From Cyanobacteria bacterium auto_48_18 (lineage in GTDB: Bacteria > Cyanobacteriota > Vampirovibrionia > Obscuribacterales > Obscuribacteraceae): a DNA stretch of 64,000 nucleotides. The stretch's first letter is position 1; each line of letters opens with the position of its first letter. The notes beneath the pieces were generated by a model, which saw only the letters and a list, made by a program, of their open reading frames with translations, did not search any database and was not told the DNA's origin. Shown here piece by piece: positions 1 to 64,000 of this stretch. Location: assembly GCA_036170915.1 (NCBI GenBank), contig JAVHQC010000026.1, forward strand, positions 64,001 to 128,000, in the 5' to 3' direction. The position numbers and the translations under genes were made by a program.

Positions 1-6
1 TATATC

Positions 7-714
7 TTGCCCTTCCTAGATAGTGAAAAGCCGTCACCGATATTGAGCATTAATGCCGTGGGCAAGACTTATGGCGAGCATCAAGTCAGGGCTCTGCATG
101 ATGTTAGCCTGGTGATTGGACGAGGTGAGTTTGTTTCTCTTATGGGTGCCAGCGGATGTGGTAAAAGCACCCTGCTCAATGTCATTGCCGGTCTCGATAG
201 TGCCAGCAGTGGACAGATATTGTTCGACGGCAAAGACGTTACTAAGCTTAGTGATGAGCAAGTAACTGAATTACGAGCAAAAAAAATCGGATTTATCTTT
301 CAGTTTTTCAATCTACTTTCAACACTTACTGTTGAGGAAAACGTTGCCCTGCCGCTTGATCTGGCGGGCAATTTAAATTTAGCTGAACGCCAGAAGCGGG
401 TGTTGGAAATTTTGACCAGGGTGGGCATGGCCGAGCGCCTTAAGTTTTATCCAGCTCAGTTATCTGGTGGTGAGATGCAGCGCGTCGCCATTGCCAGGGC
501 ACTGGTACACAAGCCTGAGCTGATTGTGGCCGATGAACCTACCGGAAATTTAGATTCTGAGAACGGTACAAATGTGCTTGCTCTGCTCAAAGATTTGAAT
601 AAAACTTTGAAGCAAACTATTGTCATGGCCACTCACAGCGAAGAGGCAGGGGCCGTAGGCGATCGTATTGTGCGTATGAGAGATGGACTGGTCATCAGTG
701 ATTCGAAGAACTGA
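7..714 (+). CDS. ABC transporter ATP-binding protein (LolD/MacB-like)
   Basis: Walker A GASGCGKS, signature LSGGE, Walker B/D-loop [12 protein letters not shown]-loop; directly precedes a FtsX-type permease. Confidence 0.95.
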
Positions 715-722
715 ATTTTAAA

Positions 723-3428
723 ATGCTTTTTGCTTTCAATTTATTTTCACGTTTTGTCATCCGCGATGTGCGGCGCAATTGGATCAGGACTACACTGACA
801 ATCTTTGGTATTGCTCTTGGTGTCAGCGTTTACCTGGCAATTAGTATCGCCAATAATACCGCCATAAGTCGCTTTAAGCAGACGGTATCGCAAATTTCGG
901 GCAAAGCTAACATAGAGCTTTTGCCTCTTGCCGGGCCTTCTTTGAATGAAAATATATTGATCGAAATTGCTAATTTGACGCCAATTGGTGTCAAGTATAC
1001 CCCGATGATCGATGAACATTTGATTTTGACCAATTTGCCAAAGGAAGTCAGTAGAGCAAGCGAAGAGATGCCTGCGGCCGGCACCGTACCTGGTGAAATT
1101 GTGCAGCTTATTGGCATCGACATGCTCGCTGACCCTGATTTTAAAAGCTATCAATCTGACGCCGATGCAGATGGTGAACCTCAATCGGTTCTGACTGCCG
1201 GCAGCAACAAGCTGAGGGCAGACGACACTGATGCAGCTAAAAACTCGTCAGCGGAGAACTCCAGGGCTGCCCTGAGTGTGTTTAGCCCCAGAGCTGTTCT
1301 AATTGGCGGCAAACTTGCCAAACGATACAACTATAAAAAGGGCAGCACTCTAACCGTACTGGTCAACGATCAAACCGAGCACCTGAGAGTTGCAGGAGTA
1401 CTCGGTACTAGTGGCATTGGCGGTGCTTACAGCGGCAACATTGTTGTGGCCGACATTGGTCTGGCCCAGGACATCCTCCGATGGCCAGGTCAAATTACCA
1501 GGGTCGACTTGATAGTGCCTCCGAGTACCATGGCAGCCGTGCAGGAGAAGCTTTCAGCTATGGTGCCGGCAGACGTTCAGGTTGCTACACCTGACACAAG
1601 GTCTGAGCAGGCAGAAAAAATGGTGCGTTCTTTTGAATATAACCTTCTGGCACTAACATTCATTGCTCTCATGGTGGGCATGTTTCTCATCTATAACACC
1701 ATGACGATCACAATTTTACGTCGCCGTCCTGAAATCGGCATTCTCAGGGCCCTGGGTGTAAAGAAGCAAACCGTGCAGAATCTTTTCTTAGGAGAGGCCC
1801 TGGGACTGGGATTACTCGGCACTACTCTTGGTGTGATCATGGGAGCGTTCATGGCTGATGGAGCCTTAAAAGCCGTCGCTCAGACTTTTCAATATTTCTA
1901 TTTTAAAGTGCCTTTGGAGAAGGTCACCATTGATCCGCTTCAGTACGCTGCTGCTTTTGCTATCGGTATCTCACTAACACTAATAGCGGCCTTGCCTCCT
2001 TTGCTGGAAGCTCTTTCCGTTGACCCGGCCGAAGCAACCAGACGTGCTTCGCATGAAACTAAAGTGCGAAAAAGCAAAGACTATTTATTCTGGGCCGGCC
2101 TCGTTTGTCTGGCGTTGTGTTACCTATCGGCGCTGCAACCAGCCGTAAATAATTTTCCACTATTTGGTTATCTGGCCGCCTTTCTGGCGATTATGGGTAC
2201 TTCACTGCTGACACCGCTGGTGCTGGCTAAATGTCTACCAGTTATGTCCCGACTGTTGTTTCGAATGTTTGGAGTTGAAGGACGTATTGCGGCTAATTCG
2301 CTGCAGGGCACTTTAGGTAGAACGGCTGTGGCCTGTGCGTCATTAATGATCGGCATCGCCATGATGGTAAGTTTAGCTATTATGATTAGCAGCTTTAGAA
2401 AAACCGTCACTCACTGGATTGATCAAAGTTTTGAAGCCGATCTCTGGTTGCAATCACGGGCGCGCGCCTCAGGCAACAAGTATGGCCGCCTGAAGGAGAC
2501 TGTCATACCAGCAGTCAATGCTGTTGCTGGAGTGGCCGCGGCTGAGGGTTTTGTCGACAGGAAAATTGACTATCAGGGCATGAGCGCTTTTCTTGCCGCT
2601 GCCGATTTTGATGTATTGACTAGTTACGGCAATCAATTATTTTTATCTGGGGAAGATAGCAAATCTGTTTGTAGCAGAGTGCGCGGCATGCGAGCGATTA
2701 TTTCAGAACCATTTGCGGTGCGAAAGAATCTGAAAAAAGGCGATGCAGTTTTGATAGACACTCCTGCCGGAAAGAAAAGCTTCATCATAGAAGATGTCTT
2801 TTATGATTATGCCAGCGATCTCGGATACGTAATTATTCCCCGCGATGTTTACAAAGAGCTTTATCACGACGACACAGTATCAAGCGTGGCTATTTATCTA
2901 AAAGATGGAGCTGATATTGAAGCCGTGCGACAGGGCATTCTCAAGGCGATGAACAAGAATTCGCTGGTGGCCTTATCGAGCACGAGCGAACTACGTAAAG
3001 AAGCAATTCGTATTTTTGACCGCACTTTCGCCATTACTTATGCACTCCATACAATCGCTGTAACTGTGGCCATGCTTTCAATTATGAATGCCCTCTTTGC
3101 TCTGACGATCGAGTCTAAGCGAGAATTTGCAATTTTGCGTTATTTCGGCGCTAAGAAAACTCAGCTGGCTAAAATCGTTTATTTGCAAGCCGCCATCCTT
3201 GGCTTCTGCGGTAATACAGGTGGTATCGGATTAGGATTTATTCTTTCATTGCTATTGATTCACGTAATCAATAAACAATCATTCGGCTGGAGTGTGCAGT
3301 ATTCCATTCCTTTCGACTTTATATTGCAGTCTAGTACTTTGGTAATTTTGACTTCGATATTGTCTGGAATTTATCCAGCTAAAATAGCCGCCAAAACTTT
3401 GGCACCGTCAGTGGTGCGCGATGAGTAA
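723..3428 (+). CDS. FtsX/MacB-family ABC permease (double FtsX domain)
   Basis: 901 aa with two periplasmic domains and multiple TM clusters; motifs RRPEIGILRALG and KREFAILRYFGA. Confidence 0.9.
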   Translation: MLFAFNLFSRFVIRDVRRNWIRTTLTIFGIALGVSVYLAISIANNTAISRFKQTVSQISGKANIELLPLAGPSLNENILIEIANLTPIGVKYTPMIDEHLILTNLPKEVSRASEEMPAAGTVPGEIVQLIGIDMLADPDFKSYQSDADADGEPQSVLTAGSNKLRADDTDAAKNSSAENSRAALSVFSPRAVLIGGKLAKRYNYKKGSTLTVLVNDQTEHLRVAGVLGTSGIGGAYSGNIVVADIGLAQDILRWPGQITRVDLIVPPSTMAAVQEKLSAMVPADVQVATPDTRSEQAEKMVRSFEYNLLALTFIALMVGMFLIYNTMTITILRRRPEIGILRALGVKKQTVQNLFLGEALGLGLLGTTLGVIMGAFMADGALKAVAQTFQYFYFKVPLEKVTIDPLQYAAAFAIGISLTLIAALPPLLEALSVDPAEATRRASHETKVRKSKDYLFWAGLVCLALCYLSALQPAVNNFPLFGYLAAFLAIMGTSLLTPLVLAKCLPVMSRLLFRMFGVEGRIAANSLQGTLGRTAVACASLMIGIAMMVSLAIMISSFRKTVTHWIDQSFEADLWLQSRARASGNKYGRLKETVIPAVNAVAGVAAAEGFVDRKIDYQGMSAFLAAADFDVLTSYGNQLFLSGEDSKSVCSRVRGMRAIISEPFAVRKNLKKGDAVLIDTPAGKKSFIIEDVFYDYASDLGYVIIPRDVYKELYHDDTVSSVAIYLKDGADIEAVRQGILKAMNKNSLVALSSTSELRKEAIRIFDRTFAITYALHTIAVTVAMLSIMNALFALTIESKREFAILRYFGAKKTQLAKIVYLQAAILGFCGNTGGIGLGFILSLLLIHVINKQSFGWSVQYSIPFDFILQSSTLVILTSILSGIYPAKIAAKTLAPSVVRDE

Positions 3429-3494
3429 AACTATGATTAGGCAAGAAATTATTATTAGGCAAAACGAGCAGAGAACAATTGCTGAGGTAAAGGT

Positions 3495-4601
3495 ATGAAT
3501 GGCTTGAGGACACTGGCACTGCTTATTTTGCTGGTTTTGAACTTAATCACTCCAGCTTTTGCCCTACAGAAGGTTTATAAGCAGGCACTGCCCGGCTATC
3601 AGTATAAGTTTCCGCAAGACCATTTCAGTCACGACCAGTTTCGTACTGAATGGTGGTACTACACTGGCCATTTAACTACTGATGATAAACGCAAGTTTGG
3701 CTATGAACTAACTTTCTTTCGCACCGGAGCTGATGACCAGCCTGCCAACAAAAATTCTGTCTGGAAAATGGATAATTTCTATCTGGCGCACTTTGCCGTT
3801 ACCGATGAAAACGGCAAAAAGTTTAGCTACAAGGAAAAGCTTAACCGAGCCGGTTTGAAGCTGGCGGGAGCCCGCGAAGATGCTTTCTATATTTTTAACG
3901 AAGGTTGGTCTGTTGAGAAAATTGGCGAGCATTATTTGCTGCGAGCCGATGCTCCAGATTATTCGATTCATTTACTGCTAGATTCACTTAAGCCCCCAGT
4001 GATTCATGGAGTCAATGGTGTCAGTCAAAAAGCCAACTGTGTAGGTTGTGCTTCTCATTATTATTCGATGACCAGATTGAAAACCGCCGGCACTTTATTT
4101 ATTGGTGAGAAACCATATGCGGTGACTGGACTGAGTTGGATGGATCATGAATTTGGTTCCAACCAATTGACGGCTGATCAATCTGGATGGGACTGGTATT
4201 CAATTCAGCTTGATGATAATCGCGAGCTCATGCTTTATATTTTGAGACGCGCCGATGGCACGGTAGAAAAGCAATCTAGCGGCACAATAATTAACGCCGA
4301 TGGTAGCAGCAAACATATTTTGCTTTCTGATTTTACTGTCACTCCTACCGGCAGCTGGACTAGCAGCAAAACTAAGGGCAAATACCCAATGGGCTGGAAG
4401 ATTTCTGTGCCTTCCGCCGGGCTCGACCTCATGCTCTCTCCCAATTTGCTCGATCAAGAACTCGTTACTGGACGCTCTACTGCAATTACTTACTGGGAAG
4501 GCTCTGTATCGGTCAAGGGCACGTCGAACAGGAAACCTGTGCTCGGCCAGGGATACGTTGAGATGACAGGCTATGCTGAAAAATTTAAACAAAAGCTGTA
4601 A
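3495..4601 (+). CDS. AttH/CrtC-like lipocalin-domain secreted protein
   Basis: Signal peptide; motifs FPQDH..H..EWWYYTG, WMDHEFG, GWDW, YWEG, GYVEMTGY; usual partner of this ABC pair. Confidence 0.85.
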   Translation: MNGLRTLALLILLVLNLITPAFALQKVYKQALPGYQYKFPQDHFSHDQFRTEWWYYTGHLTTDDKRKFGYELTFFRTGADDQPANKNSVWKMDNFYLAHFAVTDENGKKFSYKEKLNRAGLKLAGAREDAFYIFNEGWSVEKIGEHYLLRADAPDYSIHLLLDSLKPPVIHGVNGVSQKANCVGCASHYYSMTRLKTAGTLFIGEKPYAVTGLSWMDHEFGSNQLTADQSGWDWYSIQLDDNRELMLYILRRADGTVEKQSSGTIINADGSSKHILLSDFTVTPTGSWTSSKTKGKYPMGWKISVPSAGLDLMLSPNLLDQELVTGRSTAITYWEGSVSVKGTSNRKPVLGQGYVEMTGYAEKFKQKL

Positions 4602-4659
4602 ACGCTAGCCTGCTTTAGTTGTTAGACTGTTGACTGTAAAGGGCGCCCTGCGAGGATTT

Positions 4660-5178
4660 ATGAGATTTATTGCTTCGTTGACTTCAGGTTTGCTTACGGC
4701 TGCGGCCTGCATGGTCACTACGGTTAATCCTGCAATGGCAGAGGTCTTACCTAACACTGGCACCTACTTCATTACCAACGTGGCCAGCGGTGAGGCTTTG
4801 CAGCCAAATGGGCCAACAGCCGGTCAGAATGTGTTCCTTGTTCCTTACAACAAAAGCGGCCGCCAGAAGTGGGTAATCACTCGTCAGGTAGATCTTCAAA
4901 CTCACAAGCCGACTGATCGCTATTTAGTCAGATTGGCTGGAGAAGACACGACCTTAGTGATGCAACCACATCCTGTTTCTGACTGCAATGCCATTATTAC
5001 CCCGGGCAAATCTTTGATGCAGCTAAAAATCGCTCCTGAAGGTTTTGTCATTAAGAGCGTGGATATGAACGGCGACGCCATGTGTGCCGTGCACGTCGAA
5101 GGTGGTAACACCGAAACCCACTTTAAGCCAGACGACGGTTCAGCTGCTTTTCGCTGGAAATTGGACCCTACTGACTGA
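4660..5178 (+). CDS. secreted ricin-B (beta-trefoil) lectin-like protein
   Basis: ATG after GAGG; signal peptide ending AMA; GTYFITNVASGEAL...QKW resembles ricin-B repeats. Confidence 0.6.
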   Translation: MRFIASLTSGLLTAAACMVTTVNPAMAEVLPNTGTYFITNVASGEALQPNGPTAGQNVFLVPYNKSGRQKWVITRQVDLQTHKPTDRYLVRLAGEDTTLVMQPHPVSDCNAIITPGKSLMQLKIAPEGFVIKSVDMNGDAMCAVHVEGGNTETHFKPDDGSAAFRWKLDPTD

Positions 5179-5269
5179 TCAAGCCGTTTAACCCGGTTTG
5201 AAATCAGGTGGTTGCGGGTAAATCAATTTTGGAAGTTCTGAACTTTCTCTATTTAGACGTGCAGCTGGA

Positions 5270-5815
5270 GTGAATATGGCATCCAAATTTGAGATTTCTG
5301 ACGATAAGCAACAGGCTAATAAGCCTGAGCAAAAGGCCCTCTATGATATGGATCAGATGAAGAAACCGCCATTGAACACAATGAGCTATGACGTCAATAA
5401 ACCGGCTCCCCGACTTGATGGACCAAAGCTGCCTGACCTTATAATTGAGCCTTCGGTAGAAACAAATGACCGCTATCAGAAGTTTGCCAGGCAAGCAGCT
5501 GAGTTTGTCGCTATCAATGGCAACTTTAATATTGACATGCGGCGTGCTGTTAAGGATGCCAACGAGAATGACAAGCTTCTTGGTGGTGGTCACAAAACCG
5601 TGGATCAGCTTCTCAGATACATGAACAAGGAGATGGCAGGGACTTACTTTTCTGTCATTCGGCAGAGAGATAATATTGTAATGCTTGATTCTCGGGATAA
5701 TCAGAATTTGAAGCATGATGCGAAAGGCAATGCTATTGTTCGTCCGCGTGTTGTTTGGAACATCAATAAAGAGCCTTATGACCCGAGATATAATCAGGGC
5801 GACACGAAGAAGTAA
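5270..5815 (+). CDS. hypothetical protein
   Basis: 181-aa hydrophilic ORF with GGAG RBS, followed by a terminator. Confidence 0.7.
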   Translation: MNMASKFEISDDKQQANKPEQKALYDMDQMKKPPLNTMSYDVNKPAPRLDGPKLPDLIIEPSVETNDRYQKFARQAAEFVAINGNFNIDMRRAVKDANENDKLLGGGHKTVDQLLRYMNKEMAGTYFSVIRQRDNIVMLDSRDNQNLKHDAKGNAIVRPRVVWNINKEPYDPRYNQGDTKK

Positions 5816-5839
5816 GTAGAATTTGCTAGCGTTTTTGAT

Positions 5840-5872
5840 ACGTCGTCGGCTGTGGCTGGCGACGTTTTTTTT
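5840..5872 (+). terminator. Rho-independent terminator
   Basis: ACGTCGTCGGC-TGTG-GCTGGCGACGT stem (with G-U pairs) followed by a T run. Confidence 0.75.
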
Positions 5873-5915
5873 GTTTCTGTCATAGTCGGAGCACCCTGGC
5901 CATGCCAGCTTTTGG

Positions 5916-6308
5916 TCAGCGAATGCGATTGGAAATTTCCAGAAAGACAAAGCTAAAGGTAATGCCCATCAAAAATAAGCCTAGAAAAATGTGCCAGATT
6001 AAAGCGGCCTGCCTCTCACTCAATGTGCGCATGATGCCGATACGACTCAATACATAAAAAAGCAGAGCGGCAAGGGCAATTACCGACACTACGAGGCGTG
6101 CCCACCCACCTGCCAGTACGGCAGCCATTAAAGCGAAACTGGTGGCAGGTACCATCATGGCCGACAGGTGGTCAGACTGGCGAAGAGTTTTGCCTTGAGA
6201 ATTCACAGAATTGCGAACATGTTTGGCTGATTCGCTAATGTTTTCGAAGAATCCGAGGCGTTGCACCTTAATAGGCTGCTCCGTTTTTTCAAGGTCACCT
6301 TGATTCAT
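5916..6308 (-). CDS. hypothetical membrane protein
   Basis: 130 aa with about three hydrophobic segments; RBS upstream. Confidence 0.7.
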   Translation of the reverse strand: MNQGDLEKTEQPIKVQRLGFFENISESAKHVRNSVNSQGKTLRQSDHLSAMMVPATSFALMAAVLAGGWARLVVSVIALAALLFYVLSRIGIMRTLSERQAALIWHIFLGLFLMGITFSFVFLEISNRIR

Positions 6309-6397
6309 CGCTTCTCCGCCTCAGTTTGCATTTGTCTTCAAACAAAGTATTCCACAAAGAATGCTTACAGTATCAGCAGGCATTTATCGGCCGCTTT

Positions 6398-7090
6398 TTA
6401 CGGGCGCACTTCAGACGACGGGCAGATATCATTGATAGGGCACCTTGGACAATCAGGCTTTCGAGCAAAGCAGCAGCGCCGGCCGTGGAAAATCATGGTA
6501 ATTGAGAGCTTTGACCAGTCTTGACCAGGAAAAAGCTTTTGCAGCGCGAGCTCGATTTTGTAGGGGTCTGTTTCTTTGGTGAAACCGAGACGGTGAGATA
6601 AGCGCTGAACGTGCGTATCCACGCTCCAGCCTGATACTCCATGAGCAACACCTAAGACTACGTTAGCTGTTTTTCGGCCTACTCCTGGTAATGCAGTCAG
6701 ATGATCGTGAACTGTGGGTACTACGCCACCGTGTTTGGTGACAATTTCTTGAGCGCAAGCTTGAATATTTTTTGCCTTCGCATTGAAAAATCCAGTTTGC
6801 TTAATCAGTTTTTTGATATGTTCAATGTCAGCGCTGGCCAGATCTTTAGCGGTTGGATAGTGCCGGAATAATTCGGGCGTCACTTTGTTGATGGTAACGT
6901 CTGTAGACTGCGCTGAAAGTATGACGGCAATCAGGAGTTGAAAATCGGTCTTATAATCGAGCTCACACTCTGCTTCGGGGTAGGTCTGCAGTAAAGTATT
7001 AACTTCGCGTTGAGCAACCGCTTTTGGTACTAGTTTGACTTTCTTCTCTGCTGGTTTTTTAGCCAGACTTTTTTCTGCCTTGCCTGCCAT
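6398..7090 (-). CDS. nth: endonuclease III
   Basis: LIAVILSAQSTD, HhH motif LPGVGRKTAN, VDTHV, 4Fe-4S motif CFARKPDCPRCPINDIC. Confidence 0.96.
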   Translation of the reverse strand: MAGKAEKSLAKKPAEKKVKLVPKAVAQREVNTLLQTYPEAECELDYKTDFQLLIAVILSAQSTDVTINKVTPELFRHYPTAKDLASADIEHIKKLIKQTGFFNAKAKNIQACAQEIVTKHGGVVPTVHDHLTALPGVGRKTANVVLGVAHGVSGWSVDTHVQRLSHRLGFTKETDPYKIELALQKLFPGQDWSKLSITMIFHGRRCCFARKPDCPRCPINDICPSSEVRP

Positions 7091-7100
7091 ATCAATTGAA

Positions 7101-8147
7101 TTATTCTCCGGGTCCCGGGCTGCTAACTGCTAAAACTTTTGCGCCATCACCTATAGTGCTGGCGACCCACAGGTCAATGGGATCATACTTAGTTGCACAG
7201 GCAATTTCGTTGGCCTGGCAATAATCTTCATAAAAATCAAGTTTCAGCTTTTCGGCTGCTGTACTGTCGCTTGCAACAGCAAATATAGTCGGACCACTAC
7301 CGGTCATATGGCAAGCCATTGCACCAAGTTTGAGGAACGTTTGCTTGATGTCTTTTAATTCCTGATAGTGTGGAAATACTACTTGTTCAAAGTCATTGCC
7401 AAAGGCTTTTAAAGATTCGGCTAGTTTGCCTTCACCTAAATACCGCGCAGCGAAATCTCCGGGCAGCGACTCAGTCATGTAGCGATCTTTTAGTTTCTCA
7501 TGCAAATGAAAAATTTCCGTAGCCTGATCATAGGCCTGATATACCCAGGGAGTTGAAATTGAAAGGTGCCTGGGTTTGGCAATAACTAGATGTATAGGCT
7601 CGGCTACAGGTAAAGCCTCAGATAAGATGTCACCACGGCCGGTGCCAATTCTCAGGCCACCAGCTAAACAGAAAGGCACATCGGCGCCGAGCTTTGTTGC
7701 TAATTCCATTAACTGGGCGGAGCTCAGTTGCCCTTTAAAGTATTGATTCATAGCCAACAGTGCAGCTGCCGCATTGGCGGAACCACCGGCCATACCGGCA
7801 CCAATAGGAATATCTTTTTTGATTGAGACATCAATTTGCAAGCTGCGTGGATTATCTATGCTCGACAAATAAAGGCGAGCCGCTTTAGCAATGAGGTTTT
7901 CGCCGCCCAGTGGAAATTCGCTTTTAATTGCTCCATTTGCCAGCTTTAGATTGACCGAGGGCTCGCGAGATGGCGAGAAGGCAAAGCTGAGGTGATCTGC
8001 TAAATTAATGGCACTCATCAGAGTGCGCACCTCGTGATAGCCGTCGGGCAATGTGCCCGTGATTTCAAAAGTAAAATTGAGTTTGGCTGGTGCCAGTACA
8101 TCAATGATGTTAGACGAGTTTAGATTCTTGTTTAGATTCTGGTTCAT
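7101..8147 (-). CDS. ispE: 4-diphosphocytidyl-2-C-methyl-D-erythritol kinase
   Basis: APAKLN, GYHE, KDIPIGAGMAGGSANAAA, LGADVPFC, MTGSGPT. Confidence 0.96.
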   Translation of the reverse strand: MNQNLNKNLNSSNIIDVLAPAKLNFTFEITGTLPDGYHEVRTLMSAINLADHLSFAFSPSREPSVNLKLANGAIKSEFPLGGENLIAKAARLYLSSIDNPRSLQIDVSIKKDIPIGAGMAGGSANAAAALLAMNQYFKGQLSSAQLMELATKLGADVPFCLAGGLRIGTGRGDILSEALPVAEPIHLVIAKPRHLSISTPWVYQAYDQATEIFHLHEKLKDRYMTESLPGDFAARYLGEGKLAESLKAFGNDFEQVVFPHYQELKDIKQTFLKLGAMACHMTGSGPTIFAVASDSTAAEKLKLDFYEDYCQANEIACATKYDPIDLWVASTIGDGAKVLAVSSPGPGE

Positions 8148-9015
8148 GGCGACGTTTTTCTTGAATAGCGTCCGATAGCATAGCGAAAGTAGTAAGGGGC
8201 AAATTTTCAGCTCTGGCTGATGGTGCGACTTTCAAATTTTCGAATATTTCACTGAGCGTTTCCTGGCTCAACTGCGTGAAAGCCAGATTATTGCGCAACA
8301 TTTTTCTTCTTTCTCGAAAACCTCCGGCAATCACCTTACGAAGAAATTCGGGATTTTCCGTAACTACGCTTGGTTTAGTCAGTGTAGTCATTTGCACCAC
8401 CGCCGATTCTACATCTGGTTGAGGCACAAACATTTCTTTGCCGATAGACAATATCAATTTGCAAACGCTGTAGTAGTTGCTGAGCAGCGTTAACTGGCCA
8501 TAGGTTTTGTTGCCTGGTTCTGCCGAAAGCCGCAGAGCTACCTCCCTCTGTACGGTCATGGTCAGACTGGCAATTGAGGGCAGCCAGGGGCTAGGCTCGC
8601 CAATCTCACCGAATACGTGGCTGATAATAGGTGTAGTAATCTGATAAGGCACGTTGCCCACGATTTTGATCTTCTTTCCTGTTGCCACCGCTGCTGGTGC
8701 AATGGAACTGATGTCAAAATCGAGAATGTCACCGTGAATGACCGTGAGATTAGGACATTTTTGCTCTTGCAAATGAGCTACCATCTCTCTATCAAGTTCA
8801 ATGGCGAAGACTTTCGCACCAGTTTCAAGTAAAACTTCCGTAAGAAAACCGAGTCCGGGTCCAATTTCTAGAACGATATCATCAGCACTTAAATTTAGGC
8901 TGTCTACAATTTTTGAGAGCACTGACGGTTCGATCAAAAAGTTTTGACCAAGTCTTTTTTTTGCTCGTACTTTGGAGGCTTTTTTAAGAAGCGCTTCTCT
9001 AGTGGTTGAAGGCAA
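8110..9015 (-). CDS. rsmA: 16S rRNA m6,2A dimethyltransferase
   Basis: KKRLGQNFL, VLEIGPGLG, GNVPYQIT, RRKMLRNNL; overlaps ispE start. Confidence 0.96.
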   Translation of the reverse strand: MPSTTREALLKKASKVRAKKRLGQNFLIEPSVLSKIVDSLNLSADDIVLEIGPGLGFLTEVLLETGAKVFAIELDREMVAHLQEQKCPNLTVIHGDILDFDISSIAPAAVATGKKIKIVGNVPYQITTPIISHVFGEIGEPSPWLPSIASLTMTVQREVALRLSAEPGNKTYGQLTLLSNYYSVCKLILSIGKEMFVPQPDVESAVVQMTTLTKPSVVTENPEFLRKVIAGGFRERRKMLRNNLAFTQLSQETLSEIFENLKVAPSARAENLPLTTFAMLSDAIQEKRRHEPESKQESKLV

Positions 9016-9045
9016 TCGTTTTTTATTCCTGAGGTCCGGCCCGAA

Positions 9046-10476
9046 TCAATCGACGTTGATTTTACTGGCCGGTATATTCTGTTCGGTAGTTCTGCGACCA
9101 TTATTGTTCTTGTGATTGTTTTGAGGCGCTTCGTAACCTTCGGCACCAGGCTCAAGCGGCGGCTTTCTGGTCAAGCGTAGTTTGATGATTCTATGCCTGT
9201 CAGACTCTTCCACACGCAAAACGCAATTATCTGCTTCGATTTCGTCGCCGGGCACGGGCTCTCGGCCCAGGGCGCCGAATACGTGCCCACCAATAGTGTT
9301 AAATTCTTCGTCTTCGATGTTGATGTTGAGCTTTTCATTCGCTTCTTCAAGCGTGAGCTTGGCGTCTAAAATATACGAGCCATCTGGTTCGATATGAATA
9401 AATTCTTCTACAATCTCGTGTTCGTCGGCAATGTCGCCAACTAACTCTTCAAGCAAATCTTCCAGTGTGACGATACCTTGAGTGCCCCCATATTCATCCA
9501 TAACAATGGCCATATGAGTTTTAGTGAGCTTGAACTCTGTGAGCAAATCTTTGAGATTTTTATTCTCCGGCACAATCAAAATGTTTCTTGTAAATTCGCG
9601 CACAGACGAATTTTCTTTATGCTCAACCATTGCTCTCAGGCCGTCTCTGATGTGCACCATGCCAAATATGTTATCCATGTCTTCTTCGAAAACAGGTATG
9701 CGTGAATGGCCCCACTTTAAAGCTTCATTGACGAATTCGCGAATGGTGGCGGTGGCAGGCACACAAACAAGGTCAATTCTCGGAGTCATCACCTCTGAAG
9801 CAATAGTGTCGGAAAAATCAAACACGCTATGCAGCATTTCTTCTTCGTCTGGCTCTAGCACCCCTTCGTCATGGGAGGCTGTGACCAGCATTTTCAATTC
9901 TTCTTCTGAGTGCACCGAGTGAATTGAAGGAGGGTCTTTTATTTTCAACAGCTTCACAACTACTTCTGTAGTTTTTTGCAGCACCACTAGAAACGGCGAA
10001 GTGAGCAGGCACCAGAAGTGCATTGGATAAACAGTAAATAAAATCACTGTTTCTGCTCTTGAATAGGTGAGCATTTTAGGCAGCAGTTCGCCGCCAACAG
10101 TTTGAATGTAAGCAGTGAGAGCGAAAGCAAAAGCAAAAGAAAGCAGTGATAAAGTTTTTAGCGTTGATTCAGGTAGATTGGCTTGCACACCCAGGTGTCT
10201 GCTCCACTCAGAGAGATTTTCAGCCAGAGCGCTTTCGCCGGCGGCACCAAGTAAGAGCGTGGCGATTGTGATACCTAACTGGCAGGCCGAAATAAAGCGT
10301 TCCGGATCTGCTAAGTAAATTTGTACTTTTTTGGCAAAGAGATTTTCGCGCTCGGCTAATTGATCAATACGCGTGCGCCTTACGCGCACAAGCGCCATTT
10401 CAGCCGCCACAAAGAAGGCATTGAAGAGAATTAAAACTGGAATCCACATTATTTGGTACAAAGCAAAATCAGACAA
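9046..10476 (-). CDS. HlyC/CorC (CNNM/DUF21-CBS-CorC) family transporter, probably Mg2+/Co2+ homeostasis
   Basis: NAFFVAAEMAL, QLGIT, GELLPK, VMTPR, HSRIPV, DEYGGTQGIVTLEDLLEELVG; TTG start. Confidence 0.93.
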   Translation of the reverse strand: MSDFALYQIMWIPVLILFNAFFVAAEMALVRVRRTRIDQLAERENLFAKKVQIYLADPERFISACQLGITIATLLLGAAGESALAENLSEWSRHLGVQANLPESTLKTLSLLSFAFAFALTAYIQTVGGELLPKMLTYSRAETVILFTVYPMHFWCLLTSPFLVVLQKTTEVVVKLLKIKDPPSIHSVHSEEELKMLVTASHDEGVLEPDEEEMLHSVFDFSDTIASEVMTPRIDLVCVPATATIREFVNEALKWGHSRIPVFEEDMDNIFGMVHIRDGLRAMVEHKENSSVREFTRNILIVPENKNLKDLLTEFKLTKTHMAIVMDEYGGTQGIVTLEDLLEELVGDIADEHEIVEEFIHIEPDGSYILDAKLTLEEANEKLNINIEDEEFNTIGGHVFGALGREPVPGDEIEADNCVLRVEESDRHRIIKLRLTRKPPLEPGAEGYEAPQNNHKNNNGRRTTEQNIPASKINVD

Positions 10477-10597
10477 CGCTAACTGCGCTGCCTGTCTCCT
10501 TTTCTACCAATGCAAGATTGCACGAAAGTTTTAAAGGTCGCCCCGGAAGAGGGTCTTCGGAAGCTTGTTCTGAGCCACTACTATGAGTATCTTCCAT
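10469..10597 (-). CDS. putative leader peptide (uORF, 42 aa) of the corC-family gene
   Basis: Hand-translated MEDTHSSGSEQASEDPLPGRPLKLSCNLALVEKETGSAVSVV*; its TGA (10471-10469) lies just inside the corC ORF start. Confidence 0.45.
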   Translation of the reverse strand: MEDTHSSGSEQASEDPLPGRPLKLSCNLALVEKETGSAVSVV

Positions 10598-10888
10598 CGT
10601 TGAGGTCTAATCTTGCTCCACTTCTGTCTTGATCTGTGAGATTCCATGTACTAATTACTAAAATTTCAGGCAAGTGCGGCCACCGGGCAACACTTAATCA
10701 GATCCTATCGATCCTATCATATGCACTTGCTTCTCTTCTGCGACTATACCTGATAATCGGCGCTAGTCAAGTGGCCGATGGGCCTCACTGGCATGTTTCT
10801 TCGCAGGTTATCAAGAAATTATCCAGGCTTGCTTTCGCAAGCTACTGTTTGTGACATAATCACCAAAATCTGCACTGGTAGAGGGTTT

Positions 10889-11524
10889 ATGAGAATTAAT
10901 AAAGCTATTTTGCTTAGCGGAGTAAGCGCTCTTCTGGCATCTCAAGCTTTGACGTCGCTGGTTTTTGCTCCCAGAGTTGACGCCATGTCACCAGAAGCAC
11001 TCAACGCTAAAGCCACCGAGTCGCGAGTCGTGGCCAAAAGTAAGGCTGCCAGCAGAATTCAAGAAATCGATAATTCTGGTCGCAAACTGGCGCTTTCCAT
11101 ACCTGGTCTAGGCACTGCCCACATCAGCCTTACGCCGGCTGCCGCTGCTCCTGCTGCACCTGTGACTAAGAAATCGCGTGGTGTTGTAGAAAAAAATGTT
11201 CCCGTGGCTTACCCTTACGGCATTTCTCATAAGGGCAACAACATTACCGTTAAAGTGCCCGAGACCGTGGATGAAGCCCTAGATTACGGCCACGTGGCCG
11301 CAAAGCAAGCGGGCAAGGTGGCATCAGCAGCAATCACCCAAATTGGTGGAATGACCCACTGGATTGGCATGTACCTCAAGCAGTTGACGCACAGCACCAC
11401 GGTTACGCCCGCCAGTTATCCTTATATACAGCAACAAACTGCGCCTACACCCACACAAATTGCCGCCGCTCAAAAGCTGTACCGCACTACAGACGGCCGC
11501 TTGCGCACGGTTGTGAGCCGCTAG
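10889..11524 (+). CDS. hypothetical exported protein
   Basis: ATG after GAGGG within ORF 10778..11524; N-terminal signal-like segment MRINKAILLSGVSALLA. Confidence 0.7.
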   Translation: MRINKAILLSGVSALLASQALTSLVFAPRVDAMSPEALNAKATESRVVAKSKAASRIQEIDNSGRKLALSIPGLGTAHISLTPAAAAPAAPVTKKSRGVVEKNVPVAYPYGISHKGNNITVKVPETVDEALDYGHVAAKQAGKVASAAITQIGGMTHWIGMYLKQLTHSTTVTPASYPYIQQQTAPTPTQIAAAQKLYRTTDGRLRTVVSR

Positions 11525-11526
11525 CA

Positions 11527-11556
11527 ATCAGATTAGATATCAGATTAGATATCAGA
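11527..11556. repeat. 12-bp tandem repeat (ATCAGATTAGAT x2.5)
   Basis: Read directly; fills the gap between two convergent stop codons. Confidence 0.85.
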
Positions 11557-11557
11557 C

Positions 11558-12313
11558 TTAGCCGGCATCTTTGCTAGCTGCCGCCGCCGTCGTCATCGTC
11601 GTCATCTCTAATTGATTGAGATAGGCCCAGGCTTGGCCGATCATGCGCGTGCTGATGATCTGGGCAAGAAAAAAGCAAAATGGAGTAAACAATACCCCGA
11701 TAACGCTCATGGTGGGCACGATTAGCGCCACAAGGGTTAGTGTTGAGCCTGCCAACCATACAGTGCCAAGCTCAAGAGGGGCTTTGCCGATACGCCTCAA
11801 AACCTTTCGCCAGGCAAAACCCGCCGCCATCTTCTCTTCCTCAGCAAAATTGGCCATTAAAATTGCCAGGAAAAAATTCTGACCAAAGCTGAGGAAGAAC
11901 AAAAAGAGAAATGTACTCTCCGCCCAAATTAAAAAGTTTGGTTTGGAGACATTCGATACATCAAAACCGGCAGCAGTGATCAAGCTTATTGCCAGCACAG
12001 ACAGAGCAAAAAAGAAAAAGCCGGCGGCTATTGAAAGCCAGGAGAGGCCACTGATAGTGAGATCCATCCAGTCATTCCAGCCCGGCAATTTTTCGAGCTC
12101 ACCATTGGTGGTCATGCGCAAACTGCGCAGCAGGTAGCCGGTTGAAAGTGCCGAGAGGACGAAACAAATGGGTATGCAAACTGGATTGATGATGAATATG
12201 CCCAGGGACATATAGTTGATGAAACCGCCAATTGTAGTCTTGAGCGGCCATTCAGGGTCTTTGAGAAAGGCCTTGAAACTGTTATTTAGATTGAACGTGG
12301 TGGGAGAACTCAT
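11558..12313 (-). CDS. DUF4013-like membrane protein
   Basis: AFLKDPEW..K..IGG, GYLLR, LPGWNDW pattern; multiple TM segments. Confidence 0.7.
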   Translation of the reverse strand: MSSPTTFNLNNSFKAFLKDPEWPLKTTIGGFINYMSLGIFIINPVCIPICFVLSALSTGYLLRSLRMTTNGELEKLPGWNDWMDLTISGLSWLSIAAGFFFFALSVLAISLITAAGFDVSNVSKPNFLIWAESTFLFLFFLSFGQNFFLAILMANFAEEEKMAAGFAWRKVLRRIGKAPLELGTVWLAGSTLTLVALIVPTMSVIGVLFTPFCFFLAQIISTRMIGQAWAYLNQLEMTTMTTAAAASKDAG

Positions 12314-13067
12314 TGACTGTCATCATCTCATGTAGCTTGGCCAAAGTATTTTTGTCGGTCATGTTAAACGAAACTGGTGTAACGCTGATGTAGCCATTGA
12401 TAAGGGCGTGCACATCCGACAACTCTGACTCGCCTTCTTCAATCGCGCGGCCAGAAAGCCAGTAGTAGTCTCGGCCATTGGGATCGTGACGCAGTTCGAA
12501 AATATCCTCATATTGACGCTTGCCAAGCTCTGTGACTCGCACGCCCTTAAGATTTGCCGGCTCCGGCACATTGACATTAAAAAGACCGCGGCTGGGCATG
12601 GGTGCTTTGGGCATCACACGCAGAAAATCGACGATGAATTCTGCAGCCAGGGTAAAAATGGCGCGGTCATTTTTCTGCGCGCTCACGGCGATGGCGGGAA
12701 AACCCGAAAAAGCGCCCTCCATGGCTGCTGCAACCGTGCCAGAGTAGAGCACGTCAGAGCCTAAGTTGGGCCCAGAGTTTACTCCAGAGATAATTACGTC
12801 TGGCTTGTCGGGAAGAAGCTGACTGACGGCCAGCTTGATGCAATCAGACGGTGTGCCTGTTGTAGACCAGGCGCCTTTAATGCCGCCTTCCAGGTCGACT
12901 TTTTCTACACGTAAGGGTTTATGCAGGGTGACAGAGTGGCCGGTGGCGCTTCTTTGCCGGTCAGGGGCGACGACATAGACTTCGTGTTTGGCTTCAGCTA
13001 AATGCCGGGCCAGTATGCCCAGACCTGGTGCGAAGACGCCGTCGTCGTTGGAAATGAGAATTCTCAA
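12282..13067 (-). CDS. surE: 5'/3'-nucleotidase SurE
   Basis: RILISNDDG, VAPDRQRSATGHS, GTPSDC, SGVNSGPNLG, YSGTVAAAMEG. Confidence 0.97.
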   Translation of the reverse strand: MRILISNDDGVFAPGLGILARHLAEAKHEVYVVAPDRQRSATGHSVTLHKPLRVEKVDLEGGIKGAWSTTGTPSDCIKLAVSQLLPDKPDVIISGVNSGPNLGSDVLYSGTVAAAMEGAFSGFPAIAVSAQKNDRAIFTLAAEFIVDFLRVMPKAPMPSRGLFNVNVPEPANLKGVRVTELGKRQYEDIFELRHDPNGRDYYWLSGRAIEEGESELSDVHALINGYISVTPVSFNMTDKNTLAKLHEMMTVNEFSHHVQSK

Positions 13068-13209
13068 TGCTGCTTTCCTTTGTAATGATGCCTGTCCGGC
13101 AAATTATAGATTGCTGGTATCCTATATATGGTCTCTGAAAGCCACTTAGGGCTCGGGCCGTGAGTATTTTCTCATAGATTTTTTTCCACCCTTTTTTGGA
13201 CTAATACAT

Positions 13210-14391
13210 ATGTTGGATTCTGTTTTTGAGCGTTCGAGTGATTCCCTGCTGCAAGTATTACAGCTCGCTTTAGATGAGTGTATAAATTTCGAGCACAACT
13301 ATATTTGTACTGATCATCTTCTTGCTGCATTAGCTACTGAATATGGTGGTGTCGCCAATGAGGCGCTCGCCACTATGAAAATTGATGAAGATGCGGTCAG
13401 CAAGGAGCTGGAAAATCAAATCAAAGGCAAGAGCGAATCAGAACTGCCTTTTTCAGGTAGACCTGATTTATCGTCAGGACTTCCGTCTGTCAGTCTTCCT
13501 GTTGTTGCCACCAGCGCCGGTGGCGCTACTGCGAGCTTCAGCGAAACTCGAAAAGCCTATGGCTTGAGTGATCTGACTGTCCAATCGCTGCACCGTGCAT
13601 ACGAGTATGCTTTGTTTTTTGGCCTAAACTTTATCAATCCCGAACACCTTTTGCTCGGCATTATGGACGCGCGCGAATCTACCGCGGTGAAGGTAATTGA
13701 AGAGTTGGGTGGAAATATTGATTATTTGCGCCGGCAGATAATGCACTTAATGGCAAAGAGTTTAAACACAGGCTCCAGCAATGCCGAAGTGCCGGGTCTT
13801 AATCGCACAGTTGTGAATGGCCTTAAAGAGCTTATCGACAAACATTATCGCGCCGTTAGTACTCTGCAAGGTCTATCTGTTCGCAGTCGTCATGCCCTTT
13901 CATCACTGCCTCCACGTAGTGAAATTGTGCACATGGTCTGCACCGGATATTTCCCAGATTTTCTCCTCAATCAAATTGCTTTTCGTCGTTATCTTTTGGA
14001 AGAGACTCTGGCGCAGTTGAATTTGCGTGTCGGTAATTTAGACAAAGAGTTGATTGCCACCATCGTTTCTTCCGCCGCTCAGAGTTTGCGCGGGGAAGTG
14101 CGTACAGCTATTGAGTTTATGCTCAGTAATGAATATCGACTTTTTAGTCAAATGCTTGATGATGCCGAGCACGATTTAATCGGTTCTGTGGTGGAAGATC
14201 TGTGGTGGGCTCAAGGCGAAGAAATTGCGCTCAATGATCTTTTTGCCGACGCTTTAGATGATCACAGAAGAAAGCATTTGCTCAATTTGCAGAAACGCCG
14301 TCTGGAGATTACTGAAAGATTGACCAAATTAAAAGGGCGTTTAGACGAGACCATTCGCCAGTGTTTCGTTAAGCGTTCAGTTTCAGCCTGA
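13210..14391 (+). CDS. Clp N-terminal-repeat protein without AAA+ module
   Basis: Two Clp_N repeats (HNYICTDHLLAAL; FINPEHLLLGI) followed by a helical C-terminus; no Walker motifs seen. Confidence 0.7.
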   Translation: MLDSVFERSSDSLLQVLQLALDECINFEHNYICTDHLLAALATEYGGVANEALATMKIDEDAVSKELENQIKGKSESELPFSGRPDLSSGLPSVSLPVVATSAGGATASFSETRKAYGLSDLTVQSLHRAYEYALFFGLNFINPEHLLLGIMDARESTAVKVIEELGGNIDYLRRQIMHLMAKSLNTGSSNAEVPGLNRTVVNGLKELIDKHYRAVSTLQGLSVRSRHALSSLPPRSEIVHMVCTGYFPDFLLNQIAFRRYLLEETLAQLNLRVGNLDKELIATIVSSAAQSLRGEVRTAIEFMLSNEYRLFSQMLDDAEHDLIGSVVEDLWWAQGEEIALNDLFADALDDHRRKHLLNLQKRRLEITERLTKLKGRLDETIRQCFVKRSVSA

Positions 14392-14405
14392 TTCTCAGTC
14401 TTTGA

Positions 14406-14774
14406 ATGTCAGTCTATTATCAAGTCTATGAAATCGTGCGCGACATACCACGCGGTCGCGTGCTCACTTATGGTCTAATATCGCACATGATAGGCAAACG
14501 TTTGAGTGCCCAGGGAGTGGGATGGGCGCTGAGAGCACTGCCTGCTGCTGAAGATTCAGTTGCTGGTAAAAAGTTTCACTCAGGCAATGTACCGTGGCAC
14601 CGGGTAATTAATGCCTCTGGTGGTGTCAGCACCACCCGTAATACCGACATGCCGCCAGATTTGCAAAAGACTTTACTTGCGGCGGAAGGCATAAAGTTCA
14701 ATCGGGAAGCCAAAATTGATCTCGACAAGTATCTGTGGACGGAAGGTCTGCAGGCAAGTATGGTTAATAATTGA
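14406..14774 (+). CDS. alkyltransferase-like (ATL/MGMT family) protein
   Basis: IPRGRVLTYG, VGWAL, PWHRV (Trp in place of the catalytic Cys of PCHRV). Confidence 0.9.
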   Translation: MSVYYQVYEIVRDIPRGRVLTYGLISHMIGKRLSAQGVGWALRALPAAEDSVAGKKFHSGNVPWHRVINASGGVSTTRNTDMPPDLQKTLLAAEGIKFNREAKIDLDKYLWTEGLQASMVNN

Positions 14775-14796
14775 CTCTATTTATAAAAGTGAGGAC

Positions 14797-15522
14797 ATGA
14801 TCTTGCGGCAAAAAAGTTTTTTAATAGCAGGCTTATCGCTTCTGGTTTGCTCTGCCCCGGCATATGGTGCCAGACCTAATCCGCAGCAAGCTTTGGAGGC
14901 CATTAAGGCCGGCAACAGTCGTTACCTTAGCGGTAATACCGTTCACTTCGAAGTTAATAAAGAGAAGCGCGAGATCAGTGCTAGTGATGGCCAACAACCG
15001 GTTGCCATTGTACTTGGCTGCTCTGATTCACGTGTGCCTGTAGAAATGGTTTTTGATCAAGGTCTGGCAGAAGTTTTTGTGGTTAGAGTAGCCGGTAATG
15101 TTTGCGGCTTGTCGGAGCTGGCATCGATAGAATATGGCGTCAAGGTTTTGCAAATTCCCTTGATTATCGTGCTTGGTCATTCTGATTGTGGTGCTGTCAA
15201 GGCCGCAGTAGATAGTGCCGTCAGTGGTGCAGTTTTTCCTGGTCACTTACCAGGTCTAATCCAGCAAATGGCTCCAGCTGTGGCTGCCGCCAGACGCACT
15301 CATCCTGACCAGAAAGGCAAAGACCTGGTTCAATCTGCTGCAACTTCAAACATCTGGTTGGCCGCCAGCGAAATTTATGGTGGCAGCACTATTGTCAAAA
15401 ATGCTGTTTTTGCCAATAAGTTGAAAATCGTGGCTGCCATGCGTGACATCAAAAGCGGTAAAGTCACTTTTCTTGGAGAATATCCACAGCCAGTAACGGT
15501 TGTCACTCCAGGGCGCAAGTGA
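14797..15522 (+). CDS. beta-class carbonic anhydrase, predicted exported
   Basis: CSDSRV, RVAGN, GHSDCGAV zinc ligands; ATG after GAGG followed by a signal-like peptide. Confidence 0.93.
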   Translation: MILRQKSFLIAGLSLLVCSAPAYGARPNPQQALEAIKAGNSRYLSGNTVHFEVNKEKREISASDGQQPVAIVLGCSDSRVPVEMVFDQGLAEVFVVRVAGNVCGLSELASIEYGVKVLQIPLIIVLGHSDCGAVKAAVDSAVSGAVFPGHLPGLIQQMAPAVAAARRTHPDQKGKDLVQSAATSNIWLAASEIYGGSTIVKNAVFANKLKIVAAMRDIKSGKVTFLGEYPQPVTVVTPGRK

Positions 15523-16017
15523 TCAGCTATTTTCCTGGTTGTCTTGCTTTTCCTGTTCCAAAACCGGCACTGGCGGCAATATCTCCTTAATTTCGGCTAT
15601 CAGAGCTTCCGCATCGAAAACTGGCATACTGAGAAAAACGTCGGCTCCCATGGCCAGGCCGGCTTTTTCGGTGGAAGCGTTGATTTTTCTACCCATTGGA
15701 CCCGGCGCCAGTGCTAATGTCATGAACATGGTTTGTTTATGCAGGGGATCTTTTCTTAGCCTGGTTAAAAAATCAAATAAAGACTCATCTTCCAGGTAGG
15801 CCGCACAAATTATTACGTCAGCGTGATTCTTTCCATCTAAAAAAGCGAATGCTTCGGCGATTGTATAAGCACCGATAACCGAGTGCCCGACCTTTTTACA
15901 GGCCTCTTTGAGCAGTTCCACATTTTCAATATTGTCCATAATCAGGATGCGAAAAGTATCTTTTGCAGGCAGCCTGTTTTCTATATTGGATGGCTCTATG
16001 GGCGGTTCGACAGTCAC
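15523..16017 (-). CDS. degenerate receiver (CheY-like) domain protein
   Basis: RILIMD, ADVII, GADVFL receiver pattern, but the phospho-Asp and conserved Lys appear absent. Confidence 0.65.
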   Translation of the reverse strand: MTVEPPIEPSNIENRLPAKDTFRILIMDNIENVELLKEACKKVGHSVIGAYTIAEAFAFLDGKNHADVIICAAYLEDESLFDFLTRLRKDPLHKQTMFMTLALAPGPMGRKINASTEKAGLAMGADVFLSMPVFDAEALIAEIKEILPPVPVLEQEKQDNQENS

Positions 16018-16091
16018 TGCTTTACCTCGTGATGCAATACTGAAATGGTATCAAATCTGGTGATCGACATTTAGGTGGTGGAACTTCGCAG

Positions 16092-16550
16092 CTAAGTCAA
16101 AACAAACGGACATTTCTGGCAGAATGCTTTGGCAAAATGTACTTCTAGCCCGTCCATGTCTATTCCGACCTGCACACGGCAGCGTAGCGTGTTGCCGCAC
16201 TGCGGACAATCAAGTTCTTTTACACCTTTAAGAATGGAATCGGTCAGGTCTGCCAAAATAGCGTTGTAGCGCTCTGGATCGTTGGTGGGTTCGAGCCTTG
16301 GGCGTGCTTCCACCTCTTGAATAATAATCGGGTCGACGGCCAGGGCACGAGCTAAAAGCTGCCTATCAGTAGAAGAGAGCCAGGTCTCGAGACCCGATTC
16401 CAGGTCTTCAATGCGCTGTTTTGTGAATCGTGATTCTAAGGCCAGATCTTTAACAGTCAGATTCTTGCGTTCTCGCAATTCAACTAATCGCCGTGCCAGA
16501 GTTGGTGCCAATTCGCTAGTTTCTTTTGCTCTACTATTTTTTGAATTCAT
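16092..16550 (-). CDS. XRE-family HTH protein with C-terminal zinc ribbon
   Basis: LVELRERKNLTVKDLA..IEDLESG HTH; CPQC...CQKC. Confidence 0.7.
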   Translation of the reverse strand: MNSKNSRAKETSELAPTLARRLVELRERKNLTVKDLALESRFTKQRIEDLESGLETWLSSTDRQLLARALAVDPIIIQEVEARPRLEPTNDPERYNAILADLTDSILKGVKELDCPQCGNTLRCRVQVGIDMDGLEVHFAKAFCQKCPFVLT

Positions 16551-16633
16551 ATTTGACTCGAGGCAGACGTGTTGCTGTAAATTATAACTCCATCGGCTGC
16601 CTGGTTTTTTGGTTTTGTCTTTTGAGGCTGAAT

Positions 16634-17833
16634 ATGCTCGATTTTATCAAGCTCTCTCAACTTGTAGGTCAAGTCGGCGCCGACAGTATTGTAGAAAAAC
16701 AAGACTTTGAGCGCACAATGCAACGAGCACTGGCTGCCTTCCACACCGCTCAAAACGCTGCTCAGCAGTTTGAAAACCGACTGTCAGAAAATGCACCATG
16801 GGTCTTATGGCCAACGGCTAAGCCACTTGAGCCGCTGTCGGTGCGCGAAATCGTACCAACGATTGAAACCAGCGCAAAGAAATGGACTGTGGTGGCCGTA
16901 GACGGCTCGCAAATTATGCCTTCTCATCATGAAGTGCACAATTGCTATTTGCTCAACGTGGGCCTGGCTCGTATTTCTTATGGGCTTGCTCTGGCACCGC
17001 TACTTTTGAGTGAGCCCCGTCTGCACGCTCGGCCAGACGATCTCTATCCGCTAGTCGACCGTCGGCGCGTTCATATCGACGAGCTTTATGTTTCGCTCGA
17101 GCGTGGTCTTTTTGAACTCGAGCTTTTGGCAGAGCAGGCGTGTTCTGCAGCCAGCCATGGTGAAAGTGTACTAGCCATGTATGACGGTTCCCTGATTCCC
17201 TGGTCTGTAGAAAAAATGAGCAGCAGTTATCAGGAAAGCTATTTTGCGCGCGTTGAAGCCGTGATGGCGAAGCTGAGATTGGCAAAGGTACCGATTCTAG
17301 GATACATTAGTCACAGTCGTAGTGCCGATCTGATCAATTGTTTGCGCGTTTCCATCTGCCCTTATGAAATCAGCCATTGTCGTCAGAATTGTGCCGATAT
17401 TAACGAGGAAGATTTTCCATGTTCTCAAGTCTGGCCACTGAGCGATCGCAGTTTATTCGGCAAAATTCTTGCTTTGAACGAACGTTCAAGCGTTTTTGTC
17501 AGTGGTGCCTCTGCTGTTAAGTTGTTGCCTCTTTGCGACACTACTTGTTTTGTTTACTGGCGCGGAGCCAGTGAAATTGCCCGGCTTGAATTGCCACGCT
17601 GGGTTTTTGACGACAAAATTATGTTTGCTTTTGCCCTTTCAGCTATGCGTACTCAAGTGGAGAAGGGTCAGGGCTATCCTGTAGCCCTTGCTGAGGCGCA
17701 CCATCTAGCTGTAATTAAAGGGCCAGATCGCGATCGTTTCTTCCAAATGATAACTGACAGAATGGTCAGCCTCGGCGTTGGGCAAGTACGTGTGAGCCCG
17801 AAAGAGAGTCAGAAGCGTAGAGGATTTGTCTGA
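16634..17833 (+). CDS. nurA: NurA-family nuclease
   Basis: VAVDGSQI, DGSLI, RLELP, GYPVALAEAHHLAVI; probable ATG at 16634 within ORF 16526..17833. Confidence 0.88.
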   Translation: MLDFIKLSQLVGQVGADSIVEKQDFERTMQRALAAFHTAQNAAQQFENRLSENAPWVLWPTAKPLEPLSVREIVPTIETSAKKWTVVAVDGSQIMPSHHEVHNCYLLNVGLARISYGLALAPLLLSEPRLHARPDDLYPLVDRRRVHIDELYVSLERGLFELELLAEQACSAASHGESVLAMYDGSLIPWSVEKMSSSYQESYFARVEAVMAKLRLAKVPILGYISHSRSADLINCLRVSICPYEISHCRQNCADINEEDFPCSQVWPLSDRSLFGKILALNERSSVFVSGASAVKLLPLCDTTCFVYWRGASEIARLELPRWVFDDKIMFAFALSAMRTQVEKGQGYPVALAEAHHLAVIKGPDRDRFFQMITDRMVSLGVGQVRVSPKESQKRRGFV

Positions 17834-18044
17834 CGATTTGAGCACTCTTTTTTTTCGGGAGTATGCGTCTAAGGCCTCATTTAGTACCTGAGTTAGTACT
17901 TAAATGGGTATAGACACTATATAAGCGTGCTGCTAAATTATTAGCTACGACTAATTGTGCTCAAACCCATAAGGCTATATAGGACTTTAAGTAGCAAGCT
18001 GGGTAGAAATCAAGAAGCCGCAGCAAGAATGACGGGTGTGAAAA

Positions 18045-18638
18045 TTGATTTCCAACGTACTGCTCTTCGTGAAAAGTTTAGGCACTTCCGTTACGCTCAG
18101 TAAGGGTGGGTTGATTCTTCCTGACTTTTTCGATATGGGTCGCAACAAACAAAGATTGACCCGCATGCGTGTGCAATCTCATCAAGGTGCATTCGATCTC
18201 GACGATGCGCGCAGAATGGCAGACACTGGGCGAGAAGATAATGTTCTCTGTCGCGAGCGTCAAAAAGAAGCGATGCTGCATTGGTTTGGCGATACTCACC
18301 GCTCTGAAGTCGAAGATATAGAGCAGCGAATCAATAACGTCGAGCGCAGTCGTCGTGCGGGTATGCCGCAGATTGAACCTCTGCCGTCAATAGAAGATAG
18401 TTTTCTTGCCTGGACTAATGAAGACGAGTATCTTTTTGAATCTAAGATCAAAGAATCGTGGAAAGATTTTGAAGATGATCACACAGGCTTAGTATTGGCT
18501 TCTAGTTATTGCTACGAAGATGATGAACTCGACGCCGAGATGCTCGAAATTCTTCTGACTCAAGAAGAGAACCGCAAATATCTAGCACCGGAAGAGGCCG
18601 CGCCAATAGTTGTTAACTCCAGCTACTGGATAGACTGA
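18045..18638 (+). CDS. hypothetical protein, acidic C-terminal half (likely start ATG 18135)
   Basis: 197-aa ORF, no recognisable motif. Confidence 0.55.
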   Translation: MISNVLLFVKSLGTSVTLSKGGLILPDFFDMGRNKQRLTRMRVQSHQGAFDLDDARRMADTGREDNVLCRERQKEAMLHWFGDTHRSEVEDIEQRINNVERSRRAGMPQIEPLPSIEDSFLAWTNEDEYLFESKIKESWKDFEDDHTGLVLASSYCYEDDELDAEMLEILLTQEENRKYLAPEEAAPIVVNSSYWID

Positions 18639-18654
18639 TTGGTTATGCTTAAGC

Positions 18655-20118
18655 ATGCGTGATTTGTTGCGCTGGAATGGCACCATTGATAGGGCTCCAT
18701 ATGTTAAGTGGGGCCTCTCGCTTATGGTGCTCAAATACTTACTCGACCAGCTGATCAGTCATCTTTTCTTTCATCGCAGCTGGTCTATTTTTGAATATTT
18801 TGCTCCTGCAGCGGCTGCTCATCGGCTTGAATCTGACGCGGTATTTTTTCTTACTATTCTGGCCGCTTCCCTGCCTTTTGCCTATATCGGTTGTGCACTG
18901 ACTGTGCGACGCTTACGCTCAGCCAATTTGCCTGTCTGGCTGGTGCTATTTTTCTTCCTTCCTGTTATCAATCTGATATTTTTCAAAATTATTTGCTGGA
19001 TGCCTTCAGTAGTCGAGCAGCATCCGATGCTTTTGGAGAGTACTGCTGTCTCACAGATTGCCAATTCGCAAGACTATGAACATCTGAGGGAGGCTGATTA
19101 TCCGGTTTCTGAAAAACTGCTTTTTGCGCGTTTTATTCCACGCACTAAGTTCTGGTGTCTTGTTGCTTCCATTGCCTATCCTGCAATCATTGGCCTGGCT
19201 GCCGGTTTCCTGGCAATGCAAACCCTCGGTACTTATGGCTGGGGGGTATTCGTGGCCCTGCCCTTTGTTCTTTCTACGCTTTCGGTTTTAATATATTCGT
19301 ACTGGCAGCCTCGTGCCTGGTTGCAGTGCTTGCAAGTGGCCTGGGCGGAGCTTATATTCATGGGCCTGGTTTTACTTTTACTTGGCCACGAAGGGGCAAT
19401 TTGCCTGATCATGGCTGCACCTCTTACATTTGGTATTGCCCTGGTGGGTGCTTTTCTTGGCTATCACATTCAACCACATACGCCTGATAAGCCTGGGCCT
19501 TTACCGCAGTTACCTGCTATGTTCCTCGGTTTAGGTCTGCTGTTACCTGCTTTCGTTTATCTCGAAGCGGCATCTGCAAAAGATTTACCGGTCTATAAAG
19601 TATCCAGTACTCTAGATGTTGCAGCACCACCTATGGTGGTATGGAAGAATGTTGTCGCCTTTAGCCAGTTGCCTGAACCTAGTCAGCGGCCTCAAGATTT
19701 GTTATTCAATTTGGGTGTGGCCTATCCTAAATGTGCTCGCATCAAAGGTAGTGGCCCTGGTGCAATTAGGCATTGCGTCTTTTCTACCGGTACTTTTGTT
19801 GAGCCCATAGCGGTTTGGGATGAGCCAAGAAGACTGGCTTTCAACGTTACCTCGCAAGCTTTGCCTATGCGCGAATTATCGCCATATAGCGGTTTGCATC
19901 CGCGGCACCTTGATGGCTATCTCAAATCAAAACATGGCGAATTTTATCTGACGGCCCTGCCTTCAGGTGGCACAAGGCTGACCGGCACCACCTGGTATAC
20001 AAACGATATGGGGCCTCAGCCCTACTGGCGAATCTGGTCTGACGGTATAATTCATTCCATTCACTTCCGCGTGCTCGAACATGTACGCCATTTGTCTGAA
20101 AATAGAAGCGATACGTAA
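18655..20118 (+). CDS. DUF805 membrane domain fused to an SRPBCC-like C-terminal domain
   Basis: GTIDRAPY...VRRLR..LP DUF805 pattern; TM core; VSSTLDVAAPP..VW..F and GTRLTGTTWY SRPBCC-like pattern. Confidence 0.7.
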   Translation: MRDLLRWNGTIDRAPYVKWGLSLMVLKYLLDQLISHLFFHRSWSIFEYFAPAAAAHRLESDAVFFLTILAASLPFAYIGCALTVRRLRSANLPVWLVLFFFLPVINLIFFKIICWMPSVVEQHPMLLESTAVSQIANSQDYEHLREADYPVSEKLLFARFIPRTKFWCLVASIAYPAIIGLAAGFLAMQTLGTYGWGVFVALPFVLSTLSVLIYSYWQPRAWLQCLQVAWAELIFMGLVLLLLGHEGAICLIMAAPLTFGIALVGAFLGYHIQPHTPDKPGPLPQLPAMFLGLGLLLPAFVYLEAASAKDLPVYKVSSTLDVAAPPMVVWKNVVAFSQLPEPSQRPQDLLFNLGVAYPKCARIKGSGPGAIRHCVFSTGTFVEPIAVWDEPRRLAFNVTSQALPMRELSPYSGLHPRHLDGYLKSKHGEFYLTALPSGGTRLTGTTWYTNDMGPQPYWRIWSDGIIHSIHFRVLEHVRHLSENRSDT

Positions 20119-20127
20119 TTTTTGTAG

Positions 20128-20739
20128 GTGGAAACTATGCATGATTTAGCCCCCAGAAAAGATGTTGATCAGAAACCCCTGCCGTCTCTGAACACTGGGC
20201 GTTGTATCATCCGCCTGGCGCAAGATGCCGACGTAGATGCGGTGCTTGCCTATCATGTTGAGAATCGCGCTCACCTGGCAGACGGCGGGCCTGCATGGCC
20301 ATCCGATTACCTGACTCAAGATTATTGGCTCAAACAAATCAAGCAAAACCTGGAAGATTTCCATGATGATAAAGCGGTGAGATTTTTCTTGTTTGATCGC
20401 GCCAACCCTGGTGTCGTAATTGGTGTCGCCAACCTCAATAATATTGTGCGCGGAGCTGCCCAATATAGCAATCTCGGCTATTCCATCGCCGCTGACCGTC
20501 AGGGTAAAAGCATAATGAAAGAGGCGCTGCAATCAGTGACCTCTTACGGTTTTGTCGCTCTGAACTTGCACCGCATCATGGCTAACTATCAACCTGGCAA
20601 TCAACGAAGCGGCTGGTTACTACGTAGTCTTGGTTTCACGGTAGAAGGCTACGCTCGTGATTATTTACTCATCAACGGTAAGTGGTGTGACCACATACTG
20701 ACATCTATGCTTAACCCCAACTGGGCAGTCAAAGAGTAA
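20128..20739 (+). CDS. rimJ: RimJ/RimL-family GNAT N-acetyltransferase
   Basis: NIVRGA, LGYSI, QGKSIMKEAL, LHRIMANYQPGNQRS, EGYARDYLLINGKWCDH. Confidence 0.85.
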   Translation: METMHDLAPRKDVDQKPLPSLNTGRCIIRLAQDADVDAVLAYHVENRAHLADGGPAWPSDYLTQDYWLKQIKQNLEDFHDDKAVRFFLFDRANPGVVIGVANLNNIVRGAAQYSNLGYSIAADRQGKSIMKEALQSVTSYGFVALNLHRIMANYQPGNQRSGWLLRSLGFTVEGYARDYLLINGKWCDHILTSMLNPNWAVKE

Positions 20740-20848
20740 TTTTTTGTCCTTGCTCTTGTGAACGGTTGTGACTGCTGGCGCCTTAGGTGGACCAAATCGA
20801 TTTTTATCCTGATAAGATTGATGGTGCCTGCCAGTTGACCTTATTGAG

Positions 20849-22045
20849 GTGTCTAAAGTGTCTGCCGTCATAGAAAAAGCAATTTCTGCCAATCATCCGC
20901 TGGCAGATGTGGCGCAAAAAGTTTATAGCGGTGAGCGTATCACTCGCGAAGATGCCATAAGGCTTTACCAGTCTGATGACCTGGCAGCGGTGGGTGCTCT
21001 CGGTGAATATGCGCGTCGACTCAAAGCTGAGCCTGGCCACGAAAACTACGTCTATTACATTCACAACATGCACCTTAATCCAACCAATTTTTGCGTTGAG
21101 ACTTGCCGCTTTTGTTCTTATGCCAATCCTGACGAGCGCGGCAAGGCGTATACCTGGGGAGTAGATAGGGTTTTAGAAGAGGCCGGCAAAGGTGCAGCGC
21201 TCGGTATCAATGAAATTCACATGGTCGGCGGGCTCAACCCGGCTTGCGATCTTGCTTATTATGAGGAAGTGCTGCAACAGATCAAAGCTCATTTCCCGCA
21301 TATTCATATGAAGGCCTTTACCGCTGTTGAAGTTGAATATTTGGCCAATCTTGACGGTATTACCTACGAAGAAGTTTTGCAGCGTTTGATTGCCAGTGGC
21401 CTTGGATCGATGCCTGGTGGTGGTGCCGAAATATTTGATGATGCGGTGCGGGAGCGTATGGCAGTTAAAAAAACACCAGCGCCGGTATATTTGGAAATTC
21501 ACGGTATTGCTCACAAACTTGGTATTAAAACCAATGCCACCATGCTCACCGGAATTTCAGAAACAATAGAAAACAAAGTCGATCACATGTTGCTCTTGCG
21601 TGGCCAGCAAGATATTAGCGGCGGCTTCCAGTGTTTCATTCCATTGAAGTGCTATTACGACGGCACTAATATTCAAAGTGAAGTGACCGAGCCAACAGCG
21701 TCTGACCTTCTGAAAGATGTAGCGATTTCGAGAATTCTACTCGATAATTTTCCGCACATTAAGGCTTACTGGATTCAACTGGGTGTGCAGCTGGCTCAAT
21801 TGGCTCTTTCATTTGGTGCTGATGATCTTGATGGCACAATTTTGGAAGAAAAAATCACTCATGCGGCTGGTGCTAAAACACCATTGCAGCTAGCTGAAGA
21901 GAAGATGGAGCAATTAATTGCATCGTCAGGGTACAAGCCGGTTGTGCGCGATACCATTTACAATATTCGTCAGGTTTCAAATCTTGAACCTGCGGTTTTA
22001 ACCGAAAGTTTTAGCGAAAGATTGAACGCTCTTACCCAAAGCTGA
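20849..22045 (+). CDS. mqnE: aminofutalosine synthase (radical SAM, CofH/MqnE family)
   Basis: NPTNFCVETCRFC, KAFTAVE, MPGGGAEIF, TNATML, HIKAYW, FGADDLDGT..EEKI.H.AG. Confidence 0.85.
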   Translation: MSKVSAVIEKAISANHPLADVAQKVYSGERITREDAIRLYQSDDLAAVGALGEYARRLKAEPGHENYVYYIHNMHLNPTNFCVETCRFCSYANPDERGKAYTWGVDRVLEEAGKGAALGINEIHMVGGLNPACDLAYYEEVLQQIKAHFPHIHMKAFTAVEVEYLANLDGITYEEVLQRLIASGLGSMPGGGAEIFDDAVRERMAVKKTPAPVYLEIHGIAHKLGIKTNATMLTGISETIENKVDHMLLLRGQQDISGGFQCFIPLKCYYDGTNIQSEVTEPTASDLLKDVAISRILLDNFPHIKAYWIQLGVQLAQLALSFGADDLDGTILEEKITHAAGAKTPLQLAEEKMEQLIASSGYKPVVRDTIYNIRQVSNLEPAVLTESFSERLNALTQS

Positions 22046-22046
22046 G

Positions 22047-23816
22047 TTAGAGAACGATTTGACCGATGCTTCCATTGCGGTCAATTAAAAGCTGAATTGA
22101 TTGGCCGGGTCGCTTGCTGCCCATTAGCTGTTGGAAGTGTTTGTCGTTTTGAATTACTACTCCGTCGACAGCTCTGATAGTGTCGCCTCGTTGCAGGCCG
22201 CATTTTGCCGCTCTGGAAGCGATACCAATGGTGGTGACTAGAACACCTTCTTTACTCTTTTTCGCGAGGATGCCGAAGCTTGATGAAGCCGGTGGTGCAT
22301 TTTTATCACCGCCTAAAAGGCCATTGCTGTTGGCATTGTTATTGACGAACACAGCATTGCCGTTGCCGCTGTTGTTGTTGTTGTTGTTGTCTTCGGACTT
22401 ACTGCGCTTTTTCTGTTTTTTCTGATTGGGTTGGTCTGAATTCTGTTGTTGTTGATTTGGCTGTTGATATTGCTGATTAGGCTGTTGATACTGCTGATTT
22501 TGAAATTGCTGATTTGGCTGTTGATATTGCTGATTAGCGTATTGCTGATTTGGCTGTTGATACTGTTGATTTTGATATTGCTGATTAGGCTGTTGATACT
22601 GCTGATTTGAGTTTTGTTGATAAGCCTGCTGATTATTAGACTTTTGGTTGCTATTGCGCTGGTTGCGCCCAGATTGCTGATTATTTTGTTGGCCAGATTG
22701 CTGATTATCTTGATCTTGCCAGGCACGCTCGGCGTTGGTACGTTCGATTTCTTCTGCTTGTAAATTTCCTTCCAGTTGCGCCACGGCCTTTTGATAACTA
22801 GGCTCGTCAGGGTTGAGCTTTTTTGCCTGACGGAAAAAGTCTAGAGCCTGCACCGGATTTTTCATGGCCAGATAGATTGTGGCAATGTTGAATTTGATTC
22901 GCGCTTGATTAGGGGTCTTTCGATCAAGTTGCTTATACAGATCTAGAGCCGAGATAAATTCGCCTCTGCTATAAGCACCAGATGCCTCTTCGGCCAGCTG
23001 ACGCAACTCCTTCTTTTTACCGTCATCCTGTCCCTGGCTCAGCGCTTTCTTTTCCACTAAGCGGACGGCTTCTCGATATTCAGGCTTAGTGGGAATAATT
23101 TCGAGCGCTTTTTTATAACTTGATAAAGCATCGCCAAATTTGGCCATTCCTTCGTAAGCAACACCGAGGCTGAAATGCGCTTCAGCGCTATCTGGAGACA
23201 ACCGTACCGCCTGTTCAAATTTTTCAATTGCTTCTGGCTTTCGGCCCTCTTTCCACAATCGAATGGCATCGGCCGACATTTGGTTTACTTCTTCATCGCG
23301 CGCTGCCATAGCGCGTCGTCTCGCCCTGTCTGCCTCGTCTTCGCGCTTGAATTGTTCGTCCTGTTGAATCTGCTCAGGGGTGCGAGCGGCAGGTGTGTTA
23401 ACCGTGGCACTGCCTTTGTTGTTGCCATTATTACTATTGGTCCCTGCGGCCGGTCTTTCCACAGGCTTGGCTACTTGCAAAATATGAGCCATGCGCTCAC
23501 TCAACGAACCTTCGGCAGCTTCACCAAAAACTCGTTTTTCAATTCGGGCCAGTCTCGTTTCTACGCTGTCGTCATCGTAGTTTTTGAAAAAGAAGTTTTG
23601 CTCCAGCAATTTCAATTTGCCGGTTTCATCTTGATTAAGCGAGCCCTGAGCAAGAGCACTGTGTAGACAGCTGTTAGCGCTCAGCCAAAGACTGAAAGAG
23701 AGTGTGACCAGAACCGCCACGCCCCCTCGAAAAGATTTTAGATATTTCTGCGTTTTTTGCACCATAGGGAATCGAATTTTTTTTCCTGGAATCGCTCTTG
23801 TTAATGCTAGCATCAT
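22047..23816 (-). CDS. exported TPR + Q/N-rich linker + PDZ domain protein
   Basis: TPR motifs (AEAHFSLGVAY, FNIATIY); C-terminal PDZ (GLQRGDTIRAVDG); start codon uncertain. Confidence 0.8.
   Translation of the reverse strand: MMLALTRAIPGKKIRFPMVQKTQKYLKSFRGGVAVLVTLSFSLWLSANSCLHSALAQGSLNQDETGKLKLLEQNFFFKNYDDDSVETRLARIEKRVFGEAAEGSLSERMAHILQVAKPVERPAAGTNSNNGNNKGSATVNTPAARTPEQIQQDEQFKREDEADRARRRAMAARDEEVNQMSADAIRLWKEGRKPEAIEKFEQAVRLSPDSAEAHFSLGVAYEGMAKFGDALSSYKKALEIIPTKPEYREAVRLVEKKALSQGQDDGKKKELRQLAEEASGAYSRGEFISALDLYKQLDRKTPNQARIKFNIATIYLAMKNPVQALDFFRQAKKLNPDEPSYQKAVAQLEGNLQAEEIERTNAERAWQDQDNQQSGQQNNQQSGRNQRNSNQKSNNQQAYQQNSNQQYQQPNQQYQNQQYQQPNQQYANQQYQQPNQQFQNQQYQQPNQQYQQPNQQQQNSDQPNQKKQKKRSKSEDNNNNNNSGNGNAVFVNNNANSNGLLGGDKNAPPASSSFGILAKKSKEGVLVTTIGIASRAAKCGLQRGDTIRAVDGVVIQNDKHFQQLMGSKRPGQSIQLLIDRNGSIGQIVL
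22441..22605 (-). repeat. coding tandem repeat QQYQQPN / QQY(Q/A)N
   Basis: Alternating 21-bp and 15-bp units; boundaries approximate. Confidence 0.8.
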
Positions 23817-23895
23817 GTTTGGTATTGGGCTGCCTGATACGTTTTAAGTACGCTAGGCACTCGTCGCGGTTGCACCGAGAGGTCGTATATCTGAT

Positions 23896-25053
23896 ATGCA
23901 TCTTAACGAAGATCCCCTGAAAAAGTGGGGCGATGACGAGTTAAAGTACTGGATTGCTATAGACCTGTGCACCGGTTGCGGCTTCAGGGCAGCACGTTTG
24001 TTGCAGGTCTATGAACGCTTTGAGACCATGAAAACTTTCTGGCACGCCAGTGCCTCTGAGCTCAAAGAGATGGGCGGCTACCCTTATGTGCTCGGATGGA
24101 TTGACGACACTTTAATTGAAAAATTTATTGCCAAGCGCGCCCAGATTGATCCTGATTCGCTCATGGCACAACTTGAGGCGGCTAGGGTAAGAGCCTATCC
24201 TCTGGCGCATCCACTTTATCCATTCAATCTGCGCAATATTCATGATCCTGCCCTGGTGCTGTATGCCAAGGGGCATTTGACCATGGATGAAGTGGTTCAT
24301 GGAGTTGGAGTGGTAGGTACGCGCACACCTTCCAGCTATGGACAAAAGTTGGCTAAAGAATTTGGGCGTGAACTTGGACAGGCCGGTGTAACCGTAGTTA
24401 GTGGAATGGCTGTGGGTGTCGATTCGTTTGCCCATTACGGTGCCATCGAAGCTGGTGGCAGAACTGTTGCGGTAGTTGCCTGCGGGCCTGACGTCTGCTA
24501 TCCCAGTTCGAACAAACCCTTGTATGCAAAGCTCACCGAAGATTCCAAAGGTTTGGTTCTTTCAGAATATTTCCCTGGTATCAAACCTGAGAAGTGGCGT
24601 TTTCCAGCGCGTAACCGCATTATTTCTGGTATCAGTCAGGGCTTGCTTGTAATTGAGGCCGGAAAAGCGTCTGGGTCTTTAATTACCGCCAGGCAAGCAT
24701 TTGAGCAGAACCGACAGGTCTTTGCCATTCCCGGCCGCATAGATCAACCAATGTCAGAAGGCACCAACAGGCTCATAGCAGACAATCTGGCACAGATGGT
24801 AGTGAATCTCGATGAGATTATGAATGCAATGAACTGGGTAACCAGCTCAAGGCCTCGTAGCGAGCCTGTGGTGCTTGAATTATTCGGCAGTGAAAAGGAA
24901 GTGCATGAGCTTTTGTCTAATGAGCCAGTGCATTTTGATCAATTAACCGAAAAGACAGGCCTCAATGCGGGCCCACTTTCCAGTACTCTGACAATGTTGG
25001 AATTGGCCGGCATTGCCGAAAGGTTGCCGGGTGATTGGTATGTGCGCAAATAA
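23896..25053 (+). CDS. dprA: DNA-processing protein DprA
   Basis: VVGTR, VVSGMAVGVD, FPARNRIISG, EAGKASGSLITA, VFAIPG; C-terminal winged helix LTMLELAG. Confidence 0.96.
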   Translation: MHLNEDPLKKWGDDELKYWIAIDLCTGCGFRAARLLQVYERFETMKTFWHASASELKEMGGYPYVLGWIDDTLIEKFIAKRAQIDPDSLMAQLEAARVRAYPLAHPLYPFNLRNIHDPALVLYAKGHLTMDEVVHGVGVVGTRTPSSYGQKLAKEFGRELGQAGVTVVSGMAVGVDSFAHYGAIEAGGRTVAVVACGPDVCYPSSNKPLYAKLTEDSKGLVLSEYFPGIKPEKWRFPARNRIISGISQGLLVIEAGKASGSLITARQAFEQNRQVFAIPGRIDQPMSEGTNRLIADNLAQMVVNLDEIMNAMNWVTSSRPRSEPVVLELFGSEKEVHELLSNEPVHFDQLTEKTGLNAGPLSSTLTMLELAGIAERLPGDWYVRK

Positions 25054-25203
25054 GCCATTGAAGATTTAACCTTAGGTTCCGGCTGATAATCTGGTGTGCT
25101 GGTGTACGTGCTCACACCCTGGGTAAGTAGTAAAAGGCTGATACTCTGGCAGTATTACCGTTATGATCTTTTTTTGGAGTCACGAATTGCCTGGCATTAC
25201 TAA

Positions 25204-26241
25204 ATGAAGCTTTGTTTGCGGTGCAATAACTATTATGGCGACGAAGTTTCTACTTGTCCGCGAGATAAACTCGCCCTCGAACCTGTGGGAAAAGACCCAT
25301 TAATTGGCGCTCTCATTAACAATAAGTATGCCGTTGAGACAGTTGTGGGCAAAGGGTCTAGCGGTATTGTTTACCGGGCGACCAGGCTGCTCATGGGTGG
25401 TGCGGTGGCGGTAAAAGTTGTGCACAGCTATCTTGGCGCCGATCCCAAGAGCATGGAAAAATTCTCCCGTGAAGTGCGAGCTCTAGAGCAGCTCCGTCAT
25501 CCCAATATTGTTAATCTGTGGGAATCTGGTGTCACCGATGACGGCCAACCCTACCTGGTGATGGACTATTTGCAAGGTACACCGCTTTCGTCATTAATTG
25601 CGGCGGAAGGTATTTTATCGGGCTCGCGAGTGTTGGAAATCACTCGGCAAGTATGCGCTGGCTTGCAAGAAGCGCACAGTCAGGGCTTTGTTCATCGTGA
25701 TATTAAGCCTGAGAATATAGTTCTTGATTCCACCAGTGAGCAAGATTTTGTCAAGGTATGCGACTTTGGTATTGCCTATACTGTCTTTGAAAACGGCCTG
25801 AATACCATCAGCAGACCTACTACTGTGGCGGGTTCGCCAGCCTACATGAGCCCCGAGCAATGTCGTGGCCTTCCCCTCGACCACAGAACCGATATCTATT
25901 CGCTGGCTCTGGTAGTCTTTGAGATGCTTACAGGCAAGAGACCTTTTGAAGCCAAGACCTCAAAGGAGTTTATGGTTAAGACTGTAAACGACAAAATGCC
26001 TCTAATGTCTACTTTGCGTCCAGATTTAGGCATTCCTGAACCAGTAGACTTGGTGGTGGCGAAGGCATTGCAGAAGAATCCAAAAGACAGACACGCTTCA
26101 GCTGTGGATTTCGCTAAAGAATTGGCCCTGGCTTGCCAGGCTGCCGACTTCTCTTCCGTTAAGGGAAGTAATCAAAAAGATGACGGCAGGTTGCAAAACC
26201 CAAGCCAGCGGGTAAATGAGCGTACGAGGGGTCCCCAGTAG
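25204..26241 (+). CDS. Ser/Thr protein kinase with N-terminal Cys knuckle, no TM segment
   Basis: CLRC..CPRD; GKGSSG, AVK, HRDIKPEN, DFG, GSPAYMSPEQ. Confidence 0.95.
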   Translation: MKLCLRCNNYYGDEVSTCPRDKLALEPVGKDPLIGALINNKYAVETVVGKGSSGIVYRATRLLMGGAVAVKVVHSYLGADPKSMEKFSREVRALEQLRHPNIVNLWESGVTDDGQPYLVMDYLQGTPLSSLIAAEGILSGSRVLEITRQVCAGLQEAHSQGFVHRDIKPENIVLDSTSEQDFVKVCDFGIAYTVFENGLNTISRPTTVAGSPAYMSPEQCRGLPLDHRTDIYSLALVVFEMLTGKRPFEAKTSKEFMVKTVNDKMPLMSTLRPDLGIPEPVDLVVAKALQKNPKDRHASAVDFAKELALACQAADFSSVKGSNQKDDGRLQNPSQRVNERTRGPQ

Positions 26242-26322
26242 TCAAAGGTCTTACATTTGAGCTTTGATTTAGTAACCTATCTGTGAGCACTGGAAGACCA
26301 GGGTCGTGAGAGGAAGAAGAGT

Positions 26323-29300
26323 TTGAAGGACGAGCTGCCAGATTTAACACCTTACTTGAGTAAGAAAGGTGGCAATAGCCAGAGCAAAGGGTCTGATAAT
26401 CCTCCTGGTAAGGCTGATATTTCCTCAAAACTTTCTGCTCTTGTGAAGAAAACGGGGTCGTTTAATGCCGTCAGTGACGAGGCTAATGCCGATGCTGAAG
26501 CAAATCTTGTTGCCAGCGACGATAGTTTAGAAGCGCCCATCAGTCACGAACAAAGTTACCAGTCGGGAGCCGCTACCGGCACTGCGCCAGGGTCTTCGCC
26601 TGCGGCTGCTTCATCTGCCTGGGCCAATATCGGTGCTGAAGCTCAAGCCGCGTCCGCACCTGCAGCTGCTGATAATAAAAAAGAAGCCTGGATGGTGCAG
26701 AATCCAGAAACTATAGACAATAGACAAGACACATCTCCGGAGCCGTCAGCGCCATATGAACAAGCTGCGCAGCCTGCAAGTGGCAGCAGCTCGTCAAGTT
26801 GGGAGCAGATTGATTCGTTTTCTGCTTCAGCACGCACCGATATAGACAAGGAAGACGAATTTAACTCGCCACCACAGGCGGTGAATGAGTCGGCCGGAAC
26901 TTCTTCTTCCGGCGCATCAGGCTTTGGTGCCTCCGGCACATTTTCTACTCGTCCAGGGGCTCGACCTGGTGCTGGTCTAGATAAATTCAAGGCTCCGCAA
27001 GCGCGGCCAATGAATACACTTTCATCAGGTGCCAGCCCAGTGCTCAAGACACCACCGAAAGAACCAGGGCGTGCGCCAGCACCATATGGCTTTGCTGCCA
27101 ATGAAGCGCCGAAATCAGCACCGGCAAAACCAACTACTGCTGGTCAACCTGCTTCAGTCAATGCCAGTTCTTCAGGCAGCAATATCATTGCCCAGCCAGC
27201 AAAGGCTCGCACTGGCGAACAGACGAAAGATGTTCGCAAGGAAGATGTTCGCAAGGAAGAAGCTCGTCGAGCTGATCCGCCACCGTCGTGGCCTGCCCAA
27301 CCCACCTCACCTCCACGCGTGACAGAAAAAGTCGAACCTCAACCTGCTCCAGTTAAGGCCGGACCTCCCACAACTACACCTTTTTCACAGCCCTCTCAAA
27401 CTCCACCACCGTCGGCACCTCCTGCTGCACCGGTAGAAAGTGAAGCGCAAATTCTTGCCCGAGCCTTTATGGAAGAAGCCAAAGCACTTGAAGCTGAGCG
27501 GCCTGAGACGAGGTTTGAAGACCACCAGTCGGCTCCTGCCGAAGCAGTTTCGAGCACCAATCTTGGTGCACTGTTTGCCGCTGAAAAATTGTCAGAGTCT
27601 GAGGCGGCTGGCGAAAGTAGTTCTGCCCCAGAGATATCTCCTTCTCCATCTCCATATATGATGGATGATGAGGCGCCGAAACGGTCGCTTGGATTTGGTA
27701 ATCTGCTGGCAACTGCTGCCGCTGATCCATCTCAATCGTCTAAGCACAGCACGCTGGCAGATTTGATGGTGCCCACTGGTGAGCACCAAACATTGTTTGC
27801 CCCTGATCGCCGAACTGAGCAAGGTGAAGATCAGCTCTCACCATTCGACGAAGTTCCAGCTCAACCAAGCGATGAACCGATAAGACTTGATAATTCAGTG
27901 GCGGCAAGTGCTCCAGCGTTTTCTGCGCTTTTCAGCACCGAAATTGTCACCTCTGGGGACGACTTTAGTAAAGGATTTCCGCCGCAAGACAATGATGATT
28001 TTAATAGCGGTGGCGATTTAGGCACCGATCAGTTCTCCTTTGGTGCTGAGCCGGTATCTGCAGAAACCCCTATGGCGTCAAGATCAGATGTAATCAGCAA
28101 GTTGATGGAAGCCGTCAACCAACCGGCACCAGCGGCTCAGTCGGTAGATAATGCGCACGGTGACAGCGATATGCCTGATGATTTTTCGGGTAATTTTGCT
28201 AACAATTTCACCGGAACCGGAAATGATGCACCAAATAATGATTTTACTACTGATAATTTCCCTGAAAGTAATTTAGACGACATGCGCACGGCCGACACCA
28301 TGTTTGGCAGCGGCGGGTCAAACAAAGGTAGTCACGAAGAACTTGCTGCCGCTGACGCCGTATTTGGTGCCGTGGCCGACCTCGGAGCCCCTGCTGAATC
28401 TGAATTTAGCGCTGCGTCGACTGATTTCAACTCAGAGCCTAAATTTGAAACTAGCTCTCAAGCCAAACCTGAGGCACCAGTACCGGTGCTCGACATTGAC
28501 GCCTTGCCAATGGCGTTTGGTGATTCCACCAATTTTGAACAAATTCGTTTGGAAGACATCAAAGCTTACAAGAAGGCGGCAAAACTCAAAGCAGCTGAAG
28601 AAGCTAGAGCCGCCGAAGCGGCGAAGAATGCCAGTGCGGGCCAGGCCGCCCAAACAGATAATGCTGCAGAGGCTGCGCCTAAACTATCTTTGACCGAGAT
28701 GATTGATCAGGCCAACGCCGCCAAGCTTGAGCAAGTTAACGATAAAGCACCCGAAGGTAGAAAACCAGCTGGTGCCCAATCGTCGCTATCTTCATTGCTT
28801 GCGGGTGGTGATGATTTAGACGAAGTTGCTGCACCTGCTGCAAACACTGCACCTGATGAAGACGAAGAAGATAGTCTCGGTGGGGCGATTTCTGACGCGC
28901 TAGATAAACTCTTGAACGACGCACAACCAGAGGGCGATACTAAATCTAGTGTGGTCTCAGGCGGCCTTTCAAAACTTCTCTCCAACAGCTCCGACCAATC
29001 ACAGAGAGACTTGGTAGCACCAGCAGCTGCGTCCGCGGCTACGTCGATGGACAGAGTGCCTGCTGCGGCCGATGAACCGATGACTAATACACAAGCAAAT
29101 AAAGTTGACGCTCTTTCGCGTCTATTGGAAGTAGCAAGTAAAGCACCACACAAATCTGCTGAAGATAAACGTCGCCCCAGCGATTCTGCTTCTAAGCTTG
29201 CCGCTGAAATCAACAAACCACCAGGCAAAATCAGCAGGCAAGTAGATGTTCTCAGTGCGCCTGATTATCTTAATCAAGGTAAGAACGCAGAGCCTGTGCC

Positions 29301-30249
29301 ACCATCATTCGGTGGTGGTCCATCGCCTTTTACATCACCATTTACCTCGCCTTCGGCCACACACAACAGACAAGCAAGCCAGGGGGCTGACCCGTTGCCT
29401 ACTAATCCTTATGCGTCACCTTCCGAAATGCCGCAAGCGACTATTTCAAATGATGCGGTCAGTGCAAGAATTGCTGCTCTCAATCGCAAACTGGAAGAAG
29501 GCAGTCGCTCACCCACAGCTTCGGCCATGAATATTGAAGCCATGAATCAAGCGCAATCTCAATCTCAAATGGGTACGGCCACAGGAACAGGTAGCTCACC
29601 TTCTGTGAATAGTTTGAGTCAACTGCCATCACAAGTTGATGACTCACCTTCTACTCGAGCTGAGCTTGTTAATCGCATTTTGGGCTCGGCAAAAATATCA
29701 CAACATGGTACCAAGATACCTGATACTGCCAGTAGAACCGTGGCAGATGCAGTGGTTAGTGCTGATCAAGTCAATGCTATTCGTTCTGCCAAAGGTGCCA
29801 AGCCTGGTCGTGAAAATGCTCCTAATCGGCCAAGGGCGCGAGTCTCACGCATGCCCGGTTTTGATCCTAGACCACTAATTGCCATCGCTATTGTCCTCTG
29901 TGTGCTAGGTGGTGGTGGCTATTACGCTATTCAAAATAACATCATCAAACTGAACTTCCCTGCGATAAAACCCAGTGTTGAAGCCAAACTCACGGTTGAT
30001 CAAATGATCAAGTCTGGTGATCTGGATCGAGCGCGCGAAGTTTTAGAAGCTAAAGTCAAAAGCGGAAAAATCACCAACTCGGAAGCTGAAAAGCTCTACA
30101 ACGTCTACTATCAGCAGGCCGACAAAATTGGCGGTGATGATGCCAGTGAAGCACTTAAGTTATTAGACAAAATCCCCAGCCGATCTAAGAAGTACAAAGA
30201 TGCTCAAAAGCTTGTGCGTAAGCTTAAGAAGAAGGTGAAGAAGAACTGA
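26323..30249 (+). CDS. 1308-aa disordered A/S/P/D/E-rich protein with C-terminal TM and TPR-like domain
   Basis: Long uninterrupted ORF of low complexity; hydrophobic LIAIAIVLCVLGGGGYY near the C-terminus. Confidence 0.8.
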   Translation: MKDELPDLTPYLSKKGGNSQSKGSDNPPGKADISSKLSALVKKTGSFNAVSDEANADAEANLVASDDSLEAPISHEQSYQSGAATGTAPGSSPAAASSAWANIGAEAQAASAPAAADNKKEAWMVQNPETIDNRQDTSPEPSAPYEQAAQPASGSSSSSWEQIDSFSASARTDIDKEDEFNSPPQAVNESAGTSSSGASGFGASGTFSTRPGARPGAGLDKFKAPQARPMNTLSSGASPVLKTPPKEPGRAPAPYGFAANEAPKSAPAKPTTAGQPASVNASSSGSNIIAQPAKARTGEQTKDVRKEDVRKEEARRADPPPSWPAQPTSPPRVTEKVEPQPAPVKAGPPTTTPFSQPSQTPPPSAPPAAPVESEAQILARAFMEEAKALEAERPETRFEDHQSAPAEAVSSTNLGALFAAEKLSESEAAGESSSAPEISPSPSPYMMDDEAPKRSLGFGNLLATAAADPSQSSKHSTLADLMVPTGEHQTLFAPDRRTEQGEDQLSPFDEVPAQPSDEPIRLDNSVAASAPAFSALFSTEIVTSGDDFSKGFPPQDNDDFNSGGDLGTDQFSFGAEPVSAETPMASRSDVISKLMEAVNQPAPAAQSVDNAHGDSDMPDDFSGNFANNFTGTGNDAPNNDFTTDNFPESNLDDMRTADTMFGSGGSNKGSHEELAAADAVFGAVADLGAPAESEFSAASTDFNSEPKFETSSQAKPEAPVPVLDIDALPMAFGDSTNFEQIRLEDIKAYKKAAKLKAAEEARAAEAAKNASAGQAAQTDNAAEAAPKLSLTEMIDQANAAKLEQVNDKAPEGRKPAGAQSSLSSLLAGGDDLDEVAAPAANTAPDEDEEDSLGGAISDALDKLLNDAQPEGDTKSSVVSGGLSKLLSNSSDQSQRDLVAPAAASAATSMDRVPAAADEPMTNTQANKVDALSRLLEVASKAPHKSAEDKRRPSDSASKLAAEINKPPGKISRQVDVLSAPDYLNQGKNAEPVPPSFGGGPSPFTSPFTSPSATHNRQASQGADPLPTNPYASPSEMPQATISNDAVSARIAALNRKLEEGSRSPTASAMNIEAMNQAQSQSQMGTATGTGSSPSVNSLSQLPSQVDDSPSTRAELVNRILGSAKISQHGTKIPDTASRTVADAVVSADQVNAIRSAKGAKPGRENAPNRPRARVSRMPGFDPRPLIAIAIVLCVLGGGGYYAIQNNIIKLNFPAIKPSVEAKLTVDQMIKSGDLDRAREVLEAKVKSGKITNSEAEKLYNVYYQQADKIGGDDASEALKLLDKIPSRSKKYKDAQKLVRKLKKKVKKN

Positions 30250-30250
30250 G

Positions 30251-31792
30251 ATGAAGCTCTGTCTTCAGTGTAACACTCACTTCCAAGGTGACTTTGAGCA
30301 ATGTCCTGACGACGGTGCCAAACTCATTGCAGTGCCTGATGATCCGGTCATCGGTAAGGTTTTGGGAGAGAAATATCGCATTCTTTGCCCTGTGGGCAAA
30401 GGCTCAATGGGTGTTGTTTACAAGGCCATACAAGAGTCTACAGGCCGTGAAATGGCAGTCAAGTTGCTGCACCATTTTCTTGGCACAAATTCTGATTCGG
30501 TGAAGAGATTCCACCGCGAAGCCAAGGCAGTCAGTCGGCTCAGTCATCCTAATATCATTCGGCTTTATGATTTCGGTGTCATGGATGAAGGGCAACCTTA
30601 TATCGTCACTGAGCTACTTAATGGTGTCACCCTGTCTGACATTTTACGTAAACGAGGTTTTGTCAATCTCAATCAGGCCCTGCCTTTATTTGAACAAGTT
30701 TGTGCTGCCATCGGTGAAGCGCATCGCAGCCGAGTAATTCACCGAGATCTCAAACCTGAAAACATCGTCATGGAAGAAGTTGATATCAACGGCAATTTAG
30801 ATGCTCCTGATCTAATCAAGAAAAATGCCATCCGCGTGCTCGACTTTGGTGTGGCGAAAATGTGGACCGAATCTGGTGCCACTTCTGCTTCACTGACAAT
30901 CGAAGGCAAAGTCTGTGGTTCTCCAGCTTATATGAGCCCTGAGCAATGTCGTGGCGTAGACGTCGACTATCGTACCGATATCTATTCTATGGGCGTTGTC
31001 TTTTTTGAGACGCTTACGGGTAAAAGACCATTTGCAGCGGATGATTTAATGGCTTTGATGTTGATGCACGTCAATAATCAAGCACCATCTATGGGGTCAG
31101 TCAACGAGAAAGTGACTTTTCCTAAAGAGATCAATGACGTAATTATGAAGGCCATGGCCAAGAACCCTAACGAGCGGCAGCAAAGCGCCGAAGAACTTTG
31201 GGAAGACATTCAAGCGGCGTGCAATGGTCGGCAGAAAACAGTCACTGTGGCTCCACCAGAGAACTGGATTCCGTTTCAAGGTAAAGGTGGCCTGGTATTT
31301 CGCACCACTGAAGACGGCACAGCTTCACTGGAGACATCGGACAGCTATTCAACCTTGAGCAATCCGAATGCCATTCTTGATTGGATTCCACCGGTACCTT
31401 CTACCGACAACACTAAAAACCGTAAGGGCAGCAATAAGACCATGATGGTGGTACGCGCCCTCTTTCTTGGTGTGCTGGTAGTAGCTGGTTTCTATCAATT
31501 TAGTGTTTACCTCAAGGCCAATGACGAAGCTAAGAATGCTTCGATCTTGATCAGTCGTGGCAAGTGCGAAGAAGGCGTAATTGTGCTTGAGCGCTTGCAA
31601 AGAGAGAATAAACTACAACCTGAATATAACGAAACTCTGGCTGACGCTTATGTTCAGATGGCGATGCAATATGCAAAAATTGGCAACTACAACCGTTCAG
31701 TAGACTTGCTTAAGAAAGTACCAGCAAAGGCCAAGGCTGCCACGCAGGCCCAGCAATTACTGAGGCGCTATTCGCCCCGCATACGCAGTTAA
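30251..31792 (+). CDS. membrane Ser/Thr protein kinase with TPR-like C-terminus
   Basis: CLQC..CPDD; GKGSMG, AVK, HRDLKPEN, DFG, GSPAYMSPEQ; TM ALFLGVLVVAGFY. Confidence 0.95.
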   Translation: MKLCLQCNTHFQGDFEQCPDDGAKLIAVPDDPVIGKVLGEKYRILCPVGKGSMGVVYKAIQESTGREMAVKLLHHFLGTNSDSVKRFHREAKAVSRLSHPNIIRLYDFGVMDEGQPYIVTELLNGVTLSDILRKRGFVNLNQALPLFEQVCAAIGEAHRSRVIHRDLKPENIVMEEVDINGNLDAPDLIKKNAIRVLDFGVAKMWTESGATSASLTIEGKVCGSPAYMSPEQCRGVDVDYRTDIYSMGVVFFETLTGKRPFAADDLMALMLMHVNNQAPSMGSVNEKVTFPKEINDVIMKAMAKNPNERQQSAEELWEDIQAACNGRQKTVTVAPPENWIPFQGKGGLVFRTTEDGTASLETSDSYSTLSNPNAILDWIPPVPSTDNTKNRKGSNKTMMVVRALFLGVLVVAGFYQFSVYLKANDEAKNASILISRGKCEEGVIVLERLQRENKLQPEYNETLADAYVQMAMQYAKIGNYNRSVDLLKKVPAKAKAATQAQQLLRRYSPRIRS

Positions 31793-33228
31793 TCTAATTG
31801 ATTTTGCAGCGCTAATATTGTTTCTTTGACCGCTGCCGCCGACACTGGTCGCTCTTCTTCGTTTTGTGCCGTCAGCTTTTGCACCAGTTGGTCAAGACCG
31901 GTTGACAGTGATGCCGTCATCTGTTTTGGTGATGACTGCGAAAGTGGTTCAGGATCACGACCAGTGAGCAGATAAAATATGGTAGCGCCAAAACCATAGA
32001 GGTCACTGGCCGTGGTGGCATGGCCACGAAACTGCTCAGGTGAAATGTAACTTTGCTTGCCTACCAAAGTACCTGTGGCGGTGCCAATTAGTTCGTTGGC
32101 CGCGCCAAAATCGATTAGCTTGATTTTGCCCGCTGCAGTTATAACAATATTATCTGGGGTTACGTCGCGGTGCACCACGGGCGGTTCTTGGCTGTGCAAA
32201 TAGTGAAAAATCGTAGCCAGTTGAAGGCAATATTCCAGTACGTCAAGTTCGTGACTGGGCCCTTCCAGTTTAACTTTCTGCCGCAAATTCTGGCCACTGA
32301 TGTAGTCGAGCAAAAGATAATGGCGGCCGTCTTCAATAAAATGATCGTGCACTTTGACTATGCCCTGATGGTCTAATTTAAGCAGCAGTGCCGCTTCTCT
32401 GCTAAACATTTCCTGGGCCTTCATTTTTAGAGCCTGATTAGCTCCTGGTGGAATCACTGATTCTTTTAAGACGCGCAAACTGGTGTTCGATTCTTGCACA
32501 AGATAAATGGCAGACCAGCCACCAAATGCCAATTGACGGATTACTTTGAGCTTGTTGTCTTGTAGCCTTTGACCCGGGCTGAGGGGCATGTAAGCGGTGG
32601 CACTGTAGCGATTAGATAATTCGTCTTCCCACATTTGTGTATAACTAAGTAGATTGCTGCCTGGCTCAGAGGCGCTATTCCACAATACTTCTTTTAATTG
32701 CTCGATGCGAGTGTCGATGGAGCCAGCCGGAAGCCAATTAGAGGCGCTTACAAGCAAATATTCAATATCGCTCGCCACCAGACTTTTTAAACTTAGAGTA
32801 ACGGTGCCTTTATCTGTGGCCAGGTGCAAATTTAGTGAAGCGGGATTACTGAGATCTTCTCCCTCGATGGTGACCCTGCTTATCTGTCGCCAGGGTACAA
32901 ATCGTTCAAAGCGATTGGAAAGACTGTTTAAGGCCGGCACCATTAGCCCTTCTTCGCTAATGACAAGATTGCTGTCTTCAAATAGACCAGTTAGCGTTGC
33001 GCCGATCATAAAGATCATGGCCAGATAAAATGATAGAGCCGCTGCACCGGTCAATGATTCTCTTCCACCGCTGAAAGCTGTGGTCAGAACCATAACTATT
33101 ACTAAGAGAGCTAAGATGATAGGGGCGAGAAAACCCCACAGCGGCATGCTCATGTTGCAGAGCCACAAGCATATTTTTGCTACGACTGAGTCATAAATGA
33201 TAACTTTTTCTTGCCCCTGGCCAGCCAT
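31789..33228 (-). CDS. membrane Ser/Thr kinase, type B (N-terminal TMs, C-terminal kinase)
   Basis: LAFGGWSAIY, VLKE, HRDVTPDN, DFG, YISPEQ. Confidence 0.9.
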   Translation of the reverse strand: MAGQGQEKVIIYDSVVAKICLWLCNMSMPLWGFLAPIILALLVIVMVLTTAFSGGRESLTGAAALSFYLAMIFMIGATLTGLFEDSNLVISEEGLMVPALNSLSNRFERFVPWRQISRVTIEGEDLSNPASLNLHLATDKGTVTLSLKSLVASDIEYLLVSASNWLPAGSIDTRIEQLKEVLWNSASEPGSNLLSYTQMWEDELSNRYSATAYMPLSPGQRLQDNKLKVIRQLAFGGWSAIYLVQESNTSLRVLKESVIPPGANQALKMKAQEMFSREAALLLKLDHQGIVKVHDHFIEDGRHYLLLDYISGQNLRQKVKLEGPSHELDVLEYCLQLATIFHYLHSQEPPVVHRDVTPDNIVITAAGKIKLIDFGAANELIGTATGTLVGKQSYISPEQFRGHATTASDLYGFGATIFYLLTGRDPEPLSQSSPKQMTASLSTGLDQLVQKLTAQNEEERPVSAAAVKETILALQNQLD

Positions 33229-35261
33229 CAGTTGGCTCCCTCCGTGCGGCTCAAATAATTTCGCATTTCGCTAATGGTGGCAAAACGTTGATTGAGTTCC
33301 GGCTCTGTGGTCGTGGCAATAAATTGATCAAAAGCTGAGCTTACAGAGGGAATAACTTTTTGCGGATGTGAGCATCTCAGCGCCTCTGGTTCAGTGGCTG
33401 TGAGCATAAAATGCAGAGTCGCTCCCATGGCATAAAAGTCGCTCTGGGGGCAGGGATGACCGCGAAACTGTTCTGGTGGCAAGTAGTTCTGTTTACCGAC
33501 TATGGTGGCCTGAGCTTTGGTATTCTCGGCAGATTCTAGAGCTACATCGAAGTCTAGAAGTTTTATCTGGCCGTGTTCGTTTAGTAAAAGATTGTCTGGG
33601 GTGAAATCTCTATGCACCACAGCTGGTGTGCGCTCATGCAAATAGCTCAAAATGTCGAGCATTTGACCGGCGTGGGCCTTGACCTCTTGCTCGCTAATCG
33701 CGCCCTGGGCCAACACCTTTTCTCTCAATGTTTGACCTTCTATATATTCGAGCATGAGAAATGCTCGGTGGCCTTCGATAAAGTAATCGTGTAGTTTGAC
33801 AATCTGCGGATGATCTAGACTTTTGAGCAGTCTGGCATCGCGCTCAAAACGTTCTGTAATGCGCTTTCTAGCGCTATCAATAAAGATGGGCAGAATGATT
33901 TCCTTTAAAACGACTGTGCTTAACTGCAAGCTTCCGTCGCTGGCTGTTAGTTGTCCTTGAGCTAGATAAGTTACTCCCTGACCGCCGCTGCCTAACTGCT
34001 TGTCTATCACCAGCTGATGATGCGCAAGTTTGTCACCAGCTTGAAGAGGCGTGAGCTGATTTAATTGTGGCGCTGCCTCCAGAGAGGATAACCAGAGTTC
34101 TGTATAAGTGATTTCACTTGCCGGAGTAAATAGTTCAAGCACTGCAGGATCAATCACAGCTCCACTACCCCACGCTTTTAAGGCTTCGAGAAATTGTGCT
34201 CTTTTGCCTTCGTTAAAGGCTTGCAATGGAATGATAATTGGCAACCTGTCGGATTTGGAATTGACTTCAATAAAGCCTCCCTTTGAGGCTTCCTTTCCGT
34301 GAGCAAAGAGATTGATAGAGCTAATATCACTCCAGCTGATGCTGTCTTGCGCTACCGGGCCGGTAGGCACGTGCAATTGGGGAGTGATACCAGCTTTGCT
34401 AATTACCACACTATCTGGCTGCATCCATTTTTTGATCAAATAAAACAAACTTAGAATTACTGTCAGCACGAAACCAAAAAAGCCAATGGCTGGATCTAAT
34501 TTGCTGAAAAATTCGCCAAGCAACCAGAATGTGCCCGTATATATAGCTCCCAGACCGTGCAGTGCAAGTGACAATGTGGGAATTTTTTCCCCGATCATAA
34601 AACCGAGGGCGATCAGGCCAAAACCTGTCCAAAAGATAGTCCAGGCCCTGAAAAAGCCCACATCAAAAATGACATCATACTTTGACATGTACGATAAAAC
34701 TTTGGTCAACCGATAGTCGTTAACCATTACTAGTGTCAGTTGCCTTTCGTCCACGGGCACAATTTGAGCAGCACCAATTGCTTCCATCTCAGCTTTAGTC
34801 AACAGCGCCGTTCTTACAGCCTGGCTAATTTTTGCGTTTTTCAATTTCTGGGCAAAAAGAGACCAGAGCATTTCGGCACTTTCTGACGAAAGGCCGAGCA
34901 GTGAAAGTTTATAGATCTGATCGCTACCAACTGTTTTGAGACACAGTTTTTGCTTATTCAGTGTCAGTGACTCGATATCGCTATATTTGCAAATGGGCCG
35001 GAAGATACCAGGCAATTTGAGTTTTTCTTTCTCAAAAATTATTTGATTACATCGCAATTGCAGCAAACCATAGAGGCATGAGGCGGCAATTGAGAGAGCC
35101 AAAAGCGTAAATTCAGGCGAGGTGGTAAAGCACAAACCAGGCAACATGATTAACCAGATAGGCATAGACAAGAGCAGCAGTCGCTGCTGAAACTGCTCCA
35201 TGCTGCCGTTTAATTCAATTTTAGTTGCCCTGTATTTATTCATCTTAGTTGCCACTGCCAA
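33228..35261 (-). CDS. membrane Ser/Thr kinase-like protein, type A
   Basis: Two TM hairpins; GSGGQG, VLKE, HRDFTPDN, DFD, YLPPEQ. Confidence 0.88.
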   Translation of the reverse strand: MAVATKMNKYRATKIELNGSMEQFQQRLLLLSMPIWLIMLPGLCFTTSPEFTLLALSIAASCLYGLLQLRCNQIIFEKEKLKLPGIFRPICKYSDIESLTLNKQKLCLKTVGSDQIYKLSLLGLSSESAEMLWSLFAQKLKNAKISQAVRTALLTKAEMEAIGAAQIVPVDERQLTLVMVNDYRLTKVLSYMSKYDVIFDVGFFRAWTIFWTGFGLIALGFMIGEKIPTLSLALHGLGAIYTGTFWLLGEFFSKLDPAIGFFGFVLTVILSLFYLIKKWMQPDSVVISKAGITPQLHVPTGPVAQDSISWSDISSINLFAHGKEASKGGFIEVNSKSDRLPIIIPLQAFNEGKRAQFLEALKAWGSGAVIDPAVLELFTPASEITYTELWLSSLEAAPQLNQLTPLQAGDKLAHHQLVIDKQLGSGGQGVTYLAQGQLTASDGSLQLSTVVLKEIILPIFIDSARKRITERFERDARLLKSLDHPQIVKLHDYFIEGHRAFLMLEYIEGQTLREKVLAQGAISEQEVKAHAGQMLDILSYLHERTPAVVHRDFTPDNLLLNEHGQIKLLDFDVALESAENTKAQATIVGKQNYLPPEQFRGHPCPQSDFYAMGATLHFMLTATEPEALRCSHPQKVIPSVSSAFDQFIATTTEPELNQRFATISEMRNYLSRTEGAN

Positions 35262-36685
35262 CCTTGCCTGATTGCAACTATTTGCTCTTTTACGGTTTTA
35301 GCAGACTCGGGTCTTTTGCTCTGGTCTTGATCAGTAAGTTGTTGCACCAGCTCATTGAGCATTTCGTTGACAATTACGAAATCTTTTGGCGAAGAGGGGC
35401 TGAGCGCCTCTGGCTCACGGCCAGACAGCATAAAATGAATAGTGGCGCCAAGGGCATAGAGGTCACTAGATGTGGTGGCGTGGCCGCGGAACTGCTCTGG
35501 GGCAATGTACCCTTGCTTACCTATTAATGTGCCCGTGGCGGTGCCGACAACTTCGTTAGCTGCGCCAAAGTCAATTAGCATTACTTTATCGACGTTTACC
35601 ACAATATTGTCGGGAGTTAAATCGCGGTGCACCATAGGTGGTTCAAGCCGGTGCAGGTAAACTAGAATGTCTGCCATTTGCTCAGCGTAGTCTAATACAT
35701 CGAGCTGATGCAGAGGCCCCTGCAGTCTCACCATCTGGCGTAGATTCTGACCGCTGACGTAATCAAGCAATAAATATTGTCGATTGTCTTGCTTAAAGTG
35801 TTCGTAGACGCGCACAATTTTAGGGTGATCAAGTTTCATCAATAAATGTGCTTCGCGAGCAAACATGGCTTCAGCTTTGAGTTTTAGTTCACTGTTAGCT
35901 AGTGGTGGTAAAACACATTCTTTCAAAACCTTCAGTTTCGTGTTCGACTCTTGCACCAAATAAATTGCTGACCAACCGCCAAAAGCAAGTTGCTTTATTA
36001 CTTTGATGTTGCCATCCAACAGCTTCTGATGCGGACTTAGAGGAATGTAGGCAGTGGCGGAAAAGCGGTCGTTTAATTCGTCTTCCCACATTTTTGTAAA
36101 GCTTAAAGATTCAGCCGGTTCGAGATTGTCGCTATTCCATAAAGATTCCTTTAGCTCCTGCAGACGCAGGTCTTGAGCTTGAGACGGCAGCCAGTTGCTT
36201 ATACTGACGAGCAAATATTCCACGTCATTGCTAGTCATGCCACCAAGACCAAGAGAGATTTTGCCTTGCTCAAGTAGCATTGTTAGCTTTAGCGAGTCTA
36301 TATGGTCAATTTCTCCGGCGAGAGTAATACTTTTAATTTCACGCCACTCTATAAAGCGGTGTAGTCTGTTACTCAGGCTGGTTAGAACAGGCACGGTTAA
36401 ACCATCTTCGCTCACAAGTATTTGATTATCTTTGAGGGAGCCGCTAAGTATGGTGCCCAAGACGAAAAGAATAGTAAGGTAAAAACTAATACTTATTGAT
36501 GTTAGTAACGATGACGGTTGAAATCCGTTCGCAGGGGAGAACAACACCAATGTGGCCCCGACCAATGCAGCCATCACTGCCAGTGCCGGAGCAAGTAGAC
36601 CCCATAGAGGCATGGTTAAGTTACAAAGCAATGTTCCAAGTCTGGCAGGCATCGACTGGTAGAAAATTGTTTTCTCTTGACTCAT
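35240..36685 (-). CDS. membrane Ser/Thr kinase, type B (paralog of 31789..33228)
   Basis: LAFGGWSAIYLVQESNT identical to the paralog; HRDLTPDN, DFG, YIAPEQ. Confidence 0.9.
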   Translation of the reverse strand: MSQEKTIFYQSMPARLGTLLCNLTMPLWGLLAPALAVMAALVGATLVLFSPANGFQPSSLLTSISISFYLTILFVLGTILSGSLKDNQILVSEDGLTVPVLTSLSNRLHRFIEWREIKSITLAGEIDHIDSLKLTMLLEQGKISLGLGGMTSNDVEYLLVSISNWLPSQAQDLRLQELKESLWNSDNLEPAESLSFTKMWEDELNDRFSATAYIPLSPHQKLLDGNIKVIKQLAFGGWSAIYLVQESNTKLKVLKECVLPPLANSELKLKAEAMFAREAHLLMKLDHPKIVRVYEHFKQDNRQYLLLDYVSGQNLRQMVRLQGPLHQLDVLDYAEQMADILVYLHRLEPPMVHRDLTPDNIVVNVDKVMLIDFGAANEVVGTATGTLIGKQGYIAPEQFRGHATTSSDLYALGATIHFMLSGREPEALSPSSPKDFVIVNEMLNELVQQLTDQDQSKRPESAKTVKEQIVAIRQGWQWQLR

Positions 36686-38721
36686 AATGCGTTACTTTCC
36701 GCAAGTTTTTCTGTAATGATCTTGATTTGTTGCAGCAGTTCTTCTGCACTGCCGAGTCTTGCGGCTAGCTCAGGCTCAGTGCAGCGCGCCACCAGTGCAT
36801 TGAGATTGTCTGAGACTGCAATCAGGTTTTGCGGACGGCTTACCGTGAGTGGCTCGGGTTCACAACCCGTCAGCAGATAGTACGCTGTAGCACCCAGAGC
36901 ATAAATGTCGCTTTGTGGGCATGGGTGACCTTGAAACTGCTCAGGGGGAAGGTAATTTTGCTTGCCTGCAAATGTACCTCTTGCCGTTGTTTCTTGATCA
37001 ATGTTAGTGGCGACATCAAAGTCTAAAAGCTTGATCGTGCCGGCATCGTTTATGACAATATTGTCTGCCGTAAAATCGCGATGCACTACAGGTGGTGTAC
37101 GGCTGTGCAGGTACACCAGAATCGATGCCATTTGCTCAATCAAGCCAATGACCGTATCTTCCGTTAGAGGGCCTTCAGTCAGTACTTTTTCTTTCAAGGT
37201 GGTGCCTTGAATATATTCGAGCATAAGGAAGGCTCGCTGACCTTCAATAAAATAGTGATGGAGTTTAACCACTTGAGGATGCTCGAGACTCTGTAGTAAT
37301 TTCGCATCATGCTCAAAGCGTGCGGTTATGCGTCTTTTAAGCGGTTCGTTGTAGAACGGTAAAATGAATTCTTTGAGCACTATTTTATCTTCAAATTCGG
37401 GGCAATTGGCAACATAAGTAACTGCCTGGCCTCCGGCAGCCAGCTGCGAAGCGATAACAAGGTCATGGTGGGCAAGCTTACTTCCGTTTTGAAGAGGGCT
37501 GACTGCCTGCAGTTCTGGTCTTGACTGCAGCGACGAAAGCCATAACTCGGTGTACGAAGTATCTGCCCTGTTCATCAAGGCTAGAATTTTGGCATCAACT
37601 TCAACTCTTTGCCCCCAGGCATTAACGGCTTCAAGAAAGAGCTGGCGGTTGCGGCTTGCTGTCAAAGTTCGCACTGGTATCTGTATTGGTGGACGATCGA
37701 TGTTCGGAGTTACTTCGATAAAGCCGCCTGTGCCACTGCTTCGCTGACCGAATAATTTGATTGAGGCAATAGATTGCCAACCCAGATGTTCTTTGGGAAC
37801 GGAGCCAGTGGGAGTACTTAGCAGGGCCGTAAAGCCTAAGTGATCGATAAAAAGGCAATCTGGTTTTGTAAACCGCTCTATTAAGCTATACAAGCTCCAC
37901 ACAATAAGGCAAAGCATACCAACTACCCCAGTCAGCGAGAGGAGCAAAAGAAACTCTGCACTGAAGTAGTGGCTGAGCACCTTGTTAAAAGTTTCGAATA
38001 AGTCTGAAAGGCTGTATAGCAAGTGATTAAGCACAGCTCTCCGAGTCGTAAAAGTGAAGGCAGCGGCTAAGCAGAGTATGAGCCAGAGTCTGCCCATTGA
38101 CCGATCAAATCCTCTAAAAGCAACCATGAGATAAGACAAGGCTTGCGAATACATGCTGTGAGCTTTTAAACTGAGTGTCAGCTGTAAATTGTTGTCGCTT
38201 TGATTTTGCGCTGCGAGTTCAGAGCTTATTGCTATCCCTTTTTGCGGTTCGACCTCACCAATCCAATTTTTAAGGCGTTCTCTAACTTCAGGGGCAATGT
38301 GCGCATTTTTAAATCTGGTGGCAAAAATAGTCCAGAGCTTAGCTGCGTCTTCCCGTGATAAACCACCGAGAGTAATCTTTCTCAGGGCTTTGGCGCCGGC
38401 ACTGAAGCGGAGTGCGTTATGTGCATCAAGCTCAATCTCTGTAATCTCGCTATAGAGATAAGTCGGTCTGAAAGTGCCTGGCAATCTCACGCAGTCGTGC
38501 TCAAAGATTATTTGATGAGTGTTTAATATCCTGTAGGCCACATAAAAGCACAGACAACCAATTAAATGTGCAATGGTGAAACCAAGAGAAGAAAAAAGCA
38601 AAAAAGATGCAAGCAACCAGAGCGGCGCAGAAAGTACGAGAAAGTTCGACACAAATTTCTCACCACTGTCGGTGAGATCTATTCTGCATTCAGGCAGTCG
38701 ATTTTTCTTTGACGTAGGCAC
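36682..38721 (-). CDS. membrane Ser/Thr kinase-like protein, type A (paralog of 33228..35261)
   Basis: AAGGQA, VLKE, HRDFTADN, DFD, GKQNYLPPEQF shared with the paralog. Confidence 0.88.
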   Translation of the reverse strand: MPTSKKNRLPECRIDLTDSGEKFVSNFLVLSAPLWLLASFLLFSSLGFTIAHLIGCLCFYVAYRILNTHQIIFEHDCVRLPGTFRPTYLYSEITEIELDAHNALRFSAGAKALRKITLGGLSREDAAKLWTIFATRFKNAHIAPEVRERLKNWIGEVEPQKGIAISSELAAQNQSDNNLQLTLSLKAHSMYSQALSYLMVAFRGFDRSMGRLWLILCLAAAFTFTTRRAVLNHLLYSLSDLFETFNKVLSHYFSAEFLLLLSLTGVVGMLCLIVWSLYSLIERFTKPDCLFIDHLGFTALLSTPTGSVPKEHLGWQSIASIKLFGQRSSGTGGFIEVTPNIDRPPIQIPVRTLTASRNRQLFLEAVNAWGQRVEVDAKILALMNRADTSYTELWLSSLQSRPELQAVSPLQNGSKLAHHDLVIASQLAAGGQAVTYVANCPEFEDKIVLKEFILPFYNEPLKRRITARFEHDAKLLQSLEHPQVVKLHHYFIEGQRAFLMLEYIQGTTLKEKVLTEGPLTEDTVIGLIEQMASILVYLHSRTPPVVHRDFTADNIVINDAGTIKLLDFDVATNIDQETTARGTFAGKQNYLPPEQFQGHPCPQSDIYALGATAYYLLTGCEPEPLTVSRPQNLIAVSDNLNALVARCTEPELAARLGSAEELLQQIKIITEKLAESNAL

Positions 38722-38766
38722 ACACAGTTGAGGAGCTCTTAAAGGTAATGCCCGCAGGAGATTTAT

Positions 38767-39645
38767 TCAAAACTGGCCCTGGTCGGGCAGGCTAAAGAGT
38801 TTTCGAGCATTCTGGCTCACTTGAGCAGCAAGCGTTTCTAGCGTGGACTGCCGCAAACCGGCAAGCTTCTCTGCGGTAAACCACACATAGGTGGGTTCGT
38901 TGCGCTCGCCGCGTACTTTTTGTGGCGAAAGAAATGGGCAATCGGTCTCCACCAACATGCGATCTTCTGGCACCAGTACAGCAGCTTCCTGAATGTTTGT
39001 GGCTTTATTGTAAGTAAGAATGCCTGAAAATGAGACATAAAAATCTAGAGCGCTAATGGCTGGCAAATGCTCAGGGCCTCCAGTAAAGCAGTGAAAAACT
39101 CCTCGCACTTTCCCCTGGCCGGCGGATGTGAGCAGTTCAAAAGTATCTTCCCAGGCGTCGCGACAATGGACAATTACTGGTTTGTCTAAAGCAACGGCAA
39201 TTTCAATTTGCTCTCGAAATGCGGTCAGCTGCTCATCTCGTGAGCTATTGTTGTAAAAATAGTCAAGGCCGCATTCACCCACTGCGACCATTTTAGGATG
39301 CTTCAGCGCCTCTAAGACTTTCTTTTTGTGATCGTCGCACCAGAAGCGAGCTTCATGGGGATGCTGACCGGCGGCACCATAAACATTTGCTCGGCGCTCG
39401 ATTAATTCGAGCAACTCATCAAGCCCTTCTACAGCCACAGCGGGATTGATCAAGGTGCGAACGTCCATGGCCGAGGCCCTGTCTAAAATTTGTTCGCGCT
39501 CTTCTTGGAAATATTCTTTGACCACATGGGCGTGGCTGTCGATAATGCCACCGGCGCAGCGAGGTATATTTACTGGTTCTCTGGTTTTAGCTTGTTTTGT
39601 CATTTGCCATATAATTGCGGTAATTGCGAATTGCCTTTTGAGCAA
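38767..39645 (-). CDS. tatD: TatD-family DNase (likely start ATG 39603)
   Basis: IDSHAH, VGECGLDY, IVHCRDA, GVFHCF, ETDCPFL, RNEP. Confidence 0.95.
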   Translation of the reverse strand: MLKRQFAITAIIWQMTKQAKTREPVNIPRCAGGIIDSHAHVVKEYFQEEREQILDRASAMDVRTLINPAVAVEGLDELLELIERRANVYGAAGQHPHEARFWCDDHKKKVLEALKHPKMVAVGECGLDYFYNNSSRDEQLTAFREQIEIAVALDKPVIVHCRDAWEDTFELLTSAGQGKVRGVFHCFTGGPEHLPAISALDFYVSFSGILTYNKATNIQEAAVLVPEDRMLVETDCPFLSPQKVRGERNEPTYVWFTAEKLAGLRQSTLETLAAQVSQNARKLFSLPDQGQF

Positions 39646-39701
39646 TATAGAGTAGAGTAAGTTTTAGGAAGATCGACAATTCCTAATTTTCGAGCTAAAT
39701 C

Positions 39702-40652
39702 ATGATTTTTAAACACCTTACCAAATTATTTGCAATTACCAGCGGCCTTGTTTTAATTAACGGCTTTTTCGGCGCCGCTTACGCCCAGCCGTTAAAAGGC
39801 GGCGTGCTGCAAGAAGATATCAATAGAATTCCCACCCCAACCCTGAATCGCAATGATATTCAGAACAGCGGAGACCCTTTTCAAGGTGCTGCTGGTGACA
39901 ACAACCCGGTAGACATGTTGCAATTGCCTCCTGGCAGTATGGATGTGGAAAAGTTGCGGGCGCCTGCCCCTCCGAAAAAGCCTTTTAAAGTGAATGCCGA
40001 AGAACAGGGCCAGGGTGACTTTAATGGCCAGCAAATGATGCCCATGCCTGAGCAAGTGCCTAATAATCCACCGCCGCAACAACGGCAGCCCTTCCAAAAT
40101 AATATTCAGCAAAACAACGACCCTGACGGTTCGGCTGCCATGCAACTTTTGTGGGATGCCTGGCACAAGCGTGTAGCCGAGACCATCTACGTGAGATTCA
40201 ATAGTCTTGCGCAAATGGCTTTTAAGCGCAGCCAACCCTTAGCCTGTCAAGTCAGCTATATGGTGGCTCGCGATGGCCGGGTAGGTAATGTGCAGCTGCT
40301 GCAAAAAAGCGCTAATCCTATTTTTAACACCATGCTGCTTGGTGTAATTAATTCTATGAACGGTAATCCGGTTCTTGAATATCCTCCCAATTCCCGAAGA
40401 CAGTTTGTAGAAAAGACCGGCACATTCACCTGGAATTATGGACAGAATGGCTTTAAATTTACCACCGGCGATAAAGAGACCATTCCCGGGCAAGGTCAGC
40501 AGCAAATGCGTCCCATGCAGCAACAAATGCAGCAGCCCATGCAACAACAAATGCAGCAGCCCATGCAACAGCAAATGCAGCAGCCTATGCAACAACAGAT
40601 GCAGCGACCTATGCAAATGATGCAGCAGATGCAACAAATGTTCGGCAGGTAA
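39702..40652 (+). CDS. exported protein with TonB/TolA C-terminal-like domain and Q/M-rich tail
   Basis: Signal peptide ending AYA; W..RV..I, VSYMVARDGRVGNVQLLQKS..PIFN pattern. Confidence 0.65.
   Translation: MIFKHLTKLFAITSGLVLINGFFGAAYAQPLKGGVLQEDINRIPTPTLNRNDIQNSGDPFQGAAGDNNPVDMLQLPPGSMDVEKLRAPAPPKKPFKVNAEEQGQGDFNGQQMMPMPEQVPNNPPPQQRQPFQNNIQQNNDPDGSAAMQLLWDAWHKRVAETIYVRFNSLAQMAFKRSQPLACQVSYMVARDGRVGNVQLLQKSANPIFNTMLLGVINSMNGNPVLEYPPNSRRQFVEKTGTFTWNYGQNGFKFTTGDKETIPGQGQQQMRPMQQQMQQPMQQQMQQPMQQQMQQPMQQQMQRPMQMMQQMQQMFGR
40512..40607 (+). repeat. 24-bp coding tandem repeat (PMQQQMQQ x4)
   Basis: CCCATGCAGCAACAAATGCAGCAG-like units read directly. Confidence 0.9.
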
Positions 40653-40663
40653 GTTTTTCTAGA

Positions 40664-42121
40664 ATGAATGGTCACGCATCAATCAATGCTGAAGTAATTT
40701 CGAAATTGATTGCAATAGTCGGTGGCGATTATGTGCTCGATGACAAAGTCGATATTGGCCTTTACGATTGCGACGCTGAGACTTTAGATAAAGCCGCGCC
40801 TGACCTGGTGGTTTTGCCGGCCACAACAGAACAGGTCGCTGCCGTTATAAAGGTTGCCGCTCAACACCATATTCCTGTTTCTCCTCGGGGCGCTGGTACG
40901 GGCCTATCTGGTGGTAGCACTTGTGTGCGTGGTGGCATCAGTCTGGTTTTGACCCGCATGAATCGCATTTTGCATATCGATCCCCTTGAGCGGCTGGCAT
41001 TAGTAGAAGTTGGTGCCACCAATATGTCGGTTTCGCAAGCGGCGGCCAAGCACAATTTGTATTTTGCACCAGACCCCAGCAGTCAGGTTGCCTCAACTAT
41101 TGGCGGCAACATTGCTGAAAATGCCGGCGGCCCTCATACGCTTAAATATGGCATGACCACCCACCATGTTGTGGGGCTAAAAGTCGTTTTAGCCGACGGT
41201 AGCATAGTCACCCTGGGTGGTGCGGCCAGAAGCAGCAACGAAATTGATTTGACAGGATTTTTCATTGGTTCGGAAGGCTTGCTCGGCGTGGCCTGTGAGG
41301 CTCTAGTGAGGCTAATACCAAGACCAGAAAAAATTCAGACTCTGCTTGCTTATTTTGACACTGTGGCTGGTGCTGGTCAGGCGGTATCAGATATAGTGGC
41401 AGCCGGTGTAATTCCTGCGGCCATGGAAATGATTGATCGTCTCACCATTAATGCAGTCGAAGATTATCTGGGCATTGGGCTCAATCGCGAAGCAGCCGCT
41501 CTTTTGATCATAGAATTAGATGGCCCTGCAGCCGGTATTACAGCTCAGCGAAAACTGGTTGAAATAGCCCTCGAAAGAAACAAAGTGCTTTCAATGCGCT
41601 GGGCTGTAGATGCCACTGAAAGATTGGTTATCTGGAAAGCCAGGAAAACATCTTTTGGCGCACTGGGCCGCATTGCTCCCCATGGTTATGTGCTCGATGG
41701 CGTCATTCCGCGCTCACGACTGGCTGAAGTGATCGCAGGCATTGAGGCCATAGGCACTAGACTGAATTTGACCATTGCTAATGTCTATCATGCTGGAGAC
41801 GGTAATCTACATCCGTGCATGCTCTACCATCGCGAAAACGAAGATGAAGTCAGGAGAGTGATGTTAGCCGGCAAAGAAATTTTGGAACTCTGTCTGATGA
41901 TGGGTGGCACTTTATCTGGTGAACACGGCATCGGCATTGAAAAAATGATGGAAATGCCGCTTGCCTTCAGCGAAGTAGATTTGGCAATGATGGCCAAGCT
42001 AAAAGAGGCATTTGATCCTGCTGGAATTCTCAACCCCGGTAAGGTCTTGCCTAATCTAAAAACTTGTGGTGAATCAGGCGCAAGACCGCTTTTAAGACAT
42101 AAGATCATGGCTGGTTGTTGA
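40664..42121 (+). CDS. glcD: FAD-linked oxidase, glycolate oxidase subunit GlcD family
   Basis: RGAGTGLSGG, APDPSSQ, GGNIAENAGG.H.LKYG, HAGDGNLHP, GEHGIG.EK, LNPGK. Confidence 0.85.
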   Translation: MNGHASINAEVISKLIAIVGGDYVLDDKVDIGLYDCDAETLDKAAPDLVVLPATTEQVAAVIKVAAQHHIPVSPRGAGTGLSGGSTCVRGGISLVLTRMNRILHIDPLERLALVEVGATNMSVSQAAAKHNLYFAPDPSSQVASTIGGNIAENAGGPHTLKYGMTTHHVVGLKVVLADGSIVTLGGAARSSNEIDLTGFFIGSEGLLGVACEALVRLIPRPEKIQTLLAYFDTVAGAGQAVSDIVAAGVIPAAMEMIDRLTINAVEDYLGIGLNREAAALLIIELDGPAAGITAQRKLVEIALERNKVLSMRWAVDATERLVIWKARKTSFGALGRIAPHGYVLDGVIPRSRLAEVIAGIEAIGTRLNLTIANVYHAGDGNLHPCMLYHRENEDEVRRVMLAGKEILELCLMMGGTLSGEHGIGIEKMMEMPLAFSEVDLAMMAKLKEAFDPAGILNPGKVLPNLKTCGESGARPLLRHKIMAGC

Positions 42122-42241
42122 GCCACAGCTGCGGGCCCAATTTAGCTTTCGCAAGGTTAATGAAAGATTCAAAAGGCCACAATGGTATAAGGAAGCAATC
42201 AGTTTGCTGTGGCATCCCTAGATTACTAACATCGACCGGTT

Positions 42242-43864
42242 ATGGAAGAAATCAAGAACGAAAGTGAAAAAGCCAGCGGCTCTTTCTTACCTAATTTCAG
42301 CAAAGATTTTCTTGCATCCGTAGTGGTGTTCATTGTGGCGCTGCCGCTATGTATGGGTATTGCTATTGCGTCTGGTGTCGATCCTGCCAAGGGCATCATT
42401 ACTGGCATCATCGGTGGGCTTGTGGTTTCCGCAATTGGTGGCAGCCCCTTACAAGTCAGTGGTCCAGCGGCAGGTCTTGCTGTGCTGGTGCTCGAGCTAA
42501 TACGCGAATATGGTATTGAAAAGTTAGGCTTGATTGTTTTCCTGGCCGGCTTAATCCAAGTAGCTGCTGGTCTATCTCGCTTTGCACCTTGGTTTAGAGC
42601 GGTACCGCCAGCGGTAATTCACGGCATGCTTTCGGGTATCGGCCTTTTGATTATGGCTGCTCAGTTTCATGTGATGGTCGATGATACGCCCAAGGGCAGC
42701 GGCCTGCAGAACATAATGTCGATTCCGATGGCGGTATACAAGGGCCTCAACTGGGTCGGAGGTGAAAGTGCTGACACTACCCACCACACTGCGGCCATAC
42801 TAGGCGTATTGACAATTACATTGCTGGCCCTCTGGCAACGCTTTGCTCGGGGAAAAATGCGCGTACTGCCGGGTTCACTGGTGGCAGTAATAACCACAAC
42901 CGCAGTGGCCTATTGTTTTCATATGGTCGTGCACTACGTAAGTATCCCGAACAATTTGCTTGGGGCAATCACTCCACCCAAACCCGCTGATTTTTCCTGG
43001 CTTTTGAGTTGGAACGTATTTTTCGATGCATTAGCCATCGCCTTTATTGCCACTGCTGAAACTTTGCTTACATGCAGTGCCATCGACAAAATTCATACTG
43101 GACCGCGCACAAATTTCGACCGAGAGCTTATTGGCCAGGGTGTCGGCAACACCTTGTGCGGATTGGTTGGCGGCTTACCGTTGACCGGTGTAATGGTGCG
43201 CAGCGGTGTCAACGTCAACGCCGGCGCTAAAACTAGAATGTCTGCCTGGATGCACGGGCTCTGGATTCTTATTTTTGTGGCAGCTTTTCCTCATATGCTG
43301 GAGCTGATTCCTACTTCCGCTCTTGCTGCTTTGCTTGTGTTTACAGGCTTTAAAATGATCAACTTTAAAATCATCGACGAATTAAAAGTCTATGGGCGCA
43401 CGGAAGCAGCAATTTATGTGATCACTATTATTTTGATTGTCTGCGTTGATCTATTAACCGGTGTGATAGCTGGTGTGATTCTGTCGGTTGCCAAACTACT
43501 TTATATCTTCTCCAGGCTTGATATCAAAATTACTGTCAGCCCTCACGGCAATCGCACTGATGTCTCACTGAATGGCGCTGCAACATTTTTGAGCTTACCG
43601 AGAATTGCTGAAGCCATTGAATCGGTGCGGCCAGATACTGAGCTTCATGTGCACCTGGAAGATCTGCAATACATAGACCATGCTTGCCTCGATACAATGA
43701 TGGGTTGGGATAAGCAACATAGATCGACCGGCGGCACTTTGGTAATGGACTGGGGTACTTTAGGCACAGTCTTTAAAGAGCGTCGCGGCGGCGATCGTGA
43801 GCTTGCCACTCGTGAATTTAGAGCGGTGCGTACAGAAGAGACTGAAGCCAGCGGTCATAGTTAG
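42242..43864 (+). CDS. SulP/SLC26 anion permease with STAS domain
   Basis: VVFIVALPLCMGIAIASG, QVSGPAAG, ELIGQG.GN, YIDH STAS motif. Confidence 0.93.
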   Translation: MEEIKNESEKASGSFLPNFSKDFLASVVVFIVALPLCMGIAIASGVDPAKGIITGIIGGLVVSAIGGSPLQVSGPAAGLAVLVLELIREYGIEKLGLIVFLAGLIQVAAGLSRFAPWFRAVPPAVIHGMLSGIGLLIMAAQFHVMVDDTPKGSGLQNIMSIPMAVYKGLNWVGGESADTTHHTAAILGVLTITLLALWQRFARGKMRVLPGSLVAVITTTAVAYCFHMVVHYVSIPNNLLGAITPPKPADFSWLLSWNVFFDALAIAFIATAETLLTCSAIDKIHTGPRTNFDRELIGQGVGNTLCGLVGGLPLTGVMVRSGVNVNAGAKTRMSAWMHGLWILIFVAAFPHMLELIPTSALAALLVFTGFKMINFKIIDELKVYGRTEAAIYVITIILIVCVDLLTGVIAGVILSVAKLLYIFSRLDIKITVSPHGNRTDVSLNGAATFLSLPRIAEAIESVRPDTELHVHLEDLQYIDHACLDTMMGWDKQHRSTGGTLVMDWGTLGTVFKERRGGDRELATREFRAVRTEETEASGHS

Positions 43865-44032
43865 CGTCTGGGTAAAATCGAGTTAGTAATCTACTGACTT
43901 TACCGCTGCACTACCTGTGGTGGCAGCGTCAATGTTGTCGCTAATTTCAATCGTATTGACTCTGGTTTCAAAATTAGCAACTCAGCAACAACTGAGTAAT
44001 ATCCTTTCGTCTATGAGCAGCAGGCAAGGGGA

Positions 44033-44305
44033 ATGGACATGGACGAGTTCGATTTTAGAGATAATCAACGCAATCGCCAAACGAACAACAGTGATTTGCG
44101 TAATGAGGCGCAGCAGTTGCTGCAAGCGCTATCTCAGGCCGCGAGCACGGCAAGTTCGCTCGGTAAAGCTACAAAAATGCTTGCGATGCTGTCGTCTCTG
44201 CCGCTACCTATACAAAAGGCTGAAGACCAACTCTGCCTTACTACAAGCGGGCTTTTGCCTCAAATACAGCTGATAGAAAGCTTTGAGCCTCTACAGTTTG
44301 TTTAA
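44033..44305 (+). CDS. hypothetical protein
   Basis: 90 aa; AGGGG RBS before ATG; no motif. Confidence 0.4.
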   Translation: MDMDEFDFRDNQRNRQTNNSDLRNEAQQLLQALSQAASTASSLGKATKMLAMLSSLPLPIQKAEDQLCLTTSGLLPQIQLIESFEPLQFV

Positions 44306-44485
44306 CGCACTAGTGATTTTATATCTATTTGGTGTTCATGCTGCCCCTGCTGAAGGCATTCTATATAGATTAATTGTGCGTGAAAATATGCTGATAAACG
44401 GGTATGATCCGGCTGTGAGGTGTTGCGTCCAACCGAAGCTGTCAGCTGCATCAAGCCACTTTTAATCCCTTATGAGGTTCACTGC

Positions 44486-46279
44486 TTGCACGGAAAAGTT
44501 GATTTAGGCAAAGCTAAAGGTCTTAAACAGTCCGAGATTAAGAAGCTAAATCGGTTATTGCAGCAGCGTATACCTAAAGACAAAATCATCACCATCGAGT
44601 TGGCCGATTCTGTTGCTGAGCTCTCGCACGAAACTGGTTATCCGCTTTCGCTTGTGGTCAATCGCCGTGGTCAGGTAGTAAATGTTACTGTCGGTCAGCC
44701 TTTTGAAGTGGACATGCCTGAACTGCGTGGTGTGCGAGTCGGACCCGGCCGGCTTTGCGGCCATCGCATTATTCATACCCGCCTCGACGACCGCAAAGCG
44801 GCCAGTGCTGAGCTCAAAAGCCAGGGGTCAAAAGATACAAGCCAGGGGGCCTCACCCAATAAAGCCAATCCTGAAAAAGAAATTGTTTCCAAAGAGAACT
44901 TACAGTGTCTCGCTCGCAATCGCTTAGATTTGTTGGCGCAAGTGGGAGTTAATCCCGCCGGTACGTTCAGTCGCAGCAAAGGTGAACAGTCGAAGATAGC
45001 CGATGTGGTTCACATTGCTCATTTGCTCCCCGGTCGCGATGCCGAAGGCAAAATTTGGAAAATTATGCCTGGGTCAACAGCTCGGCGTGCTCAAGACGAT
45101 AATTTTGAAGAGCTGATCAGTGCCCTTGAGCAAGAATTTCGCACACAGGCGCCAGGTCTGGCGGTTGCTGAAGGCGAAGAGCGTGCTTATCTAATTGGTC
45201 TGGTAAGCGATGGTACTGATGCCTGGCAGGTTGAAGACGACCTGGACGAGTTGGCACAACTCTCTAGAACTGCGGGAGCCACTGTTTGCGGGCGTCTGAT
45301 GCAAACGCGGCAACAGCCAGACCCTAAATATTTCTTTGGCTCAGGCAAAATGCAGGAAGTCGCCCTTCACATGCAAGAACTGGGCGCAACGCTGCTTGTG
45401 GTTGATCAAGAGTTGACTCCTAATCAGAAGCGCAATATTGAAGAAGTGGTTGGCGTTAAAGTTATTGATCGCACTGAGTTGATTCTCGATATTTTTGCCC
45501 AGCGTGCACAAACCAAAGAAGGAAAATTGCAAGTCGAACTGGCACAAATGAAATATTTATTGCCGCGGCTGATCGGTAAAGGCGACAATCTATCAAGGCT
45601 GGGGGGTGGAATTGGCACCAGGGGCCCAGGAGAAACCAAGCTCGAAATCGATCGCCGGCGTATTCGCGAAAAAATCACTCTGCTTGAAACCGACGCAGAG
45701 CGCATCGGCAATTATCGAGATGTGCAGCGTAAAAGACGCATCAATGAACATTTGCCGGTGGTGGCACTGACCGGTTATACAAACTCCGGTAAATCGACTT
45801 TGCTCAATGCCTTGACCAAAGCCGACGTTTTCACTCAAGACAAATTGTTCGCCACTCTAGATCCAACAACAAGACGAACTACTCTTCCTGATCACAGCCC
45901 TGTGCTTGTGTCCGATACGGTAGGCTTTATCAAGAAATTGCCCACGTCTTTAGTGACGGCTTTTCGCGCCACTCTTGAAGAAGTTGCAGTGGCCGATGTT
46001 CTTGTGCATGTTGTCGATGCTTCGCATCCTAATGTGTTGGAACATATTAGCGCTGTGCACGACGTTCTCAGTGATCTCGGCGCCGTAGATAAACCGATGA
46101 TTACGGTTTTGAATAAGGCCGATATTGTGCGCAAGGAAGATCTGGCATGGTTAGTTGCTCAAGTGCCTAATCCGGTGGTGGCATCTGCAAAAATTCGATT
46201 TGGCTTGGGCACCATTTTGAGCAAAATACAAGAAGTGATTTCAGAGGTTTGTCCCGAGCGGCAGAAATACAGTGCCTGA
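44486..46279 (+). CDS. hflX: GTPase HflX, long N-terminal form
   Basis: DRTELILDIFAQRA, GTRGPGETKLE, GYTNSGKST, LFATLD, DTVGFI, NKAD; probable TTG start after GAGG within ORF 44420..46279. Confidence 0.95.
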   Translation: MHGKVDLGKAKGLKQSEIKKLNRLLQQRIPKDKIITIELADSVAELSHETGYPLSLVVNRRGQVVNVTVGQPFEVDMPELRGVRVGPGRLCGHRIIHTRLDDRKAASAELKSQGSKDTSQGASPNKANPEKEIVSKENLQCLARNRLDLLAQVGVNPAGTFSRSKGEQSKIADVVHIAHLLPGRDAEGKIWKIMPGSTARRAQDDNFEELISALEQEFRTQAPGLAVAEGEERAYLIGLVSDGTDAWQVEDDLDELAQLSRTAGATVCGRLMQTRQQPDPKYFFGSGKMQEVALHMQELGATLLVVDQELTPNQKRNIEEVVGVKVIDRTELILDIFAQRAQTKEGKLQVELAQMKYLLPRLIGKGDNLSRLGGGIGTRGPGETKLEIDRRRIREKITLLETDAERIGNYRDVQRKRRINEHLPVVALTGYTNSGKSTLLNALTKADVFTQDKLFATLDPTTRRTTLPDHSPVLVSDTVGFIKKLPTSLVTAFRATLEEVAVADVLVHVVDASHPNVLEHISAVHDVLSDLGAVDKPMITVLNKADIVRKEDLAWLVAQVPNPVVASAKIRFGLGTILSKIQEVISEVCPERQKYSA

Positions 46280-46297
46280 ATAGGCCAGTGAGGCGAA

Positions 46298-47446
46298 GTG
46301 GTATCAAGTAACTCGGTTGAAGCCAATGAACTCTTGCGCAGAGCATGTCTGAAGCGCGAAGTGGAAGATTTTGCTGGCGCTTTGGCAGATCTGCAAGCTA
46401 CAGGATTGACTGAAGGCGAGCCGGGTTTGGTACTACTGGCGGTGCAGGCGCGTTGCGCTGAGAGAGATGGCAAAGATGCTGTTCGTCATTACGTTGATCA
46501 AATTGAGGTACGTTACAAAGAAATAAAAGCGGTCGCTGCTATTCCGACCATGCTTATCTTCCGTGCCATGTGCGAGCTTGGTCGTGCTCATGCTGCAGCG
46601 CATGATAATGAGCTGGCTGGTCAGACCTTTAGAACGGCTTTAGGCCTGGCCCAGGATGAGTTTGGTAAAGATAGCCTGGAGATGATCTATCCGGCTATTT
46701 GTCTGGCCATGCATCATGAAGAGCAGAAAAGCAATCTTCTGGCTCTAGCACTGGCCCGAGATGCCGTTGATAATTTAAGGCACCGTACCGCTCAGGTCAA
46801 AGATCCATCATTGTTGCTGGCTGGTTTGCTGACTATAAGCAATTGCGCTTTTCTTGAACATCGGTACGCTCTGGCTTTGCAAGCCGCTGAAGAGGCTCTA
46901 GACCTTGTAAGAATGCATTCACTCTCGCCTGACACCGGCGATCGTCTGCAGAAGTGCATAATTGTCAAAATGTTGGCATTGAATAAACTCGATCGCCACC
47001 AGGAAGCCAAAGATACTGGCGAAGTTTTTGTTGAAAAATTAGAAGCGAAATATGGTCGTTATTCGGCCAGATTGCTAGAACCGCTCTGTCACATGGCCTC
47101 TATCTACGACCGCCTTGGTGCCCGCAGCAAATCTGCCAAGGCTCTGGATCAAGCTCTAGTAATTGTTAGTCAAATTGTAGAGGATCGTCCTTTTGAAAAT
47201 ATTGAGCATATGAACGAAGACGGCATCAAAGTTGAAAGCATGCCTTTTAAAGAGTATGAAGTACTTAACCGGCTTTCAGAAAGCTATATTTTGCAGGGCA
47301 AGTTCGTTGAAGCCTTTAAGCTTTACCCAGCCTCAATGCGGGCGCGCTATACCACTTATGTAGCCTCATCCACTAATATTGTTGATATGATGGCAAAGCG
47401 CTTGCAAGAATTCGACGAAGAAAGACAGCGCAAGCAAAAATATTAG
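46298..47446 (+). CDS. TPR-like repeat protein
   Basis: Helical repeats of the type LGRAH..A...FRTAL and MASIY..LG..A..ALDQAL. Confidence 0.65.
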   Translation: MVSSNSVEANELLRRACLKREVEDFAGALADLQATGLTEGEPGLVLLAVQARCAERDGKDAVRHYVDQIEVRYKEIKAVAAIPTMLIFRAMCELGRAHAAAHDNELAGQTFRTALGLAQDEFGKDSLEMIYPAICLAMHHEEQKSNLLALALARDAVDNLRHRTAQVKDPSLLLAGLLTISNCAFLEHRYALALQAAEEALDLVRMHSLSPDTGDRLQKCIIVKMLALNKLDRHQEAKDTGEVFVEKLEAKYGRYSARLLEPLCHMASIYDRLGARSKSAKALDQALVIVSQIVEDRPFENIEHMNEDGIKVESMPFKEYEVLNRLSESYILQGKFVEAFKLYPASMRARYTTYVASSTNIVDMMAKRLQEFDEERQRKQKY

Positions 47447-47454
47447 CTCTTCGC

Positions 47455-48843
47455 TTAAAAGCGCAGATTGCCAATGCCCCGGTAGAGCATACGATTGACA
47501 CTGCGATTAAGTTGTCTGGAGACTTGCTTGCCGGTTTGCGATACTATGCGTGGTGCCCGCATAGGGTGATGAACAGCGGGTCTTCGCACCTGTTGCTGGG
47601 GCACGAATACATTACTGCCGGTATTGTTTAAAGTGCCACTGCCGGTGCTACCAAGGTTTGGATTAAAGACAGCGCCTTTTTGCGGCATGACTGTCTGCAT
47701 CATATTCATAATTGCCGGCATAAAACCAGCCGCGGATCCCTGACTGAAAGCAGGCATAGCCTGCCCACCACCATTTGCGCCCATATTCATACTGGCGCCG
47801 TTGCCCATATTGCCCATATTGCCCATGTTGCCCATGTTTCCCGAAGACTGTACTCCGCCCTGCAATTGTTCTTGCTCAAGTACGTCCCCTAGCAGTGGTG
47901 CTTGCCCAGTAGCTTGCTGTTGACTTTGTCCTGCAGGCCTGAACGAGCTGGGTGGAAAAGCTGGTGGGCTACTGTTGTTATTGTTGAAATTATTACCGCC
48001 ATTACTATTGTTATTTGTTACCGGCGTATTCCATTGCGACTGGTTAGTTTGTTGTGGTGGCTGATAGTTGCCCACACCCTGGCTGGAAAAGGCACCAGCA
48101 TTATTATTATTATTATTATTATTATTGTTTGCTTGTGGCTGTGATCCGCTGTTCGGAGTAACCCACCCCGATGTGCCCATACTGCTACTTTGATTGGCAC
48201 CGCCCATGCCACCACTTACTCCACCGCCCATGCCACCACTTACTCCATTGCCTATGTTACCGCTGTTACCACTCATATCACTGGTATCAGTCGTGCCACC
48301 AGGTGTATTCCAGCCTGATGAGCCGATTTGACCACCAGAATTTGAATTGCCTTGGCTATAATTTGCCGGTGCTTGCGTGTTCGTCACCCAACCCTGACCA
48401 CCTTGCTGCGTGTCTTGGGTAGATTGATCCATGTCGCCACTGGGTTCTACCCAATCGCTGGCGCCTTGCTGGCTGCTCTGCTGTTGGGCACCATTTCCAC
48501 TAGTGCCAGAACCCATCTGCTGCCATTCAGATTGCCCCACAGGCTGTTGTCGTTGTTGAAACTGTACAGGTTGCTGAGTAGAAAATTGAGGTGAACCTTG
48601 CTGTACATTTGGCTTCAGAGGTGCTAATTTGGCCACCGGCTTTTTCACTGCCACCGCAGTTTTTTTAACAGCTGCCTTATTATTTAAGAAGGCACCTGGC
48701 GGTTGATTTGCCCAAGTCTGGCTGTCATTGAACGGATTCTGAGCATTTACTGCTTGTACTGTCAGGCAAGACACTGCCAGACAAGATACGGTCAGAGTGG
48801 CAGCCATAGCCATGGTGCCTGTATGTAATTTGGACCGCTTCAT
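47455..48843 (-). CDS. exported Q/N/G/S-rich low-complexity protein
   Basis: Signal peptide ending VNA; Q/N/G/S/M-dominated body; basic C-terminal tail. Confidence 0.75.
   Translation of the reverse strand: MKRSKLHTGTMAMAATLTVSCLAVSCLTVQAVNAQNPFNDSQTWANQPPGAFLNNKAAVKKTAVAVKKPVAKLAPLKPNVQQGSPQFSTQQPVQFQQRQQPVGQSEWQQMGSGTSGNGAQQQSSQQGASDWVEPSGDMDQSTQDTQQGGQGWVTNTQAPANYSQGNSNSGGQIGSSGWNTPGGTTDTSDMSGNSGNIGNGVSGGMGGGVSGGMGGANQSSSMGTSGWVTPNSGSQPQANNNNNNNNNNAGAFSSQGVGNYQPPQQTNQSQWNTPVTNNNSNGGNNFNNNNSSPPAFPPSSFRPAGQSQQQATGQAPLLGDVLEQEQLQGGVQSSGNMGNMGNMGNMGNGASMNMGANGGGQAMPAFSQGSAAGFMPAIMNMMQTVMPQKGAVFNPNLGSTGSGTLNNTGSNVFVPQQQVRRPAVHHPMRAPRIVSQTGKQVSRQLNRSVNRMLYRGIGNLRF
48100..48126. repeat. (ATT)9 microsatellite encoding most of a poly-Asn tract
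   Basis: Read directly; N10 run in the 47455..48843 protein. Confidence 0.9.
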
Positions 48844-48851
48844 CTTAGCTC

Positions 48852-49940
48852 CTAACGATTGATCATACGATTGATGAGCAGATTCATCATTCCGCCGTTG
48901 TTGTTGTATCCGTATGGGTTGCCGTAGCCATTCATGCCGCCCATGCCGTTCATCATGCCGCCCATGCCGTAACCATTCATGCCACCCATACCGTTCATCA
49001 TGCCGCCCATACCATTCATACCACCAAAGCCGCCTAAGCCGCCCATACTCCCCATCATGTTGTTGCCGCCGAGCATGCGGCCCATCATGCTGGTATTGTT
49101 ACCCATCATGCCGCCCATCATGCCGGTGTTACCACCCAACATGCTGCCAGCCGCACGCGCAGCCATGACAGTACCTAAAGTTTTTACCAGCGCCGAACCC
49201 ACAGCCGCAGCCTTACTCGGCTGTCCAGGGGCTTCGGCTGTTGTAGCCGTCGGGGTTGCGGTATTGTCGTCAAACTCAGTGGGCCAGTTTGGATCGGCCG
49301 CCGCAGGTTGAGTAGCCGCTGGTTGCTGGTCAAATTGATTTTGTTGCACCGAACCTTCTACAGGTGCATTGGTAGACTGTGGTGTGAAGCCACTATTCTG
49401 TTGGTATCCCTGACCTTGGTAATTTCCTGAGGGTTGAAATCCTTGAATCTGGCCTAGCGGCCCACCTTGAGGCTGAAAAGCTGGTGGCTGCTGACCCTGC
49501 TGAGCCTGTTGAAACTGCTGAGATTGATATGCCGGTTGCTGATAGCTTTGCTGCGGATTTCCTTGATAACCTGGTGGTGCCTGCACGGGCTGCTGGAAAT
49601 TGCCAGGCTGCTGATAGTTTTGGGGCTGAAAATTCTGGCCCTGATTAGAATAATTTGGTGCCACTTGCGGTGGCGCCCCATTTTGCAAGGGTACAGAAGA
49701 GTTTGAATTTTGGTATTGATTTTGAATCTGATTTTGATTGACTTGTTGTTGGCTCTGGTTAGTGCTTTGCACAAAGCTACCTGGTGGTGCGTTACCACCT
49801 TGAGCAAGAGTCGGTGCGGCCAAAGTAATGCTCAAGCCAATGCCAGCACTGAGACCGATTGCCATTATTTGCAGCGAAGCGCTCGTCATTGAAACGAGCG
49901 CCTTGCGGATTGCTACTTTCGCACTTTTGCTATTTTGCAT
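48852..49940 (-). CDS. exported Q-rich and G/M/N-rich low-complexity protein
   Basis: Signal peptide ending TLA; Q/P/N-rich N-half; GGMMNGMGGMNG repeats in the C-half. Confidence 0.75.
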   Translation of the reverse strand: MQNSKSAKVAIRKALVSMTSASLQIMAIGLSAGIGLSITLAAPTLAQGGNAPPGSFVQSTNQSQQQVNQNQIQNQYQNSNSSVPLQNGAPPQVAPNYSNQGQNFQPQNYQQPGNFQQPVQAPPGYQGNPQQSYQQPAYQSQQFQQAQQGQQPPAFQPQGGPLGQIQGFQPSGNYQGQGYQQNSGFTPQSTNAPVEGSVQQNQFDQQPAATQPAAADPNWPTEFDDNTATPTATTAEAPGQPSKAAAVGSALVKTLGTVMAARAAGSMLGGNTGMMGGMMGNNTSMMGRMLGGNNMMGSMGGLGGFGGMNGMGGMMNGMGGMNGYGMGGMMNGMGGMNGYGNPYGYNNNGGMMNLLINRMINR

Positions 49941-49977
49941 ACAGGCCTCATTGCCTTTTACTTGTGACCTATATTTG

Positions 49978-51198
49978 TTATCTGCTGATAGACAAACTGC
50001 TGGTGCGTACAGGCTTCAGGCTGGCGATTTTCTCTTTCAAGCAGGAGATGGCCACTTTCATTTGCTTGTCTTTGTCTGGCTCGTTAATGTCTGGAATGAC
50101 GCCCACTTTATTGATATCAGCACCAGCAGCAGTGAGGTAACGGCTCACGGTGATATGAATGGCAGCTCCACCTGGTAGGCGGTTAATTTCTTGAACCAGT
50201 CCTTTGCCGTAAGTAGACTTACCAACAAGAACTGCACGGCCGTTATCTTTGAGTGCGCTGGCAAGAATTTCGGAAGCGCTAGCCGACTCTTCATCTACAA
50301 GAAGTACGATAGGCTGATGGGTAGCTGGTTCACCTGAAGCAATATCAGTGTGACGGCCATGGCGGCTGACAGTACTGACGATGGCACCACCCTCAAGAAG
50401 CATGTCTGAAATTTCCAGAGCGTTCGAGAGCAACCCGCCTGGATTGTCGCGCAAATCAACGATCAAGCCGTCAGCGCGTGAGAGTTTGCTCAAGGCAGCT
50501 TTAAATTCACGGGAGGCATCATTGGAAATAAAAGTTGAGAGATTGATGTAACCAATGTTGTTCGGCATCATTTTCGAGCTGACAGCATGAATGACAATTT
50601 CCTGACGGGTTATGTTGACCGTGCGCACTGTTGTGTTGCCTTCGCCTTTGAGGCTTAGTTGCACAGGACTTCCGGCTTTACCGCGGATTTTGTCGGCGGC
50701 TTGCTCAGGTGTCATGCCTACTGCAGATGTTCCGTCAATTCCGACAATTTCGTCTTTGCAGCGCACGCCGGCCAGTTCAGCCGGTCCGCCGTCAATGGTG
50801 CGTGTGACTACAAGGCGCTGCAAATCTTTTGTCTGTTGAAGGTTAATGCCGATGCCAACTATGCGTGCATCGATAGCATCATTTTCGTCCTGGAAAGCGC
50901 GTGGATCTAGGTATCTGGTGTAAGGATCGTTCAGACTCTCGAGCATCACTTTGATGTATTTTTGAGCGTCAGCCGGTGTTTTGATTTGGCTGTCAAATTT
51001 GTGCTCGAACTCGTTCCAGTTTTTGCCGTTGAAATTGCCGTCGTAGTAATTCTCGTGCACCAACTGCCAGGCGCGGTGATAGGTATCAACCGGCAAGGCA
51101 CGATGACCTGACGCTGGCTGTTGGTAGACCGAAGTTAAGGTCAAACAAACAAGCACGACAATAGTAGCTATGCGCTTCAACTGGCTCATAGAGAACAC
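49978..51198 (-). CDS. ctpA: carboxyl-terminal processing protease (S41A, PDZ)
   Basis: LNDPYTRY, GIGI PDZ loop, DLRDNPGGLL, SASASEI (catalytic Ser), TYGKG (catalytic Lys). Confidence 0.93.
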   Translation of the reverse strand: MFSMSQLKRIATIVVLVCLTLTSVYQQPASGHRALPVDTYHRAWQLVHENYYDGNFNGKNWNEFEHKFDSQIKTPADAQKYIKVMLESLNDPYTRYLDPRAFQDENDAIDARIVGIGINLQQTKDLQRLVVTRTIDGGPAELAGVRCKDEIVGIDGTSAVGMTPEQAADKIRGKAGSPVQLSLKGEGNTTVRTVNITRQEIVIHAVSSKMMPNNIGYINLSTFISNDASREFKAALSKLSRADGLIVDLRDNPGGLLSNALEISDMLLEGGAIVSTVSRHGRHTDIASGEPATHQPIVLLVDEESASASEILASALKDNGRAVLVGKSTYGKGLVQEINRLPGGAAIHITVSRYLTAAGADINKVGVIPDINEPDKDKQMKVAISCLKEKIASLKPVRTSSLSISR

Positions 51199-51326
51199 CT
51201 GAATATGAAAGTAAGACCGAACCGTTTACGCCTCACCCGAGGGAAGCATCACTATGTTCGTATCTCTTTTATTCCCACCAACAATGATTTTCATCGCCTG
51301 AAGATTAAACGTTTGCGCTTGGCAAC

Positions 51327-52952
51327 CTACTTTTTTGCATTTTCATTGTTTTTTTTATGAGCCGCATCTTTGAAGCCATATTCCGCCCATCGGCTCGCTA
51401 CCTGATCCTTAACCTCTTCAGACATGACAATGGGAGTGGGCCATTCGCGCTCAAATCCTTCTGATTTCCACTTGCGAGTGGCATCGATGCCAACTTTTGA
51501 ACCATATCCCATTAGTGGCGAGGCATGGTCGAGTATATCTACCGGCCCTTCCACGAACATCATGTCGCGCTTGGGGTCGGTATTGCCAAAAACGTGCAAG
51601 GCTACCTCTGAGAGATTGTGCACGTCTACGTCTTTGTCTACAACGATGGCAAACTTGGTGAACATCATCTGACCCAGGCCCCAGATGGCACTCATTACTT
51701 TGCGAGCATGGCCGGGAAAGCGTTTGTCGATGGCCACAATCACGCAATTATGGAATACCCCTTCCCAGGGCAAATTCATATCTGTAATCTCAGGCACCAG
51801 CATCTGCACCATAGGCATAAAGATGCGCTCGGTGGCTTTGCCTAAAAAACAGTCTTCTTGAGGCGGTTTGCCTACGATAGTGGTTTGATAAATCGGGTTT
51901 TTTCTGTGGGTTACAGCAGTGACATGATAGACAGGAAAAAGCCCGGCCAGGCTGTAAAAGCCCGTATGGTCGCCAAAAGGCCCTTCTCGCTTCAGATCTT
52001 TCTGGTCCACATATCCTTCTATAACAATTTCGGCTGAGGCCGGCACTTCGAGGTCGATGGTTTTACATTTGGCCAGGCGTACCGGGCTCTGCCTGAGGAA
52101 ACCGGCAAATATTAACTCGTCTATTTCGGGTGGTAGCGGTGCTGTGGCAGCATAAGTAATCGACGGATCAGCGCCGATTACTACAGCTACCTCCAGTCGG
52201 TTGCCCGGCTTTTCGTATTGTTCTTTTTCAAAGAAAGTGCCGTAATTTGGCGGCTCGCTTGGTTGCCCCGCCGGTGAATCGGGGTGAAGAGCGGCACCAT
52301 TGCCCGATTGAGTTGCATTCGTGATTGAATCTCGCCTGGAGTTTTCGAAATTTTTGGCGCCGTCATGATGTTTATGCCAGTGCATTCCGGTGGTGGAATT
52401 ATCGAATTTTTGCAGCCGATACATACCCACATTGCGGTTGCCGTTGTGCGGATCTTTAGTAATGATCGCTCCCATGGTAATGAATGGACCACCGTCTTCT
52501 GGCCAGCAGGTAATGATTGGAATTTTGTCCAGCATCGGATCATTTGGGTTGGTGATCACGACTTCCTGACAGGGTGCCGGACCGCTAACGACTTTAGGGG
52601 GAAATTTTCCCACTTCCATAATTGTGGGAAGGAAAGCCAGTTTAGCCATAAAACTTTCAGGCACTTTTGGCTTGATGAAAACGCGAATGCGGTCGGCGAT
52701 GGTGTCGAGGTCGTCGACTTCAAGCGACAGACACATTCTTTTCATCGAGCCTTGCGCGTTGATGAGCACCGGCATGTCATAGCCAATAACGTTTTCAAAA
52801 AGGATAGCTTTGTTTTCGCTGCCTGGCAGTTTGCTTACTCGGTCAGTGATTTCGGCAATTTCAAGATGAGCCGAGACCGGTACTTTGATGCGCATTAGCT
52901 CGCCAGCCTTGTCTAAAGCTTCGATGAATTCGCGCAGATCGTTATAAGCCAT
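51327..52952 (-). CDS. UbiD-family prFMN decarboxylase, menaquinone-biosynthesis type
   Basis: YNDLREFI, WPEDGGPFIT, RNVGMYR, EGPFGDHTGFY, LWG-like IWGLGQMMFTK, LDHA, KVGIDAT. Confidence 0.92.
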   Translation of the reverse strand: MAYNDLREFIEALDKAGELMRIKVPVSAHLEIAEITDRVSKLPGSENKAILFENVIGYDMPVLINAQGSMKRMCLSLEVDDLDTIADRIRVFIKPKVPESFMAKLAFLPTIMEVGKFPPKVVSGPAPCQEVVITNPNDPMLDKIPIITCWPEDGGPFITMGAIITKDPHNGNRNVGMYRLQKFDNSTTGMHWHKHHDGAKNFENSRRDSITNATQSGNGAALHPDSPAGQPSEPPNYGTFFEKEQYEKPGNRLEVAVVIGADPSITYAATAPLPPEIDELIFAGFLRQSPVRLAKCKTIDLEVPASAEIVIEGYVDQKDLKREGPFGDHTGFYSLAGLFPVYHVTAVTHRKNPIYQTTIVGKPPQEDCFLGKATERIFMPMVQMLVPEITDMNLPWEGVFHNCVIVAIDKRFPGHARKVMSAIWGLGQMMFTKFAIVVDKDVDVHNLSEVALHVFGNTDPKRDMMFVEGPVDILDHASPLMGYGSKVGIDATRKWKSEGFEREWPTPIVMSEEVKDQVASRWAEYGFKDAAHKKNNENAKK

Positions 52953-53362
52953 ATTAAAACTCCAGTTACAGATTCAATTCTAGAACTTGCAGCGGTCAGA
53001 AGACATATAAAGAACTCGATTGTTATAAAGGGTTTGATTGAATGCACGGTTTACAAGTGAGTGCTAAGCTGGAAGATGGTCATATTGATATGTATGAGGT
53101 CTGATTATGCACCGCGTTTTTGCTTGTTTCTTTTGCCTGATGGCAGCTTCGTGGTTAGGTTTTCAATGTTTGACTGCTTGTATGCTTAATCGGCCTGGTG
53201 CCTGACTTGTTCACAAGTAGATATGCAAAATATATCTATATTCCTCTAGCTAGATCATTTGCCTGGTTCAGGTGCTTGGCTATCGAATGTCGTATCGAAA
53301 CCCGCATCATCAGCTAGCTTGAGTGGATGCTGTGAATATACAAAAGATCTTCATCGGGGGAC

Positions 53363-53390
53363 TTCACAGCAATGCAATTTTCGCTATACT
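53363..53390 (+). promoter_or_regulatory. sigma70-like promoter
   Basis: TTCACA (53363-53368), 16-bp spacer, TATACT (53385-53390). Confidence 0.55.
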
Positions 53391-53396
53391 AATTAC

Positions 53397-53604
53397 ATAA
53401 GCGGTGAGCACACACCAATAAATAAGTTGTGTGCTTTGAGCCGAGGGGTTAAGTGGAAACTTCAGGTCTGCGCAGACCGGAAACTGTAGCGATACCCGCT
53501 GACTGTGGATTCTGACTTGAAGCAGTGAGAAATATCGAGCCTACGCAATAGGCAGTCAGACGATAGTAAAAACACCGCCGCAGATTTATCTGGGTGGTGT
53601 TTTT
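53397..53604 (+). ncRNA. candidate structured ncRNA of unknown family
   Basis: Promoter upstream, terminator downstream, nested stems with GNRA tetraloops, no credible ORF. Confidence 0.55.
53568..53604. terminator. bidirectional Rho-independent terminator
   Basis: AAAAACACCGCCGCAGATTTATCTGGGTGGTGTTTTT: A run, stem, T run. Confidence 0.8.
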
Positions 53605-53630
53605 ATTTTGAGCATTTACTGGGCGCACCA

Positions 53631-54557
53631 CTAGTGGTGTCGTTTCTCTAGGGGCGTATAGCTGTCGTTACGCTCTTCCAGCTCGGGTATCATTGTCGCT
53701 GGTGAACTATACAGGTCTGCAATAGGTTGCTTTGCTTGCTCGAGCATGGTGGCAATGCTTGCCTTTAGTTGCTCTTCACTCATGGCCCCGCGGTTGACAT
53801 TGGTGCTGGGAATTATGCCGCGATTGCCGGGGATAAAAATATAAACCGGTTTGCTCTGCACTCGAAAATGATGAGCAAGATCGGCATACTTTGGGTCTCC
53901 CACTGCGCTACTAATCAGTGAAATTGCTTTGAGTTCTGATTTGTCTTCGGCAGATTTACTACTGTGATCACTGATATACGCTTTTAGCGTCTCATTCGGT
54001 CCGGCCTCGCGATCAAAAAATTCGATCACTAGTGGTGCACTATGTAATTTGTGCAAAATTAAACTGGTGTACGAAAAATCGTTTTCTTTGGCCATGGCAT
54101 CGCGTCGCAATAAAAAATCATGACGATTAAGACGACTCTGGGCTAGCAGATATTTGGTATCAGCTTCTTTGGGTAACTCAGATATTTTGGTGCGCATCAA
54201 ATTGCGATAATTGACGACATTATCAACATGTGATTTTACCGCCACCAGCACAGCCGAATCTGGCGGGCCGCAAAGGTCTTGGTTGATTTCAAAATCTCCC
54301 ATCATTGATGCATTGCGAGCGTCGATGGAAATTATCTGATCGTCTTTTTGAATGCCTGCTAAAAGGGCCGGCGATTCTTCCATGACGCGAGTAATTACAG
54401 GATATTCTTGGTCAAGAAAAGCAAACTGCAGCCCAACTACACCAACGCTTGGAATTTCTACTTTCGCTTCTTCCGGTTTGCTCAAAAGCAGTGGCAGCAC
54501 CACTACCGTTACGGAAAGAAGCGCTAGAACAATAACAATCACCAGGCCTGGCCGCAC
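53631..54557 (-). CDS. membrane-anchored PDZ protein with Cys-less thioredoxin-like C-terminal domain
   Basis: N-terminal TM; GVVGLQF..SPALLAGIQKDDQIISID PDZ; PLVIEFF...LAHHFRVQSKPVYIFI. Confidence 0.65.
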   Translation of the reverse strand: MRPGLVIVIVLALLSVTVVVLPLLLSKPEEAKVEIPSVGVVGLQFAFLDQEYPVITRVMEESPALLAGIQKDDQIISIDARNASMMGDFEINQDLCGPPDSAVLVAVKSHVDNVVNYRNLMRTKISELPKEADTKYLLAQSRLNRHDFLLRRDAMAKENDFSYTSLILHKLHSAPLVIEFFDREAGPNETLKAYISDHSSKSAEDKSELKAISLISSAVGDPKYADLAHHFRVQSKPVYIFIPGNRGIIPSTNVNRGAMSEEQLKASIATMLEQAKQPIADLYSSPATMIPELEERNDSYTPLEKRHH

Positions 54558-54739
54558 TAGAAACCTCTCGACACAGCCCTAATGACGTTCCACAGCCTCT
54601 GTCAGTTCAAACATATAACTTGCAATATGCGCAAAATGGCTTTAATACTTGATTTTATCTATATTGGGGAACAAATAGCCCTTTTACTCGCCTCTAGCCA
54701 TGCGCGTGCCTTGAGCATGCGCGTAAAAAGGAGCCTATT

Positions 54740-55276
54740 ATGAACGACAAAATTGATCATCGGCACCCGCAGATAATAGGGCATTATCTCGAAGCCGGAT
54801 CTTTGGCAATCGTACCGGAGCGTCTTCGCCAACTGGCTGAACACGAGCATCCGCAGGTTAGAGCTAGAGTAGCTGAAAATCCTAATACTGAGAAAGATCT
54901 TTTGCTCAGACTGGCTGGTGACAGCGATTGTGATGTGCGCTGCGCCGCTGCCAGCCACACAGGCAGACACATGGAAGTTTTAGAGCTGCTGATGAGAGAC
55001 GAAAATCCAACCGTGCGTTTTGTGCTGGCAGAAGATGCTAACTGCCCCGAAGAAATTCTCGAAGCCTTACTTTATGACAGCAATCCTTATGTGTGCGACA
55101 GAGCCAATCGCACAATTAAGAGGCTGAGAACTGCGGGTTTTGGCAGAAACATGTCTGCAGCGGCACCAGGGTTTCCTGCGCGAGCGACGATTAACCCAAC
55201 AGCACCTAATATGCCTGACGCACCATATATTCCAAAACGCTCATTTAAAAAAGAAAATAGACGGGCGATCGGTTAG
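54740..55276 (+). CDS. HEAT/LRV-type repeat protein
   Basis: Repeats LAEHEHPQVRARVAENP, LAGDSDCDVRCAAA, LMRDENPTVRFVLAE; AGGAG RBS. Confidence 0.75.
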   Translation: MNDKIDHRHPQIIGHYLEAGSLAIVPERLRQLAEHEHPQVRARVAENPNTEKDLLLRLAGDSDCDVRCAAASHTGRHMEVLELLMRDENPTVRFVLAEDANCPEEILEALLYDSNPYVCDRANRTIKRLRTAGFGRNMSAAAPGFPARATINPTAPNMPDAPYIPKRSFKKENRRAIG

Positions 55277-55340
55277 GAGTAAAACTTTCGAGCACTTGGT
55301 ATAACTGCACGGTACATAATCGTGTCGTGTTCTTGCACAA

Positions 55341-55670
55341 GTGGAGTTACCAATGTCTCTCTTCAAACTATTGAATAATATTCCAGCCTCAACGTGCCTG
55401 GCTGCCGTGATCATCAGCATCAGTTCCACCCTGACATTGGCAGCTCAGGCTGATGATGGCAGTTTGACCAAAAGAGCCACCATTAACTGCGAAAAAGCTG
55501 AAAGTATTGCTCTTGAAAAATATGCCGGCGCTACAGTGAAAGAAATTAAACTGGACGGTGACGATCTGCCTCTAGTCTGGGATATTGAACTCAGACAAGA
55601 TAAATGGCATATACATATGGAAATTGATGCTAAATCTGGTGATATCGTCCGAAACGATAAACACAAATAG
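55341..55670 (+). CDS. PepSY-domain exported protein
   Basis: Signal peptide; INCEKAESIALEKYAG..VKEIKLD..WDIEL..IDAKSGDIV. Confidence 0.8.
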   Translation: MELPMSLFKLLNNIPASTCLAAVIISISSTLTLAAQADDGSLTKRATINCEKAESIALEKYAGATVKEIKLDGDDLPLVWDIELRQDKWHIHMEIDAKSGDIVRNDKHK

Positions 55671-55781
55671 ATTTAACCGTGGCGCTTAAACACTTATTTC
55701 AATCGGTGTAAAAGAGCTTTTTTGCTCAGCCGATTTTAGCTATGCTTAGGGAGTAATTTCTGATTTTCCCGGGGCAGGCTT

Positions 55782-57023
55782 ATGCGCATCCGGCTCATCC
55801 ATTCGAGCCTATGTTTGATCGCTATAATCATTGTTAGTACCGGTGTTAGTACCGGTGTTAGTACCGGTGTTAGTACCGGTGTGAGTTCCGGTGTCAATGC
55901 CGGGGCGGCCATGGCAAACGATATCAGCCGCCCAATTTTGCTAGATGCACCCAAGAAGCAAGGACAAACCGAAGCTGAGCGTCAGCACAGCGCCTGGCAA
56001 AATACCACCCAGACCGGGCAACAAGCACTGGCAGTGGGAGATTTGGTTGGCGCCCAGAGCGCATTTCGAGAGGCTCTTGATGCGGCAGAAAAATTTGGCC
56101 GCAAAGATTCGCGAGTAGCAGTCAGTCAAAGCAACCTTGGTCAGCTGTATAAAGCTCAGGGTAATTTTGAATTGGCTGAAAAAGCTTCGCGAAAATCTCT
56201 CGAATTGATTCGCGAAAATGGCTTGAAAGACAACTTTGGTTTCGCAGTCGAGCTGAGCAATCTGGCTGGAATATTGAAAGATCAAGGCAAATATGGCGAA
56301 GCGAAGCCACTGTATGAGGGCGCTCTGGCGATTTTGACCGAAGTGCGCGGTGCCGAGTCGGTAGAAGTGGCCACTGTTTACGACAATTTAGCAGTGCTTT
56401 ATCAGAAACAGGGTGACTACAAAGCGGCTGTGGCAGTGCAACTCAAGGCCACTGCCATTTACGAAAAAAAGTTAGGAGCCGATAACGCTGATCTGGCCAT
56501 TGGACTGGGCAATCTGGCCGAAAGCTATCGGGAGCTAAATCAGGGAATTAAGGCCCAACCTTTATATGAACGCTCTCTTGCGATCATGCGCAAGAACTAT
56601 GGCGAGCGACATCCGGCTGTAGCCACCGCACTGGATAACCTGGCCGGTTTCTATGTCAAAGAAGGCAAGCTCAAAGAAGCTGAAGACCTGCAACTAAAGG
56701 CACTCGAGACCTTCCGCGAAACGCTCGGTGGTAGGCATCCTGACGTGGCAATTTGTCTAGATAATCTTGCTGATCTGTATACGCGCCAGGGTAAAACTGA
56801 ACTGGCCCTGGAGAAAAGTGCAGAGTCTTTTGAAATTGCTGAAAAAACTTTGGGCAAAGAACACCCGCTCTCAGTGGGTATTAAGCACCGCATGGAAGAC
56901 CTGAAGATGCAGGATCTAAAACAGCAAGATCTGAAGTCGAAAGATTTGAAGACAAAAGATCTGAAGACAGAAGATCTGAAAATGCAAGAAACAGAAAAGC
57001 AAGAAGCTCAATCAAAAATCTGA
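55782..57023 (+). CDS. exported TPR protein (kinesin-light-chain-like 42-aa repeats)
   Basis: Repeated NLAxLYxxQGxYxxA..LG..HP.VA units; DLKxx repeats at the C-terminus. Confidence 0.88.
   Translation: MRIRLIHSSLCLIAIIIVSTGVSTGVSTGVSTGVSSGVNAGAAMANDISRPILLDAPKKQGQTEAERQHSAWQNTTQTGQQALAVGDLVGAQSAFREALDAAEKFGRKDSRVAVSQSNLGQLYKAQGNFELAEKASRKSLELIRENGLKDNFGFAVELSNLAGILKDQGKYGEAKPLYEGALAILTEVRGAESVEVATVYDNLAVLYQKQGDYKAAVAVQLKATAIYEKKLGADNADLAIGLGNLAESYRELNQGIKAQPLYERSLAIMRKNYGERHPAVATALDNLAGFYVKEGKLKEAEDLQLKALETFRETLGGRHPDVAICLDNLADLYTRQGKTELALEKSAESFEIAEKTLGKEHPLSVGIKHRMEDLKMQDLKQQDLKSKDLKTKDLKTEDLKMQETEKQEAQSKI
55833..55904 (+). repeat. 12-bp VNTR (GTTAGTACCGGT x4 plus two degenerate units)
   Basis: Read directly; encodes VSTG repeats in the signal-peptide region. 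Confidence 0.92.
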
Positions 57024-57029
57024 AGTGAT

Positions 57030-57272
57030 TTAGTTCAGGTCACCGTAAGGCGGCAAGCGCAACTCTAAATTGGAGAGCCAGAGCAGAAGCTCCAGCTGTC
57101 TTTCACCAAATACGTTGCTATTCACTGATTCATTTTGTAGTTCTTCAATCTGGCTATATGCCGCAGCTGATGCAGCAGCGGCTGACACAGCAGTTTGCAG
57201 CGAATTCAGAGCCTGTGCATGCCCCGGCTTCGAATACATACCACCATTGCCATTAAAAGCAAATTCCGACAC
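57030..57272 (-). CDS. hypothetical protein
   Basis: 80 aa; GAGGAG RBS before GTG start. Confidence 0.5.
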   Translation of the reverse strand: MSEFAFNGNGGMYSKPGHAQALNSLQTAVSAAAASAAAYSQIEELQNESVNSNVFGERQLELLLWLSNLELRLPPYGDLN

Positions 57273-57423
57273 CAGTCACTCCTCAGTAGATCTGTTGGCC
57301 AGATAACAATGACAGCTTAGCTCTTGTGAACCAGAATTTCATGTAGCCTGTCTCATAGCCACATGAAGTTTTTTTCGAGAAAGGCTCAAATTGGCTGTAA
57401 GCATCCCAGGCGCGCAATTTTGC

Positions 57424-58017
57424 TTAAGGGAGCGGGCTCACTTGTGTTGCTAGATGATTAAGGAAGCGCTGCCAGGCCTGACCACGGTGCGAAAGGCTGT
57501 TTTTCACCGCAGGCTCTAGTTGGGCGGCGGTTTGACTGCCACCCAGGGGCACAAAAAGCGGGTCAAAACCAAAACCGTTGGCACCATGCTCTTCTGTACT
57601 GAGCGTGCCCTGCCATCTTTCTTCGCAGGTGAAAAGCACTTCACCTTCGCTGTCTACCAGGGCAATGGCACACACAAATGCTGCTTGTCTTTGTGGTGCT
57701 GGTACATCTTTTAATTCCAACAACAATTTTTTGCGGCGGTCGCCGTCTGTGCCCTCGGCGTATCTGGCCGAATGAATTCCCGGCCGGCCGTTCATGGCTT
57801 CCACAGCCAGGCCAGAGTCGTCGGCAATGGCCGGTAAGTGACAGAGCGCGGCAGCGGCTCGGGCCTTTATCAAGGCGTTTTCGATAAAAGTGGTGCCGGT
57901 TTCTTCTGGGTTGAAATCTGGTGGTGCCAAGATCAAATCTAGATCAGGCGCCTGTTGGCTAAGCGCTTTAAATTCCGCTAGCTTACCGGGATTGCTGGTG
58001 GCTAGCACAATTTTCAT
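57424..58017 (-). CDS. rdgB: non-canonical purine NTP pyrophosphatase (Ham1)
   Basis: ATSNPGK, ENALIKA, ADDSGL, PGIHSAR, GFGFDPLF, KNSLSHRG. Confidence 0.96.
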   Translation of the reverse strand: MKIVLATSNPGKLAEFKALSQQAPDLDLILAPPDFNPEETGTTFIENALIKARAAAALCHLPAIADDSGLAVEAMNGRPGIHSARYAEGTDGDRRKKLLLELKDVPAPQRQAAFVCAIALVDSEGEVLFTCEERWQGTLSTEEHGANGFGFDPLFVPLGGSQTAAQLEPAVKNSLSHRGQAWQRFLNHLATQVSPLP

Positions 58018-58020
58018 CTT

Positions 58021-60432
58021 CTATTTGTCCTTCTTCTTTTTATTGGCACTAGCGCTCGCTTTAGGCCTGGCTGCGGCAGCTTTTTTAGTACCATTGCTGC
58101 TGCTTGAATTACCGTTGCCATTGCTACTGCCAGAGCCGTTGCTATTTTTGTTCGCTGCTTTCAGGCTGTCTTTAGGATTAGCATTGGCTTTGATGCTTTT
58201 GATGCCGTTCACTCGTGGAAGCGGAGTGGCGCCAGGAACGCGTTTGCGGTGGTCTTTGCGGTGCACGCGAATGACGTCTGAAATTTGTGAAATGGCTTGT
58301 GATACTCGGGCCAGTTGCTCGATGTCTAACACGTCGAGAATCAAGAAGATGGTGGCAGTTTTCTTGTCGCGGTGAGTATCAACGCGCAGGTCGCGTAGAT
58401 TGACTTTGTGATCAGAAACTTTTTTCAAGATATCGCCGGCGATACCAACTCTGTCGAGGCACTCAACTTGCAAACCTGCCGGATACTGAGTGTTGCGCTC
58501 CATCGACCAGTCAACAGCCATACGCCTGCCTTCTTCGATTTTAGCAAGCATATTGCAGTCGGCTCTGTGCACAGCAATGCCGCTGCCACGAGAAACTACC
58601 CCGGCAATTTCTTCGCCAGGTACTGGTTGGCAGCATTTAGCCAGGTGGTGCAGAAGACCTCCGAGACTAGAGATGTTGCTTGGTTTATCAGGCACCATTT
58701 GTGGAATGGTGTAGCCTTTAAGAGCAAGTTTTTCAGCATTGTCGACTTCGCGAATGCGATTGACTACCTGTGCCACCGAGAGGTCGCCGTAACCAACTGC
58801 TGCAAGAATATCTTGGGGATCAGAAATGTTGAGCCGCCTGCCGGCCTCTTTTAGCTTATCTGATTTGAGAAACTCATCTAGATTGCCTTTACCCAATTCA
58901 GCTTCAAGCATCTGCCGGCCTTGCTGAATGTGTTCTTCTCTGTGGTGCTTCTTAAACCACTGACGAATGCGGTTTTTGGCACCATGAGTTTTAGCAAAAT
59001 TGAGCCAGTCCATTTTGGGCTGACCGTTTTTGCTGGTGAGAATTTCGACGATGTCGCCGTTTTTCATAATAGTGTTCAGTGGCACAATGCGTTCGTTGAT
59101 GCGGGCTCCCACACAGCGGTGGCCAACATCGGTGTGCACACGATAAGCGAAATCGATAGGGCACGAGCCGTTAGGAAGATCGAGCACGTCACCGCGCGGA
59201 CTGAAAACAAATACTTCGTCGGCGAAGAGATCCATCTTCACTTCTTCGATGTATTCACCTGAGTCTTTAAGATCTTGCTGCCAATCAACCAGCTGTCTCA
59301 ACCAGGCTAATTTTTTATCGGTGGAGCCGTCAGCTTTGACTGCTTCACCAGCTTCTTTGTAGGCCCAGTGAGCGGCGATACCATATTCGGCAATATGGTG
59401 CATACGCTTAGTGCGTATTTGAATTTCTACAGGTTTGCCTTTAGGGCCAATCACAGCTGTGTGCAAAGACTGGTAGCTGTTGAATTTAGGCATGGCAATA
59501 TAATCTTTAAAGCGGCCTGGAATCGGCTTAAAGATTGAATGCACCGTACCCATTACTTCGTAACACTTTTGCGTATCAGGATCAGATTCTAATTCGCAGA
59601 AATTTTTATCAGGATTGCTGTCGATGATAACCCGCACTGCCAGTACATCGTAGAGTTCTTGAAAGGCCTTTTGCTGACTTTTCATTTTGCGCCAGATACC
59701 AAAAAAGTGTTTTGGTCTGCCGATGATGTCTGCCTGAATACCGCGACTTTCGAGGTCAGCGCGCAGCTTGTCGACTACCTGCGCTAAATGCTCAGCGCGA
59801 TCTTCACGACTGTCTTCTACCAGACGTTCTATTTCTAAATATTCGTCCTGGTGTAAATAGCGCAGCCCGAGGTCTTCTAGCTCCCATTTCATCTTACCTA
59901 AACCGAAACGGTTGGCTAGAGGAGCAAAAATTTCTAGAGTTTCTTTGGCTTTTTCCGCTTGTTTATGCGGTGCCATATGTTCCATGGTGCGCATGTTGTG
60001 CAGTCGGTCAGCCAGTTTTACCAGCACCACACGTACATCTTCGGCCATTGCCACGAGTAACTTGCGGAAATTTTCGGCTTGCCGCTCTTCTTTAGAGCTG
60101 AAGCTGAATTTTCCCAGTTTGGTGACACCTTCGACAATTCTTCTGGTGTCGACGCCGAATCGATCTTCTATTTCTTTTGGCTTTACATCACAGTCTTCGA
60201 GCACGTCGTGCAGCAAGCAAGAAGAAACAGTGTCAATGTCGGCATTAATGTCAGCCAGTATGCAGGCCACTTCTACCGGGTGAATGATATAAGGGTCGTC
60301 AGATTTGCGCATTTGCCCGTCGTGGGCAGCATAGGCAAAGTCGTAAGCTTTATGAGCAATCGCGATCTCTTCTGCCGGACGACCCTGTCTTTCTAAAATG
60401 TCAAATAAGGGCTGACCGATCTGATCTTTCAT
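58021..60432 (-). CDS. relA: bifunctional (p)ppGpp synthetase/hydrolase (Rel)
   Basis: Intact HD motif LLHDVLED, KLADRLHNMRT, RFKDY, EIQIRT; TGS and ACT domains. Confidence 0.96.
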   Translation of the reverse strand: MKDQIGQPLFDILERQGRPAEEIAIAHKAYDFAYAAHDGQMRKSDDPYIIHPVEVACILADINADIDTVSSCLLHDVLEDCDVKPKEIEDRFGVDTRRIVEGVTKLGKFSFSSKEERQAENFRKLLVAMAEDVRVVLVKLADRLHNMRTMEHMAPHKQAEKAKETLEIFAPLANRFGLGKMKWELEDLGLRYLHQDEYLEIERLVEDSREDRAEHLAQVVDKLRADLESRGIQADIIGRPKHFFGIWRKMKSQQKAFQELYDVLAVRVIIDSNPDKNFCELESDPDTQKCYEVMGTVHSIFKPIPGRFKDYIAMPKFNSYQSLHTAVIGPKGKPVEIQIRTKRMHHIAEYGIAAHWAYKEAGEAVKADGSTDKKLAWLRQLVDWQQDLKDSGEYIEEVKMDLFADEVFVFSPRGDVLDLPNGSCPIDFAYRVHTDVGHRCVGARINERIVPLNTIMKNGDIVEILTSKNGQPKMDWLNFAKTHGAKNRIRQWFKKHHREEHIQQGRQMLEAELGKGNLDEFLKSDKLKEAGRRLNISDPQDILAAVGYGDLSVAQVVNRIREVDNAEKLALKGYTIPQMVPDKPSNISSLGGLLHHLAKCCQPVPGEEIAGVVSRGSGIAVHRADCNMLAKIEEGRRMAVDWSMERNTQYPAGLQVECLDRVGIAGDILKKVSDHKVNLRDLRVDTHRDKKTATIFLILDVLDIEQLARVSQAISQISDVIRVHRKDHRKRVPGATPLPRVNGIKSIKANANPKDSLKAANKNSNGSGSSNGNGNSSSSNGTKKAAAARPKASASANKKKKDK

Positions 60433-60590
60433 CGCTTCTGCTTATAGGGGTGAATATTAATTATACCCAGCGTGTCAAGCCCTAGCCGCCTGTGTGATGC
60501 TCCTGCGGCCACTTGTAACGGATCAAGAGATTAATGATCGGCTCAAACCACTCGGGCAGCCGTTTTGGCGGTTTTCAAGTTGCTTGAACC

Positions 60591-61442
60591 CTATTTGTTG
60601 GACCAGGGCGTGCTGTTAAGGTCTTTGGGATAAGGACTGGCGGAACCGCCCCAGTAGTTTTTCTGCGGTTTGGTGAAGTCATTGCCGCTGTTGAAGCTGT
60701 TTGGACGCTTGAAGTCGACATAGGCTTTCGGTGTGGCAGCGGGAGCCGGGCTGGTGCTGGTGTAATAATTGCCGGCTGCAGTGGGATCAGGGGTAGGGGC
60801 ATTGTAATAACTGCCGGCAGCTTTGCTGGGACCGGCTGGGATAAATGTATAGCCTGGGCTGGCGATGCGATTAATTGGAGAGGAGTATCCATATCCGAAG
60901 CCAGGGTTAAAGCTAGAACCGAAACTAGAACCAAGACCATAACCGGAGCCAAGGCCATAACCGGAACCAAGGCCATAACCGGAGCCGTAACCTGGCCAGT
61001 AGCTCGAACCAAAGGCGCCGTAACCTGATCCAGAGCCAAAGCCCGTGGTACCAATGTATGGAATACGAGGGCGCACCAGGCTGGATAAACTGCCCAAACC
61101 CGGCAGGCCTGGTATTCCAGGAATACCGACACCTGGAATGCCTATGCTAGGAATGCCTATACTAGGAATGCCTACGCGGGGAATAAATCCGCTGCCAGCT
61201 CCCATAAGTGAAGAGAAACTGGTATAGCCACGCCCGGGCTGGTAGGTGTTGAAAGGCGACTGTCCTTGAATAAGAACTTGGTCGCCAGATAGATTAACTC
61301 CGGGCGAAAGCGGTTCGGCTTGCCCCTGTGCATTTAACGGGTCATTAAAATAGCCTTGACCGTGGGCAGGAGCAATCATAAGAATTATTGCCGCAATGCT
61401 CAGTGAACCCGCGTATAGACCGCGCCATTGCCTTATATTCAA
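60591..61442 (-). CDS. exported G/P/Y/S-rich low-complexity protein
   Basis: Signal peptide ending AHG; GIPSI/GIPG and GSGYGL repeats; TTG start after GAGG. Confidence 0.7.
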   Translation of the reverse strand: MNIRQWRGLYAGSLSIAAIILMIAPAHGQGYFNDPLNAQGQAEPLSPGVNLSGDQVLIQGQSPFNTYQPGRGYTSFSSLMGAGSGFIPRVGIPSIGIPSIGIPGVGIPGIPGLPGLGSLSSLVRPRIPYIGTTGFGSGSGYGAFGSSYWPGYGSGYGLGSGYGLGSGYGLGSSFGSSFNPGFGYGYSSPINRIASPGYTFIPAGPSKAAGSYYNAPTPDPTAAGNYYTSTSPAPAATPKAYVDFKRPNSFNSGNDFTKPQKNYWGGSASPYPKDLNSTPWSNK

Positions 61443-61552
61443 GATCTACCTCATCAGTCGCTGCTTCTATTTTACTACTCTACAGTCAGGGCTTTTAGGG
61501 AACAGTGCGCCCTTGTCTGCGTCTCTAGATTTACGCAAGCAAGGGGTTCACA

Positions 61553-62173
61553 ATGAAAAGTCATCTATCTATATTAGCGCTGGCTCTCGTTGTAGCTTGC
61601 AATGGTTTCGGCGAAGCTCAAGCCAAATCGTCCAAGAGCACTGCACGCGGTATCACCTCCCAGTTGAAAGGTTCAGAGATGACTTCAGCCGAAGAAACAG
61701 TAGATGGTAAAACTTACCACATAGGAAAAATTATAGTTTCAGCTTCACCAGCTGATGTTTTCGCTGTGCTCAGCGATTATCCTAGTGCCACTAAGCTTTT
61801 TACCAATTTGAAAAAAAGCAAAGTTGTAGCGAGCAATGAAGCGAACCACACCCATGATGTAAGTTTCAGTCTTAAAGGAATGGGCGGTATGTGGAATTTT
61901 GACTACGTTTTGCGTATGAAAGAGACCGCTCCTTCATTGATCGAGTTTCATCGACTCAGTGGTGCGTTTAAAGCCAACGAGGGTTATTGGAAAATTGAGC
62001 CTCTAGATACTATAGGCAAAAAGACTCTCGTTACCTATGCAAAACACGTTGACGGTGGCATGCTGCCCCAAAGCATAGTCACTAAACAGGTCAAAGAAGC
62101 TATGCCCACCGTGATGGCCAATCTCAAAGCAGGCGCTGAATCTAGGGCCGTTCATGTTTCGCTGAAACAATAA
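61553..62173 (+). CDS. exported SRPBCC/polyketide-cyclase family protein
   Basis: VSASPADVFAVLSDY, GAFKANEGYWKIEP. Confidence 0.8.
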   Translation: MKSHLSILALALVVACNGFGEAQAKSSKSTARGITSQLKGSEMTSAEETVDGKTYHIGKIIVSASPADVFAVLSDYPSATKLFTNLKKSKVVASNEANHTHDVSFSLKGMGGMWNFDYVLRMKETAPSLIEFHRLSGAFKANEGYWKIEPLDTIGKKTLVTYAKHVDGGMLPQSIVTKQVKEAMPTVMANLKAGAESRAVHVSLKQ

Positions 62174-62196
62174 CTATAGTCGGCTCGACTGTTCTA

Positions 62197-62652
62197 CTAG
62201 AACGTTTTAGTTCTTGTAGTTACCGCGTTCCATGTATAGACCTGAATTTTCCAGACACCGTCTTCTTGGTACATCACCACATCAAGGGTGCATGGGACAT
62301 TTCTGCCAGTCATATCATCAGAGGCAATAGCGGAACCTTTCATTTTGCAGGTCTTGCCGTCCATTACTTCTACCAAGATTTTGGGCTGGTACACATAGCC
62401 ACGCTTCATCACTTTGAGTTCAGCAGCTGCTCTGGTGCCCGACATTTCATTCAAGGGAATACGCCTTTGCTTTACCCAGTAGTTAGCCACTGGAGTGAGT
62501 TTGGTAGCGTAATAGAGCGACCTCACATACTGATAAAAAACTCGAGTCGGTTCGGTATCGCAATAAGCCGGAGTGACAGTTGTTAGAAGCAGCAAAGTAA
62601 GCGAGCTAAGTACTAAAAGCAACCTTATCGCAATAGTTTTTGACTGATTCAT
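62197..62652 (-). CDS. hypothetical exported protein
   Basis: Signal peptide; ends with MYQEDGVWKI, an NTF2/DUF4878-like ending. Confidence 0.65.
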   Translation of the reverse strand: MNQSKTIAIRLLLVLSSLTLLLLTTVTPAYCDTEPTRVFYQYVRSLYYATKLTPVANYWVKQRRIPLNEMSGTRAAAELKVMKRGYVYQPKILVEVMDGKTCKMKGSAIASDDMTGRNVPCTLDVVMYQEDGVWKIQVYTWNAVTTRTKTF

Positions 62653-62670
62653 TGTCTGTCCCTTTTATTA

Positions 62671-63642
62671 TTATCTGCTTGAAGCGAGAGTATTGTTTTT
62701 GCGCGAGCTATCTTTTCGTGAGTACACTGGCGTTAACCAGTGGCGATATTGTTCAACCTCACCACGACATATTTTGATGTATCTGTCTTTGATGGTTGTT
62801 GTAATCGGCCCTGCAACTCCTGTTCCAACTGGCCTTCTGTCAATTTCTATAATTGGTGCAATTTGGGCACCGGTTCCGCAGAAGAATAATTCGTCGGCGA
62901 TATAAAGCTCGCTTCTATCAATCGCCCGTGATTCCGCCTTAAGTCCAAGTTCTTCTTGAGCCATTTCCATAATGGTGCGGCGAGTCACACCTTCTAAAAT
63001 ATTCTCGTATGAAGGGGTGGTGATTAATCTGCCGTTCTTAACCATGAATACATTCATAGCAGAACCTTCTGAGACGTGCCCACTTTCGGTCAAAACGATA
63101 CAGTCATCAAAGCCGGCCATGACTGCATCTGTTTTAGCAAGAGCGGTGTTTGCATATGCGCCAACAATTTTTGCTCTGGCTGGAATGGCGTTGTCTTCCA
63201 CCCTTCTCCAGCTTGAGACCTGCACTTTCAAGCCGCCTGCACCATGAAAATAGTCGCCGAAAGGAACGGTGAAAATACAAATATCTGATGGATTGTTGTC
63301 TAAACTCGGACCAACACGATGCACTGTTTTGTACGCTGTGGGCCTGATGTAGGTGTCGGTTCTGGGCGCATTTTTCTTAACCAGTTCAACTACGATCTTG
63401 CAAAGTTCGTCTACAGAATGCGGCACTTGCAGATACATGATCTTCATGCTGTCTACCATACGCTCAAAATGTTCTCTCAAGCGGAAGAGATACATTTCTT
63501 CTTCTTCTTCATTCCAATAGCCGCGAATGCCTTCAAAAACCGCCGTGCCATACATGAAAGAGTGGTTCATGATACTAATGTTGGCGTCTTCAATCGGCAC
63601 CATATTGCCTTGAAAGAATGCGTACGTCTTTGATTCAGTCAC
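62671..63642 (-). CDS. ilvE: branched-chain amino acid aminotransferase
   Basis: YGTAVFEGIRGY, YIRP, AKIVGAY, EGSAMN, ILEGVTR, ADELFFCGT; GTG start after AAGGAG. Confidence 0.96.
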   Translation of the reverse strand: MTESKTYAFFQGNMVPIEDANISIMNHSFMYGTAVFEGIRGYWNEEEEEMYLFRLREHFERMVDSMKIMYLQVPHSVDELCKIVVELVKKNAPRTDTYIRPTAYKTVHRVGPSLDNNPSDICIFTVPFGDYFHGAGGLKVQVSSWRRVEDNAIPARAKIVGAYANTALAKTDAVMAGFDDCIVLTESGHVSEGSAMNVFMVKNGRLITTPSYENILEGVTRRTIMEMAQEELGLKAESRAIDRSELYIADELFFCGTGAQIAPIIEIDRRPVGTGVAGPITTTIKDRYIKICRGEVEQYRHWLTPVYSRKDSSRKNNTLASSR

Positions 63643-63661
63643 CGCGGCTCCTTTAAATGGA

Positions 63662-64000
63662 TTATTGAGTTTGCCCTTTGCAATACAAAATTCGATCTTC
63701 AACAGTTTTTCGCTGGGCTGAGTCAGGTCTTAGCTCAACATAACGCGTAAATGAGTTCGCCGCTTCGTTCCACTCTTTGTCGCTTTCCTGCAAAACTCCC
63801 AGCTCATAAAAACCATCAGCGTAACCAGGCTCAACTTCTGTAGAGCGAAGAAATTCAGTTTTTGCCTGGTCTAATTTACCCAGGCGCTTAAAAGCACGTC
63901 CGAGGCCTGTATGACAGGCTCCGGAGTTCGGAAATTTTTTCATCTTACTGTCAAAAATTGCCGCTGCTTTTTCTGACTCACCAACGGCTAAAAGATGATT
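63662..64000 (-). CDS. TPR protein, 5' end outside the window
   Basis: CHTGLGRAF..G....A and GFYELGVL TPR motifs; frame stays open to the window edge. Confidence 0.75.
   Translation of the reverse strand, partial: NHLLAVGESEKAAAIFDSKMKKFPNSGACHTGLGRAFKRLGKLDQAKTEFLRSTEVEPGYADGFYELGVLQESDKEWNEAANSFTRYVELRPDSAQRKTVEDRILYCKGQTQ

What the first reader, a model, noticed from the sequence alone, without database searches (positions are those of the whole stretch)
53363..53604. Candidate stand-alone structured ncRNA of ~210 nt with its own promoter and terminator
Seen: the 680-bp gap between the ubiD-family gene and the PDZ gene holds a sigma70-like promoter (TTCACA-16bp-TATACT) pointing at a terminator (53568-53604). 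Domain 1 is closed by AGCGG (53400-04) with CCGCT (53496-500). It encloses AGCACACA/TGTGTGCT (53407-14/53428-35), AAGT-GGAA-ACTT (53451-62), GGTCT-GCGC-AGACC (53465-78) and GTA-GCGA-TAC (53486-95); two of these loops are GNRA tetraloops. Domain 2 is ACTGT/ATAGT (53502-06/53563-67) stacked on TCTGACT/AGTCAGA (53511-17/53554-60), enclosing GCCTA/TAGGC (53539-53). Inference: nested multi-way junctions and GNRA loops suggest a folded RNA. By eye it does not match tRNA, tmRNA, RNase P, SRP or a 6S rod, and no same-strand gene follows it, so a riboswitch is unlikely. It may be an undescribed RNA family.
Basis: partly seen in the sequence, partly recalled or inferred. Interest (0 to 1): 0.75.

Follow-up and report, generated by a model that had tools for sequence, protein, structure and literature searches.

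The report
Known poplar-1 RNA, probably self-pairing dimer
This is a real stand-alone RNA gene, but it belongs to an already catalogued family of unknown function (poplar-1); here the family is a multi-copy hallmark of one bacterial order, and one of its loops evolves as if two copies of the RNA pair with each other.

Summary
The RNA is real but not undescribed. Window 53435-53570 (+) matches Rfam RF03041 poplar-1 over the whole model at 115.8 bits (gathering 110.5). The gene runs about 53397-53606, longer than the Rfam model, between a sigma70-type promoter and a terminator. The genome holds 6 full copies and 1 split copy; 59 of 61 genomes of the order (Obscuribacterales by record titles) carry 1-12 copies, and 0 of 150 other genomes of the phylum matched. 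On 69 divergent copies a corrected fold is strongly supported (95.7% paired, 44 of 54 pairs with double changes): a 5' kink-turn hairpin, a long P2 with a symmetric internal loop, a pseudoknotted P3/P4 domain and the terminator. New here: the P2 tetraloop is self-complementary in 68 of 69 copies, and its two adjacent central bases change together (CG, UA, AU), which points to an RNA homodimer. Two upstream DNA boxes are conserved at fixed distances. Best reading: a trans-acting, dimerising RNA scaffold or sponge, dosed by copy number. No partner was identified.

The parts
53262..53283 (+). Upstream conserved DNA box, about 92-96 bp before the GGGG element; putative activator site
   Evidence: Best hit of a profile falls in this position band in 55 of 65 upstream regions against 1-9 in 20 shuffles (the profile was trained on the same regions, so only the fixed position counts). 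Function inferred.
53356..53364 (+). Conserved GGGG(T/G)AC(TT) element abutting the -35 hexamer; putative activator half-site
   Evidence: Motif in 163 of 185 distinct upstream regions, 156 of them at one 5-bp band of distances (pattern drawn from these sequences). With a -10 box at the right spacing it occurs 10 times in the genome, 7 being this RNA's copies; a profile scores those 7 at 29.7-37.6 and the next site at 20.7. No such element stood at promoter position before 60 tRNA/tmRNA genes (3 loose matches of another kind).
53363..53390 (+). sigma70-type promoter: TTCACA, 16 bp, TATACT
   Evidence: 10 of 12 consensus; not above chance alone. A TAnnnT-type -10 box at fixed spacing in 156 upstream regions.
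53397..53606 (+). Full-length poplar-1 RNA gene (about 210 nt); ends inferred
   Evidence: Model R1 scores the locus 197 bits. Start inferred 6 nt after the -10 box. A 206-nt contig from an RNA library spans 53397-53602 with 0 differences (run X1); contigs cannot show strand or true ends.
53435..53570 (+). Part covered by Rfam RF03041 poplar-1 (model positions 1-141 of 141)
   Evidence: 115.8 bits, gathering 110.5
53402..53443 (+). P1: kink-turn hairpin, mostly outside the Rfam model. NC stem 53402-05/53440-43, tandem G.A/A.G 53406-07/53438-39, 3-nt bulge 53435-37, C stem 53408-14/53428-34
   Evidence: Tandem GA/GA with flanking G-C and U.G in 68 of 69 rows (rows were chosen by this 5' motif, so part of the conservation is by construction); C stem 6 of 7 pairs with double changes; definition from PMC5061560 passages
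53446..53497 (+). P2: long irregular hairpin with a two-fold pseudo-symmetric internal loop, RGAAACnnYA on each side (53455-64 / 53479-88)
   Evidence: Helices 3-5; many loop positions at 94-100% conservation; G53456-Y53487 and C53463-G53480 can pair in 69/69 and 68/69 rows
53465..53478 (+). P2c hairpin GGTCT-GCGC-AGACC: a perfect 14-nt palindrome with a self-complementary tetraloop (53470-73); putative dimer interface
   Evidence: Loop GCGC 57, ACGU 6, GCGU 3, GUAC 2, other 1 of 69; central dinucleotide CG 66, UA 2, GG 1; AAUU and GUAC in two further members
53499..53529 (+). P3 hairpin (53499-505/53523-29); its loop carries the 5' strand of the pseudoknot (53511-17)
   Evidence: 7 of 7 pairs with double changes
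53511..53560 (+). Pseudoknot: P3 loop 53511-17 pairs with 53554-60 in the internal loop of P4; not drawn in the structure line printed for the Rfam match
   Evidence: 6 of 6 tested pairs with double changes, 94.9% paired
53533..53565 (+). P4: P4a 53533-37/53561-65 and P4b 53539-43/53549-53 with a GCAA-ended loop
   Evidence: P4a 99.7% paired, 3 of 5 pairs with double changes; P4b 3 of 4
53566..53606 (+). P5: intrinsic terminator hairpin with U-tract; the stem extends past the U-run (53567 pairs with 53605)
   Evidence: 99.3% paired, 6 of 8 pairs with double changes; 53567-53605 is C-G 56, U-A 7, U.G 5
51327..52952 (-). Divergent neighbour: menaquinone-pathway UbiD decarboxylase (context only)
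   Evidence: TIGR03701 603 bits over cut-off 496; an RNA copy lies beside it in 11 of 12 genus loci (3 cut by locus or contig ends) and in 1 of 6 loci of other genera of the order
53631..54557 (-). Convergent neighbour: PDZ-domain protein (context only)
   Evidence: PF00595; seen beside the RNA in 3 of 217 copies examined

Best explanation
A poplar-1 (RF03041) gene: a self-contained module of about 390 bp (about 180 bp of regulatory DNA plus a 210-nt RNA ending in its own terminator). Shown: family membership, the fold, the multi-copy and order-restricted distribution, conserved upstream boxes, no fixed partner gene. Inferred: (1) a dedicated activator binds the two upstream boxes and drives all copies together; (2) the RNA folds into kink-turn hairpin, P2, pseudoknotted P3/P4 and a 3' stem that protects the end; (3) two molecules join through the self-complementary P2 loop, first as a kiss and then as a 14-bp duplex, giving a two-fold symmetric dimer; (4) the dimer acts in trans through its shape, not by pairing with mRNAs, most likely by binding and titrating a protein (or holding two copies of one), with gene copy number setting the dose, in the manner of Csr/Rsm sponges or raiA/ModT. 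Odds by step: membership 0.97, trans-acting transcript 0.9, dimer 0.7, protein scaffold or sponge 0.5.
For: Rfam match over the whole model. 6 full copies in the genome and a 7th split across two contig ends. 59 of 61 genomes of the order; 0 of 13 and 0 of 150 genomes outside it; the longer model R1 gave one 17.6-bit match among 95 genomes of other families of the class. Fold: 95.7% of 3709 cells paired, 44 of 54 pairs with double changes, 0 of 500 shuffles as high, slid controls 33-39%; most top mutual-information pairs lie in these helices or extend them. Dimer: loop self-complementary in 68 of 69 rows (16 of 256 random tetramers, 36 with G.U) against 13, 16 and 6 of 69 for the three other loops under a lenient test; neighbouring bases cannot pair within one strand, yet the centre reads CG, UA or AU; GUAC arises about 3 times and ACGU about 5 times on a rough tree; searches aimed at non-CG centres returned only GUAC (2 matches in 107 genomes) and AAUU plus GUAC (the 2 true members among 7 metagenome matches); computed gain on dimerising the window RNA -19.9 kcal/mol, and real loops beat random loops in 68 of 69 hairpins. 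In trans: 270 flanking proteins of 217 copies fall in 149 clusters; the downstream gene is on the same strand in 80 and on the other in 57; ORFs inside the RNA vary from 13 to 53 aa and copy lengths spread over all three frames. Contigs from RNA libraries of 4 of 4 studies laid cover the RNA; poplar-1 is named among RNAs enriched in the intracellular fraction of a drinking-water metatranscriptome (10.1101/2025.10.18.683149, one passage).
Against: No experiment shows a dimer, a partner or a phenotype. The central CG-to-UA/AU changes rest on few sequences (2 of 69 plus 4 from targeted searches, at least one of which looks the same as an aligned row); one row has a non-palindromic loop; the tree is short-sequence FastTree without support values and held 5 non-members. 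The obvious partners are missing: no CsrA, TROVE/Ro60 or Hfq hit in this 86%-complete genome and no L7Ae-family hit in 27 genomes of the order. Some good genomes lack the RNA (G192 97% and G217 92% complete), so it is not essential everywhere. Contigs in RNA libraries do not prove transcription or strand, and no DNA run was laid as a control. No activator was identified.
Confidence: 0.55

Rival explanations
1. Protein-free functional RNA: the dimer or the P3/P4 pseudoknot binds a small ligand (a trans-acting sponge, for example for a signalling nucleotide) or is catalytic.
For: Riboswitch-like architecture: kink-turn, pseudoknot, invariant junction bases; no L7Ae protein to serve the kink-turn; kink-turns build ligand pockets in riboswitches (PMC5061560 passages).
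Against: No metabolic gene association to suggest a ligand; Weinberg et al. argue that 3' terminators are at odds with self-cleavage for other motifs of this layout (PMC5737381 passage; not about poplar-1).
Confidence: 0.2
2. Selfish or semi-selfish module that spreads by DNA-level duplication and recombination; the extra copies and arrays mostly reshuffle neighbouring genes, and the RNA serves the element.
For: Paralogs share about 390 bp with common limits (query 980-985 to 1376); an empty site: two genes with a ~560-bp insert holding the module in G000, G006 and G009 are nearly adjacent in G003, G005 and G007; arrays of up to 9 copies in 16-19 kb with unrelated or paralogous genes between; 5 of 6 full copies in G000 are 92-94% identical to this one or are this one.
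Against: Copies include promoter DNA upstream of the start, so not retroposition; no transposase, integrase or reverse transcriptase recurs among flanking proteins by eye in the 28 largest clusters; no target duplication seen (flanks only 67-75% alike); stable sites beside ubiD and an M16 peptidase; 1 viral-contig match only; confinement to one order.
Confidence: 0.13
3. Base-pairing regulatory sRNA family like cyanobacterial Yfr2 (multi-copy, shared promoter box), acting on mRNAs.
For: Same genetic layout as Yfr2: several copies, no synteny, conserved activator box (PMC2662882 and PMC6191309 passages); sister lineage.
Against: No Yfr2 match in Rfam; Yfr2 is described as a 12-nt loop on one stem with a single-stranded 5' end, while here almost all conserved bases sit in helices, internal loops or junctions; no Hfq hit.
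Confidence: 0.08
4. Cis-acting leader, riboswitch or antisense RNA for a neighbouring gene.
For: An M16 peptidase gene follows on the same strand in 18 copies.
Against: In this window the next gene is convergent; neighbours and orientation vary widely; every aligned copy ends in a terminator and no alternative pairing was seen among the top covarying pairs.
Confidence: 0.04

Closest known systems
poplar-1 RNA (Rfam RF03041; type Gene; sRNA). Origin in the supplement of Weinberg et al. 2017 (PMC5737381) is recalled; the main text has no 'poplar' and the supplement could not be read
   Same: Whole-model match above the gathering score; P2, P3, P4a and P4b agree with the structure line printed for the match.
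   Different: Whether the unread supplement already notes any of these is unknown.
raiA motif RNA / ModT (PMC12968392, passages)
   Same: About 200 nt, pseudoknotted, acts in trans, function unknown.
   Different: Single locus per genome in Bacillota and Actinomycetota; different fold; no Rfam match here; no dimer loop in the passages read.
Natural RNA homodimers: OLE, ARRPOF, and group IIC HYER1/5 with palindromic pairing (review PMC12990946, passages); retroviral dimer-initiation hairpins (recalled)
   Same: Self-complementary pairing as a dimer interface; HYERs without the palindrome stay monomers.
   Different: No sequence or family relation; the dimer here is inferred from covariation only; poplar-1 is not named in the review.
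Yfr2 sRNA family of cyanobacteria with the CGRE1/PlmA promoter box (PMC2662882, PMC6191309, passages)
   Same: Multi-copy, non-syntenic, strongly expressed sRNA genes with a conserved activator box, in the sister lineage.
   Different: Yfr2a is about 80 nt, one hairpin with a 12-nt loop; CGRE1 is a 21-22 nt palindrome; no Rfam match.
CsrB/RsmXYZ protein-sponge sRNAs (recalled)
   Same: Multi-copy RNA genes under one activator, dosage logic.
   Different: GGA is not conserved and sits in an internal loop; no CsrA hit in the genome.

Membership tests
poplar-1 (RF03041) | Covariance-model score at or above the gathering threshold over the model | tested here: met
   115.8 against 110.5 bits, positions 1-141 of 141
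poplar-1 (RF03041) | Consensus helices P2, P3, P4 supported by covariation | tested here: met
   Helices 3-6, 8, 9
poplar-1 (RF03041) | Context and comments given by the original authors | not testable with these tools
   Supplement of PMC5737381 too large to read
standard kink-turn | 3-nt bulge followed by tandem G.A and A.G pairs | tested here: met
   68 of 69 rows, rows partly selected by this motif; definition in PMC5061560
standard kink-turn | Flanked by a C helix and an NC helix | tested here: met
   Helix 2: 6 of 7 pairs with double changes; helix 1: 99.6% paired, only 2 single-row double changes
standard kink-turn | Kinked geometry in solution or binding of an L7Ae-family protein | not testable with these tools
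   No PF01248 hit in 27 genomes of the order, so a native L7Ae partner is unlikely
palindrome-mediated RNA homodimer | Self-complementary apical loop kept through compensatory change | tested here: met
   68 of 69 rows; centre CG/UA/AU
palindrome-mediated RNA homodimer | Dimer seen physically | not testable with these tools
   Only a computed energy gain
CsrB/RsmZ sponge | Several conserved GGA motifs in hairpin loops | tested here: not met
   53455 is G in 54 and A in 15 rows, 53479 G in 46 and A in 21; both in an internal loop
CsrB/RsmZ sponge | CsrA/RsmA in the genome | tested here: not met
   No PF02599 hit in G000, 86% complete
Yfr2 | Single hairpin with conserved 12-nt loop and single-stranded 5' motif; Rfam match | tested here: not met
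6S RNA | Rod with central bubble; RF00013 match | tested here: not met
   No match here; 6S-like matches below cut-off lie at other loci in 11 of 26 other genomes of the order
riboswitch / cis leader | Same-strand downstream gene of consistent function and an expression platform | tested here: not met
   Convergent gene here; 80 same-strand against 57 opposite, no common function
integron attC / MITE | Cognate integrase or transposase, defined ends, target duplication | tested here: inconclusive
   Common module limits and an empty site, but no enzyme among recurrent neighbours and no duplication visible at 67-75% flank identity
type I toxin-antitoxin antitoxin | Conserved small toxin ORF overlapping or antisense | tested here: inconclusive
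   No conserved ORF inside the RNA on either strand; flanking ORFs under 100 aa were not clustered

The most novel reading that the evidence does not exclude
poplar-1 is a small natural RNA-only dimer that marks the order Obscuribacterales: two 210-nt kink-turn and pseudoknot RNAs join through a covarying palindromic loop into a two-fold symmetric particle without L7Ae, Hfq or CsrA; paralog classes with different P2c stems sort into separate dimers (computed gain 0.0 kcal/mol for this copy's hairpin with the divergent C36 copy, -19.9 for each with itself); a dedicated activator runs the family, and the module spreads as a 390-bp unit into arrays. This would be a new kind of dosage-controlled RNA sponge or scaffold in the non-photosynthetic sister group of cyanobacteria.
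Probability: 0.35. Interest if true: 0.65.

Novelty: new member of a known kind. Interest (0 to 1): 0.4.

Why it matters
The family is catalogued but has no known function. This work gives it a host order, likely full-length ends, a corrected structure and one sharp, cheap test: dimerisation through a palindromic loop whose adjacent bases covary. Natural RNA oligomers are rare (PMC12990946 abstract), so a 210-nt bacterial dimer would be a good cryo-EM target, and the conserved upstream boxes give a bait to find its regulator. As a discovery of a new RNA family the finding fails.

Tried and rejected
tRNA/tmRNA: none in the window. 6S replacement: rejected, since 6S-like matches sit at other loci in the order. 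CsrA, Hfq, TROVE: no hit in G000 only; L7Ae: no hit in 27 genomes of the order; misses in incomplete genomes do not show absence. Yfr2 homology: my recalled link through a repeated GGAAAC motif was not confirmed; the one occurrence in PMC2662882 is in a primer for another RNA. The GGGG element as a general promoter feature: not seen before tRNA genes, and no wider regulon in the genome; the upstream box is too degenerate to define a regulon (133 sites above threshold, 26 of the top 30 inside ORFs). Its position fits a class II CRP/NtcA-type site (recalled), but the left half is not conserved in this copy; kept as a weak lead only. Dedicated partner gene: none (crude ORF calls, loci of about 3 kb). 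Distant homologs: one 17.6-bit match outside the order (G288), not accepted; large searches scored only 19-58 candidates per genome. Five of 7 metagenome matches were dropped as non-members (no R1 match). RNA runs: the flanks 53100-53385 and 53620-53850 had no cover in 4 of 4 runs and adapter sequence follows 53604-53605 in one run; missing cover in contigs is not evidence, adapters also mark ends inside the RNA, and no DNA run was laid. Pairing between poplar-1 and the second RNA on C10: one duplex calculation without control, uninformative. Literature: 'poplar-1' with 'RNA motif' 0 papers; 'poplar-1' 1 preprint; 'RF03041' 0; 'Obscuribacter' with 'noncoding RNA' 0; searches listed nothing on this family.

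Full report
Observation. The left gene is a divergent menaquinone-pathway UbiD decarboxylase; the right gene is a convergent PDZ protein. The strand folds better than 200 of 200 shuffles (z -4.35; reverse strand -3.90). The promoter alone is not above chance and the simple scan missed the terminator.

Identity. Rfam gives one match in the region and in the whole window: RF03041 poplar-1, 53435-53570 (+), 115.8 bits against a gathering score of 110.5. So the family is catalogued. In the held library 'poplar-1' occurs in one preprint, which lists it among RNAs enriched in the intracellular fraction of a drinking-water metatranscriptome (10.1101/2025.10.18.683149; one passage seen); 'RF03041' occurs in none. 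I recall the family as one of the 224 motifs of Weinberg et al. 2017; the main text has no 'poplar' (passages seen) and the supplement could not be read, so it may already hold some of what follows.

Distribution. The genome has 6 full copies and a seventh split between the end of C30 and the start of C31; four of the other five are 92-94% identical to this one and one is 64%. Copies were found in 27 of 27 other genomes of the order and 0 of 13 from other orders, in 59 of 61 genomes of the order with 1-12 matches, and in 0 of 150 other genomes of the phylum. One viral contig matched. A full-length model (R1) found one weak match (17.6 bits) among 95 genomes of other families of the class. Two good genomes of the family lack the RNA (G192, G217).

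Structure. From 188 distinct full-length copies (35 partial or motif-less hits dropped) I took 75 below 90% identity, removed 6 with faulty ends, and aligned 69. Rows were found and cut with motifs from the 5' part, so conservation there is partly by construction. A fold of P1 (kink-turn hairpin), P2, P3, a pseudoknot from the P3 loop to the internal loop of P4, P4 and the terminator gives 95.7% paired cells and 44 of 54 pairs with double changes; no shuffle of 500 reaches this, and slid controls give 33-39%. The structure was drawn from one of these rows, which favours it over the slid controls; the unsupervised mutual-information ranking puts mostly the same pairs on top. P1 has a 3-nt bulge followed by tandem G.A and A.G pairs in 68 of 69 rows, the definition of a standard kink-turn (PMC5061560, passages); most of P1 lies outside the Rfam model. 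P2 has a pseudo-symmetric internal loop with RGAAAC on both sides.

The dimer signal. The P2c hairpin of this copy is a perfect 14-nt palindrome. Over 69 rows the loop is GCGC 57, ACGU 6, GCGU 3, GUAC 2 and other 1: 65 strictly and 68 with G.U self-complementary, against 13, 16 and 6 for the other three loops under a lenient test and 16 of 256 (36 with G.U) by chance. The two middle bases are CG 66, UA 2, GG 1. To test this I searched for members whose centre is not CG: in 107 genomes of the order the pattern for a non-G third base gave 2 matches, both GUAC, from one genus (14-nt hairpins only, and I did not count how many copies the pattern could have caught); in metagenomes the pattern for a non-C second base gave 7 matches, of which 2 are members, with loops AAUU and GUAC. 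On a rough tree built without that hairpin GUAC needs 3 changes and ACGU 5 (no support values, 5 non-members included, some GCGC rows mislabelled 'other'). Neighbouring bases cannot pair inside one strand, so compensation there is best explained by pairing between two molecules. The computed gain is -19.9 kcal/mol for this RNA, and real loops beat random loops in 68 of 69 hairpins. A DNA-level cause is less likely: the whole hairpin is a strict palindrome in 23 rows but needs G.U in 33 more. Palindromic pairing is a known dimer interface (HYER1/5; review PMC12990946, passages). The dimer is inferred, not shown.

Regulation. A GGGG(T/G)AC element abuts the -35 hexamer in 163 of 185 distinct upstream regions at nearly fixed distance. 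With a -10 box it occurs 10 times in the genome, 7 being the RNA copies, and a profile separates those 7 from all other sites; tRNA promoters lack it. A second box lies 92-96 bp further up in 55 of 65 regions (1-9 in shuffles). Both patterns were learned from the same sequences; their fixed positions are the evidence. This suggests one dedicated activator, as for Yfr2 with CGRE1 (PMC6191309, passages); none was identified.

Context and spread. 270 flanking proteins of 217 copies form 149 clusters, with mixed orientation; the largest are kinase paralogs in tandem arrays (21), an M16 peptidase (18) and ubiD (8). The ubiD-linked copy is present in 11 of 12 genus loci and 1 of 6 loci from other genera of the order. 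Arrays of up to 9 copies occur. Paralogs share a unit of about 390 bp, and one site is filled in three genomes and empty in three others. So the module is gained and lost at the DNA level; no mobilising enzyme or target duplication was seen.

Expression. Contigs from RNA libraries of 4 studies were laid (4 of 24 runs listed); all cover the RNA, and one 206-nt contig spans 53397-53602 with no difference. Contigs do not show strand, level or true ends, and DNA can be present in such libraries.

Mechanism. No CsrA, Hfq or TROVE hit was found in this 86%-complete genome, no L7Ae-family hit in 27 genomes of the order, and 6S-like RNAs lie elsewhere. There is no conserved ORF and little conserved single-stranded sequence for a seed. 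The best reading is a trans-acting, shape-based RNA that dimerises and titrates or scaffolds an unknown protein, with copy number as dose (0.55). Rivals: protein-free ligand sponge or ribozyme (0.2), selfish module (0.13), base-pairing sRNA (0.08), cis element (0.04). It works most like raiA/ModT (PMC12968392, passages) and, in gene layout, like Yfr2 (PMC2662882, passages) and Csr/Rsm RNAs (recalled), but is a member of none.

Earlier notes of this scan, read only at the end, also file such elements as poplar-1 of Obscuribacterales and one notes the kink-turn; a look-up for a palindromic dimer loop in poplar-1 found none. They are unchecked and not counted as support.

Verdict. New member of a known family; interest 0.4, carried by the testable dimer prediction and the regulatory module rather than by the RNA's existence.

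Noticed in passing
G000:C10 about 60050-60250, minus strand (L222, L238): A second unnamed non-coding RNA candidate of about 200 nt with a sigma70-type promoter and a terminal hairpin; single copy in 22 of 24 other genomes of the family, no Rfam match to E 5, not at the 6S-like loci in two genomes compared. Its promoter resembles the GGGGTAC element in G000 but not in three other genus members aligned.
   Followed up: partly
G000:C32 about 64740-64785, C30 about 126425-126468; further hits on C11, C29, C31, C33: A ~45-bp AT-rich palindromic repeat upstream of two poplar-1 copies and at several other places in the genome; REP-like or an operator.
   Followed up: partly
L211 (G226:C10) and L212 (G204:C8): Arrays in which poplar-1 copies alternate with paralogous Ser/Thr kinase genes on the opposite strand, beside the M16 peptidase site.
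   Followed up: partly
G000:C36 212374-212446 (L001, L221): The divergent poplar-1 copy lies back to back with a tRNA-Thr gene, with an M16-like peptidase and a dUTPase-like ORF about 5-6 kb downstream (names read by eye).
   Followed up: no
G000:C33 15652-16458 and 164122-165603; C11 99418-99644: Dense tRNA arrays with many atypical tRNAs, of the kind carried by mobile elements.
   Followed up: no
G000:C16 70006-70101: A tRNA-Sec gene is called, suggesting selenoprotein use.
   Followed up: no
window 53208-53240 and 53325-53345: Repeated (G/A)ATAT(G/A)CA-like motifs shared by the near-identical copies of this genome, about 110 bp apart; AT-rich TATAT motifs recur 130-140 bp before the GGGG element across the order.
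   Followed up: partly
relatives, RF00013: 6S-like matches in this class all fall below the Rfam cut-off (16 of 39 genomes), and none was found in G000; the class seems to have a divergent 6S RNA.
   Followed up: no
window 44420-46279: HflX-type GTPase with a long N-terminal extension of about 270 aa before the Pfam domains.
   Followed up: no
window 47455-49940: Two adjacent secreted-looking low-complexity proteins rich in Gln, Asn, Gly and Met, downstream of an S41 protease gene.
   Followed up: no
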